A program made the position numbers and the translations under genes. Positions 1 to 64,000 of a stretch of DNA of 64,000 nucleotides are shown one piece after another. The stretch's first letter is position 1. Each line of letters begins with the position of its first letter. The notes below the pieces were generated by a model. That model was given only the letters and a program-made list of their open reading frames with translations, had not been told where the DNA came from and did no database searches. This DNA comes from Bacteroidota bacterium (lineage in GTDB: Bacteria > Bacteroidota > Bacteroidia > Bacteroidales > JAAAOM01), in NCBI GenBank assembly GCA_009908855.1, contig JAAAOM010000012.1, forward strand, positions 682-64,681, in the 5' to 3' direction.

Positions 1-562
1 ATGTAGGAATCCCTTTTTTATTGGCCGTATCCACAACTGTTTTAATAACCTCCGGAGTAATGCATCCTTTGTCGTAATCCTGAAATACGATGGCATCAAA
101 ATCATGCTCGTGCATGAGTTGATTGAATGTTTCAAGATATTGATTTTCAATCTCTTTTCCGAGATAATCAGTAATTTCCTGATCAACACGTAATAGCTGC
201 TGATGATTACTGATGATACGGGTTTTAGATGTGGTTGGCCGACTTTTATCAACCAAAATACCATCGGTCAATAGTTTTCTTTTATCCATTAGCTCCATAT
301 AAGCCTTACCCTTGTCATCATCGCCAATCACAGCACATAAAACGGGTGTAGCGCCCAATGATTGAATATTTAAGGCTACATTAGCTGCTCCACCCAGGCG
401 GTTTTCGCGTGATGAGCAGGAAATAACCGGTACCGGAGCTTCTGGTGATATACGGTCTACTTTACCCCATAAATAGGCATCTACCATCACATCACCGATC
501 ACCATTATCTTTTTGCTACTGAATCTTTTGATTAACTGCTTAACTTCTTCCTTGTTTATCAT
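1..562 (-). CDS. rfaE1: D-glycero-beta-D-manno-heptose-7-phosphate kinase (PfkB family), partial, runs off the window start
   Basis: Manual translation from ATG at 562: MINKEEVKQLIKRFSSKKIMVIGDVMVDAYLWGKVDRISPEAPVPV...GGAANVALN, typical HldE/RfaE kinase motifs. Confidence 0.9.
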   Translation of the reverse strand, partial: MINKEEVKQLIKRFSSKKIMVIGDVMVDAYLWGKVDRISPEAPVPVISCSSRENRLGGAANVALNIQSLGATPVLCAVIGDDDKGKAYMELMDKRKLLTDGILVDKSRPTTSKTRIISNHQQLLRVDQEITDYLGKEIENQYLETFNQLMHEHDFDAIVFQDYDKGCITPEVIKTVVDTANKKGIPT

Positions 563-609
563 TATTTGAAATTTACGGGCACAAATATAAAATATTACGG
601 GTAAACGCC

Positions 610-3081
610 TTAATTTGGGTCAACATCGGCATATACCCGAATTCCTTTTAAATCATCATAAGTCATAATATTTCCAATCTCCTGCCTGAGCCATTTTTTT
701 ACCTGACTAACCGATTTTTCTTTTTCAATTTTGAGGTAAATGTGCTTAATATAATAACTCTGCACCCTGGTAATAACAGGAAACACAGGTCCGACCACCC
801 GATTACCGATTAATTTTTGCATGGCCTTTGCCAACCGGTCGGCTCCTTCTCCAACCTTCGGTTTTTGTTTATGTTTGAGCACAATTTTTATCAGCCTGCA
901 ATAAGGGGGATAGCCAAATTGTTTGCGCTCCATAGCCTGATGCAGGTACATATTCTTGTAATTGTTATTTAATACGTCCTTCAGAATTTGATTTTTGGGG
1001 TCTGAAGTCTGAATAATAACCAATCCCCGCTCCTCTTTTCGTCCTGCCCGGCCACTCACCTGAGCCATAAGCTGAAAACTGCGTTCATACGCCCGATAAT
1101 CGGGAAAAGACAGCATATTATCCGCATTTAGAATACCCACCAAACGCACATTATCAAAATCAAGTCCTTTGGTTATCATTTGCGTTCCAACCAATACATT
1201 GGTGAATCCTGCTTCAAAATCACCAATAATGCGTTCGAAAGACTTTTTTGACCGTGTACTGTCCAGATCAAGGCGTTGAATATTAGCTTCGGGAAGCAGC
1301 AACGACAGGTCCTCCTCGATTTTCTCTGTGCCAAACCCTTTGGTAGTAATGGTTGTATTATTGCATGCGCCACAATGGTTGGGCATTGGTTGGGCATAAC
1401 CACAATAATGACAATTTAAATGCCCGAGCATCTTATGGTAGGTTAAACTTACATCACAATACGGGCATTGGGGAATCCATCCGCATGTTTGGCACTGAAT
1501 GTAAGGAGAAAATCCCCGACGATTTTGAAACAGGATGATCTGCTTGCCTGCAGCAATGGTTTCCTGCATTTTGGCAAGCAATAATGGCGAAAAATGCGCT
1601 CTCATCGTTTTTTGACGATAGGCGCTGCGAACATCAATGATTTTAATTTCAGGTAGTTGTACATTGCCATAACGTTCATTAAGCTCAACCAACCCGTATT
1701 TACCGGTTTGTGCATTGTAATAACTATCTAATGACGGTGTAGCCGTACCCAACAAAATGCGGGCATTAAAATAACCGGCCAGGACAATGGCTGTATCACG
1801 GGCATGATAGCGCGGTGCCGGGTCAAATTGTTTGATTGTAGATTCATGTTCCTCATCTACAATTACCAGTCCTAATTGATGAAAAGGTAAAAACACAGCA
1901 GAACGAACACCCAAAATAACCTGATACGCCTTATCAGGATCAATCATTTTTTGCCAGACTTCTACACGTTCATTATCAGAAAATCTCGAATGATAAACCC
2001 CCACCTTATTGCCGAATACACCATGAAGACGATTCATGATCTGTGTCGTTAGTGCTATTTCAGGCAGGATGTAGAGGGCCTGTTCTCCACTGTCAATAAC
2101 CTCCCGGATGAGCTGAATGTAAATTTCTGTCTTACCACTGGAAGTAACCCCATGCAACAATACCGTTTTCTGCGAATTAAAATATTGCCTGATTTTCTCA
2201 ATAGCTGTTTGCTGATTATCGGTCAGCGGTTTTCGGGTATCATCCAAAGGTTCGGTCCTGTCAAGACGACTGATCTTCTTTTTTTCTACCCGTAACACCC
2301 CTTTTTTTTCAAGTGCTTTCAGGGCCTGTTGTCCGGCATTTGCCTTTTTCAGCAGGTCAGCCTGAAATACCTCTTTAACCGGTTTTTCTCCACTCATCCC
2401 GGTAAGCTCAATAAATGCCATCAGCACTTGTTGCTGCTTAGGTGCTTTACCCAGTTCATCCATAACAGCAAGCATTTTGAATTCATGATCATAATCCGGA
2501 TGTACTTTCACAACATTTACCGTTTTGGCCGCATAGTGATTTTTTACCTGTTCACCTAAAAAAATGGCCTTTTTAGATTGCAAGCCATACACCAAATGTT
2601 GAATTGTTTTACCTTCAAAATTCTTACTTAATTCCTGCAGGCTGAGCGAACCCTGTGATTGGATGTATCCATAAGCACGTTTTTCTTTTTCGGTTAGAAA
2701 GCCAACATCATCGAATTCAGGATTGGAAAAAACCTGCGTTTCACTTTCAATTTTTAAACCCGAGGGCGTGGCCGCCTTGTAGACCTCACCCAGGGTGCAT
2801 AAATAATAATCTCTGATCCATACCCATAATTGCAGCTGTTTTACGGTAGCAATGGGATTTTCATCCAACAGGTCAATAACGGGTTTAATATCAAATCCTT
2901 CCGGTTTTTCATGATGGAGGCGGAGTATGATGCCGGTATACAATTTTCGTTTACCAAATTGAATGGTTACCCTCATGCCGGCCTGAGCCTGATTAAATTG
3001 CTCTTTGGTAAGAAAATAGGTAAAAGTATCCTGTAAGGGCAATGGTAAAATAATGTCTGCAAAATAACGATGATGTTCCAT
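610..3081 (-). CDS. priA: Primosomal protein N' (replication restart helicase)
   Basis: GVTSSGKTE Walker A, DEEH, two Cys4 zinc clusters, QVSGRAGR. Confidence 0.97.
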   Translation of the reverse strand: MEHHRYFADIILPLPLQDTFTYFLTKEQFNQAQAGMRVTIQFGKRKLYTGIILRLHHEKPEGFDIKPVIDLLDENPIATVKQLQLWVWIRDYYLCTLGEVYKAATPSGLKIESETQVFSNPEFDDVGFLTEKEKRAYGYIQSQGSLSLQELSKNFEGKTIQHLVYGLQSKKAIFLGEQVKNHYAAKTVNVVKVHPDYDHEFKMLAVMDELGKAPKQQQVLMAFIELTGMSGEKPVKEVFQADLLKKANAGQQALKALEKKGVLRVEKKKISRLDRTEPLDDTRKPLTDNQQTAIEKIRQYFNSQKTVLLHGVTSSGKTEIYIQLIREVIDSGEQALYILPEIALTTQIMNRLHGVFGNKVGVYHSRFSDNERVEVWQKMIDPDKAYQVILGVRSAVFLPFHQLGLVIVDEEHESTIKQFDPAPRYHARDTAIVLAGYFNARILLGTATPSLDSYYNAQTGKYGLVELNERYGNVQLPEIKIIDVRSAYRQKTMRAHFSPLLLAKMQETIAAGKQIILFQNRRGFSPYIQCQTCGWIPQCPYCDVSLTYHKMLGHLNCHYCGYAQPMPNHCGACNNTTITTKGFGTEKIEEDLSLLLPEANIQRLDLDSTRSKKSFERIIGDFEAGFTNVLVGTQMITKGLDFDNVRLVGILNADNMLSFPDYRAYERSFQLMAQVSGRAGRKEERGLVIIQTSDPKNQILKDVLNNNYKNMYLHQAMERKQFGYPPYCRLIKIVLKHKQKPKVGEGADRLAKAMQKLIGNRVVGPVFPVITRVQSYYIKHIYLKIEKEKSVSQVKKWLRQEIGNIMTYDDLKGIRVYADVDPN

Positions 3082-3142
3082 ACAGATACTTTAAGGCCGG
3101 AACAAAGATAAAGAAATGCTTTCAGGTTAAGGCAAGGTTGTT

Positions 3143-3661
3143 CTAAATCTCATCAAATCCGTCCGGAAGTTTTATCACCAATCTTTTTTTGCGTTTATTG
3201 GCAGACACGATCATATCGGGATGGGCGGGAATGAGTATCATTTCCCCGTTTTCTCTCTCCACTTTAAATAATGGGTTGATATCCGGCGTTTCCAGGTTTT
3301 TTATGAGCCCAACTTTTAGTTTATCGGAAGTAAAAACTTCATAGCCGAGGTATTGAAAAGATGAATTCGATTGCTGAGAGAAGCGCTTATCCATGGTGGT
3401 AAATACCTCGCATCCTATAATTTCCTCAGCCTCTTCTTTTGATTTTATAAACTCAAGCCCAATGATGAATGTATTGGCTGTTTTATCCCTGCACTCATCC
3501 AAAAAAAAAGGAACCGGTTTTCCATCAATGATGATAAAAACCAGTTCCGGTCTCATTTCTTCGTAGTCGGCTAATAAATCGCTTTCCAGTATTACCTGGC
3601 CTTGTACTCCATGTTTTTTAAGAATACGGCCAATGCGAATTTTGTCCGACAAATCAATCAT
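3143..3661 (-). CDS. rimM: Ribosome maturation factor RimM
   Basis: IGRILKKHGVQG N-terminus, LIPA...LPDG C-terminus, directly downstream of rpsP. Confidence 0.9.
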   Translation of the reverse strand: MIDLSDKIRIGRILKKHGVQGQVILESDLLADYEEMRPELVFIIIDGKPVPFFLDECRDKTANTFIIGLEFIKSKEEAEEIIGCEVFTTMDKRFSQQSNSSFQYLGYEVFTSDKLKVGLIKNLETPDINPLFKVERENGEMILIPAHPDMIVSANKRKKRLVIKLPDGFDEI

Positions 3662-3679
3662 ACAATATGATTGATTGGT

Positions 3680-4486
3680 TTACTCCGATTTATCTTTTTT
3701 TTCTTCATCAGCCGGTGCTTCATCCTCTTTGGGTTTTTCTTCCGCACTTGCCTCATCAGTGGATGCTTCGGGAGCAGCTTCTTCTTTGGGTGCTTCCTCT
3801 TCAGCTTTTTCCTCTTTCGCCTCTGCTTTTGGTTTTTCTTCTTCAGCAGGTGCTTCAGCTTTAGCTTCTTCCTTTGCGGGTGCCTCAGTTTTAGCTTCTT
3901 CTTCAGCTGGTGCTTCGGCAGCCTTTTCTTCTTTAGCAGGTGCCTCTTCTGTAGCCGGTGCCTGAGCAGTCTCTTCGGCTGCAGGTTCATCAGATGCTTC
4001 TTTCGTACCTTCTTCAGCAGGCTGATCTGCTAATTTTCTTTTTTCTAATTCAGCCAGGCGTGCTTCATTTTGTTGCGTCTCAATTTCAAGCTGCTTCTGA
4101 CGGGCTTCTGCTTTTTCTTTCTCTGCTTTTTCCTTGCTGGTAAGCTCCTTGTTTTCTTTCTCTTTCAACCAGGCATTGAATTTGGCATCAGCCTGTTCTT
4201 CAGTCAGTGCTCCTTTTCTGATACCGCCTAACAGGTGTTTTTTTAACATCACACCTTGTTTAGATAAAATTGAACGCGCCGTATCACTTGGCTGCGCCCC
4301 TTTAATAACCCAATCTACAGCTTTGTCAAAATCAAGTTCAACAGTAGCAGGGTCGGTCATTGGGTTGTATGTCCCGATACTTTCAATGTACCTGCCATCA
4401 CGTGGCGATCTGCTATCGGCTACCACAATGTGGTAAAATGGTCTCCCTGCACGTCCCCGACGTGCTAAACGGATTCTTGCTGGCAT
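3680..4486 (-). CDS. rpsP: 30S ribosomal protein S16 with long acidic Ala/Glu/Lys/Pro-rich C-terminal tail
   Basis: RIRLARRG...[24 protein letters not shown]16 signature. Confidence 0.97.
3827..3946 (-). repeat. Four 30-nt (10-aa) imperfect tandem units EAPA(K/E)EExxx within rpsP
   Basis: [40 protein letters not shown]. Confidence 0.8.
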
Positions 4487-4530
4487 AATTCTTTGTTTTT
4501 ATTATTTGTTAATGAACCAAATTTGGCCTG

Positions 4531-4538
4531 CAAAGATA
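4531..4538 (-). promoter_or_regulatory. Bacteroidota sigma-A -7 promoter box for rpsP-rimM
   Basis: TATCTTTG on the minus strand (consensus TAnnTTTG), about 45 nt upstream of rpsP. Confidence 0.6.
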
Positions 4539-4771
4539 AAAATTTTATTGAAGATTAATTTGATTTTGAAGGAATTATTCCAAATCAACACAAATTAATC
4601 GCGCATTAGGTAATTCACAATCCGGAAGTCCGTCCCTTTTTCGTGTCCTCCCGGAACAGAGAGGGATATTGGCAGCAATTGAATTTGAGGTTTAATGATT
4701 AAATTACAGCCATGTCAAAACGAACGCTATCAATAAATGGTTTAACATTTTATTGTTTATATATTTGAAGT

Positions 4772-5380
4772 ATGGAGATAATCCGAAAACATATTGAATA
4801 CATAACTATTATTTTCATATTTCAATTTATTGTTTTCAATGTTACTTCCGCTCAGGAAATTGATTTCTACCGACAACTATCCGATTCCGCCCTCATCCTC
4901 ACAAAACAGCATGTGGTGTATGACCCGGGTTACTTTAGCATCGATTACCCGAATGGCGATGTGCCTGAAGGAAAAGGTGTCTGTACCGACGTGATCATTC
5001 GGGCTTACCGGATGTTTGGCATCGATCTGCAAAAAGAGGTGCATGAGGATATGAAAGCACATTTTGAACTCTATCCGAACAACTGGGGATTAAGTAAACC
5101 CGATAAAAATATTGACCACCGGCGCGTACCAAATCTAATGGTGTTTTTTCGCCGTCACGGTCAGGAATTACCAGTTACCCGGGATGCTCAGGATTATTTA
5201 CCGGGCGACATTGTTTGCTGGAACCTGGGAGGTGGCATTACCCACATTGGTTTTGTGGTAAACCAACAATCAGCCGATGACAAACGCCCGTTGATCGTTC
5301 ACAACATTGGTGGCGGCCAGGTGCTGGCTGATTGTTTGTTTGATTATGAGATTATCGGGCATTATCGATATAAGAAATAA
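4772..5380 (+). CDS. DUF1287 (YijF-like) exported protein
   Basis: YDPGY..IDYPNGDVP..GVCTDV, DKNIDHRRVPNL, VHNIG motifs; N-terminal signal. Confidence 0.85.
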   Translation: MEIIRKHIEYITIIFIFQFIVFNVTSAQEIDFYRQLSDSALILTKQHVVYDPGYFSIDYPNGDVPEGKGVCTDVIIRAYRMFGIDLQKEVHEDMKAHFELYPNNWGLSKPDKNIDHRRVPNLMVFFRRHGQELPVTRDAQDYLPGDIVCWNLGGGITHIGFVVNQQSADDKRPLIVHNIGGGQVLADCLFDYEIIGHYRYKK

Positions 5381-5385
5381 CCGCC

Positions 5386-6171
5386 CTATTTATCATTATC
5401 CATTCCAATAATTTCCTTAATCTCCTCTTTTTCTTTGGAAATAGCCCTGCGTTTAATAAAAGTATAATCCTTGATATTCATATCCTCGAACCATTTGGTC
5501 CAGAGCTCCTGAACGCGGTCCCATTCGAGGTCTTCCTCGCGGGGCGCGCCTTCAACCAACACAATATGCAAGTCAGAAAAATCCTGTTTCACCGGTTTAA
5601 GTTTGGTCGGATCATTGCCTACCACCGGATAACCATCGGTAAGAATAAATAAAAAATTATCTGTCAGCGTGTCTTCCGAATAATCGGCTTTTAAATCTTC
5701 GTAAAAATATTTCCAGATATCGGCTCCGTAATAATCATCCGGTGTATTACTAAAAACAGCTTCATCATAAAGTGTATCCAAATTGGCATAAAACTTTTGA
5801 CGCCTTTCTTCCTCATTGGGCCGGCGATAAATATTCCGGATATTCTCCATATTTATAAAAAGCCTGTCCTCAAACAGGTTCGTTGATAAATCGGTTCCTC
5901 TTTGCGGCGCAATTACCACTTTAATCTCATCGCGTGAACGCACATAAAGCTCACTGCGTACTTTTTCTTCAAACAACCTGTAGATGAATTTAATGATCTC
6001 CTTATCACGGTTTGGCTGGTTCTCCTGCACAATCAATCGGTCTGATAAATCCAACAGGACAATGTAGTTATGTTTTGTTGACATTTTATTTTCTCGCTCC
6101 GGTTGAGCAAACTTGCAGGAAGAGAGCATGACAAATGCCAATATGCTCCATATTATATATTGTTTTTTCAT
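5386..6171 (-). CDS. Lipoprotein with VWA-like fold
   Basis: Lipobox LSSC; IVLLDLSDR and FILTDG resemble VWA MIDAS segments. Confidence 0.55.
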   Translation of the reverse strand: MKKQYIIWSILAFVMLSSCKFAQPERENKMSTKHNYIVLLDLSDRLIVQENQPNRDKEIIKFIYRLFEEKVRSELYVRSRDEIKVVIAPQRGTDLSTNLFEDRLFINMENIRNIYRRPNEEERRQKFYANLDTLYDEAVFSNTPDDYYGADIWKYFYEDLKADYSEDTLTDNFLFILTDGYPVVGNDPTKLKPVKQDFSDLHIVLVEGAPREEDLEWDRVQELWTKWFEDMNIKDYTFIKRRAISKEKEEIKEIIGMDNDK

Positions 6172-6197
6172 GGTCTTATTCTTTGGGGTTACTGGTA

Positions 6198-7376
6198 TTA
6201 TTTTTTCTTGCTAATAACTTTTACCGTTCCGGTTTTTATCTGATGTTTGTCCTCAAAATCCTTTTTAGCATGCATACACTGATTTTTAACATCTTTCATA
6301 TTGGCCGGGGCCAGGTATGACAACCATCCGGATGCAAACTGATCGATGTATTTTTTTAAGTTACCCACAAAAACAGTATTAATATCTTCGCGATAATAGG
6401 CAATGTATTTATCGATCTCTTCAATGGGATATAACTTGGCCTGCAACCTTTTTACATCTTCTTTCAGGTGTTTTACAATTCTCTTCAGGTTATATGTTAC
6501 TTGTTTTTTGTCCCATTCACGTAACAACGAATCCAGCAAAATACTCCATATTATGTACACCAGAAATCCCAGGAATAAAATGATGTAAAAAGTAGGACTT
6601 TGTGACAATGGCACTGTATCCAATCCCATCAAATCTTTAGCTGTTTCGGTATTGTTATGTATAATCATGGCCAACAGAAAATCAACAACGAATGTTACAG
6701 CAATCAATAATCCGATAAACAAATATTTTAATTTATGCTCCATCTCAAGCAATACATGGAAAGCCCAGCCAAATGCATAAAAAACAAAAGGTACCAGAAG
6801 CAATAAATAATTGTATTGAAGTGCTTCTGCCAGCTCATAGGCACCAGGCATAATACTGCCCGTGCCAATACCTTCGGCAATGTTGGCGGCAATGGCTTCA
6901 AAATCGGTATAAAGCGCTTTATAGGCAGCTGAAATGTAGAAAAAGAATAAATATACCGACAATGCGGCCAAAATAATAAGGTTTAGGGAGAACTTAAACG
7001 GACTAAATGTTTCTTTTTTAAGTTTTTCATGTTCCTGTTCCCTGCCTTCATGTATATTTAATAACTGTTGACGATAAGTGTCTATTTTTTTCTCCTTCTC
7101 ATCAATTTCTTTTTGGATGGTTTCATTTTGCTTTAGGGTCTCATCGCGCTTTTGTTCAAGCTCTTTCAGTTTTTCTTTACGATCCTTCTTTTCTTCATCC
7201 GAAAAACCTTTATAATCTTCCTCAACCAAATTTCCATCAGCAATACGCTGTAAATAAGTTGAAAAAATTGCCGGATCACCTTTTACTTCACCCGACTTTT
7301 CATATCCAAAATCATAGAGGTTCACCCTGTCAACCGAATGAACCGCTTGTTTGTTGTCAGTGTTCGTTTTGTCCAT
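6198..7376 (-). CDS. Hypothetical membrane protein, coiled coils flanking about 4 TM helices
   Basis: Long ORF; charged heptad region followed by hydrophobic stretches. Confidence 0.7.
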   Translation of the reverse strand: MDKTNTDNKQAVHSVDRVNLYDFGYEKSGEVKGDPAIFSTYLQRIADGNLVEEDYKGFSDEEKKDRKEKLKELEQKRDETLKQNETIQKEIDEKEKKIDTYRQQLLNIHEGREQEHEKLKKETFSPFKFSLNLIILAALSVYLFFFYISAAYKALYTDFEAIAANIAEGIGTGSIMPGAYELAEALQYNYLLLLVPFVFYAFGWAFHVLLEMEHKLKYLFIGLLIAVTFVVDFLLAMIIHNNTETAKDLMGLDTVPLSQSPTFYIILFLGFLVYIIWSILLDSLLREWDKKQVTYNLKRIVKHLKEDVKRLQAKLYPIEEIDKYIAYYREDINTVFVGNLKKYIDQFASGWLSYLAPANMKDVKNQCMHAKKDFEDKHQIKTGTVKVISKKK

Positions 7377-7650
7377 AATAAATTTAATTGTGTTAGTTGG
7401 TTTATTTACGCTTATACAAATTAACGTAAATGTTACACTTAAATCAACCTTACCGACTAATTTGAATAATATTTACAATGCAGGTTGTATCAGGCAGTTA
7501 TTAAAGCCCCAACCTATTTAAGCCAATAGGGAATAATTGAATAATTTACAATAACCTGTTTGGTTTTGCTTTAACAAGTTGGCAGTATGAAAATTTTTAT
7601 TTTGATGGATTAAAAAGTATTTTCGCAGTCAAAATTTTAAAGAAAATACC

Positions 7651-8469
7651 ATGAGCGCCGAATTAAAAGCAACCATTGAAAAGGTATGGGAAAACCGTGA
7701 TTTATTAAAAGACAAGGATATACAAACGCAGGTAAGACACGTTATTGAACAACTTGATAAAGGTGCGATACGAGTAGCCGAACCCGCAAATGATGGATGG
7801 CAGGTGAATGAATGGGTGAAAAAAGCGGTAATATTGTATTTCCCTATTCAACCAATGGAAGTAATCAAAGCCGATCCGTTTGAATTTCACGATAAAATTG
7901 CCCTTAAATCGGGTTATGATCAATTGGGGGTAAGAGTAGTGCCACATGCCATTGCACGCTACGGTTCTTTTGTAGCGAAGGGAGTAATTATGATGCCTTC
8001 GTACATCAATATTGGCGCTTATGTAGACTCAGGTACGATGGTGGACACATGGGCCACAGTGGGATCATGCGCCCAAATAGGTAAAAATGTGCACCTGAGC
8101 GGGGGCGTTGGTATTGGTGGTGTTTTAGAACCCGTGCAGGCAGCACCCGTGATTGTTGAAGACAATTGTTTCATTGGTTCACGATGTATTATTGTGGAAG
8201 GAGCACATGTAGAAACAGAAGCTGTGCTTGGTGCCAATGTGGTAATTACCAAATCAACCCGTGTGATTGATGTTAGCGAAGAAGAGCCCAAAGAATACCG
8301 GGGCTTTGTACCGGCCAGATCCGTTGTAATCCCAGGCTCAATTACTAAAAAATTCCCTGCTGGTGAATACCAGGTGCCGGCAGCCTTGATAATCGGAAAA
8401 CGCAAAGACTCAACCAATTTAAAGACATCTCTCAACGATGCCCTGCGGGAATTTGATGTGGCTGTGTAA
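7651..8469 (+). CDS. dapD: 2,3,4,5-tetrahydropyridine-2,6-dicarboxylate N-succinyltransferase
   Basis: WQVNEWVKKAVILYF, MVDTWATVGSCAQIGKNVHLSGGVGIGGVLEP. Confidence 0.97.
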   Translation: MSAELKATIEKVWENRDLLKDKDIQTQVRHVIEQLDKGAIRVAEPANDGWQVNEWVKKAVILYFPIQPMEVIKADPFEFHDKIALKSGYDQLGVRVVPHAIARYGSFVAKGVIMMPSYINIGAYVDSGTMVDTWATVGSCAQIGKNVHLSGGVGIGGVLEPVQAAPVIVEDNCFIGSRCIIVEGAHVETEAVLGANVVITKSTRVIDVSEEEPKEYRGFVPARSVVIPGSITKKFPAGEYQVPAALIIGKRKDSTNLKTSLNDALREFDVAV

Positions 8470-8522
8470 CGTAATTAAAAGATTACTCGTAAAAGTTATC
8501 ATTTAGATAGTTTTGTGTAGGT

Positions 8523-9332
8523 ATGCGTATTTTAGTGATTCAGTCAGGACCGATTGACACGCTGGTTCAATCAACACCATTGTTAGAAAATCTTAATCAA
8601 AAATTCCCGGATATCCGTATAGATATCATTATCCATCCTGACAATCAGGAATTTTTTGATCACCATCCGTTTATAAAAACCAGTATTTCATGGGATAAAG
8701 CACAGGTGTACAGAAATGCACTGAAGTTAGTGAATCAGTTAAACAAACAGACGTATGATTATATTTTTAATCTCGAAACATCAACTGCTGCGGGATTGTT
8801 AACTTATCTCTTAAAAGGAAAGATTAAAATAGGATTCAGGCCAAACCTGTTTTCTTTTGCCTGTAAGTATAAAATGAACAGACAACAGACCGAAACGGAA
8901 AACATCTATAATAAATTGCTTACACCTATATTTAAGCCTGATGAATTAAAACCAACGGTGTATCCTGATGATCGTAATTTTCACCTGGTTAAACGTTATA
9001 AGAAAGAACCCTATATTTGCATTTCTCCTGTCAGGCATAACGCAATGAACAAGGACAAGGTTGAATCCTGGACACAATTCATCCGGTCGATGAGTACAGA
9101 ATTCAATGTCTATCTGCTGGGACATATCAATGACTGGGAAGATTGTGAAATATTGGTGTATAGCAGCAACCCAAATAAAGTTTATAACTTTGCAGGCAAG
9201 CTGACTCTATTGGAAATAGCCGCACTGTTAAAGGATGCCAACGACAATTTTTTAAACAATCCCGGATTACGAAGTATTGCCGAGGCTATTAATGCCAGTG
9301 TAAATGATCGGAATATACAACAGGCCTCCTAA
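8523..9332 (+). CDS. Glycosyltransferase family 9 (heptosyltransferase)-like, degenerate
   Basis: MRILVIQ start, FPDIRID, NFAGKLTLLEIAALLK; catalytic-site motifs poorly conserved. Confidence 0.65.
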   Translation: MRILVIQSGPIDTLVQSTPLLENLNQKFPDIRIDIIIHPDNQEFFDHHPFIKTSISWDKAQVYRNALKLVNQLNKQTYDYIFNLETSTAAGLLTYLLKGKIKIGFRPNLFSFACKYKMNRQQTETENIYNKLLTPIFKPDELKPTVYPDDRNFHLVKRYKKEPYICISPVRHNAMNKDKVESWTQFIRSMSTEFNVYLLGHINDWEDCEILVYSSNPNKVYNFAGKLTLLEIAALLKDANDNFLNNPGLRSIAEAINASVNDRNIQQAS

Positions 9333-9345
9333 TTAAAAAACCTTC

Positions 9346-9909
9346 ATGCATCAGGAAATAAAAAAAACGGTTGAAATTTTACGAAACGGTGGTGTCATTT
9401 TATATCCCACCGATACAATTTGGGGCATTGGTTGCGATGCCACCAATACGCAGGCCATTGCAAAAATATATAAACTTAAACAACGCCACGATGCCAAGAG
9501 TATGCTTATATTGATGGATTCGCCCAACCGACTGCCACAATACATACAAGAAGTTCCTGAAATTGCCTGGGAATTAATGGAGGTAGCGGACAAACCACTT
9601 ACCATCATTTATCCGGGTGCTAAAAATTTGGCTCCTAATTTACTGGCCGAAGATGGCAGTGTGGGTATACGTATTGCCCATGATGAATTTTGCGAAAACC
9701 TGATTCGTCAATTTAAAAAGCCTATTGTATCTACATCAGCAAATATAAGCGGTCAGCCGGCTCCATCAGGTTATGCTGATATATCTCCGGAAATTGCAGA
9801 AAATGTAGATTATGTAGTACATCACCGGCAGGAAGAACAGAATGCTTCTGCCCCTTCACAAATAATTAAAATAGGTTTAGGCGGTGAAATACAAATCATA
9901 CGCCATTAA
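9346..9909 (+). CDS. tsaC: L-threonylcarbamoyladenylate synthase (Sua5/YrdC)
   Basis: YPTDTIWGIGCDA, STSANISG. Confidence 0.93.
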   Translation: MHQEIKKTVEILRNGGVILYPTDTIWGIGCDATNTQAIAKIYKLKQRHDAKSMLILMDSPNRLPQYIQEVPEIAWELMEVADKPLTIIYPGAKNLAPNLLAEDGSVGIRIAHDEFCENLIRQFKKPIVSTSANISGQPAPSGYADISPEIAENVDYVVHHRQEEQNASAPSQIIKIGLGGEIQIIRH

Positions 9910-11007
9910 TCAATCGTCGCCGGACGCCCGAATTCCATTAAAAAGGCTTTAATGAAATCATTCAACTCACCATCCATAACAGCCTGCACATTGCCTGTTT
10001 CAAAATTGGTTCGCAGGTCTTTTACCATTTTATAAGGATGCATTACATAACTCCGAATCTGTGATCCCCATTCAATTTTCTTTTTTTGACCTTCAATTGC
10101 AGCCTCTTTTTCCTTTCGGTCTCTCAGCTCCAATTCATACAATTGCGATTTTAAATGCCGCATGGCATTTTCCTTGTTCTTGGTTTGTGAGCGTGATTCC
10201 TGGTTTTCAATAACAATGCCGGTGGGTGCATGTCGCAGTCGAACGGCGGTTTCTACCTTATTCACATGTTGACCACCCGCACCGCTTGAACGAAATGTTT
10301 CCCAGGTTATATCAGCAGGATTTACTTCTATCTCAATATCATCATCAACTACAGGTGATACAAAAACCGATGCAAAGGAAGTATGACGACGGGCATTGGA
10401 ATCGAATGGTGAAATACGCACCAATCGATGTACACCATTTTCACTTTTTAAGGAACCATACGCAAAATCGCCATCAAACTGCAATGTTACGGTTTTAACC
10501 CCCGCTTCATCGCCGGACTGATAGTATAATTCTTTAACTTTATAATTGTTTTTTTCGCCCCAGCGAATATACATGCGCATGAGCATATCGGTCCAGTCCA
10601 TACTTTCAGTACCACCGGCCCCGGCATTTATTTTGAGAATGGCAGCCAGTTTGTCCTCCTCCTCACTCATCATGTTTTTGAATTCCAGGTCCTCCACAAT
10701 GGGTATTAATCGATTCCATTGCTCATCCACCTCTTCCTCAGTGGCTTCTCCTTCCTCATGGAACTCGATAAGCACTTTCAAATCTTCAATGGCCGTGTCT
10801 ACCTCATCGAATGACTGAACCCATTGTTTTAAATCGGAAATTTCTTTCAGCTTTTTCTCCGCTTCCTTTGGATCATCCCAGAAATCGGGGGCTTGTGATT
10901 TTTCTTCTTTCTCTTCGATCGACATTTTTTTCCGATCGATGTCAAAGATGCCTCCTTAACGCATCCCGGCGCTCAATAATATCTTTCAATTGTTCGTTGG
11001 TAATCAT
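9906..11007 (-). CDS. prfB: Peptide chain release factor 2, +1 programmed frameshift
   Basis: GGQ and SPF motifs; upstream ORF MITNEQLKDIIERRDALRRHL ends at CTT TGA C and continues in the +1 frame as DIDRKKMSIEEK. Confidence 0.97.
10941..10956 (-). promoter_or_regulatory. prfB frameshift signal (internal SD plus slippery site)
   Basis: Minus strand reads AGGAGG-CAT-CTTTGAC. Confidence 0.95.
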
Positions 11008-11052
11008 ATAAAAATGTGTTTGGTCGGCAAAAATAGCAAATTATTTATGTTG

Positions 11053-11529
11053 TTAAAAAGTGGAGGAGTGTTGATCAATAAATCGTTGGGTTATTTCAAA
11101 TTCATATCCACGCGATTGGGCAAAGCGAAATAATTTGCCTTCCTTTTTAAATAGATCCGATTCGTCAAGTTGTTCCCATTTCCTGGTAAGTTCCTGCCAA
11201 ATAATTGATTCGTATTCATCGTGCTTAATTCCCGACAGGGCTGTTTCAATATCTTGTTCACCAATATTTTTCGCCGTTAAATGAGCCCTGATTTTAATTT
11301 TTCCCCAACTATTGAATTTATACTTATCGTTGGCAAATGCTCTGGCAAAACGGCGGTTATCAATGAAGTTATGACGGCGCAAATGAACCAGTATTTCTTC
11401 CAGCTCATCAGGCAATAGTTCATAATTTTTTAATTTAGCAGATATGTCCATTTCACAATACTCCCTGCCTGCACAAATATGTTCAGCCCTGGCCAAAGCC
11501 CGCAGGTATGTATCTTTTTTAGCAACCAT
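11053..11529 (-). CDS. recX: Regulatory protein RecX
   Basis: FIDNRRFARAF, WGKIKI..L..K, FAQSRGY. Confidence 0.9.
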   Translation of the reverse strand: MVAKKDTYLRALARAEHICAGREYCEMDISAKLKNYELLPDELEEILVHLRRHNFIDNRRFARAFANDKYKFNSWGKIKIRAHLTAKNIGEQDIETALSGIKHDEYESIIWQELTRKWEQLDESDLFKKEGKLFRFAQSRGYEFEITQRFIDQHSSTF

Positions 11530-12394
11530 ATTGTGCGGTTAATATGCGGGGTTTCTGTTGCATATCTTTTAAATAATTAATATGGTTATATCCGAGTTCC
11601 AAAAAGATATCACAAATTTCCATGTAATGAAATTCATTCAGTTCCAGTAATACACTGCCACCATTTATAAGGATCAGTTTACCCAGCCGGGCGATTTTTT
11701 TGTAAAACAGAAATTGTGAATCATCGGGCACAAACAAGGCAATATGCGGCTCATAATCGATAACCTGTGGTTTCATGAATGATTTTTCAGCATCCGGGAT
11801 ATAAGGCGGGTTACTAATGATACAGTCATAAGTTCTGTCCAATAAGTATTCACCGGGATTCATAATGTTGTCAACAGTAAATTCGATATCAAGCTGATTG
11901 ATCGCTGCGTTTTCTTTGGCAACAGCCAAAGCTGAAGCCGACACATCAATGGCATGAACATACGCCCGGGGTAAATTCTTTTTTATGGCCAGTGCAATAC
12001 AACCACTGCCTGTGCCAATATCTAATATCTCCAACGGCTCCTGGTTGTCTTTATGTTGTTTGATAAATTCCATAACAAGCTCCTCAGTTTCAGGCCTGGG
12101 TATCAAAACATGTTCGTTCACTTTAAGTTTTAGATCCAGGAAATAAGTATATCCCATAATATATTGTATGGGCTTTCCGGATTTTAATTCATCCATTAAA
12201 TAATTAAGCCTGTTATATTCATCCTGCGTAATGGTTTTTTCTTTATTAAGTGTAATTTTGAAATAGGAAGACCTGAAAACATATTCGGCCATGAGTGGAA
12301 CAAGGGATTCTATCTCCGAATCAGGGTAAACAGATTGAAGGGATTGTTTGAATAATTGTATTGATTCGTGTATTTTAACAAATTTCTTTTGCAT
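11519..12394 (-). CDS. prmC: Release factor glutamine methyltransferase (start probably ATG 12394 rather than 12577)
   Basis: PIQYIMG, VLIPRPETEELV, LDIGTGSGCIA, SNPPY. Confidence 0.93.
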   Translation of the reverse strand: MQKKFVKIHESIQLFKQSLQSVYPDSEIESLVPLMAEYVFRSSYFKITLNKEKTITQDEYNRLNYLMDELKSGKPIQYIMGYTYFLDLKLKVNEHVLIPRPETEELVMEFIKQHKDNQEPLEILDIGTGSGCIALAIKKNLPRAYVHAIDVSASALAVAKENAAINQLDIEFTVDNIMNPGEYLLDRTYDCIISNPPYIPDAEKSFMKPQVIDYEPHIALFVPDDSQFLFYKKIARLGKLILINGGSVLLELNEFHYMEICDIFLELGYNHINYLKDMQQKPRILTAQYGC

Positions 12395-12412
12395 GGCCCA
12401 AAAATAGATAAA

Positions 12413-13474
12413 ATGGCGATTTCTGTAAATACAGACGAATGGTTTATGCAACGATGCATTGAACTGGCCAATATGGGCAAAGGCAATACATCCCCCAATC
12501 CGATGGTAGGATGTGTGATTGTACATAACCAGGAAATAATCGGTGAGGGCTTTCATAGAGATTACGGTGGCCCGCATGCGGAGGTAAATGCAATAAATTC
12601 GGTAAAAAACCAGGCACTATTAAAAAATTCAACGCTTTATGTCAATTTAGAGCCCTGTTCACATCATGGCAACACACCACCCTGTTCCGATCTGATTATT
12701 AACAAAAAAATCCCCAGGGTTGTAATTGGCATTCAGGACCCGAATAAAAAAGTATCGGGGGCCGGCATCAAACGGCTGCAAAAAGCAGGTATAGAAGTAA
12801 AGGTTAATGTGCTGAAAGAAACCTGCCTGCAGTTAAACAAACGATTCCTCACCTACCACCGGTTAGCACGCCCTTTTGTTGTTTTAAAATGGGCCCAGAC
12901 ACGGGATGGATTTATTGACGTTGAACGAGACTCGCTCGCACCCAATAAACCAACCTGGATATCCAACGAAATATCGCGTACACTGGTACATAAATGGCGA
13001 ACCGAAGAGCAATCGATTATGGTTGGAACCCATACAGCCCAAAAAGACAATCCTTCACTCACCATTCGCGACTGGCATGGTAAGCAACCCTTACGTATTG
13101 TACTGGACCGCACCTTACGCCTTACCAATGACCTGGTTTTATTCGACCAGTTATATCCCACCTGGGTTTATAATGAAATAAAAGATAACCAAGTCCGTAA
13201 TATTTCGTATAGAAAAATAGCATTTGATGATACCCTGGTAGCCAGTTTATTGTCTGACCTCTATAAACAAAACTATATATCGGTATTTGTGGAAGGTGGT
13301 TATCAATTGCTAAAAAGTTTTATCGATGCCGATTGCTGGGATGAAGCGCGGGTATTTATCGGTAAAAATTTTTTCCATCAAGGCGTTAAAGCGCCAAATA
13401 TTAATTTCGGTTTTGTAAAAGAAACAAAATTCGATGAGGATACTTTATTTATTATTAAAAATTATACGTTCTGA
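12413..13474 (+). CDS. ribD: Riboflavin biosynthesis bifunctional deaminase/reductase
   Basis: PNPMVGCV, HAE, LEPCSHHGNTPPC, VEGG; ATG 12413 preferred as start. Confidence 0.95.
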   Translation: MAISVNTDEWFMQRCIELANMGKGNTSPNPMVGCVIVHNQEIIGEGFHRDYGGPHAEVNAINSVKNQALLKNSTLYVNLEPCSHHGNTPPCSDLIINKKIPRVVIGIQDPNKKVSGAGIKRLQKAGIEVKVNVLKETCLQLNKRFLTYHRLARPFVVLKWAQTRDGFIDVERDSLAPNKPTWISNEISRTLVHKWRTEEQSIMVGTHTAQKDNPSLTIRDWHGKQPLRIVLDRTLRLTNDLVLFDQLYPTWVYNEIKDNQVRNISYRKIAFDDTLVASLLSDLYKQNYISVFVEGGYQLLKSFIDADCWDEARVFIGKNFFHQGVKAPNINFGFVKETKFDEDTLFIIKNYTF

Positions 13475-13581
13475 TTTTTTTTATAAAATGTATGCACCAT
13501 ATGATGAATGACTTTGTGAACATTCGCTAATTTGCTATTTTTAACGATCTTAAATGTTGTCATTTAACACAACCATTAACT

Positions 13582-15924
13582 ATGAAACACCTATCATTAC
13601 TAATTGTATTTACCGCAATGTTCGGTATAGGGCTAAAATCACAAAAGGCCAAAGACTATTATAAAACTGCACAGGATTTTATTGAAGCACAACGTTTTGA
13701 GGATGCCATAGCGCAATATAGCAAGGCCGTTGAGCTGGAACCGGATTATGTGGATGCCTATATAGAAAGGGCGCAGATGTACAAACGCCTGGGCGATTAT
13801 AAAAGCGCTGTAGATGACTACGAACGTGCCATTACCTTCGACGATAACGAAGAAGAATTTTACTATTGGGCGGCAGAAGCGCATTACCAACTAGGCAATT
13901 ATGATAAAGCACTGGTTCACGTTAAAAAATGTATTGAAGAAAAATCAAGATACCTGGAAGCCTATATTCTGCAGACAAAAATACATGTCGAGCAAAATGA
14001 CTACAACAAAGCCCTGGATGCAGCCAATGAAGCTGTAGACCTGAGAAAAAACGAACAAACATTATACCAGCGCGGCCTGGTTTATGAGTTGTTGGACAAA
14101 ACCATTGAAGCGCAAGCAGACTTTGATGATGCCATATCTAAATACAATGACTATTTACCCGCCCATATTGCCATGTCCCGAATAAATCTGAAAATGGACA
14201 ATACCACCAAAGCATTACATCATGCTGATAAGGCGGTTGAATTAGGCCCGAAAAGTACGGCAGCTTTTGAAGCCAGAAGCGCTGTTAATGCTGAAAACCT
14301 GCAATATGCCGCTGCAATTGATGACATATCCAAAAATATTTTACTTGATAAAAACAATGACAAATGGTATATGGTACGTGGTCAGTATTACATGGATTTT
14401 GCACAATACATGAACGCCATAAACGATTTTACCAAAGCCATAAATATTGACAAAAAAAACGCAAATGCCTACTATAAAAGGGCTTATGCCTATGAACAAA
14501 TTCAAAATTTCGAAAAGGCAATCAGCGATTATGAAAAACTCACCGCATTATCAGAATACGATGCCAAGGCAAGAAAACTATTAGATCAGGCCAATAAACG
14601 ATTATTTGAACTCAATCGCGAAACCAACAGCCCTGAAATATTGGTTGAGAACACTACCCCCAATTCAAACAGCAACATAAATGTACCAAAAAACAAAGAA
14701 GAGCTGACATTACGGGGCAATATTAAAGATGAAAGCGAATTGAAAACATTGACCATTAATGATCGGGAAATTCAGTTTATTAAAAAAGATGACCACTACG
14801 AATTTGTGGATGATGTGGATATTGACGACACCAATATGGTTAGTATAACGGCGATTGATGTTTACGATAATGTACAAAATTTAACAGTGAATTTAATTCG
14901 TACCGAGATTGATGCCCCTGAAGTTGCTATTTTGGCCCCCATTGCATCCGACAATGGGGAAATATACCTGGACCATGATTCACCAAGTCTTTATGTAGAA
15001 GGCAAAATCAAGGACGAAAGCGCCATCACTTCTATTTTAGTAAATGGCGTATCAGCCAGCTACCGGATGGATGAAGTGAATCCTAAATTTTCCGCCAATA
15101 TCGACATCATGAACAAAAACAAATTTACCGTAAAAGTGGTGGATCGATATGGCAATGAAAAAGTAAAGGACTTTTACCTGAACCGTGAAGCCATTGCACT
15201 ATCTGAAAATAATCCGATGGGAAAAACATGGGTGGTATTTATCGAAAATTCCAATTATTCATCATTCGCCAGCCTGGAAGGACCGGGAAAAGACGTATCG
15301 CTAATGAGAGGATCGCTGGCAGGATATAAAATCCATAACATCATCCATAAAAAAGACATGACAAAGAAAGAAATGGAACGCTTTTTCAGTATTGAATTGC
15401 GTGATTTGGTTAAAAGCAACCAAGTAAATTCGCTCATGGTGTGGTATGCCGGCCATGGTAAATTTATCAACGAAACAGGTTATTGGATACCTGTTGATGC
15501 CAAACGGGATGATGAATTCACCTATTTTAATATCAATGCATTGCGCGCTTCTATGCAGGCTTATTCAAATCAAATAACGCATACACTGGTAATTACCGAT
15601 GCCTGTGAATCGGGCCCCACATTTTATCAGGCCATGCGCAGCGAAATGAAAGAAAGAAGCTGCAACGACTGGGAAGCTACCAAGTTTAAATCGGCCCAGG
15701 TATTTTCTTCAGCCGGTTATGAATTGGCCGTAGATAATTCACAATTTACCCGTACATTCTCGAATGTATTGGACAATAATCCGAATTCATGTATACCCAT
15801 TGAAAATATTGTGGAAAAAGTATCAACCGCGGTGGCAAAAAATAATCAGCAAAAGCCTAAATTTGGTAAAATAGCAGGACTGGAAGACGAGAATGGTACT
15901 TTCTTCTTTATGTCAAAAGACTAA
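13582..15924 (+). CDS. Exported TPR-repeat protein with two Ig-like repeats and C-terminal caspase-like (peptidase C14) domain
   Basis: Signal peptide; many TPR units; duplicated G(N/K)IKDES repeat; YAGHG and DACES His/Cys dyad. Confidence 0.85.
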   Translation: MKHLSLLIVFTAMFGIGLKSQKAKDYYKTAQDFIEAQRFEDAIAQYSKAVELEPDYVDAYIERAQMYKRLGDYKSAVDDYERAITFDDNEEEFYYWAAEAHYQLGNYDKALVHVKKCIEEKSRYLEAYILQTKIHVEQNDYNKALDAANEAVDLRKNEQTLYQRGLVYELLDKTIEAQADFDDAISKYNDYLPAHIAMSRINLKMDNTTKALHHADKAVELGPKSTAAFEARSAVNAENLQYAAAIDDISKNILLDKNNDKWYMVRGQYYMDFAQYMNAINDFTKAINIDKKNANAYYKRAYAYEQIQNFEKAISDYEKLTALSEYDAKARKLLDQANKRLFELNRETNSPEILVENTTPNSNSNINVPKNKEELTLRGNIKDESELKTLTINDREIQFIKKDDHYEFVDDVDIDDTNMVSITAIDVYDNVQNLTVNLIRTEIDAPEVAILAPIASDNGEIYLDHDSPSLYVEGKIKDESAITSILVNGVSASYRMDEVNPKFSANIDIMNKNKFTVKVVDRYGNEKVKDFYLNREAIALSENNPMGKTWVVFIENSNYSSFASLEGPGKDVSLMRGSLAGYKIHNIIHKKDMTKKEMERFFSIELRDLVKSNQVNSLMVWYAGHGKFINETGYWIPVDAKRDDEFTYFNINALRASMQAYSNQITHTLVITDACESGPTFYQAMRSEMKERSCNDWEATKFKSAQVFSSAGYELAVDNSQFTRTFSNVLDNNPNSCIPIENIVEKVSTAVAKNNQQKPKFGKIAGLEDENGTFFFMSKD

Positions 15925-18900
15925 ATGGCCAATAAACCCATAACCAATAAAATCATCTGCCGATTTGTAACGGTATATCTTGTTGCACCATGGTTGTTGT
16001 TACAATCGCTGTTGGCACAGCAATATTATTTCGATAATTACAGTGTACAGCACGATATAAGTTCCGAAATATTTACCATTTTAAAAGACCGTCAGGATTT
16101 TATCTGGTTGGGTACCCCCGATGGTTTAACACGCTTCGACGGTTTTGACTTTCAGCATTTTAACGCCGAGGATGACGGATTAGCCCCGGGCTCCGTCAAA
16201 ACGCTTATACAAGACTCAAAAGGTATAATATGGGCAGGCCATTACGGAGGAAACATAACCAAATATGATGGCCGTAATTTTTACTCCATTTCAACACCTG
16301 CCACTGAAGTTAACCAGGATATCTGGTCACTGGCTGAAGGCAGGGATGGCAGCATCTGGATCGGAACAATGGGATCAGGTGTTATGCATTTGGTTAATCC
16401 GGATGACAATACAGACGACCTTGATTTTATTGTTTATAAAGGCGGTAAAGTAGGTGATCTGGTTCCCAATATTTCCCTGGTTAATGACACCATGTTTTTT
16501 CTGACAACTTTCGGGATCAGAACATTCGACCCCGCAACCGAAACATTCATTCCACACAATGTTCAGGGCATAAATTACGCCCATAAATATGCCATGATCG
16601 GTGATCATGAAGGAAACCATTGGTATGGCACCATGAATGACGGTTTGCTGAAATATAACCCACAAACCAGAGAGCTGACAGGATTTGATATTAAAGATGG
16701 CCTGGTTACCAACGCCATATATAACATTATGGAGGACAGCCAGGGCAACATCTGGACCATAAATATGACACCTCAATATGACCATGGCGGGGTAACCAAA
16801 ATCAGTAAAGATGAAATAATTGGATTTGATTCCCGAAACGGACTGCCTTCCAACATGCTACACACCCTGGAAGAAGACCGGGAAGGTAATATATTAATCG
16901 GAACCAAAAGGAACGGATTATTCATTTTTAAAGGTGAACAATTTATAACCATCCCCAAACAAAATCCTGATTTACAAATACCGGGATTATCCGATGCACA
17001 GGTTTTTGATATTACACAGGATCATAGAGATCGATATTGGTTTGCCACAGATAATGGAATCACCATATATCATTCCGAAGCTCCAAAAGGTGAACAGTAT
17101 TTTCATTTAACCCCCTCCAGTCATGGAATACATAAAAGTGTCCGAAATTTAAAGATGGATGACCAGTCCAATATTTGGATAGGGACTGAAGGTGGTGGTG
17201 TATACCGGTTTATAAGCGCTACGGGCGAAATGCAAGTTTCCAGTATTCTTACCCCCATGAAATATAATCGGGACAACGTAGTTACGGCAATGGATATTGA
17301 TGGTAACAACAATTTATGGGTGGGCACCCATGATGGCATTGCTTTTTATTCATCCCAAAAACAGTCGGATGAGCGGATAAGCCAGCTTCATGGCTTATCC
17401 GGTAATGATATATCAGCTATTTATGTTGCCAAAGATCAAACCATTTGGGTGGGCTGTCTGAAAGAAGGCATTTGTATTTCTGGCGATTTAAAAAAATTTA
17501 CTGCGTTGGACTTTCTTTCCGAGAGTACAGTTAACTGTTTTTTACAAGCAACGGATAACGAAATTTGGGTTGGCACAACCAATGGCCTGTATAAAGTTAA
17601 TAAAGACACCATAGTTGCTCGATATACTACTGATGATGGCCTGTTGAACAATACTATTAACCTGCTGAACAAAGATGAAGATGGGCATATATATATAGGT
17701 ACTACTTTCGGGCTCAATCGCTATGATCCCGGGAAAAAACGCTTTTTCACCTATACAGAAAAAAACGGCTTTATAGGCCGTGAAACCAAACCCAATGCCA
17801 CCCATCTCGATCATAAAGGTAATATTTGGTTTGGTACAGCCAACGGTGCAACACGTTTTAATCCGGCGTTAACACCCGATACGTTTCCACAGCCCATTAT
17901 ATATTTAACACAAACTTTGATTAACCAGGAAGTGCAGAACCTTTTTAATGGAAAAAAACTCAGACATAACGAAGACAATTTAACTTTTAACTATACCTCA
18001 ATAAACTTAACCAATCCGGATGCGGTGCGCTTCTCATTCATGCTTGAAGGGTTGAATGATGAATGGCAAAAGCCCACTACCGAGCGAATAGCAAAATACC
18101 AGGCATTGAGTCCCGGAAAATACACCTTTATGGTACGAGCCAGGAATCATTATGGTGTTTGGAGTGATCCTGAAAGTGTATCATTCACCATAAAACCACC
18201 CTTTTACCAAACCTGGTGGTTCATTTTAATATGTGCTGTTATAGGAGTATCTGCAGTGTACACCTACATTAAAATAAGAGAACGAAACCTGATCCGTGAG
18301 AAAAGAATACTGGAAGACCGTGTAAAAGAGCGCACCATAGAATTGTCTAATGCCAATGCAGAGTTGGCCATGAAGAACAAGGATATCACCGATAGTATTC
18401 ATTATGCGCGAAGGATACAATTTGCCATTCTACCGCCGGAGATTCCTTATGAAGATACATTTGTACTTTTTAAACCCAAAGATATTGTAAGCGGAGATTT
18501 TTACTGGATCAATAACCGCGATGAGAAGGAATTTATTGCCGCCGTAGATTGCACCGGTCATGGTGTTCCGGGCGCTTTTATGTCATTTATAGGCTATACA
18601 TCACTCAATAAAATCATCCTGGAAAAAGGCATTACACAACCTGCCGAAGTGCTCGATCAGTTAAACAACGAAGTAGTTCACGCCCTGCATCAACAAGGAG
18701 ACGACAACCAGGTGAAAGATGGCATGGATATGTCGCTTATATGTTACGATAAGAAAAACAACACCCTGCAATTTGCCGGCGCTTACAATGGTATTTATCT
18801 CATCAGAAATAATGAATTTATCGAATATAAAGGCGATCGGTTCGCTATCGGACGCAGTGTGGCCGAAAAAGTGAAAGACTTTACGCATCATCACATCGAA

Positions 18901-19125
18901 TTGCAACCGGGAGATGTGATCTATCAATATTCTGATGGTTATCCCGATCAGTTTGGCGGACCGGAAGGTAAAAAATTTCGCGCCAAACCCTTCAAAAAAT
19001 TGTTATTGGATATCCACCAAAAACCCTTTCAGGAACAACGTAAAATACTGGATAAAACCATTGAAGAATGGCGCGGAAAGGAAGAACAGATCGACGATAT
19101 ACTCGTTATCGGACGTAAATTCTGA
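15925..19125 (+). CDS. Reg_prop beta-propeller + Y_Y_Y + TM + SpoIIE/PP2C phosphatase membrane sensor
   Basis: Repeated D..G.IW.GT..GL units, LSPGKYTFMVRARN, PPFYQTWWF, DIVSGDFYW, DCTGHGVPGA, SDGYPDQFGG, IDDI. Confidence 0.92.
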   Translation: MANKPITNKIICRFVTVYLVAPWLLLQSLLAQQYYFDNYSVQHDISSEIFTILKDRQDFIWLGTPDGLTRFDGFDFQHFNAEDDGLAPGSVKTLIQDSKGIIWAGHYGGNITKYDGRNFYSISTPATEVNQDIWSLAEGRDGSIWIGTMGSGVMHLVNPDDNTDDLDFIVYKGGKVGDLVPNISLVNDTMFFLTTFGIRTFDPATETFIPHNVQGINYAHKYAMIGDHEGNHWYGTMNDGLLKYNPQTRELTGFDIKDGLVTNAIYNIMEDSQGNIWTINMTPQYDHGGVTKISKDEIIGFDSRNGLPSNMLHTLEEDREGNILIGTKRNGLFIFKGEQFITIPKQNPDLQIPGLSDAQVFDITQDHRDRYWFATDNGITIYHSEAPKGEQYFHLTPSSHGIHKSVRNLKMDDQSNIWIGTEGGGVYRFISATGEMQVSSILTPMKYNRDNVVTAMDIDGNNNLWVGTHDGIAFYSSQKQSDERISQLHGLSGNDISAIYVAKDQTIWVGCLKEGICISGDLKKFTALDFLSESTVNCFLQATDNEIWVGTTNGLYKVNKDTIVARYTTDDGLLNNTINLLNKDEDGHIYIGTTFGLNRYDPGKKRFFTYTEKNGFIGRETKPNATHLDHKGNIWFGTANGATRFNPALTPDTFPQPIIYLTQTLINQEVQNLFNGKKLRHNEDNLTFNYTSINLTNPDAVRFSFMLEGLNDEWQKPTTERIAKYQALSPGKYTFMVRARNHYGVWSDPESVSFTIKPPFYQTWWFILICAVIGVSAVYTYIKIRERNLIREKRILEDRVKERTIELSNANAELAMKNKDITDSIHYARRIQFAILPPEIPYEDTFVLFKPKDIVSGDFYWINNRDEKEFIAAVDCTGHGVPGAFMSFIGYTSLNKIILEKGITQPAEVLDQLNNEVVHALHQQGDDNQVKDGMDMSLICYDKKNNTLQFAGAYNGIYLIRNNEFIEYKGDRFAIGRSVAEKVKDFTHHHIELQPGDVIYQYSDGYPDQFGGPEGKKFRAKPFKKLLLDIHQKPFQEQRKILDKTIEEWRGKEEQIDDILVIGRKF

Positions 19126-19197
19126 TCCAAAATATTATATTTACTTCGCAACTAATTACGTACTTTTATAAAGCAAATATCAAAAACCGCAAAGCTT

Positions 19198-19923
19198 ATG
19201 AAGTGCATATTTTCGTTACTCACCCTTTTATTTATCGGTATGTCGGTAATTGGCCAGCAAATTGAAAAGGACGAAATTGTCCGTACCATCGAAGTTACAG
19301 GCAGTGCCGAAATGAATGTAGACCCTGATATTATTAAATTTACCATTGTAATTCAGGAATACTGGGAAGAAGAATTTCAACCCAACAAAGAATACAAGGA
19401 TTACAAAACTAAAGTGCCCATTTCGGGTATTGAGAATCAACTACTCAATACGCTTTACGAGATAGGGTTTGAAAAAGAGGACATTGTCCTTAAAGAATTA
19501 GGGAATTATTGGCGGCATCATGGAAAAGAATTTCTGATACGCAAAGAAATTGAAATTAACATTGACCATTTCGATCAAATGCAGGTCATTGCCAATAAAA
19601 TCGACCCAAAAGGTATTCAGGGAATGCGCATCAGTGAAGTTAACCATACAGAAATCGGAAAATATCGAAACCAGATAAAAAAAGAGGCATTATTGGCGGC
19701 CAGGGAAAAAGCCGGATATCTGACAGAAAGCATAGGAGAAGAATTGGGACGCATTATCACAATACAGGAGATCAGTGACGCTTCATTCCCCACCCGGCAG
19801 CGTTCAGAAACCTATAGCAACATGATGCTTAAATCAGCCGGACAAGACCAGCAACAGGTTGAAAACTTCAGGAAACTGGAATTAAGATACGAAATAAGAG
19901 CCGTGTTTGAAATAAAAGAATAA
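19198..19923 (+). CDS. SIMPL (DUF541) domain periplasmic protein
   Basis: RTIEVTGSAEMNVDPD, ALLAAREKA..L...G..LG. Confidence 0.8.
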   Translation: MKCIFSLLTLLFIGMSVIGQQIEKDEIVRTIEVTGSAEMNVDPDIIKFTIVIQEYWEEEFQPNKEYKDYKTKVPISGIENQLLNTLYEIGFEKEDIVLKELGNYWRHHGKEFLIRKEIEINIDHFDQMQVIANKIDPKGIQGMRISEVNHTEIGKYRNQIKKEALLAAREKAGYLTESIGEELGRIITIQEISDASFPTRQRSETYSNMMLKSAGQDQQQVENFRKLELRYEIRAVFEIKE

Positions 19924-20127
19924 CTTTAGTGCAATCCGACATCCTGAAATTACATAGAATTAAGGACCATTTATCTAAATTGGCAATTATTGACATATCA
20001 TCCTGGTAATGCTATAATTACCTCATGATGGTTATTAGCTTATTGTAAAATACCCATACTGAAATTTGCATATTCAGGCGTTAACTTTTGGTTATCTCAG
20101 TTGTTCTATTTACAAAGACTGTTTTAT

Positions 20128-21039
20128 ATGAAGATTTACCAGGATATTCTCCGGACCATCGGTAATACACCCTTAGTAAAACTAAATAAAATGGTATCTG
20201 AAAAAGATGCCACGGTGGTGGTAAAACTTGAATTTTTTAACCCTGGCGGTTCGGTGAAAGACCGCCCCGGATACAATATGATCGATGATGCAGAGCGCAG
20301 AGGTATAATAGACAAAAACACCCTTATCATAGAGCCCACCAGCGGCAATACCGGTATTGGACTGGCCATGACCTGCGCTGTGAAAGGCTATAAATGCATT
20401 TTAACCATGCCTGAAAGTATGAGCGATGAACGGAAAAAAATATTGACGGCTTATGGTGCTGAATTGGTCTTAACCTCAGCTGATGAAGGAATGAAAGGTG
20501 CCATTGCCAAAGCAGAAGAGCTACAACAACAACATGCAAATTCATTCATCCCTATGCAGTTTAAAAATCAGGCCAACCCCGCTATTCATAAGTGCACCAC
20601 GGCAGAGGAAATATGGCACGACACCGAAGGCCAGGCGGATATTTTGGTTGCCTGTGCCGGTACAGGAGGAACAATTACCGGTACCACAGAAATATTAAAA
20701 CAGAAAAAGTCGTCTTTTTACACCATCGCTGTGGAACCGGCATCATCACCGGTTTTATCAGGTGGTAAACCGGGTAAACACAAAATTCCGGGTACAGGAC
20801 CGGGTTTTGTGCCTGACATTATAAGGAAAGAATTATTCGATGAGATAATTGCAGTCAGTGATGATGATGCGATTGAAACAGCCAAAAAAACATCACAACT
20901 GGAAGGCATCTTTTGCGGACTATCAGGAGGCGCTGCCATTCAAGTTGCCCGGGAAGTTGCCAAACGACCGGAAAACAAGGATAAGTTAGTAGTGGTAATA
21001 ATACCTGACACCGGTGAAAGATATCTATCGGCCTTTTAA
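20128..21039 (+). CDS. cysK: Cysteine synthase A
   Basis: IGNTPLV, NPGGSVKDR, EPTSGNTGIGLA, PDTGERYLS. Confidence 0.95.
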   Translation: MKIYQDILRTIGNTPLVKLNKMVSEKDATVVVKLEFFNPGGSVKDRPGYNMIDDAERRGIIDKNTLIIEPTSGNTGIGLAMTCAVKGYKCILTMPESMSDERKKILTAYGAELVLTSADEGMKGAIAKAEELQQQHANSFIPMQFKNQANPAIHKCTTAEEIWHDTEGQADILVACAGTGGTITGTTEILKQKKSSFYTIAVEPASSPVLSGGKPGKHKIPGTGPGFVPDIIRKELFDEIIAVSDDDAIETAKKTSQLEGIFCGLSGGAAIQVAREVAKRPENKDKLVVVIIPDTGERYLSAF

Positions 21040-21093
21040 CAGAACAAAACAACGTGTATTCATGTTGAATATCATAAATAAATACTTTTAATT

Positions 21094-21483
21094 ATGAAAT
21101 ATTATATAGCAAAAACAATACAGACCGATTTTGAGACGGCAATCCAAAAGGTTACAGAAGCCTTACAAACAGAAGGATTTGGTGTGCTTTCCGAAATTGA
21201 TATCCATGACAAGTTGAAAGAAAAACTGGACGTGGATTTTCATAAGTATAAAATTCTTGGTGCATGTAACCCGCCACTGGCCTATCAGGCACTTCAAAAA
21301 GAAGATAAAATAGGAACCATGCTGCCTTGCAATGTAATCCTTCAGGAGAAAGAAAAAGGTCAGGTTGAAGTGGCAGCTGTCGACCCCATTGCATCCATGC
21401 AGGCAGTAGCCAATGATGAATTGGGTGATGTTGCTCAAAGCGTAAGAGACAAACTGCAAAAAGTAATGGATAGTATCATGTAA
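21094..21483 (+). CDS. DUF302 domain protein
   Basis: EGFGVL.EID, YKILGACNP, IGTMLPCNV. Confidence 0.9.
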   Translation: MKYYIAKTIQTDFETAIQKVTEALQTEGFGVLSEIDIHDKLKEKLDVDFHKYKILGACNPPLAYQALQKEDKIGTMLPCNVILQEKEKGQVEVAAVDPIASMQAVANDELGDVAQSVRDKLQKVMDSIM

Positions 21484-21495
21484 GCATGATAATTA

Positions 21496-22179
21496 TTAAT
21501 CCCTGGTGAACGGAACAAAGCGCACCGGTAATAATTCTTCAATACTTATTTGGCCATCTTTTTTGGTTACCAGTTTCAGCTGTTGAGAAAATGAAGTTTC
21601 TCCAACCGGAATAATCATTTTTCCACCTTCTTTTAACTGATCGATTAATGGCTGCGGAATTTCCCCGGGTGCAGCAGTAACAATAATTTTATCGTATGGC
21701 GCATGTTCCGGAATACCGTGAAACCCGTCGCCATGATATACATGTACATTTGTATATCCCTGCTTTTTCAGTATTTCTTTGGCCGATTCACTCAGGGCCT
21801 CCACGATTTCAATGGTAAATACTTCATCGGTAATTTCGGCCAGAACGGCGGCCTGGTAACCGGAGCCGGTTCCTATTTCCAATACTTTATCCGTTGGTTT
21901 GGGCTCTAAATAAGCCGTCATGTAGCCAACCACATAAGGTTGTGAGATGGTTTGTCCATGCCCGATCGGCAATGGCCCATCACGATATGCCCGACTCACC
22001 TGCCCTTCAGGCACAAACTCATGTCGTGGAACCGATTCCATAGCAGTTAGCACTGCTTCATTTTTTATACCTCGTTTTTCAATCTGTTCTCTGACCATAT
22101 CCTTCCTTTTTTGCGTATATTCATCCTGTTGCACAGGCAGGATCATCAGTAGGGGGATTACAACAGCACAGAGTTTCAT
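21496..22179 (-). CDS. pcm: Protein-L-isoaspartate O-methyltransferase
   Basis: VPRHEFV, GQTISQPY, VLEIGTGSGYQAA, APYDKIIVTAA, VRFVP. Confidence 0.95.
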   Translation of the reverse strand: MKLCAVVIPLLMILPVQQDEYTQKRKDMVREQIEKRGIKNEAVLTAMESVPRHEFVPEGQVSRAYRDGPLPIGHGQTISQPYVVGYMTAYLEPKPTDKVLEIGTGSGYQAAVLAEITDEVFTIEIVEALSESAKEILKKQGYTNVHVYHGDGFHGIPEHAPYDKIIVTAAPGEIPQPLIDQLKEGGKMIIPVGETSFSQQLKLVTKKDGQISIEELLPVRFVPFTRD

Positions 22180-22437
22180 AAAAGCCACTTTTTAATGCAA
22201 GTTAATTTATTCTGACATGTTTACCTACTATTAATGGTCCGATTTTGGCAATGTTTTTCTAGATATTGCCCTATTAGTTTATACATCCCAAAAAACCAAT
22301 TTGATATTAGACTGATAATTATGGCCTTCTGTAATTCCTAATTAAAATATATAAATACCTAATTTTATTATATTGAACAACACATGTATAATTCTGGTTA
22401 CTAATTCAATGGAAAGAATTAGGAAACAAGCCAGGAT

Positions 22438-24471
22438 ATGAACAAACCATATAAAAACAAGCTATCAGAAGCAAGCAGCCCGTATTTATTGCAACACGCC
22501 AATAATCCGGTGGATTGGCACGAATGGGGACCTGAGGCGCTTGAAAAAGCGAAAAACCAAAACAAACCATTAATCATTAGTATAGGTTATGCTGCATGCC
22601 ATTGGTGCCATGTTATGGAGCATGAATCCTTTATGGATGATGAAGTAGCCAAACTCATGAATGATCATTTTATCACGATCAAAGTAGACCGTGAGGAACG
22701 TCCGGATATCGATCAGATTTATATGGATGCAGCCCAGCTTATAACGGGCCAGGGCGGATGGCCGTTAAACGCATTTGCCCTGCCGGATGGCCGGCCTTTT
22801 TATGCAGCCACCTATTTCCCTAAAGAACAGTGGAGCGAAGTGCTCAAACAGCTGCATGAGGTATTTCAAAACGAGTATGATAAAGTATTACAACAAGCGC
22901 AATCGTTAACCGAAGGAATAAATAAAACCGAATTGCTTTCATCCCATATTGAGGCGCTAAATAAATCGTATGATCCCGAATATTATCGCTCCATTTTCCC
23001 AAACTGGGAAAAAATGATTGATTCAGAAAAGGGCGGATATGCCCGGGCCCCAAAATTTCCTTTGCCGGTAGGTTGGGAATTTCTTCTGCAATATTATTAT
23101 CTCACCAATAACACCCAGGCTCTGGAATCCGTTCTGCTAACCCTAAATGAAATGGCAAAAGGCGGCATATACGACCAGATTGGAGGGGGATTTGCCCGCT
23201 ATTCAGTTGACGCCGAATGGAAAGTACCACACTTTGAGAAAATGCTTTATGACAACGGGCAATTAATCAGTTTGTACGCCAATGCCTTTAAGCTGGGCAA
23301 AAATCCTGAATACGCCGAGGTGATCCATCAAACTATCGAATTTATTGAAAAAGAGCTCATGCATCCTGAGGGTGGATTTTACGCATCCCTGAATGCGGAC
23401 AGCGAGGGTGAAGAGGGTAAGTTTTATGTATGGACACAGGAAGAAATACATCAAACCCTTGATGAAAAGGAGGCTGATATTATTGAGAAGTATTATCAAA
23501 TAATACCGGAAGGAAATTGGGAACATGGTAAAAACATACTCCACCGCAAATTCATGAAAAATGAGTTTGCACAGCACGAAAAAATGGAGGCCGAAGAATT
23601 GGAAACAATACTGAACAATGCATCCCAAAAACTCATGAATCAAAGGGACAAACGCATTCGCCCATCAACCGATGATAAAATCATCACATCCTGGAATGCA
23701 CTCATGCTTAAAGGATTGGTGGATGCCTACATGGCCCTTAAAACACCCCGTTACCTCGAAACTGCGCTCAGTAATGCTCACTTTCTGAAAAATAATATGG
23801 TAAAGGAAAATGGTGAGTTATGGCGCAACTATAAAGATGGTAAAGTTAGTATCATGGCTTTTCTGGATGATTATGCCCTGCTCAGCGAGGCCTTTATTAA
23901 ACTCTATGAAGTCACTTTTGACAAGCAATGGCTTGATTTAGCCAAAAAACTGACAGATTATGCCATTGATCATTTTTATGACGAGGCAGCCGATTTATTC
24001 TTTTACACATCGGATCAATCAGAAAAATTGATTGCCCGAAAAAAGGAAATTCAGGACAATGTCATTCCCGCATCAAATTCGGTTATTGTCCATGTGCTCT
24101 ATTTGTTGGGAGAATATTATGATGAGCAGCACTACACCGAAAAAGCACAAATGATGATATGCCAGATACTCAAGGATATCCCTGAAGGTGGGCCCTATTA
24201 TGCAAACTGGGGTAAATTATTGGGTATGATGACACACCAGCCGGTGGAAGTTGTTATTACCGGCAATGAAGCTGTTAATAAGGCATTTGAATTGCAAAAA
24301 CATTTTTTACCCACCTGTCTGTTTATGGGTGGTAGCAACGAGAGCCTGCCTTTAATGAAAAACAAAGTAACAACCGGAGAATCCACTATATATGTATGCC
24401 ACAATAAAGTATGTGATCTCCCGGTAAAAGAAGTTGATGCTGCCCTTGAACAAATTCAAAGTAAAAACTAA
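22438..24471 (+). CDS. Thioredoxin-domain protein YyaL/SSP411 (DUF255)
   Basis: [38 protein letters not shown]. Confidence 0.93.
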
Positions 24472-24654
24472 CCTGACTGAATGGCATACGCTTCTGCAAA
24501 GCCTGCAATATAAGCATGAAACAATCTTCAAATAAAAGATATCGATTGCTTCAACATTCAAAAAAAATGACCAATACAATATCATTATAGCTTAACGTTA
24601 AACTACTGGCATTTTAATTGCGTTATTCCCTATAGCAACAGTTAAAAAACCGAG

Positions 24655-27600
24655 ATGAAGAAAAATATTGTACTCTGTTTATTGCTTGTAGCTACGCTTA
24701 CACAGGCACAAAATTATTTTGGAAGAAATAAACCGGGTTATAAGTCATTTGACTATGAAGTTTACGAAACGCCCAATTTTAATATCTATCATTATTTTAC
24801 CAACGATAGTATTTTAAATCAACTGGCGCTTTCAACCGAACAGTGGTATGACATTCATCAACGTGTATTCAGGGATACATTCGACCAACGCAATCCCATC
24901 ATATTCTATCAAAACCATCTCGATTTCCAGCAAACCAATGCCATCATGGGTAATATAGGAATAGGAACCGGTGGTGTTACCGAAGCATTAAAAAACCGGG
25001 TTATCATGCCTGTTACCGAGTCCTTTGCCCAAACCGATCATGTGTTGGGACACGAATTGGTACATGCCTTTCAATATAACGCCCTGCTACAACGAGATTC
25101 GCTGGGATTACAGGATGTAGGCAATATACCGCTCTGGATGGTTGAAGGCATGGCTGAATATTTGTCTATCGGAAGTGAGGATGCACATACCGCCATGTGG
25201 ATGCGCGATGCGATTTTAAGCAACGACTTTCCTACATTAGATGATTTAACCAGAAGCTCAAAATATTTTCCCTACCGGTTCGGACATGCATTTTGGTCGT
25301 TTGTAACCAAAATATGGGGCGATACCATCATCAGGCCCTTGTTTAAAGAAACTGCCAAATATGGGTATGACAGGGCCTTGGTAAGAACCGTAGGCACCAA
25401 TGCCAAATCGGTCTCAAACATGTGGAAAATTGCTACCCAAAACCATTATAGTAAATACATGCCCGATACCAGCTATAAAACCTTTGGAGATACATTAATC
25501 GACCGTCGTAATGCGGGAGACATTAATATTGCGCCCTCCATCAGTCCAAACGGCAAATACATAGCATTCTATTCCGAAAAGGAAGGGTTATCGGTTGATT
25601 TATACCTGGCCCGCAGTGCAAATGGTGAAGTTATCAAACGACTTTCTAAGCGAGTCAGAGGTGGCCACATTGATGCCCTGAATTTTATCGAAAACGCGGG
25701 AACCTGGTCGCCCGACAGCAAAAAGTTTGCCTTTGTAGCACAAAGCAAGGGCAAAAACAAATTAATTATTGTCAATACATCCGATGGAAAAGTAGTCTCC
25801 GAACGATTTATTGAAGGCATACCATCGTTTAACAACCCACAATGGCATCCGAGTGAAAATAAAATAGTATTTTCGGTATTGCACGAAGGCTACAGCAATT
25901 TATTATTATATGACCTGGACACAGAAGAATATGAATTCCTGACACAAAACAGGTTTGCAACCCTGCAACCCAATTGGTCTGAGGACGGAAACAAGATTGT
26001 TTTCAGTACCGATCAACCCCAGACAGATGTCCAAAAACTACACACCCATTTTAATTATAATCTGGCTATTTATCACATGAACACCAGGGAGGTGGAAATA
26101 CTTCCCGTTTTTAAAGGCGCCGATAATTTAAACCCCGTTTTTTCAGCAGACGGTTCAACCATATTTTTTCTTTCCGATGCCGATGGGTTTAGAAATATGT
26201 TTGAATACAATCTGTCAGAAAACAAAGTTTATCGCAAAACAACCTTATACCGTGGAATATGCGGAATTACCATGTTGGCACCGGCTATGAGCATTGCCTC
26301 TGAAACCAACCAAATTATTTACAATTATTACTCCGGTGGTAAGTACACTATTTATAAAGCAACGTTAGACGACTTGCAAAACATTGAAGTACCGATCGAT
26401 TCGGTGAATAAGGAAGCCGCAGCCCTTCCACCCCTAACCGATGATTATTATAATATTGTAGACCACTCCCTGGCCAACCGTGAACCCTTAAAGTATGAAA
26501 ACAAAGACACTTTTGAATGGAAACCTTACCATCCTGAATTTCAACTTGATTATATCGGGAACGCCGGCGGGGGTGTTGGCATTTCACATAGCCAGTTCGG
26601 AACCGGCGTGCATGGTGGTGTATCGGCATTGTTCAGCGATGTAACCGGTAACAACATGCTGTTTACAAGTGCGGCTATTAATGGCGAACTGGTTGATTTT
26701 GGCGGACAGGTAGCATATATGAATCAGAAAGGAAGACTGGATTGGGGCGCTGTTATTTCCCATATTCCGTATCGCAGTGGTTACCAAGGGCTTATTGACT
26801 CAATCGGAACCATGGACGTAAACGGCGAGGTGGATACATCCTATTATAGCCATTATAAATTGTACCTGCTAAGAACCTTTCAAACCGGTATTTCTTCCTT
26901 CGCCTATCTGCCCATTTCCCGAACACGTCGCCTGGAATTGAGTGGAAGTGCACACTGGTATTATTACCGACTTGATATCCAAACATCTCACTATGTAGAC
27001 GGATTTTTCCGTGGAACCGAACGTCAAAAAAATGTGGACGAGTTTAACCTGCCCTCCTATAATGTTCAGAATATTAATGTGGCATTTGTTGAAGATAATT
27101 CCTATTTTGGGATCGCTTCTCCCCTAAGGGGCATGCGCTATCGTGCACAGGTAAGTAAAAGCCTTGGTGATATCCGATATTATTCAGTGTTAACTGATTT
27201 CCGCAAGTATTTCCGGATTTCACCCATTACCTTTGCAATAAGAGCCTATCATTATGGCCGATATGACATCAGAGGCCGAAAAGGCCTTTTAAATCCCATT
27301 TACCTGGGCTATCCCTGGTATGTGCGCGGATATGAAACATCAGCGTTTACCAGGGCCGATCAACCCGATCAAAATGATGTTTCATTAAATGATTTATATG
27401 GTAACAGTGTGGCACTGGCCAATTTTGAAGTGCGACTGCCATTTAGCGGACCGGAAAAACTTACACTTATTAAATCCCGTTTAATTCTTACAGAATTAAA
27501 TTTATTTGCGGATGCCGGGATGGTGTATAACAAACCCCGACAAGATGATGAAAGGCTGCCATTCGGCTATGGAAACTTATCTTCTCAAACCAGTGAAACA

Positions 27601-27738
27601 TTTATTTCAAGCGCCGGATTATCAGTGCGATTCAACTTATTCGGATACATGATTATCGAACCCTATTATGCTTTTCCTTTTCAGCTACATGCCGGCAAAG
27701 AGGGATATTTCGGACTGAATTTTATTTCAGGATGGTAA
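24655..27738 (+). CDS. Outer-membrane protein: zincin-like domain + TolB/PD40 propeller + Omp85-like beta-barrel
   Basis: HELVHAFQ...EGMAEY; repeated P.WSPDG-like blades; C-terminal beta-strands with VRGY motif and terminal Trp. Confidence 0.8.
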   Translation: MKKNIVLCLLLVATLTQAQNYFGRNKPGYKSFDYEVYETPNFNIYHYFTNDSILNQLALSTEQWYDIHQRVFRDTFDQRNPIIFYQNHLDFQQTNAIMGNIGIGTGGVTEALKNRVIMPVTESFAQTDHVLGHELVHAFQYNALLQRDSLGLQDVGNIPLWMVEGMAEYLSIGSEDAHTAMWMRDAILSNDFPTLDDLTRSSKYFPYRFGHAFWSFVTKIWGDTIIRPLFKETAKYGYDRALVRTVGTNAKSVSNMWKIATQNHYSKYMPDTSYKTFGDTLIDRRNAGDINIAPSISPNGKYIAFYSEKEGLSVDLYLARSANGEVIKRLSKRVRGGHIDALNFIENAGTWSPDSKKFAFVAQSKGKNKLIIVNTSDGKVVSERFIEGIPSFNNPQWHPSENKIVFSVLHEGYSNLLLYDLDTEEYEFLTQNRFATLQPNWSEDGNKIVFSTDQPQTDVQKLHTHFNYNLAIYHMNTREVEILPVFKGADNLNPVFSADGSTIFFLSDADGFRNMFEYNLSENKVYRKTTLYRGICGITMLAPAMSIASETNQIIYNYYSGGKYTIYKATLDDLQNIEVPIDSVNKEAAALPPLTDDYYNIVDHSLANREPLKYENKDTFEWKPYHPEFQLDYIGNAGGGVGISHSQFGTGVHGGVSALFSDVTGNNMLFTSAAINGELVDFGGQVAYMNQKGRLDWGAVISHIPYRSGYQGLIDSIGTMDVNGEVDTSYYSHYKLYLLRTFQTGISSFAYLPISRTRRLELSGSAHWYYYRLDIQTSHYVDGFFRGTERQKNVDEFNLPSYNVQNINVAFVEDNSYFGIASPLRGMRYRAQVSKSLGDIRYYSVLTDFRKYFRISPITFAIRAYHYGRYDIRGRKGLLNPIYLGYPWYVRGYETSAFTRADQPDQNDVSLNDLYGNSVALANFEVRLPFSGPEKLTLIKSRLILTELNLFADAGMVYNKPRQDDERLPFGYGNLSSQTSETFISSAGLSVRFNLFGYMIIEPYYAFPFQLHAGKEGYFGLNFISGW

Positions 27739-27866
27739 AGATTGATGTAACATCCATATTCTGTTTGGCAAGTTGAACAATTATTAGTAATTTAAATACA
27801 TTATAGGCTTACAGGCTTAAACCAAAGAGGTTTAATCGGTAGCGCGTTTAATCGGTCTTTCCTGAT

Positions 27867-30122
27867 ATGGGCATAAATTTATATTTTATAGACAATACTG
27901 GTTGTGGTTGGAATAAGGACGAATTAGTGAATCATAAACTAATAGCTGACCATTCTATCAATTGTATTCCATGTTCATCCATTGATGATATAATGCAGCC
28001 CGCCATCCCACATATCATCCTTTTAACATTTCATACATTAAGTGAGGTAAATGCCATCAATCCATTATTTCCCAATGTAAAGAACATTATATTGTGCTGT
28101 GAGGAAGATGATCAGCCAAATCAGGAAAATAATTTACCAGAAAATATCTATGCACTGTTTATTGGTACCCATACAAAAGTAAAGGAAATATGTGTTGCCA
28201 TACGTAATTGCGCCAACACCATTGAATTAAAGGCCAGCGAAAACTATGAAATATTAAACGAAGCATTGAATAAAAGTCCGTATGGCATCCAGATAGCCAA
28301 TAACCAAGGCATCATCACTTTTCACAACCAAGCACATAAGCAAATATTTCATTATCAACAGGATGATGTATCCCGAAAATATGTTTGGGATTTAATACAT
28401 GATCCCAACGAGAAACATGAATACAAAAAATATTATCAGGCCATTATAGCCCATGAAACAGAACCAGGTGTATATTTCATACACGATTTATTACCCGACG
28501 GTAATGTAATTATTACCCAGCATGTATGGAACTATGTGAAAAATAAAAATAACCAGGTAACCGGTATTTTCAGTATCATTTCAGACCGGACCGAACAAGT
28601 GGAAGCTGAACAAAACCTGGAAGCAAGTGAAGAAAGAAACCGAACACTTATTGATCAGTTACCCGAGGCCCTGGTGGTGCATAAGCAAGGAATTGTTGTG
28701 TTTATCAATCCCATAGCCATAAAATTATTGGGCGGCAGAGAGGAAGACTATATTGGTAAATCCGTACTACAATTTATCGCCGAAGAATATCACGAATTGG
28801 TAAAACAAAGGTTGGCAATCTCAAAGCAGTCAACTAAACCGTTGCCGATTGTAGAAGAAAAACTGATTAAATCCAATGGTGAAACAATGGATGTTGAAAT
28901 TACATCTGTTCCCATTCGTTTTGAGAATGAGGATTGTTCCCTTGTAATGCTCAGGGACATTACAGAGCATAAAAGAATTCAAAAAGAACTCATTGAATCC
29001 AAAGAAAAAGCCGAAGAAGCCGATAGTCTGAAATCAGCTTTTCTCGCGAATATGAGTCATGAAATACGCACGCCCATGAACGGCATCATCGGTTTTTCAG
29101 ACATGTTAAAACAACCCGGTCTTGATCATGATAAAAGGCTCTACTACACTGATATAATCAAAAAAAGCTGTCATCAGCTGCTTACCATCATAAATGATAT
29201 TGTAGATATATCAAAAATTGAATCCGGTCAGGTAGAGGTGTATCCGGAAAACACCAATATCAATGAGGTCATGAATGAACTCTATAAATTATTTCAGCCC
29301 CTCGCTGAAAGCAAAAAAATTGATTTATCCGTCAGCAATGAATTACCGGATCATGCATGCGTTGCACATACCGACACCGTGAGACTGAAACAGGTGCTCA
29401 ATAATTTATTGGGCAACGCCTTTAAATTTACAAAGGAAGGAAGGATAGTTTTTGGCTATCAGATAAAACCTGAGGCCATTTGGTTTTTCGTTGAAGATAC
29501 CGGAATTGGCATTCATGAAAAAAATATTTCCGTAATATTTGAACGCTTTCGTCAGCTGGAAATGAATGCCACCAGAAATTATGGTGGAAATGGATTGGGA
29601 TTATCCATCTCAAAAGCACTGGTGGAAAAGTTAGGCGGAAATATTTGGGTACATTCAACATTATCAAAAGGCAGCACATTTTATTTTAGTATCCCTTATG
29701 AAAATCAACCAATAAAAATGGAAACAAAAAAACAACAAGAGTCGCTTGCTGACACCAAAATAACCCATAAAACCATTTTGGTAGCAGAAGATGAAGACAT
29801 TAATTTTCTCTTCATCAAAGAAATATTCTCTGACAGTGAAATAGAAATTATTCGCGCCATTAACGGCAAGGAAGCAGTTGATATGATCCGGGAAAATAAA
29901 TCAATTTCCCTGGTATTGATGGACATTAAAATGCCCGTAATGGATGGTTATGAAGCAACCAAACAGATAAAATCTATTCGTAACAATTTACCCATTTTGG
30001 CACAAACCGCCTATGCCATGTCGGGTGATAAGGAAAAAGCCCTGAATGCCGGCTGCGATGATTACATTTCCAAACCCATAAAAAAACACGAAATACTTAA
30101 TAAAGTTAAAGAATATATTTAA
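27867..30122 (+). CDS. Cytoplasmic PAS-PAS hybrid histidine kinase/response regulator
   Basis: FLANMSHEIRTPMNGI, NLLGNAFKFT, DTGIG, GNGLGL, receiver LMDIKMP. Confidence 0.93.
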   Translation: MGINLYFIDNTGCGWNKDELVNHKLIADHSINCIPCSSIDDIMQPAIPHIILLTFHTLSEVNAINPLFPNVKNIILCCEEDDQPNQENNLPENIYALFIGTHTKVKEICVAIRNCANTIELKASENYEILNEALNKSPYGIQIANNQGIITFHNQAHKQIFHYQQDDVSRKYVWDLIHDPNEKHEYKKYYQAIIAHETEPGVYFIHDLLPDGNVIITQHVWNYVKNKNNQVTGIFSIISDRTEQVEAEQNLEASEERNRTLIDQLPEALVVHKQGIVVFINPIAIKLLGGREEDYIGKSVLQFIAEEYHELVKQRLAISKQSTKPLPIVEEKLIKSNGETMDVEITSVPIRFENEDCSLVMLRDITEHKRIQKELIESKEKAEEADSLKSAFLANMSHEIRTPMNGIIGFSDMLKQPGLDHDKRLYYTDIIKKSCHQLLTIINDIVDISKIESGQVEVYPENTNINEVMNELYKLFQPLAESKKIDLSVSNELPDHACVAHTDTVRLKQVLNNLLGNAFKFTKEGRIVFGYQIKPEAIWFFVEDTGIGIHEKNISVIFERFRQLEMNATRNYGGNGLGLSISKALVEKLGGNIWVHSTLSKGSTFYFSIPYENQPIKMETKKQQESLADTKITHKTILVAEDEDINFLFIKEIFSDSEIEIIRAINGKEAVDMIRENKSISLVLMDIKMPVMDGYEATKQIKSIRNNLPILAQTAYAMSGDKEKALNAGCDDYISKPIKKHEILNKVKEYI

Positions 30123-30138
30123 GCCCTGAATGATGAGG

Positions 30139-31062
30139 CTATTTCTTTTGTAATTCTTCCATTTCCAGTCGTAACGGATTTATTTTTTCACCCCAATACA
30201 CTGAAATATGCGGAAATGGAATCTCAATACCCTGTTGATCAAATGCTTTTTTGAGCCTGCGACGATATTCACGCCCCACCGCCCATTGCATAATGGGTTT
30301 GGTTTTTAAACGGGCTTTAATTATCACAGCGCTATCACCAAATGAGTCAACACCCACAACTTCAATGGGCTCAATAATTTTTTCTTTGAATTCCGCATCA
30401 TCCAACATTTGTTGGCCTACATCTTTCATTATTTGCGAAACTTTGTCCGTATCCTCTTTGTAGGCCACACCGATATCAAATACAATGGCTGACCATTCTT
30501 TGGTCATATTCGACATGGTATTAATCTTACCATTTTGAAAAATGTGCACCACCCCTGAAAAATCGCGCAATGTAGTAGTACGCATTTCAATTTTCTCCAC
30601 CAATCCGCCGGTTCCGTTAATAATTGCCACATCACCGGTACGGATTTGGTTTTCCAGTAAAATAAAAAAACCTGAAATAAAATCCCGCACCAAATCCTGT
30701 GATCCAAAACCAATGGCCAATCCTAAAATTCCGGCTCCTGCCAATAATGGCCCGATATCCAGCCCCAATTTGCTTAACAGGATAATAAGAAACACCATCC
30801 AGATCGTTATGGCGCCCGCACCTCTAATAATGCCGAGCAACGTGTTTACCCGTTTTTCTGTTTCCATTTCATCACCGGCAGCACCTTCTTTAAGTCTTTT
30901 CAGAATAACAGCTTTCGACTTATTCATTAAAAAACGAAAAATGCGAAGCGTAATAAATAAAACGATAAGTGTAATTAAAATTTCCGGTAAAACATTTAAC
31001 AGCCAGTTTTTAAAATTTATTGCCAGCTCATTCCAAAATTCAGGTGTAATCAAATTTTCCAT
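30139..31062 (-). CDS. Small-conductance mechanosensitive channel (MscS/YbiO-like)
   Basis: GLAIGFGSQDLVRDFISG, GIEIPFP. Confidence 0.92.
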   Translation of the reverse strand: MENLITPEFWNELAINFKNWLLNVLPEILITLIVLFITLRIFRFLMNKSKAVILKRLKEGAAGDEMETEKRVNTLLGIIRGAGAITIWMVFLIILLSKLGLDIGPLLAGAGILGLAIGFGSQDLVRDFISGFFILLENQIRTGDVAIINGTGGLVEKIEMRTTTLRDFSGVVHIFQNGKINTMSNMTKEWSAIVFDIGVAYKEDTDKVSQIMKDVGQQMLDDAEFKEKIIEPIEVVGVDSFGDSAVIIKARLKTKPIMQWAVGREYRRRLKKAFDQQGIEIPFPHISVYWGEKINPLRLEMEELQKK

Positions 31063-31322
31063 TTATTTTTTCTGTGAGAACGTTAACAAAGCATAAAAGT
31101 TCATTTATAAGGTAGCAACTACAAACCGCAACTACCGATGCTTTTTTGCTAAGTATGTAACATTATGTCTCCGAGTGACTGCCAGGCTGAGCGGAATATT
31201 ATCAATCTTATTTAAGTTCAGGTATCCGATTTACACCCTGAATATTGTATTCTGATAATGAATGTCAGCAAACCCCATAATTAAGATTTTTGATAAATTT
31301 GATAAAATCAAATCATGATATT

Positions 31323-32276
31323 GTGAACCGGATCGATCGTCTGCATGCAATTCTGGTGCATTTACAAAGTAAGAAAGTAGTAACCGCAAGAGAAATTGCC
31401 GAACGTTTTACTATTAGTATACGAACGGTATACCGTGATATAAGAGCGCTTGAAGAAACAGGCGTACCCATTGGGGCAGAAGCAGGTTACGGTTATTATT
31501 TAGACAGTACCTATCACCTGCCACCGGTAATGTTTACCAATGAAGAAGCAGGATCGATTGTGCTGGCCGGAAAATTGCTGGAAAAGTTTTCCCAAAAAGT
31601 TATGAATAAATACTTTGAAGATGCCCTGTATAAAATTAAAGCCGTACTTAAATCAGCCGGCAAAGAACACCTGGAAAACCTCGATTCACGGGTTGAAATA
31701 CTCTATTCAGGCCGACCGGTGCAGGAGAAAAAAAATCTTTATCTCGATAAATTACAGCAATCCATTGCCGAAAAAAAGAAAGTAAAAATCCAATACCATT
31801 CACAATATAATAATGCGCATAGCGAGCGTGTTATTGAACCCATCGGACTTTGTTATTATTCTTTTAGCTGACATGTGATTGCCTATTGTAATTTAAGAAA
31901 CGATTACCGCGATTTCAGACTTGACCGCATTCAATCCCTTATCATCACCTCCGAAAAGTATGAGATACTCAATCGACAAAACCTGAGAGATTATTTGGAT
32001 AACCTTACACTTACAAACCAGGTAATACAGGTAGAACTCAAAATTAATAAAATTATATATCCTTACATTACCAATACAAAATACTATTATGGTTTTGTTG
32101 ATGAAAAGGAATCAGATGACCATTATGTATGTACATTTTTAAATGATGACCACAGCTACATGGCGCACTGGATCATTACTATGACCGATCATGTAGAAAT
32201 TGTGAAACCACTAAGTTTAAAGGAGAAAACCGAAGAATTAGTAGCTGCACTTCAAAACCATTACTTTCGGGAATAG
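31323..32276 (+). pseudogene. YafY-family HTH-WYL-WCX regulator interrupted by an in-frame TGA at 31869-31871
   Basis: GTG-NRIDRL...RTVYRDI..L HTH; ...YYSFS*HVIAYC...RDFRLDRI continues in the same frame; the stop sits at the conserved Trp position. Confidence 0.85.
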
Positions 32277-32337
32277 TATTCATCACATTTTACATAAATT
32301 AAGTATATTGCATGTTTTCATGTAAAATGTTAAAACC

Positions 32338-33459
32338 ATGCAGGATCGATATTACACTTCTTATTTCTCAACGCCCTCAAAATCTTCCAGACAGCATGAA
32401 AAATCATTAACCGGACCCAATGGATGGCTGTTATTTGTCGCTTGTAATTCAGGCATTCATCTGGCCGAAAAAGTGAAGAGCAGTTATGAAATGATTTATG
32501 GCGAAATTGAAAAAACACAGATGGAGATACCGTTGATAGGCAGCGATTCCAATCCGATTACCCGGGTATTTTCCGATTCAGAGACTTGTCCCCGCCTGCC
32601 TATTCATGTAGCCGGATCAGATGTATATGTTTTCCAGAGTGCCCATAACAAAGACTATGGCAACACTGCCAACGAAAATATCCAGCAACTCATTCAGGTT
32701 GTTCGTACACTGAAAACACACAGAGCCAATACCATTACGGTTGTATTACCATACCTGCCCTATTCGCGCCAGGACAAGCCCTCATTTATGAAAAGAGAAG
32801 CTGCCCTGGCCAGCTTATTTGCCGATCAGCTTAAAATTGCCGGTACCGATATATGCCTGACATATCATCCGCATACCTCAGCGGTTTATGGCTTTTTTGA
32901 ACCTGAGATCAAATTGGTAGCCCTTAGCGGCCTGGACCTGTTTAAAGCCGTATTCAAAAAATTTTATGGCGATAATGATACTGTAATTGTATCAACCGAT
33001 GCCGGAGGTGCAAAAGAAGTAATCTATTTTGCCGAAAAGTTATCCGTGAATTATGCCATATCCAGTAAATTTCGCAAACAGAAAGACTCAGCCAAAATTA
33101 TTGGTGTGGTGGGCGATATAACCAATAAAAAAAGAGCCATTGTAATTGATGACGAAACGGTAACTGCCAATTCATTAATCAACACGGTTCGTACACTCTA
33201 TGATAATTATGAAATTAAAGAAATTTATATCGCCCTTTCCCATTTTAAACTGGAAAAAGAAAACATTGACCGGCTAAAGGAAGTACATGCGAAATATGGT
33301 TTGAAGGAAGTACATATTACAGATACCATACCCCAGAATGAAAAACTTTTAAGTCAATATCCGTTTATTTACCAGCATACCTTAGCCGAAATAATTGCAG
33401 CCACGATTAACAAATTGCATTATAACGAATCGGTTAGCCAAATTTTTTCACGATTATAA
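32338..33459 (+). CDS. Divergent ribose-phosphate diphosphokinase (PRPP synthetase)-like protein
   Basis: FSDSE, PYLPYSRQDK, STDAGG, GDI..K.AIVIDD, ITDTIP; several canonical motifs altered. Confidence 0.8.
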   Translation: MQDRYYTSYFSTPSKSSRQHEKSLTGPNGWLLFVACNSGIHLAEKVKSSYEMIYGEIEKTQMEIPLIGSDSNPITRVFSDSETCPRLPIHVAGSDVYVFQSAHNKDYGNTANENIQQLIQVVRTLKTHRANTITVVLPYLPYSRQDKPSFMKREAALASLFADQLKIAGTDICLTYHPHTSAVYGFFEPEIKLVALSGLDLFKAVFKKFYGDNDTVIVSTDAGGAKEVIYFAEKLSVNYAISSKFRKQKDSAKIIGVVGDITNKKRAIVIDDETVTANSLINTVRTLYDNYEIKEIYIALSHFKLEKENIDRLKEVHAKYGLKEVHITDTIPQNEKLLSQYPFIYQHTLAEIIAATINKLHYNESVSQIFSRL

Positions 33460-33476
33460 TATTCCGCTTAATTGTT

Positions 33477-35366
33477 ATGAATGCGATATTGACAGATTTA
33501 GACCTACTTATCATTATCCTTTTTTTTGTTGTTATTGCAGTCATTACCATCTATTTTACCCGGCGTGCCGGCAGGGATACCCAACAGTTTTTCCTTTCCG
33601 GACGCAATTTGCCCTGGTATTTATCAGGCACCGCCATGGTGGCCACAACATTTGCCGCCGACACACCATTGGCAGTAACCGAATTGGTTGCCAAAAGCGG
33701 CATTGCCGGTAACTGGTTGTGGTGGAATATGGCCATTGGCGGATTGTTAACCGTTTTTTTCTTTGCCCGGTTGTGGCGAAGAGCCGGTATAATGACTGAC
33801 CTGGAATTTACAGAGATACGCTATGCCGGCAAACCGGCGGCTATTTTAAGAGGTTTCAGAGCAATCTATCTTGGGTTGTTCATGAATATTGTTATTCTGG
33901 CCTGGGTTCACAAGGCCATGGAAAAAATTTTTTTAATCGTATTCCCTGAAGCTCCCCCTTTTATGCTGGTGATTATACTGGCCGGTATGGCAGCCTTGTA
34001 TGCACTGTTGTCGGGCTTATTGGGATCCGTACGAACCGACAGTTTTCAGTTTGTATTTGCGTTGGCCGGATGCATCATTCTGGCAGTATTTGTTGTTAAA
34101 AACCCGGCTGTAGGCGGCATTGAAAATTTAAAAGCAGCCTTGCCTGCAGAGAGTCTTCATTTTTTCCCCACCATTTCAACGATATCTGCACCAGGTAAAA
34201 CCCTGTTTGCTATTGGAATAGGTGCGTTTGCCGCCTATGCGCTCATACAATGGTGGGCCAGCTGGTATCCGGGTAACGATCCGGGTGGTGGCGGATACAT
34301 CGCGCAACGTATGATGTCGGCCAAAGATGAAAAACACAGTATGCTGGGAACCTTATGGTTTAATATTGCTCATTATACATTACGGCCGTGGCCATGGATC
34401 ATTGTTGCCCTGGCTGCTTTGGTAATTTTGCCCAAAGCCTCATCAGAAAAGGAACTCGAAAAATTAAACCCCGGTTTATACCAGGCAGCCAAATCAATAC
34501 ATGAAGAAGGTGATGCCTATCAGAAACTACAACAACTCAATAATCCTGAATTAAACCATTTTTACCAGCAATATGAAAACACCGTTGATCCCGGAACCAT
34601 GTATCCCAAACTAATGGTGCGATATCTGCCTTCAGGTTTACTGGGTTTGCTAATTGCTGTTTTTATGGCTGCCTATATGTCCACCATTGCATCCCAATTA
34701 AATTGGGGGACTTCGTACATTGTCCACGATTTTTATAAACGTTTTTTACACAAACACAAAACGGAGAAACATTATGTGGCCATATCCCGGTTAACTATTG
34801 TGGTGTTGGTTACATTATCATTAATTCTGGCAAATACTGTATTACATACCATCTCAGGCGCCTGGGTATTCATTATTAATGCCAGTGCAGGTATTGGTGG
34901 CGTATTGATACTGCGTTGGTATTGGTGGCGCATTAATGCCTGGAGTGAAATTAGTGCCATGCTCGCTCCGTTAATTTTTTACCCTGTATCAGTCTATATA
35001 TTCCGGTTAGAACCACCATTAAGTATGTATCCTACCGTCGGATTTTCAACACTTACATGGGTCATTGTAACCTTTCTCACAAAACCCGAATCAACAGAAG
35101 TACTGACATCATTTTGTAAAAAAATCAGACCCGCCGGTCCCGGATGGAAAACATTTCATGCCACCTTTAAACCTGATTCCGGAGATGAAATCAGACGTAA
35201 TTTGATTTGCTGGATGCTAAGTGTAATAGCCATTTATGGTGCACTTATCGGTACGGGTAAAATCATTTTCAGGGAATATGTACATGGTATTGTCGGACTG
35301 GCCGCTTGTTTAATTTCAGGCATGATTATTTATCGAATCCTCTCTAAAAAGGAGAAAAATATTTAG
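33477..35366 (+). CDS. Sodium:solute symporter family protein
   Basis: FFLSGRNLPW, MVATTFAADTP, QRMMSAKDE, AAYMST; about 14 TM helices. Confidence 0.92.
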   Translation: MNAILTDLDLLIIILFFVVIAVITIYFTRRAGRDTQQFFLSGRNLPWYLSGTAMVATTFAADTPLAVTELVAKSGIAGNWLWWNMAIGGLLTVFFFARLWRRAGIMTDLEFTEIRYAGKPAAILRGFRAIYLGLFMNIVILAWVHKAMEKIFLIVFPEAPPFMLVIILAGMAALYALLSGLLGSVRTDSFQFVFALAGCIILAVFVVKNPAVGGIENLKAALPAESLHFFPTISTISAPGKTLFAIGIGAFAAYALIQWWASWYPGNDPGGGGYIAQRMMSAKDEKHSMLGTLWFNIAHYTLRPWPWIIVALAALVILPKASSEKELEKLNPGLYQAAKSIHEEGDAYQKLQQLNNPELNHFYQQYENTVDPGTMYPKLMVRYLPSGLLGLLIAVFMAAYMSTIASQLNWGTSYIVHDFYKRFLHKHKTEKHYVAISRLTIVVLVTLSLILANTVLHTISGAWVFIINASAGIGGVLILRWYWWRINAWSEISAMLAPLIFYPVSVYIFRLEPPLSMYPTVGFSTLTWVIVTFLTKPESTEVLTSFCKKIRPAGPGWKTFHATFKPDSGDEIRRNLICWMLSVIAIYGALIGTGKIIFREYVHGIVGLAACLISGMIIYRILSKKEKNI

Positions 35367-35576
35367 TTGAACAGCTTTTCTGATACTAAACACCTTATCA
35401 ATACCGTTTAAGCGGTTGATTCACGGGTTTTACCTGTACATTGAACGACTTTGGTCAGGAGATTCCCGGGTTTCATAAATAAATAAAACTATCGTAACGT
35501 AATATTGATCATTTTTCTCTTATTTTGTTATGTAGAATAAGAATAATAACTCTCGAACTCTTAAACCAACAAAATT

Positions 35577-36254
35577 ATGGCAAGTAAACTAATGGACCCG
35601 ATAGGACGATTGATGGGACTGCGTTATAAATCTCATCCGTGGCATGGTGTGGATATTGGGCCTGATGCACCTTCGGTATTAACCTGTTTTATTGAAATGG
35701 TGCCCACCGACACCGTGAAATACGAGGTGGATAAAAGCAGCGGCTATCTAAAAATCGACCGGCCCCAGAAATACTCCAATGTAGTACCGGCATTATACGG
35801 TTTTATTCCGCAGACATACAGCGGACCGAAAGTAGCAGAATACGCCATGGAAAAAACCGATAAGGAAGATATTAATGGTGATAGTGATCCCATTGATATT
35901 TGTATTCTCACAGAAAAAGAAATTGTACATGGTGATATTTTGGTAGAAGCCAGGCCGCTTGGCGGATTTAGAATGATCGACGGCAATGAGGCCGATGATA
36001 AAATTATTGGTGTATTGAACCATGATGCCGTTTACGGTGATTATAAAGATATGAATGACATCCCGCCATTGGTTATTGACCGGTTAAAGCATTATTTTCT
36101 TACCTATAAAGACCTGCCCGGAAATAAAGCCAATACCGAAATAACGCATATTTACGGAGTAGATGAGGCAAAAGACCTGATTAGCCGTTCCATGTCCGAT
36201 TATCACGAAAAATTCACCAACCTCGATCAAATGCTTTCTGCCGTTACCATATAA
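35577..36254 (+). CDS. ppa: Family I inorganic pyrophosphatase
   Basis: HPWHG, KYEVDK, YGFIPQT, DSDPID, DDKI. Confidence 0.93.
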   Translation: MASKLMDPIGRLMGLRYKSHPWHGVDIGPDAPSVLTCFIEMVPTDTVKYEVDKSSGYLKIDRPQKYSNVVPALYGFIPQTYSGPKVAEYAMEKTDKEDINGDSDPIDICILTEKEIVHGDILVEARPLGGFRMIDGNEADDKIIGVLNHDAVYGDYKDMNDIPPLVIDRLKHYFLTYKDLPGNKANTEITHIYGVDEAKDLISRSMSDYHEKFTNLDQMLSAVTI

Positions 36255-36463
36255 TTCGGTTTATTGATCTAAAAGGTTGTCCATTCCGTCAGTGACTTTC
36301 GGCGGATTAAACAGGAAATAAATAGCTGCAAACGGATGGGAATGTGGGGAGGCCGGGATTTTGAAAACCAACCTAACCTATCAAGCCGTTGTGATTGAGA
36401 GTAAATATACAAAACCCTGCCACATCCGCATAACTTATCCAGGAAGTACCGGCGGTAATTTAC

Positions 36464-36592
36464 GCCCAAACGTTTGGCGGTGACAAGTAAGGGATTTCGG
36501 ACTTCGTTCGTATACCCCGTTACCGAAGTTGATGCGGGAAACAAAGCTTAGCATACCACTGAAACCCTTATTTGCTATACCGTGTGTTGGCA
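36464..36592 (-). repeat. attC-like recombination site (about 129-bp imperfect inverted repeat)
   Basis: Minus strand: TGCCAAC-acacggtatagcaaataagggtttc...gaaatcccttacttgtcaccgccaaac-GTTTGGGC, 15 nt after the rhuM stop. Confidence 0.7.
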
Positions 36593-37671
36593 TTTCGTGC
36601 ATTATTCTTATCTTTTCAATCGTTTCACTTCTTTATCAAAATCGGAAGTGTAATTCTTATCTTGAATTTTTCTATACTTATCATACTCTTGTTCAGCTTT
36701 TAATTTAGCCTCTAAAGCACTAACTTTTCCTTTATCCTTCAGAATCGGGTAGTTTGATAATTCCAAGAATTGATGCAAAAAATTAATCCAATCCTGCATG
36801 TTAGTCGGTATCTGTCTTTCTGCTCTTGCCTCAGCTAAATCAAGGTAAGCTGAAACAATCCGATTAAGTTCTTTAATATGCTGTTCGTTTAAGTAGTTTT
36901 TAGCAATCGACACATCAGATTTTAATATTTTACCATCTGGCGAATGTTTCTAATTGGTCAATCCCATGTATATTTTTGTAGCATCAGCCGATGAATAAAT
37001 AATCTCCGCAGCAGTTTTACCAGTTATAGCCCAATGTAATTTGTTTTGAACAGTGGCAAAAAAGTCCTTAGTCAACGTATCAGTATTATTATAATCAATC
37101 GACAAAGCATAAATGTCCGTAATCTTTTGATAGAATCTTCTCTCACTGGCTCGAATCTCTCGAATCCGTTCAAGAAGCTCATCAAAATAATCTTTACCAA
37201 AATGCTTGCCTTGTTTTAACCGTTCATCATCTAATACAAATCCTTTTGTTATAAACTCGTTTAATACCTTGGTGGACCAAATTCGAAATTTTGTTGCTTT
37301 ATTTGAATTTACCCTGTATCCAACAGCAATTATTGTGTCTAAATTGTAAAATGTTGTCTTATATTTTTTCCCATCATCTGCAGTATGTTCCAAAATGGAA
37401 CTAACTGAACTTTCCTCCAATTCTCCTGATTCAAAGATATTTTTTAGATGTTTTGTTATCGCAGGTCTTTGAACTCCAAATAATTCAGCAATTTTCTTTT
37501 GGGTCATCCAAAAAGTCTCGTCCTGAAAGATGACCTCTATTTTTATAACTCCATCATCAGATTGGTAAAATATAATTTCGGATTCTTTTGTCATTTAAGT
37601 TTTAATCTCAAATATACACAATTTCACCTCGCTTCAAGATTGCACTGTCGCTTCTCTGCATGAATGCCAAC
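36471..37671 (-). mobile_element. Putative integron-like single gene cassette carrying rhuM
   Basis: Starts with GTTGGCATTCATGC (37671-37658) and ends in a site beginning GCACGAAATGCCAAC; the two ends are near-complementary. Confidence 0.6.
36608..37594 (-). pseudogene. rhuM: Virulence RhuM-family protein interrupted by an in-frame TAG at 36950-36952
   Basis: WMTQKKIAELF, YNLDTIIAVGYRVNS, IREIRASERRFYQK, MGLTN*KHSPDGKILKSDVSIAKNYL; homologs have Trp at the stop. Confidence 0.88.
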
Positions 37672-37716
37672 ACCAGTATAGTGTTAGAATAATTACCTAT
37701 AATAAAAATACAAGCA

Positions 37717-38256
37717 TCATTTACGCTTGTAAAACCTGTACTGATAACCCAGTATTATACCCGCAATGGCACCAATCAAATGTCCCTCCCATGAAATTGG
37801 CTCATCGGTGGGTAATACACCGTATATTAATCCGCCATAAAGCAAAATAATAATCAGTGCAATAATGAATGACCTGAATGAACCACTGAACAAGCCAATA
37901 GCAATAAGAAATGCCGCAATAGAGTAAATCAGCGCACTTGCGCCAATATGTATTACCGGACGCGCAAAAATCCAGATCAATAAACCTCCCAACAACCAGC
38001 TCAGAACAACAATTTGCACTGCAATCCGCCTGTAGAATATCCAGAGAACAGTTAGCAGAACAAACAATGTAATGGTATTGGAAATAATATGTTGCAGATT
38101 ACCATGCAGCAAAGGAGCAGTTACTATTCCAATGAGTCCGTAAACATTGCGCGGATAAATACCAAACCGTGCCAGCTGGAGGTGAAAAAACATATCCGCC
38201 AGGAACACAGCCCAGATCAACAATATTAAATTCAGCGGTTTTTGGATCAGTCGCAT
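37717..38256 (-). CDS. Rhomboid-family intramembrane serine protease
   Basis: APLLHG..QH..SN, HIGASA, SWEGHLIGAIAG. Confidence 0.9.
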   Translation of the reverse strand: MRLIQKPLNLILLIWAVFLADMFFHLQLARFGIYPRNVYGLIGIVTAPLLHGNLQHIISNTITLFVLLTVLWIFYRRIAVQIVVLSWLLGGLLIWIFARPVIHIGASALIYSIAAFLIAIGLFSGSFRSFIIALIIILLYGGLIYGVLPTDEPISWEGHLIGAIAGIILGYQYRFYKRK

Positions 38257-38352
38257 TTTTTTGTTCTAAAATAATTGATTTCAAGTTAATTTTTTTGTAA
38301 CTTATGGTGTTTTGCACACAATTCCCGATTTTTAACTTAAACTGCCCGCTTT

Positions 38353-38721
38353 ATGATTGAAAAAACACAAATTAGCACACTGGCAAAAGAATATAAACTC
38401 TGGCGAAATAAATTAGATAATTACCTGACCGAATGTATTGCCTTAAAGGAATCAATACGGGAAATATATAACATTGATAATGATATAACCACCAAGCTCA
38501 TTCCATTTGAAAGCGCGGTGAACAATAAAATTGTACACATAAAGGACCTGATTGCCAAAATAAGGATACAGGAAGAAGAAGCCCACTTCATAATGGTAAA
38601 CAGACCTAAAAAAGTGGAGTACTACCGCCAGCAACAAGAAAAATTAAGAGAGGAGATGAAGAAATTACACAAGGAACATCTCGGTTTGCTGGATGATTTT
38701 TTTAATGAAGTTATTGTTTAG
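38353..38721 (+). CDS. Hypothetical helical/coiled-coil protein
   Basis: 122-aa ORF filling the gap; heptad-like charge pattern. Confidence 0.6.
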   Translation: MIEKTQISTLAKEYKLWRNKLDNYLTECIALKESIREIYNIDNDITTKLIPFESAVNNKIVHIKDLIAKIRIQEEEAHFIMVNRPKKVEYYRQQQEKLREEMKKLHKEHLGLLDDFFNEVIV

Positions 38722-39784
38722 CGCCCATTAGCAATCCTTCACTTACACCAAAAGTCTTTTCAAGGTTCTTTTTATTAACGCCATTTGAGATTACCAACAA
38801 ATAGTCGTTCATGGCTACCCTGGTTCCTTTAGCAGGGTTTTTCAGAAGTTGTCTGTTGCCTTTTTCATCGATCTTTACAAGCCCGAGCAACACACTGTCA
38901 TGCATCTTTTTAAGTTCCATAAAAACCTCCAAATAATCGTTGTTCACAAAGGGATTAGATTGTGTAACACGGTATTGTTGAATATCAAAATCCGTTTCGT
39001 TGACTGATGTAGCAATTAAATCCTCGGTAAATGTACCCACATCGGGTTCAAATATATAACTCGCCACCAGTCGGGAGGCAATTTCATTACGAGCCAACAC
39101 GTATTTCGCACCAATGGATTGAAAGGTTTCCTTCAGTTCAGCATTATCCAGTGAGACAACAAAATCGGCGGTGTTAAAGTGTTTTCGCATGTTTATGAGG
39201 AATACCAACGCCTCCGAATCATCCTGGCGATTGATAAATACTGAGCGTGCCTGTTTAATATTTACCTTTTGGTAGGCATCGTAATTGGTAAACTCTGTAT
39301 ATAATACAAAAACCTGTTGATTTTCATAAAGGTCTTTAATCACATCCAAATCGGCTTTTGAATTGGTAACAATGGCCACGTCATTTCCAGCGCTTACAAT
39401 CTGGTTCACCACCATCCGTCCAAAATTATTCCAGCCAATCACTACAAAATGGTTCCTGAAATCGGTTCCGTAAAAACCTTCCTTTTTCTTTTCCATATAA
39501 TTGCGAATTTCATTTGAAATATTTCCAATAAGATATCCCACCAGTCCTAAACTTGAAATCACCAGAAACAAGCCCAATATTTTACCCTGTGGGGTAACCG
39601 GATACTGATCACCATAGCCAACGGTTGATAAGGTTACAATTGAATACCATATAGCATCCCAAATTGTTTTTATACTGGAAGACTCATGCGGTGCTTCAAA
39701 GTAGACGATAATTCTTAATACAACGAGAAAAAGAATAATAAATCCCGAATAAATGGTGATCCTACGTACAAGTTTGCGCGGCAT
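38711..39784 (-). CDS. Two-TM potassium channel with RCK (TrkA-N) domain
   Basis: Selectivity filter TVGYGD; HFVVIGW Rossmann start. Confidence 0.92.
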   Translation of the reverse strand: MPRKLVRRITIYSGFIILFLVVLRIIVYFEAPHESSSIKTIWDAIWYSIVTLSTVGYGDQYPVTPQGKILGLFLVISSLGLVGYLIGNISNEIRNYMEKKKEGFYGTDFRNHFVVIGWNNFGRMVVNQIVSAGNDVAIVTNSKADLDVIKDLYENQQVFVLYTEFTNYDAYQKVNIKQARSVFINRQDDSEALVFLINMRKHFNTADFVVSLDNAELKETFQSIGAKYVLARNEIASRLVASYIFEPDVGTFTEDLIATSVNETDFDIQQYRVTQSNPFVNNDYLEVFMELKKMHDSVLLGLVKIDEKGNRQLLKNPAKGTRVAMNDYLLVISNGVNKKNLEKTFGVSEGLLMGAKQ

Positions 39785-39873
39785 ACAGGTCTGTTTAGGA
39801 ATGAGCCCGAAAAATAAGGAGAATGATGATGATTTACAATACTTTCCTTTAAACCGACTCTGTTAAAATCGAG

Positions 39874-40281
39874 TTATGTACGTTTTGGCTTATAAACCAG
39901 CCCCAGCACCAATCCCGAAATTAAAAACTGCAACAAACCATAAATCATCCATTGAATGGTTAGTTCAAAGGGTATGGGATATACGACATGTTGATTTAAA
40001 ACGCCTGCCGAACTTATCATCAAACCGGATAACAGGCCAAAAATAAAACCGCTTATCAGGTTATAACTTTTTGACCATTGTGTATAGATTAGAACAAAGA
40101 AAGAAACAAACAACAGATCAGCCAGATACATAAGCCATAAGTATTGCATCATATCAGATCGCCAAAGGGTACTGATATTTTGATACGCATCCATTAACAG
40201 CACACTATGAATAAGGTAACTAAGAATTTCATAAGTAAGAAACACCAAAAGGACGGTGATTAAATAGCGTTTAACATTCAT
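39874..40281 (-). CDS. Hypothetical 4-TM membrane protein
   Basis: Four hydrophobic segments in 135 aa. Confidence 0.7.
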   Translation of the reverse strand: MNVKRYLITVLLVFLTYEILSYLIHSVLLMDAYQNISTLWRSDMMQYLWLMYLADLLFVSFFVLIYTQWSKSYNLISGFIFGLLSGLMISSAGVLNQHVVYPIPFELTIQWMIYGLLQFLISGLVLGLVYKPKRT

Positions 40282-40341
40282 AATTAAGTAGTATTGGTTT
40301 GGAAGTTAAATTATGAAATAAAGAGACAGAAGTCAACCATA

Positions 40342-41877
40342 TTAATACAAATCCCACCTTCCATGCCGGTAATACTGATACAGTACCGGATTGGCAATGG
40401 TATTGACTTCCACACTATCGTCATTAAAAATTGGTTTTCCAAAAGAAGTGATTAATTCCAGGGCCTCCTCATTTAACCATTTAGTAGGAATGGAGTCAAG
40501 GTTGGCTTTGCGCACATGCTTTTTAAGCTCAGTCTGATTCCAAACCTGGCTGCCCAGTATCCATCCCCACTGGCCCAGGGTTAACACCTGATTATGCATG
40601 GGTAATGAATGAAAACCGGATGCCTGCATGGTTTGCTCAATGCAGTTAAAAGCCCTGGGCGCATAGTAAGGGCTCCCGGCCTGGGTTATAAAAACCCCAT
40701 ATGGTCTTAAATGCTGTTGCACCAGTTCATAAAACTGGAGTGTATACAGTTTATTAATCTCCATTTTGTTCGGGTCCGGGAGGTCAACGATAATAATATC
40801 ATAAAACTGATTGGTTTGTTCCAGAAACTGAAAACCATCCTGATTAAATATCTCTACTTTGGGATGATTCATGGAACCTTCATTAAACGCAAGAAATATT
40901 TCATTTTCCCGGGCCAGCTTGGTGATAGCAGGATCAAGGTCCACAACGGCAATATTTTCAAGTGTCGGGTATTTAAGTAATTCCCGGGCAACACAACCGT
41001 CTCCTCCGCCAATAACCAGTGCATCTGTAGGATGTTGTAATAAACTCATCGCCGGATGTACCAGGGGTTCGTGATACATAAATTCATCAATGGTACTTAA
41101 TTGATGATTGCCATCCAAAAACAACCAGTAATCTTCTTTCCATTGGGTAAGTACAATTTTTTGGTAACGTGATTGTTTTTGCAGAATAATCTTATCCTTA
41201 TATTTTAACTGGTCACTATGCAACTCAATCGGTTTGGCAAAGATTAAGCCGGCTGCAATAAGAACGGCAGAAAATATAAATCCGCTTACGATCCATTTAC
41301 GAACAGGGGGATGAATAAATTCCCTGAGCATAATAATCAGCCATATCGCTACCAGAAAATTGAGTATTCCCAGCACAAAAGGTGTATAGGTTATTCCCAG
41401 CAATGGTAATCCGAAAAAAGCAAAAAATATACCGCCCAGCAAACTACCCAGATAATCCTTCTCGAGTACCGAGGCAATATTGTAACGCAGGCTTTCATAT
41501 TTTTCGTTAAACCGGGTTACCAGTGGGATTTCCATACCTATAAGCAAACCGATAAGAATGCTTAAGAAATAGATGAAAAATCCGGTGAATATTGAATAAG
41601 CCGCTATTACGTATACAAACAATGCTGAGAGCGAACTGAGAATCGATAGTGCCAGCTCAACAAACACCAGGTATTCAAGTACGTATTTCTCGACTAACTG
41701 ACTGATGCGACTACCCACTCCCATTGCAAAAAGCATAATCGAAAGAATTAAACTCCATTGCAATACAGGATCACCCAGGAAATAAGTGGCCAGGGTAGAT
41801 AAAATAAATTCTGCCACTATCCCTGCTAATCCGGTGGCAAAAAGCGCTACTTTTAAAACATACGACTTATTGCGCAT
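40342..41877 (-). CDS. speE: Membrane-anchored spermidine synthase (polyamine aminopropyltransferase)
   Basis: About 7 N-terminal TM helices; SRYQKI, YHEPLVHP, LVIGGGDG, DIIIVDLPDP. Confidence 0.9.
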   Translation of the reverse strand: MRNKSYVLKVALFATGLAGIVAEFILSTLATYFLGDPVLQWSLILSIMLFAMGVGSRISQLVEKYVLEYLVFVELALSILSSLSALFVYVIAAYSIFTGFFIYFLSILIGLLIGMEIPLVTRFNEKYESLRYNIASVLEKDYLGSLLGGIFFAFFGLPLLGITYTPFVLGILNFLVAIWLIIMLREFIHPPVRKWIVSGFIFSAVLIAAGLIFAKPIELHSDQLKYKDKIILQKQSRYQKIVLTQWKEDYWLFLDGNHQLSTIDEFMYHEPLVHPAMSLLQHPTDALVIGGGDGCVARELLKYPTLENIAVVDLDPAITKLARENEIFLAFNEGSMNHPKVEIFNQDGFQFLEQTNQFYDIIIVDLPDPNKMEINKLYTLQFYELVQQHLRPYGVFITQAGSPYYAPRAFNCIEQTMQASGFHSLPMHNQVLTLGQWGWILGSQVWNQTELKKHVRKANLDSIPTKWLNEEALELITSFGKPIFNDDSVEVNTIANPVLYQYYRHGRWDLY

Positions 41878-41880
41878 ACT

Positions 41881-42756
41881 TTAGAGTACCCAGGTAATTA
41901 GCATGGCACCACCCACATAAGCAAATGCTTCAATAAGTGCTACCCCTTTGTTAGGTTTTTCCTGATTAATTAACTCATCGGTAAGATTTCTTTTTGGCAA
42001 TAAAATTTTATCCGTTAACACACGTGCAACGGGGAGGAATATAAATCCAATAACAGTATCCACCAGTAATGCAATTGAAAAGTCCAGCCAACCGTTTAAT
42101 AAATCGTGAATGGCAAACTGAATGATAATACCAAGCGCTACCAATGCACCGGCAAATCCAATACCCACCGCCACATTGTCCTTCTCAATATGCTCGTGCA
42201 CACTGTACGGAAGAAAAACGTTGTAAATGAGCGCACCAATGATCAGTACAACCTGTGCAATGGCCCAACAACCTACTGAATCTAATAAAGATGCACCTTC
42301 CACATTAAAGGCGCCTAAAAGGACAAGCCCGGTAGCGATGGAGGTGGCTGCAACCACCACACCGGTTCCGGCATTTTTATCCTCCAGAATTTCTTTGCTA
42401 ACTTTGAATTTTCTTAAAATAAGGGCATCATTAATATAAACGGATATATTCAGCAAAACAATGCCAACCAACCCGTACATACCAATCAGTTGAAGGTCCA
42501 ACAGTAATCCGAGGCTCTCACCCGACAATGCGGCCATAATAACCAGCACAATGCCAATATAATATCCCACCTGTGAGATAGCAAAGGCCATGTTGTCTTT
42601 TTCAACCAGTTCAGAATCCGTTTTGTATGCCGGATGAAAGATGTTATGCGCAAATTTCCCGATCAGAAGCAGTATAAAGGCAGAAACAAAGTACGCCAGG
42701 GTACTTAAAATGTATTCTGGTGTAAAGTAACTAAGGCTAATAGCGTTTGTAAGCAT
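41881..42756 (-). CDS. DUF350 (YjfL-like) membrane protein, tandem-duplicated domain
   Basis: Repeated ELVEKDNMAFA / EILEDKNAGTG / EHIEKDNVAVG / ELINQEKPNKGVA motifs between TM helices. Confidence 0.85.
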   Translation of the reverse strand: MLTNAISLSYFTPEYILSTLAYFVSAFILLLIGKFAHNIFHPAYKTDSELVEKDNMAFAISQVGYYIGIVLVIMAALSGESLGLLLDLQLIGMYGLVGIVLLNISVYINDALILRKFKVSKEILEDKNAGTGVVVAATSIATGLVLLGAFNVEGASLLDSVGCWAIAQVVLIIGALIYNVFLPYSVHEHIEKDNVAVGIGFAGALVALGIIIQFAIHDLLNGWLDFSIALLVDTVIGFIFLPVARVLTDKILLPKRNLTDELINQEKPNKGVALIEAFAYVGGAMLITWVL

Positions 42757-42779
42757 GGTTTATTTTATTTTTTGAGTTT

Positions 42780-43502
42780 TTATTTTCCAAAACCTCCACC
42801 ACGGGAGCGATAACTGGAGGATGATGACCGTCCGGTTCGATTGGATGAGCTGGATTGCCATCCGGTACGTTGCTGTCGGCGCTCAAAGAAGTTCGATGAA
42901 CGGGTTGACCTGGTATTTCTTGTGTATTTGCTGTTTGTACCGTAATCGTATCGCCCGTAGCGATCGCGTGTTCCGTAAAATGGCCGACGACCACGGTAAT
43001 TATTTGCATAATTATTATACATGCCGTAGCCAATGGGTCCACCCATTGCCATATTGAATATTGAACTGAACATGGCGTATTTTCCATAAAATTCCCAGAA
43101 AGACCCTCCGTCGCGCTGTACCCATTGGCCGTATTTTTCATTACCCACATAGTTTGAAAATCCTGGTGGAGAAGGATTTTTGTTTAATTTACCATCCTCG
43201 GTTTTTACAGCGATTTCCATACCCATATTATTCTGGTGATGACGAAAAAACTCAGGTGTTACATTTTCCCAATCTGTTACACGTTCCTGTGGTACGCCGT
43301 TTTCTTCGGTAATTATTTTATATTTATGAAGATAGTCTTTCGCTAAAAAGCCACGTATATCCAGATCATGCAGGATAATGGTAAAGGTTTGTTTGTCATC
43401 CATTTGCCGGATGAGTTTATCGACCGGTGATTTCTGAAATCCTGAACCACAGGATAGCACCAGCATTGCGATAAATGAAAATAATAATATTTTTTTTATC
43501 AT
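42780..43502 (-). CDS. Lipoprotein with Tyr/Gly/Arg/Ser-rich tail ending RSRGGGFGK
   Basis: Lipobox LVLSC; low-complexity tail reminiscent of YjfM/YgiB (DUF1190) tails. Confidence 0.8.
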   Translation of the reverse strand: MIKKILLFSFIAMLVLSCGSGFQKSPVDKLIRQMDDKQTFTIILHDLDIRGFLAKDYLHKYKIITEENGVPQERVTDWENVTPEFFRHHQNNMGMEIAVKTEDGKLNKNPSPPGFSNYVGNEKYGQWVQRDGGSFWEFYGKYAMFSSIFNMAMGGPIGYGMYNNYANNYRGRRPFYGTRDRYGRYDYGTNSKYTRNTRSTRSSNFFERRQQRTGWQSSSSNRTGRSSSSSYRSRGGGFGK

Positions 43503-43517
43503 AATGAATTGTTTGAT

Positions 43518-44063
43518 TTATGCAGGAACTATATTGGAGAATTCATATTCCTCGACAAAAATGCCTACCGAAGCCTCAATTTCCGATTCGCCCCAACGAG
43601 TCAGGCCAATAAGCTCTTTTTTTTCCTCATCCACGAAATCCCAGCTCACAAACTCCGACCAATAATCGTTGTCCATATCGCGGAAATATCCCTGGCTTTC
43701 TTCATCCATATAAAAGATTTTGCCCTTATAATTGATAGTTGAAGAAGGCTTGTCATGTGCAATGATATCACTTTTCAGGGATTTGTCAATACTCAAAATA
43801 TTGGCATCTTCAGTTAAACTTAGGATTAGCTCGCCATCATCCTCCACATGCAGGTATTTTTTTTCTTTGCCATTGGTAATTAAATATTCTTTCGAGAAAA
43901 AATTGTTGCCCCAATCGTATTGATAAGCTTCTTTCACTTCCCACGACTGCATGAAATAGTCAATAATGTATCCTTTTCGTAAATCCCTAAGGGAGAGATT
44001 GGTTACGTCAATTTGATCTTCCTCTTTTTTGCCCTTTATTTTGTTTACAATTTTCTTGAACAT
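43518..44063 (-). CDS. DUF4178 domain protein
   Basis: W.V...YQYDWG...EY......YLHVEDD...WGE.E.EASVG pattern; operon context. Confidence 0.75.
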   Translation of the reverse strand: MFKKIVNKIKGKKEEDQIDVTNLSLRDLRKGYIIDYFMQSWEVKEAYQYDWGNNFFSKEYLITNGKEKKYLHVEDDGELILSLTEDANILSIDKSLKSDIIAHDKPSSTINYKGKIFYMDEESQGYFRDMDNDYWSEFVSWDFVDEEKKELIGLTRWGESEIEASVGIFVEEYEFSNIVPA

Positions 44064-44067
44064 ACAC

Positions 44068-44451
44068 TTATTCCATTTCCTCGTTTGTGCCAGCCATGGC
44101 GGTTTTTATATATCCCCTGGGGACAATGGAAAACGAGTGTTTTCCGGCCCCAAGCGTGTCAATCAAATAATCATAAGCTTTTTCGAAATCCATTTTGGCA
44201 CTGCAGGTAAACAGATCCACGGCTGCATAATTGTACTCGGGCCAGGTGTGGATGGCAAAGTGACTTTCTTGTATAACCACTACTCCAGATTGACCAGTGG
44301 GTGAATACGAATGGAAATGCGTGCTTACCACCGTGGCTCCTGCTAATTTGGCCGCTTCTGTCATAATTTGCTCAAGTTTGCCTGAATTGTTCAGCACATC
44401 TGAATCACATTCATGAAATTCGGCCAACATGTGGTTTCCTAAATAATCCAT
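44068..44451 (-). CDS. speD: S-adenosylmethionine decarboxylase proenzyme (prokaryotic type 1B)
   Basis: G.H...E..C; self-cleavage site QESHFAIHTWPEY; AAVDLFTC. Confidence 0.93.
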   Translation of the reverse strand: MDYLGNHMLAEFHECDSDVLNNSGKLEQIMTEAAKLAGATVVSTHFHSYSPTGQSGVVVIQESHFAIHTWPEYNYAAVDLFTCSAKMDFEKAYDYLIDTLGAGKHSFSIVPRGYIKTAMAGTNEEME

Positions 44452-44673
44452 TTACCATCTCCAGTTAAAGAAGTGTCTAATTCGTGCGGCAATAAACAAT
44501 ACCAGCGCAACCACAATTAAAAATATGGCTACTTTAAATAAGAAGGCAAATAACAAAATAGCTATGCCAACAGCAAGCAGAATAGCCAAAAAATTTTTTA
44601 GCTGTCTGAACAAAGGCCGATCCGCTTGATACGAATAAGAGCCTTTGCGTTTATTGTAATGCATTTGCATCAT
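44452..44673 (-). CDS. Small membrane protein (about 2 TM)
   Basis: 73 aa, long hydrophobic stretch; its stop abuts the speD ATG. Confidence 0.6.
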   Translation of the reverse strand: MMQMHYNKRKGSYSYQADRPLFRQLKNFLAILLAVGIAILLFAFLFKVAIFLIVVALVLFIAARIRHFFNWRW

Positions 44674-44740
44674 GATCGTGAAATTAAATTATTAATGAAT
44701 GTAGGAGATTTCAATACTTTTTCCTTAAGAGGTGTGTGTA

Positions 44741-44830
44741 TAGTAGCAGGTGGCAGTGGCAGTTAGCTGTGGCAGTTAGCTGTGGATTTTATATATTGAT
44801 ACTGCTTACTGCCACTTCCACCTACCACTG
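44741..44830. repeat. Intergenic long stem-loop with an internal 13-nt tandem duplication
   Basis: GTAGCAGGTGGCAGTGGCAGTTAGC (44743-44767) pairs with GCTTACTGCCACTTCCACCTACCAC (44804-44828); GTGGCAGTTAGCT occurs twice in tandem. Confidence 0.8.
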
Positions 44831-44848
44831 CTATTGCCAATTTCCCAA

Positions 44849-45550
44849 CTACATCCCCATTTTCTTCTTCAGCTCCGCCAAAGAATCTGATGCGGCTGCT
44901 TTATTCGGATCGCCCAACGCTTTGTCAATCTCATCATCCACGCTTTTGCTCTCGTTGGCAATATCTCCATAGGCCTCTGCCATAGCTTCTTCTTCGGCTA
45001 CTTTGTCCTTCATTTTCTCAAGCATGGAAACTGTACCGGATGAGTCGACCTGGGCCATTTGTTTATTTAAATTCTTGGTGGCCTGACTCACTTTTTGCCG
45101 CGCTTTTAACGTTCGCAATTCGTTTTCCCATTTGCTAATATTGGAGCGCAATGTTTTGATGTTTGATTCCAGTTTTGAAATCGAATCCTGGTATTTATTC
45201 ACTTCTTCCTCCAGTCTTTTTACATTGGCGTTGCATTCTTCTTTCTTGGTTAATGCTTCAGATGCCAGGCGGTCTGCTTCATTTTGATCCATGTCGCCTG
45301 ATTTGGCTTTTTGCAACAACATCATAGCCTTTTTTTCATAATCAGCCGCAGCCTCCTTTTCCTGGTTCATTTCGTTACGACTGCGTATGGCCATAGCCTT
45401 CACCTCAGCCAATGATTTCAACGCTTTTTCCAAATCACCTTTCAGGTCACGAATACCTTGCTCGGTAAGCTTTATCGGATTTTCCAGTTGATCCATGGCG
45501 GAATGCAGCTCCGACTGTCCCATTTTAAATAATCGCTTAAACACACTCAT
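44849..45550 (-). CDS. PspA/IM30 (ESCRT-III-like) family protein
   Basis: MSVFKRL amphipathic start, LENPIKLTEQGIRDL, long coiled coil, LAELKKKMG end. Confidence 0.92.
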   Translation of the reverse strand: MSVFKRLFKMGQSELHSAMDQLENPIKLTEQGIRDLKGDLEKALKSLAEVKAMAIRSRNEMNQEKEAAADYEKKAMMLLQKAKSGDMDQNEADRLASEALTKKEECNANVKRLEEEVNKYQDSISKLESNIKTLRSNISKWENELRTLKARQKVSQATKNLNKQMAQVDSSGTVSMLEKMKDKVAEEEAMAEAYGDIANESKSVDDEIDKALGDPNKAAASDSLAELKKKMGM

Positions 45551-45572
45551 TGTATTATCTTTTTAAATCATT

Positions 45573-45968
45573 TTAACTCTTAGAAAACTTAATTAAATCA
45601 TCGGAATATTCACTGAGCAGAAGTGCCAGTGAGTTAATAGAGCCTTCGATCTCATTCAGGTCCAGATTTTCCAATTGCAACGTATCCCGGAAAATCACTT
45701 TCGTGCCCGTTTCATCCAGCACAAATGCCCCGTGTATAATATCGCGGTTTTTTTGCAACAGACTTTTATAGATCTCAGACGACTCTTTTTTAATTTCCAT
45801 GATATATTGTTCCATGATTAAGATAGGTGGTGCACAACCCAATACCAGGTTATGAATACCTTCAGAATCATCTGATATTACCAGTACACTGTCTTCTGTA
45901 TCTTCATGAACAACATTGTATCCTAATTCAAGGATGAACTCTTTTACTTTTTCGAAATTTTCCTCCAT
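45573..45968 (-). CDS. YbjN/CesT-like chaperone domain protein
   Basis: LLQKNRDIIHGAFVLD...VIFRDTLQLENLD.NE; upstream of the pspA-like gene. Confidence 0.75.
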   Translation of the reverse strand: MEENFEKVKEFILELGYNVVHEDTEDSVLVISDDSEGIHNLVLGCAPPILIMEQYIMEIKKESSEIYKSLLQKNRDIIHGAFVLDETGTKVIFRDTLQLENLDLNEIEGSINSLALLLSEYSDDLIKFSKS

Positions 45969-46091
45969 CGTTTGCAAGGGGTTTAAATTAAACGTTTAAC
46001 ATATTTTTTCCTGGTTTAACAGGTTCTCATCAACTTGCTCACACGGTGAACTCTATTCCTGAAAAGAATGCAATGTTCACATGGTGAGCAT

Positions 46092-46099
46092 CAAATGTA
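46092..46099 (-). promoter_or_regulatory. Candidate -7 promoter box for the PspA/polyamine operon
   Basis: TACATTTG on the minus strand matches TAnnTTTG. Confidence 0.5.
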
Positions 46100-46240
46100 C
46101 AAAATTTCATTGCTCAGAACCTTATGTTAACAATTATTAAGATGGCAGGTGTTATTGTTATTTATTTTATATTGCTAAATTTGTTAGACAAACATAAAAC
46201 AATTATTGGAAATCGGCTAATTATTTTAGTATTTTTTAAC

Positions 46241-46948
46241 ATGGTACAGAAAAACATTAAGAAAATAAGGTCTTTTAAAGGTCTTAGCCAAAGTGCTTTT
46301 GCAGAACTCTTTGGTTTAACCAGGGCAAGTGTGGGTGCATATGAGGAAGGAAGAGCGAAACCAAAAACTGAAATCGCGGTTCAAATAGCTAATTATTTTA
46401 GCATCCCATTGGAACTGCTTTTAACTAAAGAATTAACTATTAATGACATTGCCAATTATGATATGCTACCACAATCGGCTTCAATAGAAGAAACAGCAGT
46501 AAATTCGTCAACTATCCGATTTGTAGAAGCTGAAATGCTTCCGGAATATTTAAAGCAATTGGATCAATCAGCTTTCACGCAAAGTATACCGGTTTTTTCT
46601 CTTCCATTTATCATGTCCGGAACAAATATATGTTTTGAACTTGATGATGCTTATTTTCAAAACAAGCTGAATCAGTTCAAACCAGGTGATAAACTTTTCT
46701 GCAAAGCCGTAAAGAATTTCAAAAAGCTCAATTCAACCCAATATTATTTGGTGGTCCTGGATACTATGTTCTACCTGTCGAATTTGGCTTATGACAGGGA
46801 TCGTAAAATGGTTTTTAATCCTCATAATACTGTTGAAAAGATCTTTGAAAACGAGATTAGGGAATGCTGGCAAGTTACTGGTGTTTTACAAATGCTAATA
46901 TCTCAGGCGAATGGAAAGGATAGGCTGGACAAATATCTAAAACTATAA
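46241..46948 (+). CDS. XRE-family HTH transcriptional regulator (possible degenerate S24-like C-terminus)
   Basis: NIKKIRSFKGLSQSAFAELFGLTRASVGAYEEGRAKP; ATG 46241 preferred as start. Confidence 0.88.
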   Translation: MVQKNIKKIRSFKGLSQSAFAELFGLTRASVGAYEEGRAKPKTEIAVQIANYFSIPLELLLTKELTINDIANYDMLPQSASIEETAVNSSTIRFVEAEMLPEYLKQLDQSAFTQSIPVFSLPFIMSGTNICFELDDAYFQNKLNQFKPGDKLFCKAVKNFKKLNSTQYYLVVLDTMFYLSNLAYDRDRKMVFNPHNTVEKIFENEIRECWQVTGVLQMLISQANGKDRLDKYLKL

Positions 46949-46980
46949 TAACCGATCAGATATATGTACTCAGGAAACCA

Positions 46981-47757
46981 CTATGTTTTAATGCTTTTAA
47001 CAAATCGCTGTATTTTCTCCTTCAATGACTTCTCTCCCTCGTCCAATGCATGAATAAAAGCACTCCCAATAATCGCCCCATGCGCATATTTACAGGCCCT
47101 GCTAAAAGTCTCATGATTGGAGATACCGAATCCGATCAAAGTCGGATTGGACAATTTCATCGCATTGATACGCTCGAAATATCGTATTTGATTCTCCTGA
47201 ATATCTTTCCGCGCACCCGTGGTAGAAGCGGATGAAACCAAATAAATAAAACCGGAAGTTTCTTGGTCGATCAACCGAACTCGCTCTTCACTGGTTAGGG
47301 GTGTTACCAAAAAAATATTGTGCAATCCGTACTGCTGAAAAATGTCTTTATATTCTTCCAGGTACAGATCAACCGGAAGATCGGGAAGAATTAAGCCGTC
47401 AATACCCACATCCTTGCAATGCTGGCAAAATTTTTCGAGACCGAATTGTAAAACCGGATTCAAATAACCCATGGCAATTAGCGGTATATCAATTTCATTG
47501 CGAATATCTTTCAGTTGCTCGAACAGCTTTTTAAGGGTCATGCCATTATTCAACGCTTGCAGGCTGCTTTTCTGGATCACAGGCCCATCTGCTATGGGAT
47601 CGGAAAATGGCATGCCAATTTCAATGATATCTACACCATTCTTCACCAATTCCAAAAGAACTTCACGAGTGGAATCAATTGCTGGGTAACCAGCTGTAAA
47701 ATAAACGGATAAAATATCCTGCTCTTTTTCAGCAAAGAGTTTATTAATTCTATTCAT
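46981..47757 (-). CDS. trpA: Tryptophan synthase alpha chain
   Basis: YFTAGYP, EIGMPFSDPIADGPVIQ, GFGIS, GAIIGSA. Confidence 0.97.
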   Translation of the reverse strand: MNRINKLFAEKEQDILSVYFTAGYPAIDSTREVLLELVKNGVDIIEIGMPFSDPIADGPVIQKSSLQALNNGMTLKKLFEQLKDIRNEIDIPLIAMGYLNPVLQFGLEKFCQHCKDVGIDGLILPDLPVDLYLEEYKDIFQQYGLHNIFLVTPLTSEERVRLIDQETSGFIYLVSSASTTGARKDIQENQIRYFERINAMKLSNPTLIGFGISNHETFSRACKYAHGAIIGSAFIHALDEGEKSLKEKIQRFVKSIKT

Positions 47758-48955
47758 TATCAACGTAGTTTTCTAAATTGTCGATATAAGCCTGCAAGTC
47801 TTTGTCACCACGACCGGATAGATTTACTACCACTACATCATCCTGTTTGAATGAAATTTTATCCAGGCCAGCCAATGCATGTGCTGTTTCCAGCGCCGGA
47901 ATAATACCCTCAAACTTGGTAAGCTGATAAGCGGCTTTCAGGGCTTCATGGTCCGTGGCATAAATATATTTACCTCGTTTCGATTGATGCAGATGGGCAT
48001 GCAATGGTCCGATACCCGGATAATCCAGTCCGGCCGAAATAGAATAAGGTTCAATCACCTGTCCGTCATCAGTTTGCATAAGCATGGAGCGACTCGCATG
48101 CAATACACCTGGTTTTCCGGCAACCAGTGTTGCAGCGGTTTCAGGTGTGTTCACGCCTTTTCCTGCTGCTTCTACAGCAATAAGCTGAACATCCGGATTT
48201 TCCAGGTAATGGTAAAATGCTCCGGCAGCGTTACTTCCACCACCAACACAGGCAATAATGGCGGTGGGATTTTCATGACCCGTGGCTTCTTTCAGTTGAG
48301 TTTTCATCTCAGCACTTATAACGGATTGAAATTGTGTGACCATATCGGGATAAGGATGCGGGCCAACCACTGAACCAATAATGTAATGTGTATCCTCGGG
48401 ATTATTGATCCAATCGCGCATGGCTTCGTTAGTGGCATCCTTCAGTGTTTTATTACCGCTGTGCACGGGTACTACCTCAGCACCCAACATACGCATACGG
48501 GCTACATTGGGTGATTGTCGTTGTACATCGAGGTCACCCATGTATACCACACATTGAATATTCATAAGCGCACAAACAGTTGCCGTTGCAACCCCATGTT
48601 GACCGGCTCCTGTTTCGGCTATAATGCGTTTTTTACCGATACGTTGTGCAAGCAGAATCTGACCGATGGTATTGTTTATTTTGTGCGCACCCGTATGGCA
48701 AAGGTCTTCACGCTTCAGGTATAGTTTAACATGGTAATGTTCAGACAAACGCGTGGCAAAATAAAGCGGTGTTGGTCTTCCTACATAGTCTTTCAACAAT
48801 GATTTAAATTCCCGCTGAAACCCTTCATCATTAATAATATCCAGGTATTTAGTTTCCAGTTCTTTGATGTTCGGATACATCATTTCAGGGATAAATGCCC
48901 CGCCAAACTCGCCGTAGTATCCTTTTTTATTCACATTATAATTTGTTGCTGCCAT
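47750..48955 (-). CDS. trpB: Tryptophan synthase beta chain
   Basis: KREDLCHTGAHKINN, AETGAGQHG, NLSGRGDKD. Confidence 0.98.
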   Translation of the reverse strand: MAATNYNVNKKGYYGEFGGAFIPEMMYPNIKELETKYLDIINDEGFQREFKSLLKDYVGRPTPLYFATRLSEHYHVKLYLKREDLCHTGAHKINNTIGQILLAQRIGKKRIIAETGAGQHGVATATVCALMNIQCVVYMGDLDVQRQSPNVARMRMLGAEVVPVHSGNKTLKDATNEAMRDWINNPEDTHYIIGSVVGPHPYPDMVTQFQSVISAEMKTQLKEATGHENPTAIIACVGGGSNAAGAFYHYLENPDVQLIAVEAAGKGVNTPETAATLVAGKPGVLHASRSMLMQTDDGQVIEPYSISAGLDYPGIGPLHAHLHQSKRGKYIYATDHEALKAAYQLTKFEGIIPALETAHALAGLDKISFKQDDVVVVNLSGRGDKDLQAYIDNLENYVDNE

Positions 48956-49058
48956 GTTGTTTTATGTTTTGTTTCCCTACAAAGACCGCCATTCTGTGAA
49001 TGTGGTCTGATATCCCATCTTCGCTTTACGCAAAACTTTTTGTCTTTCTCGAATTCAA

Positions 49059-49691
49059 TTATTGCCTTATCTCCTGCACAAAGTACTTCACCGCATCCAC
49101 ATTTTTATAGCCGGGTTCGAGCTCAAACCGGCTGTTGATATCCAACACCTGCACAAAAGGCATATCCATTTCTTTGATACCGGCTGCATCATCCGGACCT
49201 ATACCCCCACTTAAGAACACTGGTTTTTCCAATGCATAGCTTTCCAGTATTTTCCAGTCGAATTTTTCGCCACTCCCGCCAAAACGAGGAGTACGTGTAT
49301 CGAATAAAAAATAATCAACCAGCGGCTGGTAGCGCATCATAACATTCACAGGCAACACATTTTGAATGGAAAAGGTTTTAATAATCTCAATCCCTTGTTC
49401 CTTCAATTGTTTACAGTAATCCTCACTTTCACCACCATGCAACTGAACCATTTGTAAACCATATTTATTTACCTTATCAAGTACAGCTTCCAATTCGGTA
49501 TTAACAAATACACCAACTTTTTTAATGTTCCCGGGAACAATACTAAAAATAGTTGTATCCGGGTTTTCACCAACATAGCGTTTGGATTTGGGGTAGAAAA
49601 TATATCCTATATAATCAGGATTTAGGGATATGAGTGCCTGAATATTCTCATATTCCTTCATTCCGCATACTTTTATTTTATAATCTGACAT
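49059..49691 (-). CDS. trpF: Phosphoribosylanthranilate isomerase
   Basis: KVCGM, VQLHG, GGSGEKFDW, FLSGGI. Confidence 0.95.
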   Translation of the reverse strand: MSDYKIKVCGMKEYENIQALISLNPDYIGYIFYPKSKRYVGENPDTTIFSIVPGNIKKVGVFVNTELEAVLDKVNKYGLQMVQLHGGESEDYCKQLKEQGIEIIKTFSIQNVLPVNVMMRYQPLVDYFLFDTRTPRFGGSGEKFDWKILESYALEKPVFLSGGIGPDDAAGIKEMDMPFVQVLDINSRFELEPGYKNVDAVKYFVQEIRQ

Positions 49692-49697
49692 ATTAAT

Positions 49698-50489
49698 TTA
49701 TTTTACTTCCTGTAACAACTCCATGAATTCTCTGAATGCCATTGCCGGGTTCTCGGTTCTCATAAAGTTTTCACCAATTAAAAATCCCTGAAATCCCTCT
49801 TGTTTTAATTCTATTATTTGCTTCGGATGACCGATACCACTCTCTGAAATCTTCACAAATTCACCAGGAATTTTTGCTGATAAATGTTTTGATGTATCCA
49901 GTGATACTTCAAACGTTTTAAGATTGCGATTGTTGACACCCACCACATCCAGATAGCTATTGACCATTTCAAGTTCCTGTTCGTTATGAATTTCCATCAA
50001 AACCTCTAAATGGAGGCTTTTTGCCAGCTTGGCAAAATGCATGGCTTCCGGCTTGGTAAGACAAGCGGCTATTAATAAAATGGCATCGGCTCCGATGGAC
50101 TTGGCCTCATAGATCTGATAATCATCAACGATAAAATCTTTTCTAAGTATAGGCACTTCATTTGCGCTGCGTGCACTAGTCAGGTCATTGTTTGAACCGC
50201 CGAAGAATTTCGTATCGGTAAGTACCGACAAGGCTGATGCACCCGCCTGAACGTATCCCTTTGTAACTGCTTCAACATCCGCCTGATCATTAATAATCCC
50301 TTTTGACGGGGATTGACGTTTAAACTCGGTAATAATCCCGGATTTATCATGCCTGATAATAAATTCCTTTAGTGAATGGGTAGGCCTGTTAAAATATTCA
50401 CTCTTTTCAAGCTCCTGCAGGGTTACTGCTTTTTTTGAAGTTTCAACCTCTTTCTTTTTGTAAGCAACAATTTCCTCTAGTATGGTCAT
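49698..50489 (-). CDS. trpC: Indole-3-glycerol-phosphate synthase
   Basis: EFKRQSPSKG, LRKDF, GVNNRNL, SESGI. Confidence 0.96.
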   Translation of the reverse strand: MTILEEIVAYKKKEVETSKKAVTLQELEKSEYFNRPTHSLKEFIIRHDKSGIITEFKRQSPSKGIINDQADVEAVTKGYVQAGASALSVLTDTKFFGGSNNDLTSARSANEVPILRKDFIVDDYQIYEAKSIGADAILLIAACLTKPEAMHFAKLAKSLHLEVLMEIHNEQELEMVNSYLDVVGVNNRNLKTFEVSLDTSKHLSAKIPGEFVKISESGIGHPKQIIELKQEGFQGFLIGENFMRTENPAMAFREFMELLQEVK

Positions 50490-50495
50490 GAGTGG

Positions 50496-51482
50496 TTATT
50501 GAATAAGTTTTTTAACAACGGTCAGTGCTTTTTTACCCAGTAGCGATTCTTCGGCCATCACCTTGCATTCATCAAGTGATTTATCAGGATAATAGCATTG
50601 CAGAGCGAGTACTGCATTGGCCATTACCACTCTGTTTTGGGCATCGGTACCATTGCCTTCCAATATGGTCATAAAAATGCCGGCCGATTCTTCCACATCC
50701 CTGCCACCGCGTATTTGTTCAGGTTCAACATGACTAAAACCAATGTCGGATGGCGACAATACCTGATCCTTATCAGCTGCAATTAGTCTAAAATCGCTGG
50801 TAAGTGATACCTCGTCATACCCATCCAGTGCATATACAATTGCATGGTTAATTCCGGCCATTTTAAAAACACCGGCATACAACTCCTGAACTTCCCCGCT
50901 ATAAACTCCGGTGAGTTGATATTGCGGACGAGCCGGGTTTACCAATGGCCCCAAAATATTAAAAAACGTTTTTAATTTTAATGCTTTTCGCACAGGGCCC
51001 ACATTTTTCATGGCGGGATGAAACAAGGGAGCATGTAAATAGCATAAATTGGCTTTTTCAAGGTCCGACTTTAGCTTATGTACATCGTTGCTGAATTGGT
51101 AACCCAAATACTCAAGCATATTGGATGAACCACTGGGGGACGAAACACCATAATTACCATGTTTTACAACTTTTGCTCCGGCACCGGCTACCACAAAGGC
51201 AGTAAGGGTTGAGATGTTAAATGTATGTTTGCCATCTCCTCCGGTACCGCATACATCAATGGTTTTATATGCCGACAGGTCTATGGCAACACATAAATCG
51301 AGCATGGCCTCGCGAAAACCTGAAAGTTCTTGGGCTTTTACACCGCGCATGATATAAATAGTAAGAAACGAGGCAATCTCCGCATCAGAATGTATCCCTT
51401 TGGCAATTTGCATTAATGCATCTTTGGCTTCTTCCTTGCTAAGGATATTTCCTTCAATGAGATGGGTTAATAGTTCCTTCAT
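50496..51482 (-). CDS. trpD: Anthranilate phosphoribosyltransferase
   Basis: DVCGTGGDG..TFNIST, KHGN. Confidence 0.96.
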   Translation of the reverse strand: MKELLTHLIEGNILSKEEAKDALMQIAKGIHSDAEIASFLTIYIMRGVKAQELSGFREAMLDLCVAIDLSAYKTIDVCGTGGDGKHTFNISTLTAFVVAGAGAKVVKHGNYGVSSPSGSSNMLEYLGYQFSNDVHKLKSDLEKANLCYLHAPLFHPAMKNVGPVRKALKLKTFFNILGPLVNPARPQYQLTGVYSGEVQELYAGVFKMAGINHAIVYALDGYDEVSLTSDFRLIAADKDQVLSPSDIGFSHVEPEQIRGGRDVEESAGIFMTILEGNGTDAQNRVVMANAVLALQCYYPDKSLDECKVMAEESLLGKKALTVVKKLIQ

Positions 51483-51534
51483 GATAATATTCTAAGGTTT
51501 TATGGATCTGTTAAATGTTTCACCTGAAAACGAA

Positions 51535-52107
51535 CTAATGCTTCAGCCAATTTTCAATCATTTTAAGGCCATTTTGTGTCAATACTGACTCCGGATGAAA
51601 CTGCACCCCTCTTACATCCAGGTTTTTATGGGTCAACCCCATAATCATCCCCTGATCATCTTCACAGGTAATCATTAAATCGTCCGGTAAATTTTCTGTG
51701 GATACTACCCATGAATGGTACCGTCCGGCTTCAAAATGATCCGGTAATTCTTTAAACAAGGGTTCGTCCTTATGTTTAAGAATAATATTGGTACCAATAC
51801 CATGATATACCTCGGATAAATTAGTGAGTTTACCACCAAATGCCTCGCCAATGGCCTGATGGCCCAAACAAACACCCAAAATGCTTTTTTTACGCGCATA
51901 GGTTTTAATCATTTCCAGACAGATACCAGCTTCATTGGGTATTCCCGGCCCGGGCGACATAAGTATTTTATCGTATTTATCAATTTCTTCCAGCGATATC
52001 TCATCGTTACGAACAACGGTTACTTTGAAATCCAAAATGCTTTCGATATAATGAACCAGGTTATACGTAAAAGAATCGTAATTATCAATAACCAACACTT
52101 TTTTCAT
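51535..52107 (-). CDS. trpG: Anthranilate synthase component II
   Basis: IDNYDSFTYNL, SPGPG, GVCLGHQ, QFHPES. Confidence 0.96.
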   Translation of the reverse strand: MKKVLVIDNYDSFTYNLVHYIESILDFKVTVVRNDEISLEEIDKYDKILMSPGPGIPNEAGICLEMIKTYARKKSILGVCLGHQAIGEAFGGKLTNLSEVYHGIGTNIILKHKDEPLFKELPDHFEAGRYHSWVVSTENLPDDLMITCEDDQGMIMGLTHKNLDVRGVQFHPESVLTQNGLKMIENWLKH

Positions 52108-52119
52108 ACCTTACACAAA

Positions 52120-53520
52120 TTAAATATTTTGCGCCATTTCAATAGCCTTTTTCAGGGCGCCCAGCTTGTTATTCACTTCCTGCAATTCACTTTCTTCAAT
52201 TGATTTGGCTACAATGCCTGCACCTGCCTGATAATATAAATAATTATTCTTACTCAGGAATGTACGGATCATGATGGCATGATTAAAGGTACCGTCAAAA
52301 TCGATATAACCCAACGCACCGCCATAATACCCGCGTGATTGATTTTCATATTCGTCGATTAGTTGCATGGCTTTATACTTGGGTGCTCCTGAAAGAGTTC
52401 CGGCGGGAAAAGTAGCCATCATCATATCAACACTGCCTGAGTCAGGGTGTAATTGGCCCGATACAGTTGATACCATGTGAATGACATGAGAGTAAAATTG
52501 AATATCGCGATAACTATCTACCTGTACATCATTTCCATGCCGACTCAAATCGTTACGGGCCAGATCAACCAACATTACATGCTCGGCATTCTCTTTTTCG
52601 TCTCTGGCAAGCTTTTCGGCCATTTCTTTATCCTGTAAATCATTGCCCGAACGTTTAAATGTACCTGCTATAGGGTTTATAAATCCCCGGTTGTCTTTTA
52701 TTTTGAGTTGTGCCTCGGGTGATGATCCAAAAATACGATAATCACCATAATCGTAATAAAACAAATAAGGGGATGGATTAATGGACCGGAGTGCACGGTA
52801 AACATTGAAATCATCCCCCTGAAAAGGTTGGTTGAACTGACGGGACAGGACGATTTGGAATACATCACCCCGAAAACACGATTTTTTACCTTTGGTTACC
52901 ATATCCATGTATTCGTGGTCGGTAATGTTGGATGATTCGCTTTCAAATACTTTAAATGCACTGGTGGTAGTTGTAAGCTGGTTTAACAATATTTCTATTT
53001 TCGGAATCTCCGACTCCTGCTGATCTATATTATTTTCAATGATATAAAGCAAATTCTGAAAATGATTGATGGCTATGATATATCTGAAAAATCCATATCG
53101 TACATCCGGAATGGTATATTCCTCTTTTTTTGGAGATTTGAATTTAATGGTTTCAAAATATTGTACCGCATCGAATGTGCTGTATCCGAAAATACCATTT
53201 ACCGGATAGCCATTCCGCTTCTCTACCTTAAAACTATGAATGAATTCATTGAATGCAGTTGCAAAATCAGCCGGTTTAGCTATTTCACCATGTACTTTTT
53301 CACCGTTTGGCCACGTACTAACATAGCGGAAATCGGTAACTTTAAATTCAGCAATGGGATCCAGGCAAATAAATGAAAAACTATTCTCACTGCCATGATA
53401 ATCAGAACTCTCAAGCAATAAAGAATTGGGATACAGCTCACGCAGTTTCAGAAAAATACTCACCGGGGTAAGTGTATCGGCTAATATAGTTTTTACTTGG
53501 GTCTTAATGTTGATCTTCAT
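52120..53520 (-). CDS. trpE: Anthranilate synthase component I
   Basis: LLES, NPSPY, PIAGT, EHVMLVDLARND, GTLSGAPK. Confidence 0.96.
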   Translation of the reverse strand: MKINIKTQVKTILADTLTPVSIFLKLRELYPNSLLLESSDYHGSENSFSFICLDPIAEFKVTDFRYVSTWPNGEKVHGEIAKPADFATAFNEFIHSFKVEKRNGYPVNGIFGYSTFDAVQYFETIKFKSPKKEEYTIPDVRYGFFRYIIAINHFQNLLYIIENNIDQQESEIPKIEILLNQLTTTTSAFKVFESESSNITDHEYMDMVTKGKKSCFRGDVFQIVLSRQFNQPFQGDDFNVYRALRSINPSPYLFYYDYGDYRIFGSSPEAQLKIKDNRGFINPIAGTFKRSGNDLQDKEMAEKLARDEKENAEHVMLVDLARNDLSRHGNDVQVDSYRDIQFYSHVIHMVSTVSGQLHPDSGSVDMMMATFPAGTLSGAPKYKAMQLIDEYENQSRGYYGGALGYIDFDGTFNHAIMIRTFLSKNNYLYYQAGAGIVAKSIEESELQEVNNKLGALKKAIEMAQNI

Positions 53521-53543
53521 AAACAATGATTACAGATTCACAT

Positions 53544-53578
53544 AAAAAACGGCTTACCGTAAGTTCGATAAGCCGTTT
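53544..53578 (-). terminator. trp attenuator intrinsic terminator
   Basis: Minus strand AAACGGCTTATCG-AACTTA-CGGTAAGCCGTTT followed by a T run, just upstream of trpE. Confidence 0.88.
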
Positions 53579-53614
53579 CAAATATTATTTCGTGTAAATA
53601 CAAAGGCTGCGCAC

Positions 53615-53671
53615 TCACGGTTTGTTTTTTCCGGAAGACCACCACCAGTTATTTACAGTTAATGTTTTCAT
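53615..53671 (-). CDS. trpL: trp operon leader peptide MKTLTVNNWWWSSGKNKP
   Basis: Three consecutive TGG codons in an 18-codon ORF preceding the terminator. Confidence 0.88.
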   Translation of the reverse strand: MKTLTVNNWWWSSGKNKP

Positions 53672-54055
53672 TCCATTGATATTATTAAAGCAAAGAAATA
53701 TTATTTTTTCCATTTATACAAGTTTTCGGCATTTTAGGTAATATATTTTATATTCGTCAAATCAAATTTGGGCAATAATTCTTATTATTTTAAACCCAAT
53801 GCGGAAATCAGTTATCCTGTTAAAATTTCTTAAAAATTAACTGTCAAAAATTGCACTACCTGCTAAGGGTTGTAAGTTCTATGAGCACCATGTCAGGTTT
53901 TATGGCCGAAAATGTTCGATGCGTTAACAATGATTGCTTCTAAACTGCATTTATAAAAAAAGTTGGCATTTTATAGCTTTGCATCACTATTAAAAAATAG
54001 ATGATTGTTTTTCACTGAGATAAATAATCCGAATTGTAAAACCAAAAAGAAAATT

Positions 54056-54559
54056 ATGACACTTAAAAAAAACAGCATGATACATGCACAATCAATTTTT
54101 ACAATGGCGCTTATGGCTCTGTTTATGTTGGCCGCAGGAAACAAAGTAACTGCTCAGCCCCCCATGCAGCAACCACAACAAATGCAAGTAGCACAACCCA
54201 GTGACGAAGAAATTCAGTTGTTTGTGGAAGCCGCCAAACAAGTGCAACCGTTACAACAAGAGGCGCAGCAAAAGATGGTTCAGAAAATACAGTCGTATGA
54301 TTTAGGGGTGCAGGAATTCAACGAAATTATGCAGTCTAAGCAAAATCCAAATTCTGATGTAGAAGTATCCAGTGAGGATGAACAGGCCTTTCAAAAGGCA
54401 TCACAAGAGATTAAAGTGGTGCAACAACAGTATCAGCAAAAAATACAGCAAAAAGTTGAAGAAACCGGCCTGGAAATGAGTAAGTATCGCGAAATAATGA
54501 TGGCCTATAGGCAGGATCAGGAGTTACAGTCAAAAGTAAATCAGATGATGCAACAATAA
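54056..54559 (+). CDS. DUF4168-like Gln-rich exported protein
   Basis: Signal peptide; two repeats SDEEIQLF.EA / SSEDEQAF.KA; GL....Y.EI....QD.EL. Confidence 0.7.
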   Translation: MTLKKNSMIHAQSIFTMALMALFMLAAGNKVTAQPPMQQPQQMQVAQPSDEEIQLFVEAAKQVQPLQQEAQQKMVQKIQSYDLGVQEFNEIMQSKQNPNSDVEVSSEDEQAFQKASQEIKVVQQQYQQKIQQKVEETGLEMSKYREIMMAYRQDQELQSKVNQMMQQ

Positions 54560-54584
54560 GCTCAATCATTCGATATACAGAAAT

Positions 54585-54618
54585 AAAAAACCCGTTGCCA
54601 ATGTGCAACGGGTTTTTT
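54585..54618. terminator. Bidirectional intrinsic terminator
   Basis: AAAAAACCCGTTGC-caatgt-GCAACGGGTTTTTT between convergent genes. Confidence 0.9.
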
Positions 54619-54645
54619 AATAGGTTAAATTATTTATTATTATTT

Positions 54646-55866
54646 TCAGGCAGCCTGTAGCCTTTTAATATTGGCTTTTTCCATCTTACGTTTGGCGTAA
54701 TCCATGGTAATATGCATTTCGTTGCTTTCCTTGCTCGGTAATTCAAACATGGCATCCATCATTATGGCTTCACAAATGGAACGCAGACCGCGTGCTCCGA
54801 GTTTAAACTCAACCGCTTTATCTACAATATATTCAAGCACTTCGTCGTCAAAGGTAAGATCAATACTATCGATCTTAAATAACTGAACATATTGTTTGAT
54901 AATTGAATTTTTTGGTTCGGTAAGAATTCTTCTGAGCGCTTCTCTGTCGAGCGGGTTCAGATAGGTTAGAACCGGTAAACGGCCAATTATTTCGGGTATC
55001 AATCCAAAGGCCTTAAGGTCCTGCGGTGAAATGTATTGCAAGAGGTTATCCCGGTCGATATGATCGCGGTCTTTGGCCGCATTGTACCCCACAACTTTAG
55101 TATTGAGTCGTTGAGCAATTTTCTTGTCAATGCCATCAAAAGCGCCGCCACAAACAAAGAGAATATTTTTGGTATTTACCGAGATCATTTTCTGGTCGGG
55201 ATGTTTACGCCCGCCCTGTGGAGGCACATTTACTGTTGAGCCTTCCAGTAATTTAAGTAATCCCTGTTGTACACCTTCACCCGACACATCGCGTGTAATG
55301 GATGGATTATCGCCTTTACGGGCAATCTTATCAATTTCGTCAATAAATACAATGCCTTTTTCAGCTGCTTCCACGTTGTAATCGGCCACTTGTAAGAGCC
55401 TGGTAAGCACGCTTTCAATATCTTCACCCACATAACCGGCTTCTGTAAGCACTGTAGCATCAACAATGGTGAAAGGTACATTTAACATACGAGCAATGGT
55501 TCTGGCCAACAGGGTTTTTCCGGTTCCCGTTTCGCCTACCAGAATGATGTTCGATTTTTCAATCTCAATCTCATCCTCGTTTTTAAAATTGCCCTGCATC
55601 AATCTTTTATAGTGATTGTAAACGGCAACGGAAAGGTATTTCTTGGCTTCCTCCTGTCCAATCACATATTGATCGAGAAAACTTTTAATTTCGAGTGGTT
55701 TGATAAGTTTGATCTGAGACACATCAAACTCATCCACCCGTTTCTTTTCTTCCTGCAATATTTCGTAAGCCTGATCGATACAGCTGTCACAAATATGTGC
55801 CGAAATGCCGGCAATAAGCAGTTCAGTGTCTTTTTTTTCTCTTCCGCAAAAAGAACATTTATCCAT
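54646..55866 (-). CDS. clpX: ATP-dependent Clp protease ATP-binding subunit
   Basis: CSFCG zinc finger, [28 protein letters not shown]. Confidence 0.98.
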
Positions 55867-55877
55867 AAGCTACCTCA

Positions 55878-56564
55878 TTATTCATCCCTGGATTTTGGTG
55901 TTTTGGCCAAAATCTCATCAATCATTCCATAGTCAAGGGCTTCCTTGGATGTCATCCAATGATCACGATCAGAGTCTTTCATTACCTGATCGAATGGTTT
56001 GCCCGAGTGTTCGGAAATGATCTTATATAATTCATCGCGCAATTTAAGAATCTCACGTGTTGTAATTTCAATATCCGAGGCCTGTCCCTGTGCGCCACCC
56101 ATTGGTTGGTGGATCATGATCCGTGAATGGTTCAATGCTGAGCGCTTGCCTTTGGTTCCGGCTCCCAGCAGAACGGCGGCCATGGATGCTGCCATTCCGG
56201 TACAAATAGTAGCAATATCGCAATTGATATATTGCATCGTATCGTAGATACCTAAACCTGCATGTACTGATCCGCCCGGTGAATTAAAGTAGATTTGAAT
56301 GTCTTTTCCCGGATCAGACGAATCCAAATATAACAATTGGGCCTGAATGATATTGGCCACATAATCATCGATGGGTAGCCCCAAAAAAATGATGCGGTCC
56401 ATCATTAACCTGGAAAAAACATCCATTGAAGCCACATTCATTTGTCGTTCTTCAATAATAGTGGGTGAAATATATGCATTGTAGGCCGATGATACTTTGT
56501 TCATCGATGTGCCGGATATTCCGTGATGTTTTGTTGCGTATTTATAAAAATCATTGTAATCCAT
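55878..56564 (-). CDS. clpP: Clp protease proteolytic subunit
   Basis: DVFSRLMMDRIIFL, NSPGGSV, GMAASMAA, IMIHQP. Confidence 0.98.
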   Translation of the reverse strand: MDYNDFYKYATKHHGISGTSMNKVSSAYNAYISPTIIEERQMNVASMDVFSRLMMDRIIFLGLPIDDYVANIIQAQLLYLDSSDPGKDIQIYFNSPGGSVHAGLGIYDTMQYINCDIATICTGMAASMAAVLLGAGTKGKRSALNHSRIMIHQPMGGAQGQASDIEITTREILKLRDELYKIISEHSGKPFDQVMKDSDRDHWMTSKEALDYGMIDEILAKTPKSRDE

Positions 56565-56596
56565 AGGTAAAAAATCTTTTGAATGTAAAGATATAA

Positions 56597-57952
56597 CTAT
56601 TTTTCCACCAATTTGTTGAATTTCTCTGAAGATATTTCCTTCTCATCGATCTTAACCATTTCTTTAACTTTTTCAATGAGCTTTTCTTCACGTTTTTGGT
56701 CGTAAAATCGTCTTTTATCCTCCTCGCGTTTCATCATTTCCGTGGCAAAATTATCGAGGTATTCGTCAGGTATATTGCCCATTCCATATTGCATGTATTG
56801 GTACTGCGCCACCTTTTTGGCCACTTCTTTGGCTTCTTCTTCTGATACCTCAATTTCGTAATCTTTGGCCAGTTTATCACGTACCAATTGCCATTTTAAG
56901 TCTTCAGCAAATTTTGGGAATTCTTCATCTATTTGCTCTTTGGTAAATTTTTCTTTATTCACGGCATACAACCATCGTTTCAGGAATTCTTCCGGCAAAT
57001 CAAGTTTTACTTTTTTAAGCAGTCCCTGTTTGATATCATCACTGAGTTTCCAATTTGCCTCCTGTTCAAGGTTGGGACTAATTTCTTCATCTATTTTAGC
57101 GGCAAATTCTTCTTTGGAATTTACATTGCCTTCACCATATATTTTATCAAATAATGACTGATCAATCGGCGATGGTTCGAAAACCGAAATACTTTTGAGG
57201 GTTATTTCAAATTGAGGATTGATATTGTCCAATTGTTCTTTTTCAATTTGCAGTAAACCAGCCAGATCGGCTTCATTAGGAAATGCTTTTTTAACATCCA
57301 GCACCACTTTATCTCCCACTTTCAGTCCCAGCATTTTATTACGGCTCTCTTCATCGGTCATATATTCCATAGAAATTGAACCTTCTTCAACCGAAACACC
57401 ATTTTCTGTAGGATGACCGTTTTCATCCAATTCTATCAATTTGGCTTTTAAATATTCCTTATCCTTTACCTCATCAATTTCTTTAAAAGCGCCATAACGA
57501 CGTGCATAATTATCAATGTATCTGTTGCGTAACTCATCATCGATATTTATCCGGTACCTGGTAAATTTGTCTTTTTTAGAGACGGTAATATCAACTTCCG
57601 GTGCCAGGCCAATATCGAATGCAAATTCAAATTGTTCATCCTGATCCCAGTCTACTTCAGGGGTGAAACTTTCACTTGGAAGGGGCTCACCCAAGATATT
57701 CAACTGTTCATCAATAAGGTATTTGGTAAGTGATTCAGACATTAATTTATTCACCTCATCAACCAAAACGGGTTTGTAATATTTTTTCTTAATCAATCCC
57801 ATGGGAACCTTTCCGGGACGAAATCCATCCAGGTTGGCTTTTTTTCGGTAATCATTCAGTACATGTTCAACCCGGTCTTTATAATCGGATGGTTCAATGG
57901 TTACTTTCAATACAGCATTTAACGCGTCGCTGTTTTCTTTAGAAATGTTCAT
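56597..57952 (-). CDS. tig: Trigger factor
   Basis: GFRPGKVP ribosome-binding motif; upstream of clpP. Confidence 0.95.
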   Translation of the reverse strand: MNISKENSDALNAVLKVTIEPSDYKDRVEHVLNDYRKKANLDGFRPGKVPMGLIKKKYYKPVLVDEVNKLMSESLTKYLIDEQLNILGEPLPSESFTPEVDWDQDEQFEFAFDIGLAPEVDITVSKKDKFTRYRINIDDELRNRYIDNYARRYGAFKEIDEVKDKEYLKAKLIELDENGHPTENGVSVEEGSISMEYMTDEESRNKMLGLKVGDKVVLDVKKAFPNEADLAGLLQIEKEQLDNINPQFEITLKSISVFEPSPIDQSLFDKIYGEGNVNSKEEFAAKIDEEISPNLEQEANWKLSDDIKQGLLKKVKLDLPEEFLKRWLYAVNKEKFTKEQIDEEFPKFAEDLKWQLVRDKLAKDYEIEVSEEEAKEVAKKVAQYQYMQYGMGNIPDEYLDNFATEMMKREEDKRRFYDQKREEKLIEKVKEMVKIDEKEISSEKFNKLVEK

Positions 57953-58042
57953 AGCACAAATCTTTAGCTGATTATTAAAATGTTAAAAACCGCTAATCTA
58001 ATCGACCATGAGCCGATAGTTCAGCGGTTTATGATAAATACG

Positions 58043-58124
58043 TGCGGATGGAGGGACTCGAACCCACACGCCCGAAGGCACTAGATCCTAAGTCTAGCGC
58101 GGCTACCAATTACGCCACATCCGC
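58043..58124 (-). tRNA. tRNA-Leu (anticodon TAG), CCA not encoded
   Basis: GCGGATG acceptor, CTAGA-CTTAGGA-TCTAG anticodon arm, long variable arm GCCTTCGGGC, GGTTCGAGTCC T-loop; TATCTTTG box just upstream. Confidence 0.96.
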
Positions 58125-58240
58125 TTGGGAATTTTGCGATGCAAAGATATTTAAATTTTTTATTTATGATAAATAATCACTGAAAAATTGAACCACTTGT
58201 ATATGAAATTGTCTTTATACAAAACCTTAAACTATAAATT

Positions 58241-59095
58241 ATGAAATCAAGGATTAAATTAACTGGCGTTTGTATCATCGCTTTGCTGGCAGGAACAATA
58301 AGCCTGAATGCACAAAAAAATGTTCAGTTGGTTGAACAATGGACGGCTTCAGAAGGACTTAAAACACCTGAATCAGTTTTTTATGATGCCCGCCATGACT
58401 TGTTTTATGTATCAAACATTAATGGTAAACCAACCGAAAAGGATAACAATGGTTTTATTGCCAAAGTAGGCATCAATGGCGAGGTTATGAAAGCAAAATG
58501 GGTGAAAGGCATGCATGCTCCTAAAGGAATGTATCTGGATGGGCATTTATTGTATGTTACCGACATTGATCGGTTAGTTATTATTGACACCAGAAAAGAA
58601 ATGATTTCAAAAATAATTGATGTTGAAGGCGCTAAATTTCTGAATGATATAACCATTTCGCCTGCAGGGGATATTTATATTACTGATTCGGAAAACAAAG
58701 CCATTTATATGTACAATGAAGGCACCATTGAAAAATGGTTGGATTTGAGTGATTATAATTTCCCGAATGGACTGCGTTTTTACAACGGCAAGGTGGTTGT
58801 TGGCGTGGCCGGTTCTATATTAGCTATTGAACCGAATACACAAAAAATACATACCATTGCCTCCAATACAGGCAGTATTGATGGCATAGCAAGGGATGCC
58901 CAAGGAAATTATATTATTTCGGACTGGAGTGGGGTTATTTCCTACATAATGCCTGAAAGCGGAAAAAAAGAGCTGTTAAACGTAAAAGGTGAAGAAATAA
59001 ACACAGCTGATTTTGAATATATTCAGGAGAAAAATATGATCTATGTTCCTACTTTTTTCGATAATAAGGTAGTTGCTTATGAATTGAAATATTAG
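58241..59095 (+). CDS. SMP-30/gluconolactonase-like exported beta-propeller
   Basis: Signal peptide; TPESV, APKGM, FLND, PNGL, DGI. Confidence 0.8.
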   Translation: MKSRIKLTGVCIIALLAGTISLNAQKNVQLVEQWTASEGLKTPESVFYDARHDLFYVSNINGKPTEKDNNGFIAKVGINGEVMKAKWVKGMHAPKGMYLDGHLLYVTDIDRLVIIDTRKEMISKIIDVEGAKFLNDITISPAGDIYITDSENKAIYMYNEGTIEKWLDLSDYNFPNGLRFYNGKVVVGVAGSILAIEPNTQKIHTIASNTGSIDGIARDAQGNYIISDWSGVISYIMPESGKKELLNVKGEEINTADFEYIQEKNMIYVPTFFDNKVVAYELKY

Positions 59096-59818
59096 TTAAC
59101 GCAGTTCAAAATTTTTACCCAGGTACACACGGCGTACCTGCTCGTCATCAGCCAAATCCTGAGCAGTGCCTGCTTTGAGTATTTCTCCTTCAAATAAAAG
59201 ATAAGCCCTGTCGGTAATCGACAGGGTTTCGTGTACATTATGGTCAGTGATAAGTATCCCAATATTTTTTTCTTTGAGCCGTGATACAATTTCCTGGATA
59301 TCCTCCACGGCAATGGGATCAACACCTGCAAAGGGCTCGTCAAGTAAAATAAATTTGGGATCAAGTGCCAATGCCCTGGCAATTTCAGTTCTGCGACGCT
59401 CACCACCCGATAATTGAATACCCAGGCTCTTACGGATGCGTACCAGTCCGAATTCTTCAAGCAGGTTTTCAACCCTTCTTTTTTGTTCTGCTTTGCTCAG
59501 GTTAGACATTTCAAGGATTGTTTTAAGATTGTCTTCCACGCTAAGTTTACGAAATACCGAAGCCTCCTGTGCCAAATAACCAATTCCTCTTTTTGCGCGC
59601 TGATAAACCGGAAGGGTTGTAATATCCTTATCTTCAAGGAATATTCTGCCACCATTTGGCGTAATAAGTCCCACAATCATATAAAAAGTAGTTGTTTTCC
59701 CGGCACCGTTCGGGCCCAATAATCCAACTATTTCACCCTGTTCTAATTCCACTGACGCTCCCTTTACCACTGTTTTCGTGCGGTATCGTTTCACCAAATC
59801 TTTAGTATGTAGTCTCAT
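59096..59818 (-). CDS. lptB: LPS export ABC transporter ATPase
   Basis: [38 protein letters not shown]. Confidence 0.96.
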
Positions 59819-59869
59819 GCGTGCAAACTTTAAACTTCCAAATTAAAACAGTTTTTTCCATATCAAAAA

Positions 59870-60679
59870 TTAAACCGCTTCGGCTTTAACCACATTTTTT
59901 GATATTCGGATACCAATTTCATAAAGTATGGAGAGCGGCATAGCCACTAAAATCAAACTCAAAATATCAGGTGGTGTAATAATAGCTGATAGCAATAAAA
60001 CCACTATAAATGCATGTTTGCGGTACTTTCTTAAGAATTCGGGAGTTACCAGTCCCATTTTTGACAAAAAATAAATGATTACCGGTAATTCAAACACAAT
60101 GGCGCTGGCAAGTGTAATGGATGACACAGTGGTTATGTAGGAAACCAGGTTTATTTCATTGCTAACTTCAGTACTTACCTGGTAACTGCCTAAAAAATGA
60201 ACTGACAACGGAGAAATAAGAAAATACCCAAACATTACACCCAACATAAACAAAAATGAACAATAAAAAATGGCCAATGCTGCATATTTTTTTTCATTTT
60301 TGTATAGCCCCGGATTGATGAAACGATATATTTCATAAAATAAATATGGAGAAGCAACCACAATACCGGCAATAACTGATACCAATATATGCGTGGTAAA
60401 CTGGCCGGCCATGTAAATATTTTTTAACTCAACCGGCGAGGAATTTATACACAAACTGGCAAAACCCAGTTTATCCCCGATATTGCAAAGTGTCCTGTTC
60501 GTGAAAAAACCGGGCTGTCGAGGGGCCAAAATAATTGTGTCGAACACAACATCTTTAAATACAAACGCCACAATACCAACCAGTACTATAGCAAATAAGG
60601 AGCGTATCAGATGCCATCGCAATTCTTCCAGATGCTCCAAAAAAGTCATATCATCATTCTTACCTTCAAACATTATCAT
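59870..60679 (-). CDS. tatC: Twin-arginine translocase subunit TatC
   Basis: MTFLEHLEELR, PGLY..E, FELP, AIITPPD. Confidence 0.96.
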   Translation of the reverse strand: MIMFEGKNDDMTFLEHLEELRWHLIRSLFAIVLVGIVAFVFKDVVFDTIILAPRQPGFFTNRTLCNIGDKLGFASLCINSSPVELKNIYMAGQFTTHILVSVIAGIVVASPYLFYEIYRFINPGLYKNEKKYAALAIFYCSFLFMLGVMFGYFLISPLSVHFLGSYQVSTEVSNEINLVSYITTVSSITLASAIVFELPVIIYFLSKMGLVTPEFLRKYRKHAFIVVLLLSAIITPPDILSLILVAMPLSILYEIGIRISKNVVKAEAV

Positions 60680-60871
60680 TAAATTTGTGTAACAAAATTC
60701 AGAAGCACAAAAATAGATTCTTATCGGAATTAAATAGTAAAGACCTCACCATTAATTAAAAAAAGTTGTTAAATTGGTAATATTAATTAAACGCCTTCTT
60801 AACAAAACTTTTTCAGTCAGTATTTTATTATATCATCAGGATTTATTGGATTAAGGAGAGAAAGTCAAATA

Positions 60872-63067
60872 ATGGATAAACAGGAAGCGTTAACGATACA
60901 ACAAGCGTTAAAAAAATATTTTGGTTTTAGTAATTTCAAGGGTAACCAGGAAGCCATCATCAAAAATGTGTTGGCTGGCAGAGATAGTTTTGTGCTTATG
61001 CCCACCGGTGGTGGAAAATCATTGTGTTACCAGCTCCCATCACTGCTCATGGAGGGCACAGCTATTGTAATCTCCCCACTCATTGCACTCATGAAAAACC
61101 AGGTTGATTCAATGCGTGCCTTTAGCGGCAACGATGGCATTGCACATTTTTTAAATTCTTCACTCAACAAAACACAAATTAACCAGGTAAAAAAGGATTT
61201 AATAGAAGGAACCACAAAGCTATTATATGTTGCGCCGGAGTCGCTAACCAAAGAAGACAATGTTAAGTTTCTCAGAAATGTAAAAATCGCTTTCTATGCC
61301 GTTGATGAAGCCCATTGTATATCAGAATGGGGGCACGATTTCAGGCCGGAATACCGAAGAATACGTCCGATCATCAACGAAATAGGCAATGCGCCCGTTA
61401 TAGCCTTAACTGCAACGGCTACACCAAAAGTACAGCTCGATATACAAAAAACACTGGGAATGCTGGAAGCCGACGTATTCAAGTCGTCATTCAGAAGAGC
61501 CAACCTGTACTATGAAGTAAAACCAAAGAAAAATATTTCCAGGGAAATGATCCGCTATATCAAGGATAACCCCGGAAAAGCAGGTATTATTTATTGCCTT
61601 TCAAGAAAAAAGGTAGAAGAACTGGCTGAAACACTAAAAGTAAACGGAATAAAGGCATTACCCTACCATGCCGGTATGGATGCGGCAACCCGAACCAGGC
61701 ATCAGGACATGTTTTTAATGGAAGATGTAGAAGTTATTGTGGCCACCATAGCCTTCGGGATGGGTATTGACAAGCCGGATGTGCGATTTGTTATGCACCA
61801 CGATATTCCTAAAAGCCTCGAAGGATATTACCAGGAAACCGGACGTGCAGGTCGCGATGGTGGTGAAGGAAAATGTTTTGCTTTCTACAGCTATAAAGAC
61901 ATTCAGAAGCTGGAAAAATTTATGCAGGGTAAACCGGTTGCCGAACAGGAAATAGGCAGGCAATTGCTGAATGAAACCGTGGCCTATGCCGAAACATCAG
62001 CCTGCCGGGTACGAATGCTGCTGAATTATTTCGGTGAAGAAATGACCGAAAATTGCGGAAATTGCGATAACTGTCTAAAGCCCCGCCAGGAATTTGAAGG
62101 AATGGAATATGTTGTTACTGCACTGAATGCCGTACTGGCTGTTAAAGAAAAGTTTAAGATTGATCACGTAGCAAAAGTATTGGCAGGCAATAAAGACACT
62201 ATGGTTAAATCGTACAAACACCACGAACTGGATGTTTTCGGGATAGACGATGAAAAGGATGCTAAATTTTGGAACATGGTGCTGCGCAGAGGGCTCATTG
62301 CCAAATTACTGGATAAGGACATCGAGAATTATGGATTGCTTTTTTTAACTGAAAAAGGAAAAAATTATATAAACAACCCATATTCAATCATGCTTTCGGA
62401 AGATCATGAATACGCCGGTGAAGATGATGAAGAATCGTCGACAAATGGCTCAGCTTCGCGCACCGGTGCAGTGGACTCCGAACTTTTTGACATGCTTAAA
62501 GACCTGCGAAAAAAGAATGCAAAAAAACTGAATCTTCCACCTTTCGTAATATTTCAGGATCCCTCATTGGAAGACATGGCATCGCAATACCCGGTTACAA
62601 TGGATGAATTGCAGAATATATCCGGAGTCGGAACCGGCAAAGCCAATCGTTTTGGCAAAGATTTTATTGAATTGATAAAAAAATATGTTGAAGACAGGGA
62701 TATTATTCGCCCCAATGACATGATCGTAAAGTCGATTGTGAATAAATCAGGTAGCAAGGTGTATATAATCCAGAGCATCGACCGGAAAATGCCATTGGAA
62801 GATATCGCTGCAGCAAAAAATATTGAAATGGGAGACCTTTTAAATGAAATTGAATCCATTGTTAACTCAGGCACAAAACTGGATATAAGCTACTATATCG
62901 ACCAAATACTGGATGAGGATCATCAGGAAGAAGTAATTGAATATTTCAGAGAAGAAGCTGAAAATGAATCCATTACTGATGCATTGCAAGAGTTAGGTGA
63001 AGACGAATACAGTGAAGAAGATATTCGTTTAATGCGCATTAAATTTATCTCGGAATTTGGTAATTAA
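60872..63067 (+). CDS. recQ: DNA helicase RecQ
   Basis: MPTGGGKSLCYQ, DEAHCISEWGHDFRP, QETGRAGRDG, CGNCDNC, HRDC. Confidence 0.97.
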   Translation: MDKQEALTIQQALKKYFGFSNFKGNQEAIIKNVLAGRDSFVLMPTGGGKSLCYQLPSLLMEGTAIVISPLIALMKNQVDSMRAFSGNDGIAHFLNSSLNKTQINQVKKDLIEGTTKLLYVAPESLTKEDNVKFLRNVKIAFYAVDEAHCISEWGHDFRPEYRRIRPIINEIGNAPVIALTATATPKVQLDIQKTLGMLEADVFKSSFRRANLYYEVKPKKNISREMIRYIKDNPGKAGIIYCLSRKKVEELAETLKVNGIKALPYHAGMDAATRTRHQDMFLMEDVEVIVATIAFGMGIDKPDVRFVMHHDIPKSLEGYYQETGRAGRDGGEGKCFAFYSYKDIQKLEKFMQGKPVAEQEIGRQLLNETVAYAETSACRVRMLLNYFGEEMTENCGNCDNCLKPRQEFEGMEYVVTALNAVLAVKEKFKIDHVAKVLAGNKDTMVKSYKHHELDVFGIDDEKDAKFWNMVLRRGLIAKLLDKDIENYGLLFLTEKGKNYINNPYSIMLSEDHEYAGEDDEESSTNGSASRTGAVDSELFDMLKDLRKKNAKKLNLPPFVIFQDPSLEDMASQYPVTMDELQNISGVGTGKANRFGKDFIELIKKYVEDRDIIRPNDMIVKSIVNKSGSKVYIIQSIDRKMPLEDIAAAKNIEMGDLLNEIESIVNSGTKLDISYYIDQILDEDHQEEVIEYFREEAENESITDALQELGEDEYSEEDIRLMRIKFISEFGN

Positions 63068-63130
63068 TCCATGCTAAAAAAATTATATTGTATTAACTTT
63101 ACTAACCTGTACAATTAAAATATCCAGACT

Positions 63131-64000
63131 ATGAAAAAACAATTATTACAATTAGCGATACTGGCTTTTGCTTTAAATGCAACAGCTCAGGTAACTCTTA
63201 CGTATGAAACCCATTCCCTGCAACCGGAAACTAAAAACCCAATGATTTTAACCAATTACCATAACCCTGGTGATGCCGGAGAAAATGTTGTATGGGATTT
63301 AACATCACTCGAAGCCAACAAAGAATTTACCGGGATTTTAAATCATAATGAAACTGAATTTGCACCCCTCTCAAACACCGAATTAATTGAGGGTACCAAT
63401 AAGTTCTATTTCGATGTAAATAATAACCGCATACTTGAATTAGCGGTGAGTACAAATCAGGGACGTTACCAAATTGAATATGCCGAACCACCTGTAAAAA
63501 TGGTATACCCTTTTGAGTATGGCGACATTGAGCAAGGGAATTTCAAAGGGACCTATACATCAGGCAGTGCAAAAGGAACCATTGCCGGAACATATAGCAT
63601 TGAAGCAGATGCTTATGGTAGTTTAAAACTACCGGATCTGAACATTGACAATGTTATCCGAATTAAATCGGTAAAAGATTATGTAAAAAAAATAGGCGAA
63701 TCTGAAACACACATTCTTACTGAAACTTATCGCTGGTATGCGGAAGCAGAAAGATATCCGGTTGCTGTTATGATAAAAACCACTATTGGTTATGATGACG
63801 GACGAACAGGGAATCCCAGATATCAAGCTGCGTATAAAAAAGAAATTCAACGCCCGGTAACAAAAGCAGCGAAAACCGCACAATCCACAAAGATTGAAGC
63901 CTATCCTAATCCTGTGAGTGATCAGTTAATGATCAATTATAACGTAACCGAATCCAGCCGTGTTAATATTTCGTTGGTGGATATGTCGGGCAAGCTGGTT
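63131..64000 (+). CDS. T9SS type A sorting-domain secreted protein, partial (runs off the window end)
   Basis: Manual translation MKKQLLQLAILAFALNATAQ...GENVVWDL...AYPNPVSDQLMINY...SLVDMSGKLV. Confidence 0.85.
   Translation, partial: MKKQLLQLAILAFALNATAQVTLTYETHSLQPETKNPMILTNYHNPGDAGENVVWDLTSLEANKEFTGILNHNETEFAPLSNTELIEGTNKFYFDVNNNRILELAVSTNQGRYQIEYAEPPVKMVYPFEYGDIEQGNFKGTYTSGSAKGTIAGTYSIEADAYGSLKLPDLNIDNVIRIKSVKDYVKKIGESETHILTETYRWYAEAERYPVAVMIKTTIGYDDGRTGNPRYQAAYKKEIQRPVTKAAKTAQSTKIEAYPNPVSDQLMINYNVTESSRVNISLVDMSGKLV

Follow-up and report, generated by a model that had tools for sequence, protein, structure and literature searches.

Gene Content of the Operon

The window that we analysed is a 64,000-nucleotide stretch of contig JAAAOM010000012.1 (positions 682 to 64,681) from a Bacteroidota genome. 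Positions 45968-40342 of this stretch hold eight genuine, co-oriented minus-strand ORFs (Table 1). In operon order, the intergenic gaps are 22, 175, 0, 4, 15, 23, and 3 nt, which confirms the tight spacing, relaxed only after pspA, that an earlier note on this DNA had described; the gene identities it had given agree with our family scans of all eight ORFs.

Table 1. Features of the operon and its surroundings (positions in the window)
Feature	Position	Strand	Remarks
K+ channel (Ion_trans_2 + TrkA_N)	38711..39784	-	co-oriented, gap 89
4-TM ORF	39874..40281	-	co-oriented, gap 60
Membrane aminopropyltransferase (Spermine_synth)	40342..41877	-	NF002956 (PRK03612) 551.2 bits vs cut-off 472; 7 N-terminal hydrophobic segments
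DUF350 (YjfL family) protein, 8 TM, two repeats	41881..42756	-	PF03994 2.6e-54
Lipoprotein, candidate acceptor	42780..43502	-	Cys18; Arg/Ser/Gly tail ending Gly239-Lys240; without family
DUF4178 protein	43518..44063	-	PF13785 2.6e-18
SpeD, small pyruvoyl-type AdoMet decarboxylase	44068..44451	-	AdoMet_dc 8e-39; TIGR03330 131 bits vs cut-off 75.65
73-aa protein, 2 hydrophobic segments, without family	44452..44673	-	
Long RNA hairpin 3' of pspA	44742..44829 (approximate ends)	-	z -4.3; 0/200 shuffles fold equally well
PspA/IM30 (ESCRT-III-like) protein, 233 aa	44849..45550	-	PspA_IM30 PF04012 1.4e-42
CesT/Tir-like chaperone-fold protein, 131 aa	45573..45968	-	CesT_Tir_1 PF22550 1e-57
Palindrome pair GYTCAC-N3-GTGARC, 5' of the operon	46037..46089	.	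only 2 matches genome-wide; pattern derived from same region
XRE-family regulator, divergent	46241..46948	+	HTH_19/HTH_3; ORF called from 46124, 46241 likelier start

The CesT gene pairs with pspA in homologous loci. Judged by its scores, which lie below the equivalog cut-offs of both TIGR02977 (PspA; 53.8 versus 242.95) and NF045984 (LiaH; 40.8 versus 380), the PspA protein belongs just to the broader PspA/IM30 family and is not PspA or LiaH proper. The hairpin behind its gene has one copy genome-wide and possibly serves mRNA stabilisation or attenuation. A homologue of the 73-aa protein was sought in 29 loci and none was found; in locus L015, a 56-aa membrane ORF occupies its position. SpeD carries a Glu-Ser cleavage site in the sequence ESH, which we take to be where the protein cleaves itself. 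Some small pyruvoyl AdoMetDC homologues have ADC or ODC activity; by family function, the substrate of SpeD is probably SAM. DUF4178 is joined to the lipoprotein via a membrane helix in some relatives (L008, L016), and tblastn finds the DUF350 gene in 26 of 29 lipoprotein-type loci, a count that we used instead of an iterated DUF350 profile, which had evidently drifted, matching 68 of 68 loci.

Two further co-oriented genes lie downstream of the eight. The K+ channel, with homologues in 12 of 29 homologous loci, likely belongs to the module, and ligase-type operons described by Ravi et al. 2024 (PMC11237479) also include one; the 4-TM ORF, for which no homologue was found in 29 loci, may be a local insertion. 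On the other side, the palindromes are a candidate operator, not seen in 13 homologous loci, and homologues of the divergent XRE regulator occur in L003, L121, and L122. Scanning for promoters and terminators gave no excess over shuffled sequences (31 versus 27.1 and 7 versus 6.8, respectively).

The operon itself is not new, because its layout, of which this is an intact example, has been published as the second CesT/Tir-PspA group of Ravi et al. 2024 (PMC11237479). That group, exemplified by the context of Shewanella oneidensis SO_3765, shares the CesT/Tir-PspA pair, the fusion of seven TM helices to a spermine/spermidine synthase, the 8TM DUF350 protein, DUF4178, and a lipoprotein with a low-complexity tail, whereas here speD lies within the operon, a K+ channel follows it, the genes stand in another order, and an RHH gene was not observed. 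Aminopropylation of other substrates was already proposed in the same paper, together with polyamine monitoring; the words "lysine" and "periplasm" are absent from its main text. Clusters of AdoMetDC, an MFS-SpdSyn fusion, and DUF350, in which a spermidine-synthase-like protein fused to a membrane domain likewise accompanies a small SpeD, are the subject of Li, Kurihara, Kim, Liang & Michael 2019 (PMID 31467246), who reportedly propose an acceptor other than putrescine. In the literature searched, mostly outside subscription journals, we found no paper on aminopropylation of lysine or protein.

The Membrane Aminopropyltransferase

The predicted structure of the membrane SpeE (pLDDT 96) comprises a half-MFS domain (residues 1-190), a seventh helix (190-224), and an intact aminopropyltransferase domain. 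It shares its fold (Z of 35.4 and rmsd of 2.4 across 280 residues) with soluble enzymes such as those of Thermus thermophilus (1UIR) and Escherichia coli (3O4F), as well as their dcSAM-binding and catalytic residues. The dcSAM motif GGG(D/E)G described in PMC11107197 is present as GGGDGC, and the catalytic Asp pair is D365 and D368; these two and D315 are found in all 100 homologues compared, Q259 and Y268 in 96 each, and D293 in 91. Unlike 1UIR and 3O4F, the enzyme is fused to a half-MFS domain and predicted to lie outside the cytoplasm, and the C-terminal P-x-Y-x-x-G motif of three aligned soluble enzymes is shortened to VPSF-G-x-W in the membrane family and to VLTL-G-Q-W here.

We checked the topology of the protein from its charge bias. 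Averaged over 100 sequences, the successive loops contain 1.8, 0.2, 2.5, 0.3, 3.2, 0.7, and 3.4 Lys+Arg residues, an alternation by which helix 7 would place the catalytic domain outside; the domain is thus predicted to face the periplasm. The fold of the half-MFS domain suggests a transporter.

The Lipoprotein and Its Terminal Lysine

The C-terminal end of the lipoprotein reads SSSSYRSRGGGFGK. Among the 120 homologues listed, the window's own included, 118 end in Gly-Lys behind a tail of variable sequence, and the other two end in RRR; in an alignment of 79 sequences, Cys18, Gly239, and Lys240 are invariant. For comparison, 20 of the 2596 ORFs called in the same genome end in Gly-Lys. The tail is disordered in the predicted model. 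As the protein has no hydrophobic segment beyond the lipoprotein signal, the tail would be on the side of the catalytic domain.

The name Ctha_1186-type is given by position and architecture, with which the lipobox and the low-complexity tail agree. A fold search with the lipoprotein model was uninformative (best Z 4.8). Homology to the DUF1190 or UPF0323 partners of other systems was considered and rejected: against DUF1190, profile comparison found nothing past the lipobox, and an Atlas lead to UPF0323 (0.84) is unconfirmed because only the tail matched (probability 30).

Lysine Tails at Membrane-SpeE Loci

We then scored loci of the membrane enzyme by a tail rule, which calls for a hydrophobic ORF ending in [G/H]K with a small-residue tail. 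Under this rule, which was set after inspection of the data, 81 of the 104 loci with a membrane SpeE and at least 1.5 kb upstream pass, and the best alternative final residue reaches 8 of 104. For high-GC loci, all-ORF scans replaced greedy gene calling. The proportion holds when the enzymes are clustered, at 80% (71 of 89 clusters) and at 60% (32 of 39). The [G/H]K partners are often unrelated to each other, forming 30 single-linkage groups of 43 to >500 aa. When the rule was kept fixed for loci fetched later, both plasmid loci and six of seven SpeE+DUF350 loci passed; none of five soluble-SpeE loci fetched earlier does. The plasmid search matched Pseudomonadota genera and Gemmatirosa only, and the sample contains no Actinomycetota locus.

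Inspection shows a K-ended partner in at least eight of the 23 loci that fail the strict rule (L058, L061, L123, L131, L133, L138, L147, and L179), and the remainder include orphans and contig ends. Conversely, at least two passes, L186 as picked and L190, are probably chance ORFs. The sidedness of micro-partners gives no clear signal (10 versus 4 of 23), and the micro-partner in L146 ends in His.

Ligase-Type Operons and the Saprospiraceae Hybrid

The resemblance to E. coli yjfIJKLMC that had been pointed out earlier is upheld by comparing the operons. That E. coli operon and ygiBC (ligases YjfC and YgiC; PDB 7UK6, 7UK8) likewise combine a chaperone-like gene, PspA, DUF350, a tailed partner, and a polyamine enzyme, but theirs are an ATP-grasp ligase and a GG-ended DUF1190 partner in place of SpeD, SpeE, and a GK-ended one. 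YgiB ends in SMGG and YjfM in HWGG; across 34 GspS/YgiC-type loci, the tail ends in Gly in 22, Ser in 11, and Lys in one. A review reports YgiC and YjfC to be peptide-spermidine ligases. In the window's own genome (90% complete), PF03738 (GSP_synth) is absent, and nothing in the operon matches DUF1190.

Whether SpeD and SpeE replace the ligase, as the earlier note had it, depends on the lineage. It is true of the Pseudomonadota sampled, where 31 of 301 genomes encode the membrane SpeE, 52 the ligase, and none both. Saprospiraceae contradict it: among their 40 genomes with membrane SpeE (121 sampled), 26 also have the ligase, ruling out universal mutual exclusivity. Within the window's own phylum, the enzyme was found in 8 of 151 genomes.

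In 23 Saprospiraceae genomes, the membrane SpeE occurs with a GG-tailed partner and without DUF350, so the enzyme family does not require the lysine. It adjoins the ligase in 17 of the 23; where the two are neighbours, the tail of the partner closes with GG and none of 14 loci has a K tail, and all 43 homologues of the hybrid-locus partner end in GG. The hybrid enzyme has an Asp-to-Glu change in its dcSAM motif. A GG partner beside the ligase agrees with a requirement for a tail tipped with an amine, which two routes could provide; it is equally possible that in Saprospiraceae a free polyamine product feeds the ligase.

PspA Linkage and Polyamine Supply

Of the 68 loci flanked by 5 kb or more on both sides, 15 contain PspA and 14 others Band-7. 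PspA is an optional accessory of the module, and these counts lend little weight to the PspA-centred framing of the earlier note. Its remark that the operon has no putrescine-forming enzyme extends to the genome, in which three family models detected no arginine or ornithine decarboxylase at 90% completeness. Because the genome encodes agmatine deiminase, putrescine from imported agmatine is possible.

Proposed Function

We propose, with about even confidence, that the operon encodes an envelope protein-modification system that aminopropylates the C-terminal lysine of the lipoprotein in the periplasm. The earlier idea of a non-standard acceptor, for which we consider the tail the best candidate, gains support from the Gly-Lys ends of the lipoprotein family, the lysine tails across membrane-SpeE loci, and the later loci that passed the fixed rule. 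By its family function, SpeD would produce decarboxylated SAM in the cytoplasm, and the half-MFS domain, possibly dimerised or assisted by DUF350, would pass it outward. The catalytic domain would then modify the epsilon-amine of Lys240 with one aminopropyl group or several (+57.06 Da for each), giving an Arg/Ser-rich tail tipped with polyamine. A similar product would arise from GspS/YgiC-type operons, whose ligase would attach a polyamine to a tail ending in Gly or Ser. PspA, CesT, and the K+ channel, whose genes are linked to the module, may be optional partners tying it to membrane stress.

An unlikely explanation, though the best placed of the alternatives, is that another envelope amine is aminopropylated, such as a phosphoethanolamine-bearing lipid, LPS, or a peptidoglycan amine, and that the lysine serves a different purpose, for example covalent attachment to peptidoglycan through an L,D-transpeptidase or docking on the enzyme. 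A terminal lysine anchors Braun's lipoprotein (Lpp) to peptidoglycan, and the predicted periplasmic position of the catalytic domain would suit such acceptors. Lipid and ethanolamine/choline transporters are among the nearest MFS folds (Z about 18, level with many other MFS proteins), and orphan membrane-SpeE genes occur without an adjacent tail. However, the lysine follows the enzyme rather than DUF350, as ligase loci end in Gly or Ser and the K-tailed L228 and L229 have no detected DUF350, and it is missing where a ligase adjoins.

We regard it as improbable that the enzyme, working at the membrane or beyond it, converts cadaverine, agmatine, or spermidine into a free polyamine that coats the envelope, gates the K+ channel, or feeds a ligase. 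The retention of canonical active-site residues, the recurrent K+ channel, the published suggestion of polyamine monitoring, and the adjacency to a polyamine-requiring ligase in Saprospiraceae are consistent with it. It leaves the invariant lysine on unrelated partners unaccounted for, however, and the hybrid locus L206 also holds, next to its ligase, a 457-aa ORF that starts with SpeD and resembles a fusion of SpeD to a soluble SpeE (by eye for the SpeE half). Moreover, Li and colleagues reportedly saw such fusions without spermidine synthase activity.

An ordinary speD-speE pair for bulk spermidine, incidentally adjacent to pspA, is very improbable: although these are the only SpeE and SpeD found in the genome, and agmatine deiminase is present, the enzyme scores below the cut-off of the soluble SpeE model TIGR00417 (154 versus 249.55 bits), its catalytic domain is predicted to lie outside, it is encoded in tight linkage with DUF350, DUF4178, and tailed proteins, and the decarboxylases named above were not found.

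Modification of the terminal lysine may in turn be one form of a widespread extracytoplasmic protein modification, a generalisation that we offer tentatively and hold to be somewhat doubtful. Here, the half-MFS domain would export decarboxylated SAM and the periplasmic domain would build a polyamine chain on the last residue of a carrier anchored in the membrane. Two starters are envisaged, an encoded C-terminal lysine as in this operon and a polyamine that a YgiC-type ligase has joined to a C-terminal Gly-Gly, and the Saprospiraceae hybrid would chain both enzymes on one tail. A difficulty of the model is that the ligase is cytoplasmic while the GG tail is exported.

If true, these proposals would mean that an enzyme aminopropylates a lysine of a bacterial envelope protein and that a SAM derivative is exported, and they would point to the native substrates of YgiC and YjfC in E. 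coli. Membrane SpeE is annotated as polyamine-making; the conserved lysine would offer a directly testable answer to what it modifies.

Operon and flanking genes

The operon is real and is a new example of a published operon class. Eight co-oriented genes, at the coordinates given in the earlier note, run along the minus strand from 45968 to 40342, with gaps of 22, 175, 0, 4, 15, 23, and 3 nt. Family scans bear out its gene names, with matches to CesT_Tir_1, PspA_IM30, AdoMet_dc, DUF4178, DUF350, and, for the membrane aminopropyltransferase, NF002956; the 73-aa membrane protein and the lipoprotein have no family match in these scans. The hairpin after pspA is made of short GTGGCA-type repeats and occurs once in the genome. 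On the same strand past the operon lie a 4-TM ORF and then a K+ channel. Among 29 homologous loci 11 kb or longer, 12 have a homologue of this channel; the unit therefore probably reaches 38711, K+ channel included. Three related loci also carry a homologue of the divergent XRE gene.

The 90%-complete assembly contains one SpeE-like gene, one SpeD, an agmatine deiminase, and an arginase-family protein that is nearest to HutG and under the cut-off, and its sole fold-type III decarboxylase scores as LysA. Searches of it for a GspS/YgiC-type ATP-grasp ligase, OKR_DC_1, pyruvoyl ADC, and a deoxyhypusine-synthase-like gene gave no match.

Passages of Ravi et al. 2024 (PMC11237479) describe a class with a CesT/Tir–PspA dyad, a 7TM–spermine-synthase fusion, an 8TM DUF350, the Ctha_1186 lipoprotein, and DUF4178, treat a ligase-type group alongside the spermine-synthase-fusion group, and suggest 'aminopropylation of other substrates', for which Li et al. 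2019 is cited. The operon is thus already known. No report of lysine or protein aminopropylation was found in the literature searched, most subscription journals lying outside the search.

Features of the window and of loci fetched from other genomes (L handles: loci of membrane-enzyme or related genes)
Feature	Location	Strand	Remark
Long hairpin	window 44742-44829	-	in 175-nt gap 3' of pspA; strong fold, z -4.3
Two palindromes	window 46037-46051 and 46075-46089		between operon and divergent XRE gene; candidate operator; unique in genome
Rhomboid-family membrane protease	window 37717-38256	-	two genes past K+ channel
Two neighbouring ORFs	window 36608-37594		resemble fragments of one gene, which we take to be RhuM/virulence-protein-like
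trpA, trpB, trpF, trpC	window 46981-50489		tryptophan biosynthesis, by sequence; convergent on XRE gene; ordinary
Toxic-anion-resistance protein	L242:7539-8645		inside module on Alteromonas plasmid
Second membrane-SpeE paralogue	L012:9057-10598, L013, L015:12115-13656, L026		convergent to first; followed by ~503-aa protein (twin-arginine-like start), then ~360-aa protein
1025-aa longer membrane SpeE	L083:2068-5145		separate subfamily; same genome also has 525-aa type
Long lipoprotein forms ending GFGK	L008:5784-7121, L016:2848-4161, L226:2472-3812		in L008 and L016, DUF4178 fused to lipoprotein via membrane helix
Divergent membrane-SpeE subtype	L228:189-1769, L229:7099-9560		GGGK- or FGGK-ended protein, unclassified neighbours; DUF350 not detected at these loci
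Saprospiraceae cluster	L081 (genome and contig G143:C65), L200-L217		membrane speE divergent from GG-tailed UPF0323 gene, GspS-like ligase, often speD; conserved; DUF350 and K tail absent; GGGEG motif in enzyme
457-aa ORF	L206:8803-10176		starts with SpeD, convergent on ligase of hybrid locus; probably SpeD fused to soluble SpeE

Fold and predicted topology of the membrane enzyme

In the model of the membrane enzyme (pLDDT 96), residues 1–190 resemble half an MFS transporter (Z about 18, with many families tied); after them come helix 7 and an aminopropyltransferase domain that matches 1UIR with a Z of 35.4. In 100 homologues, conservation covers the residues for dcSAM binding and catalysis and three membrane-domain acids (E23 kept in 86, E116 in 93, and D141 in 95). 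A topology prediction for the catalytic domain, which the earlier note had called for, was obtained from charge bias in 100 homologues: average Lys+Arg counts switch between high and low along the membrane domain, starting from an inside N-terminus, and the catalytic domain is therefore predicted to lie outside the cytoplasmic membrane. Beyond its signal, the lipoprotein lacks any hydrophobic segment, and its tail is disordered in the model, so that tail and active site would be in one compartment; natural fusions of DUF4178, a helix, and the lipoprotein agree with this arrangement.

A conserved terminal lysine next to the membrane enzyme

Among the best 120 of 473 lipoprotein homologues found, 118, own copy counted, end in Gly-Lys and the other two in RRR; the relatives are chiefly Bacteroidota among the matches listed. 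Cys18, Gly239, and Lys240 do not vary across the 79 sequences aligned.

Membrane-enzyme loci were collected from genomes and metagenomes, and 104 were kept that had 1.5 kb or more upstream, 11 being excluded as duplicates, the window's own locus, or loci of other subfamilies. A hydrophobic ORF ending [G/H]K after a small-residue tail, a rule fixed only after the data had been inspected, was present in 81 of the 104, any other final residue reaching at most 8 under the same rule. Counted by enzyme cluster, the figures are 71/89 at 80% identity, 32/39 at 60%, and 10/13 at 50%. At least two of the hits are probably chance ORFs, and at least 8 of the 23 loci that failed have a K-ended partner when inspected. 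The K-ended partners, ranging from micro-proteins of ~45 aa to DUF4178 fusions of more than 500 aa, form 30 single-linkage groups, a figure that overstates the number of families because short proteins easily split. When further loci were scored afterwards, the tail was found in 2/2 plasmid loci, 6/7 with DUF350, and 4/11 of the remainder (one doubtful); it was found in 0/5 soluble-SpeE loci. At locus L146, a micro-partner about 490–354 nt upstream of speE stops at GGRLYH, one residue before the usual HK ending would be complete, its lysine codon possibly having been lost.

PspA, on which the earlier note had centred its membrane-stress proposal, is present in the operon. Of 68 loci flanked by at least 5 kb on both sides, 15 carry it and 14 others carry a Band-7 protein, and none is annotated in the Alteromonas plasmid stretch shown (L242), where PspA is concerned. 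PspA is thus an optional partner of the module, and a framing centred on the tail is stronger than one centred on PspA.

Ligase-type loci and the Saprospiraceae hybrid

The tail covaries with the type of enzyme. At 34 loci with a GspS/YgiC-type ligase, the tail of the neighbouring protein finishes with Gly 22 times, Ser 11 times, and Lys once, and both YgiB and YjfM of E. coli have GG at the C-terminus. The proposal that SpeD and SpeE stand in for the ligase agrees with one sample of 301 Pseudomonadota genomes, in which the membrane enzyme occurs in 31, the ligase family in 52, and both in none, against 5.4 shared genomes expected (hypergeometric P 0.002, with kin not independent). It does not extend to the Saprospiraceae, assigned as such from the names of homologues, where among 121 genomes 40 have the membrane enzyme, 31 the ligase, and 26 both, which rules out universal mutual exclusivity.

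A UPF0323-type partner is found in 26 Saprospiraceae genomes, 23 of which have the membrane enzyme, adjoining it in 17; all 43 listed homologues of this partner end in GG, and DUF350 was found in none of the 26. Where the membrane enzyme adjoins the ligase, a K tail was found at 0 of 14 loci. In a midpoint-rooted tree, 16 hybrid-type enzymes form a single clade (support 0.96) inside the K-type enzymes, and their dcSAM motif reads GGGEG in 16/16, as opposed to GGGDG in 51/51 K-type enzymes. PMC11107197 associates Asp in this motif with spermine synthases, enzymes that use aminobutyl ends, and Glu with the majority of thermospermine synthases, but does not treat the motif as a means of classifying spermidine synthases. 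The change from GGGDG to GGGEG is only suggestive, because it represents one evolutionary event.

Periplasmic aminopropylation of the C-terminal lysine of the lipoprotein is the likeliest reading, and we give it about an even chance of being correct. The hybrid is compatible with a membrane enzyme that requires a tail tipped with an amine, whether encoded or ligated on; it also fits one that makes free polyamine to supply the ligase. The genes and their linkage, the conservation of the tail, its covariation with enzyme type, and the fold are shown, whereas the topology is predicted. The terminal lysine of the lipoprotein would be the acceptor, dcSAM would be exported across the membrane, and the module may act in membrane stress.
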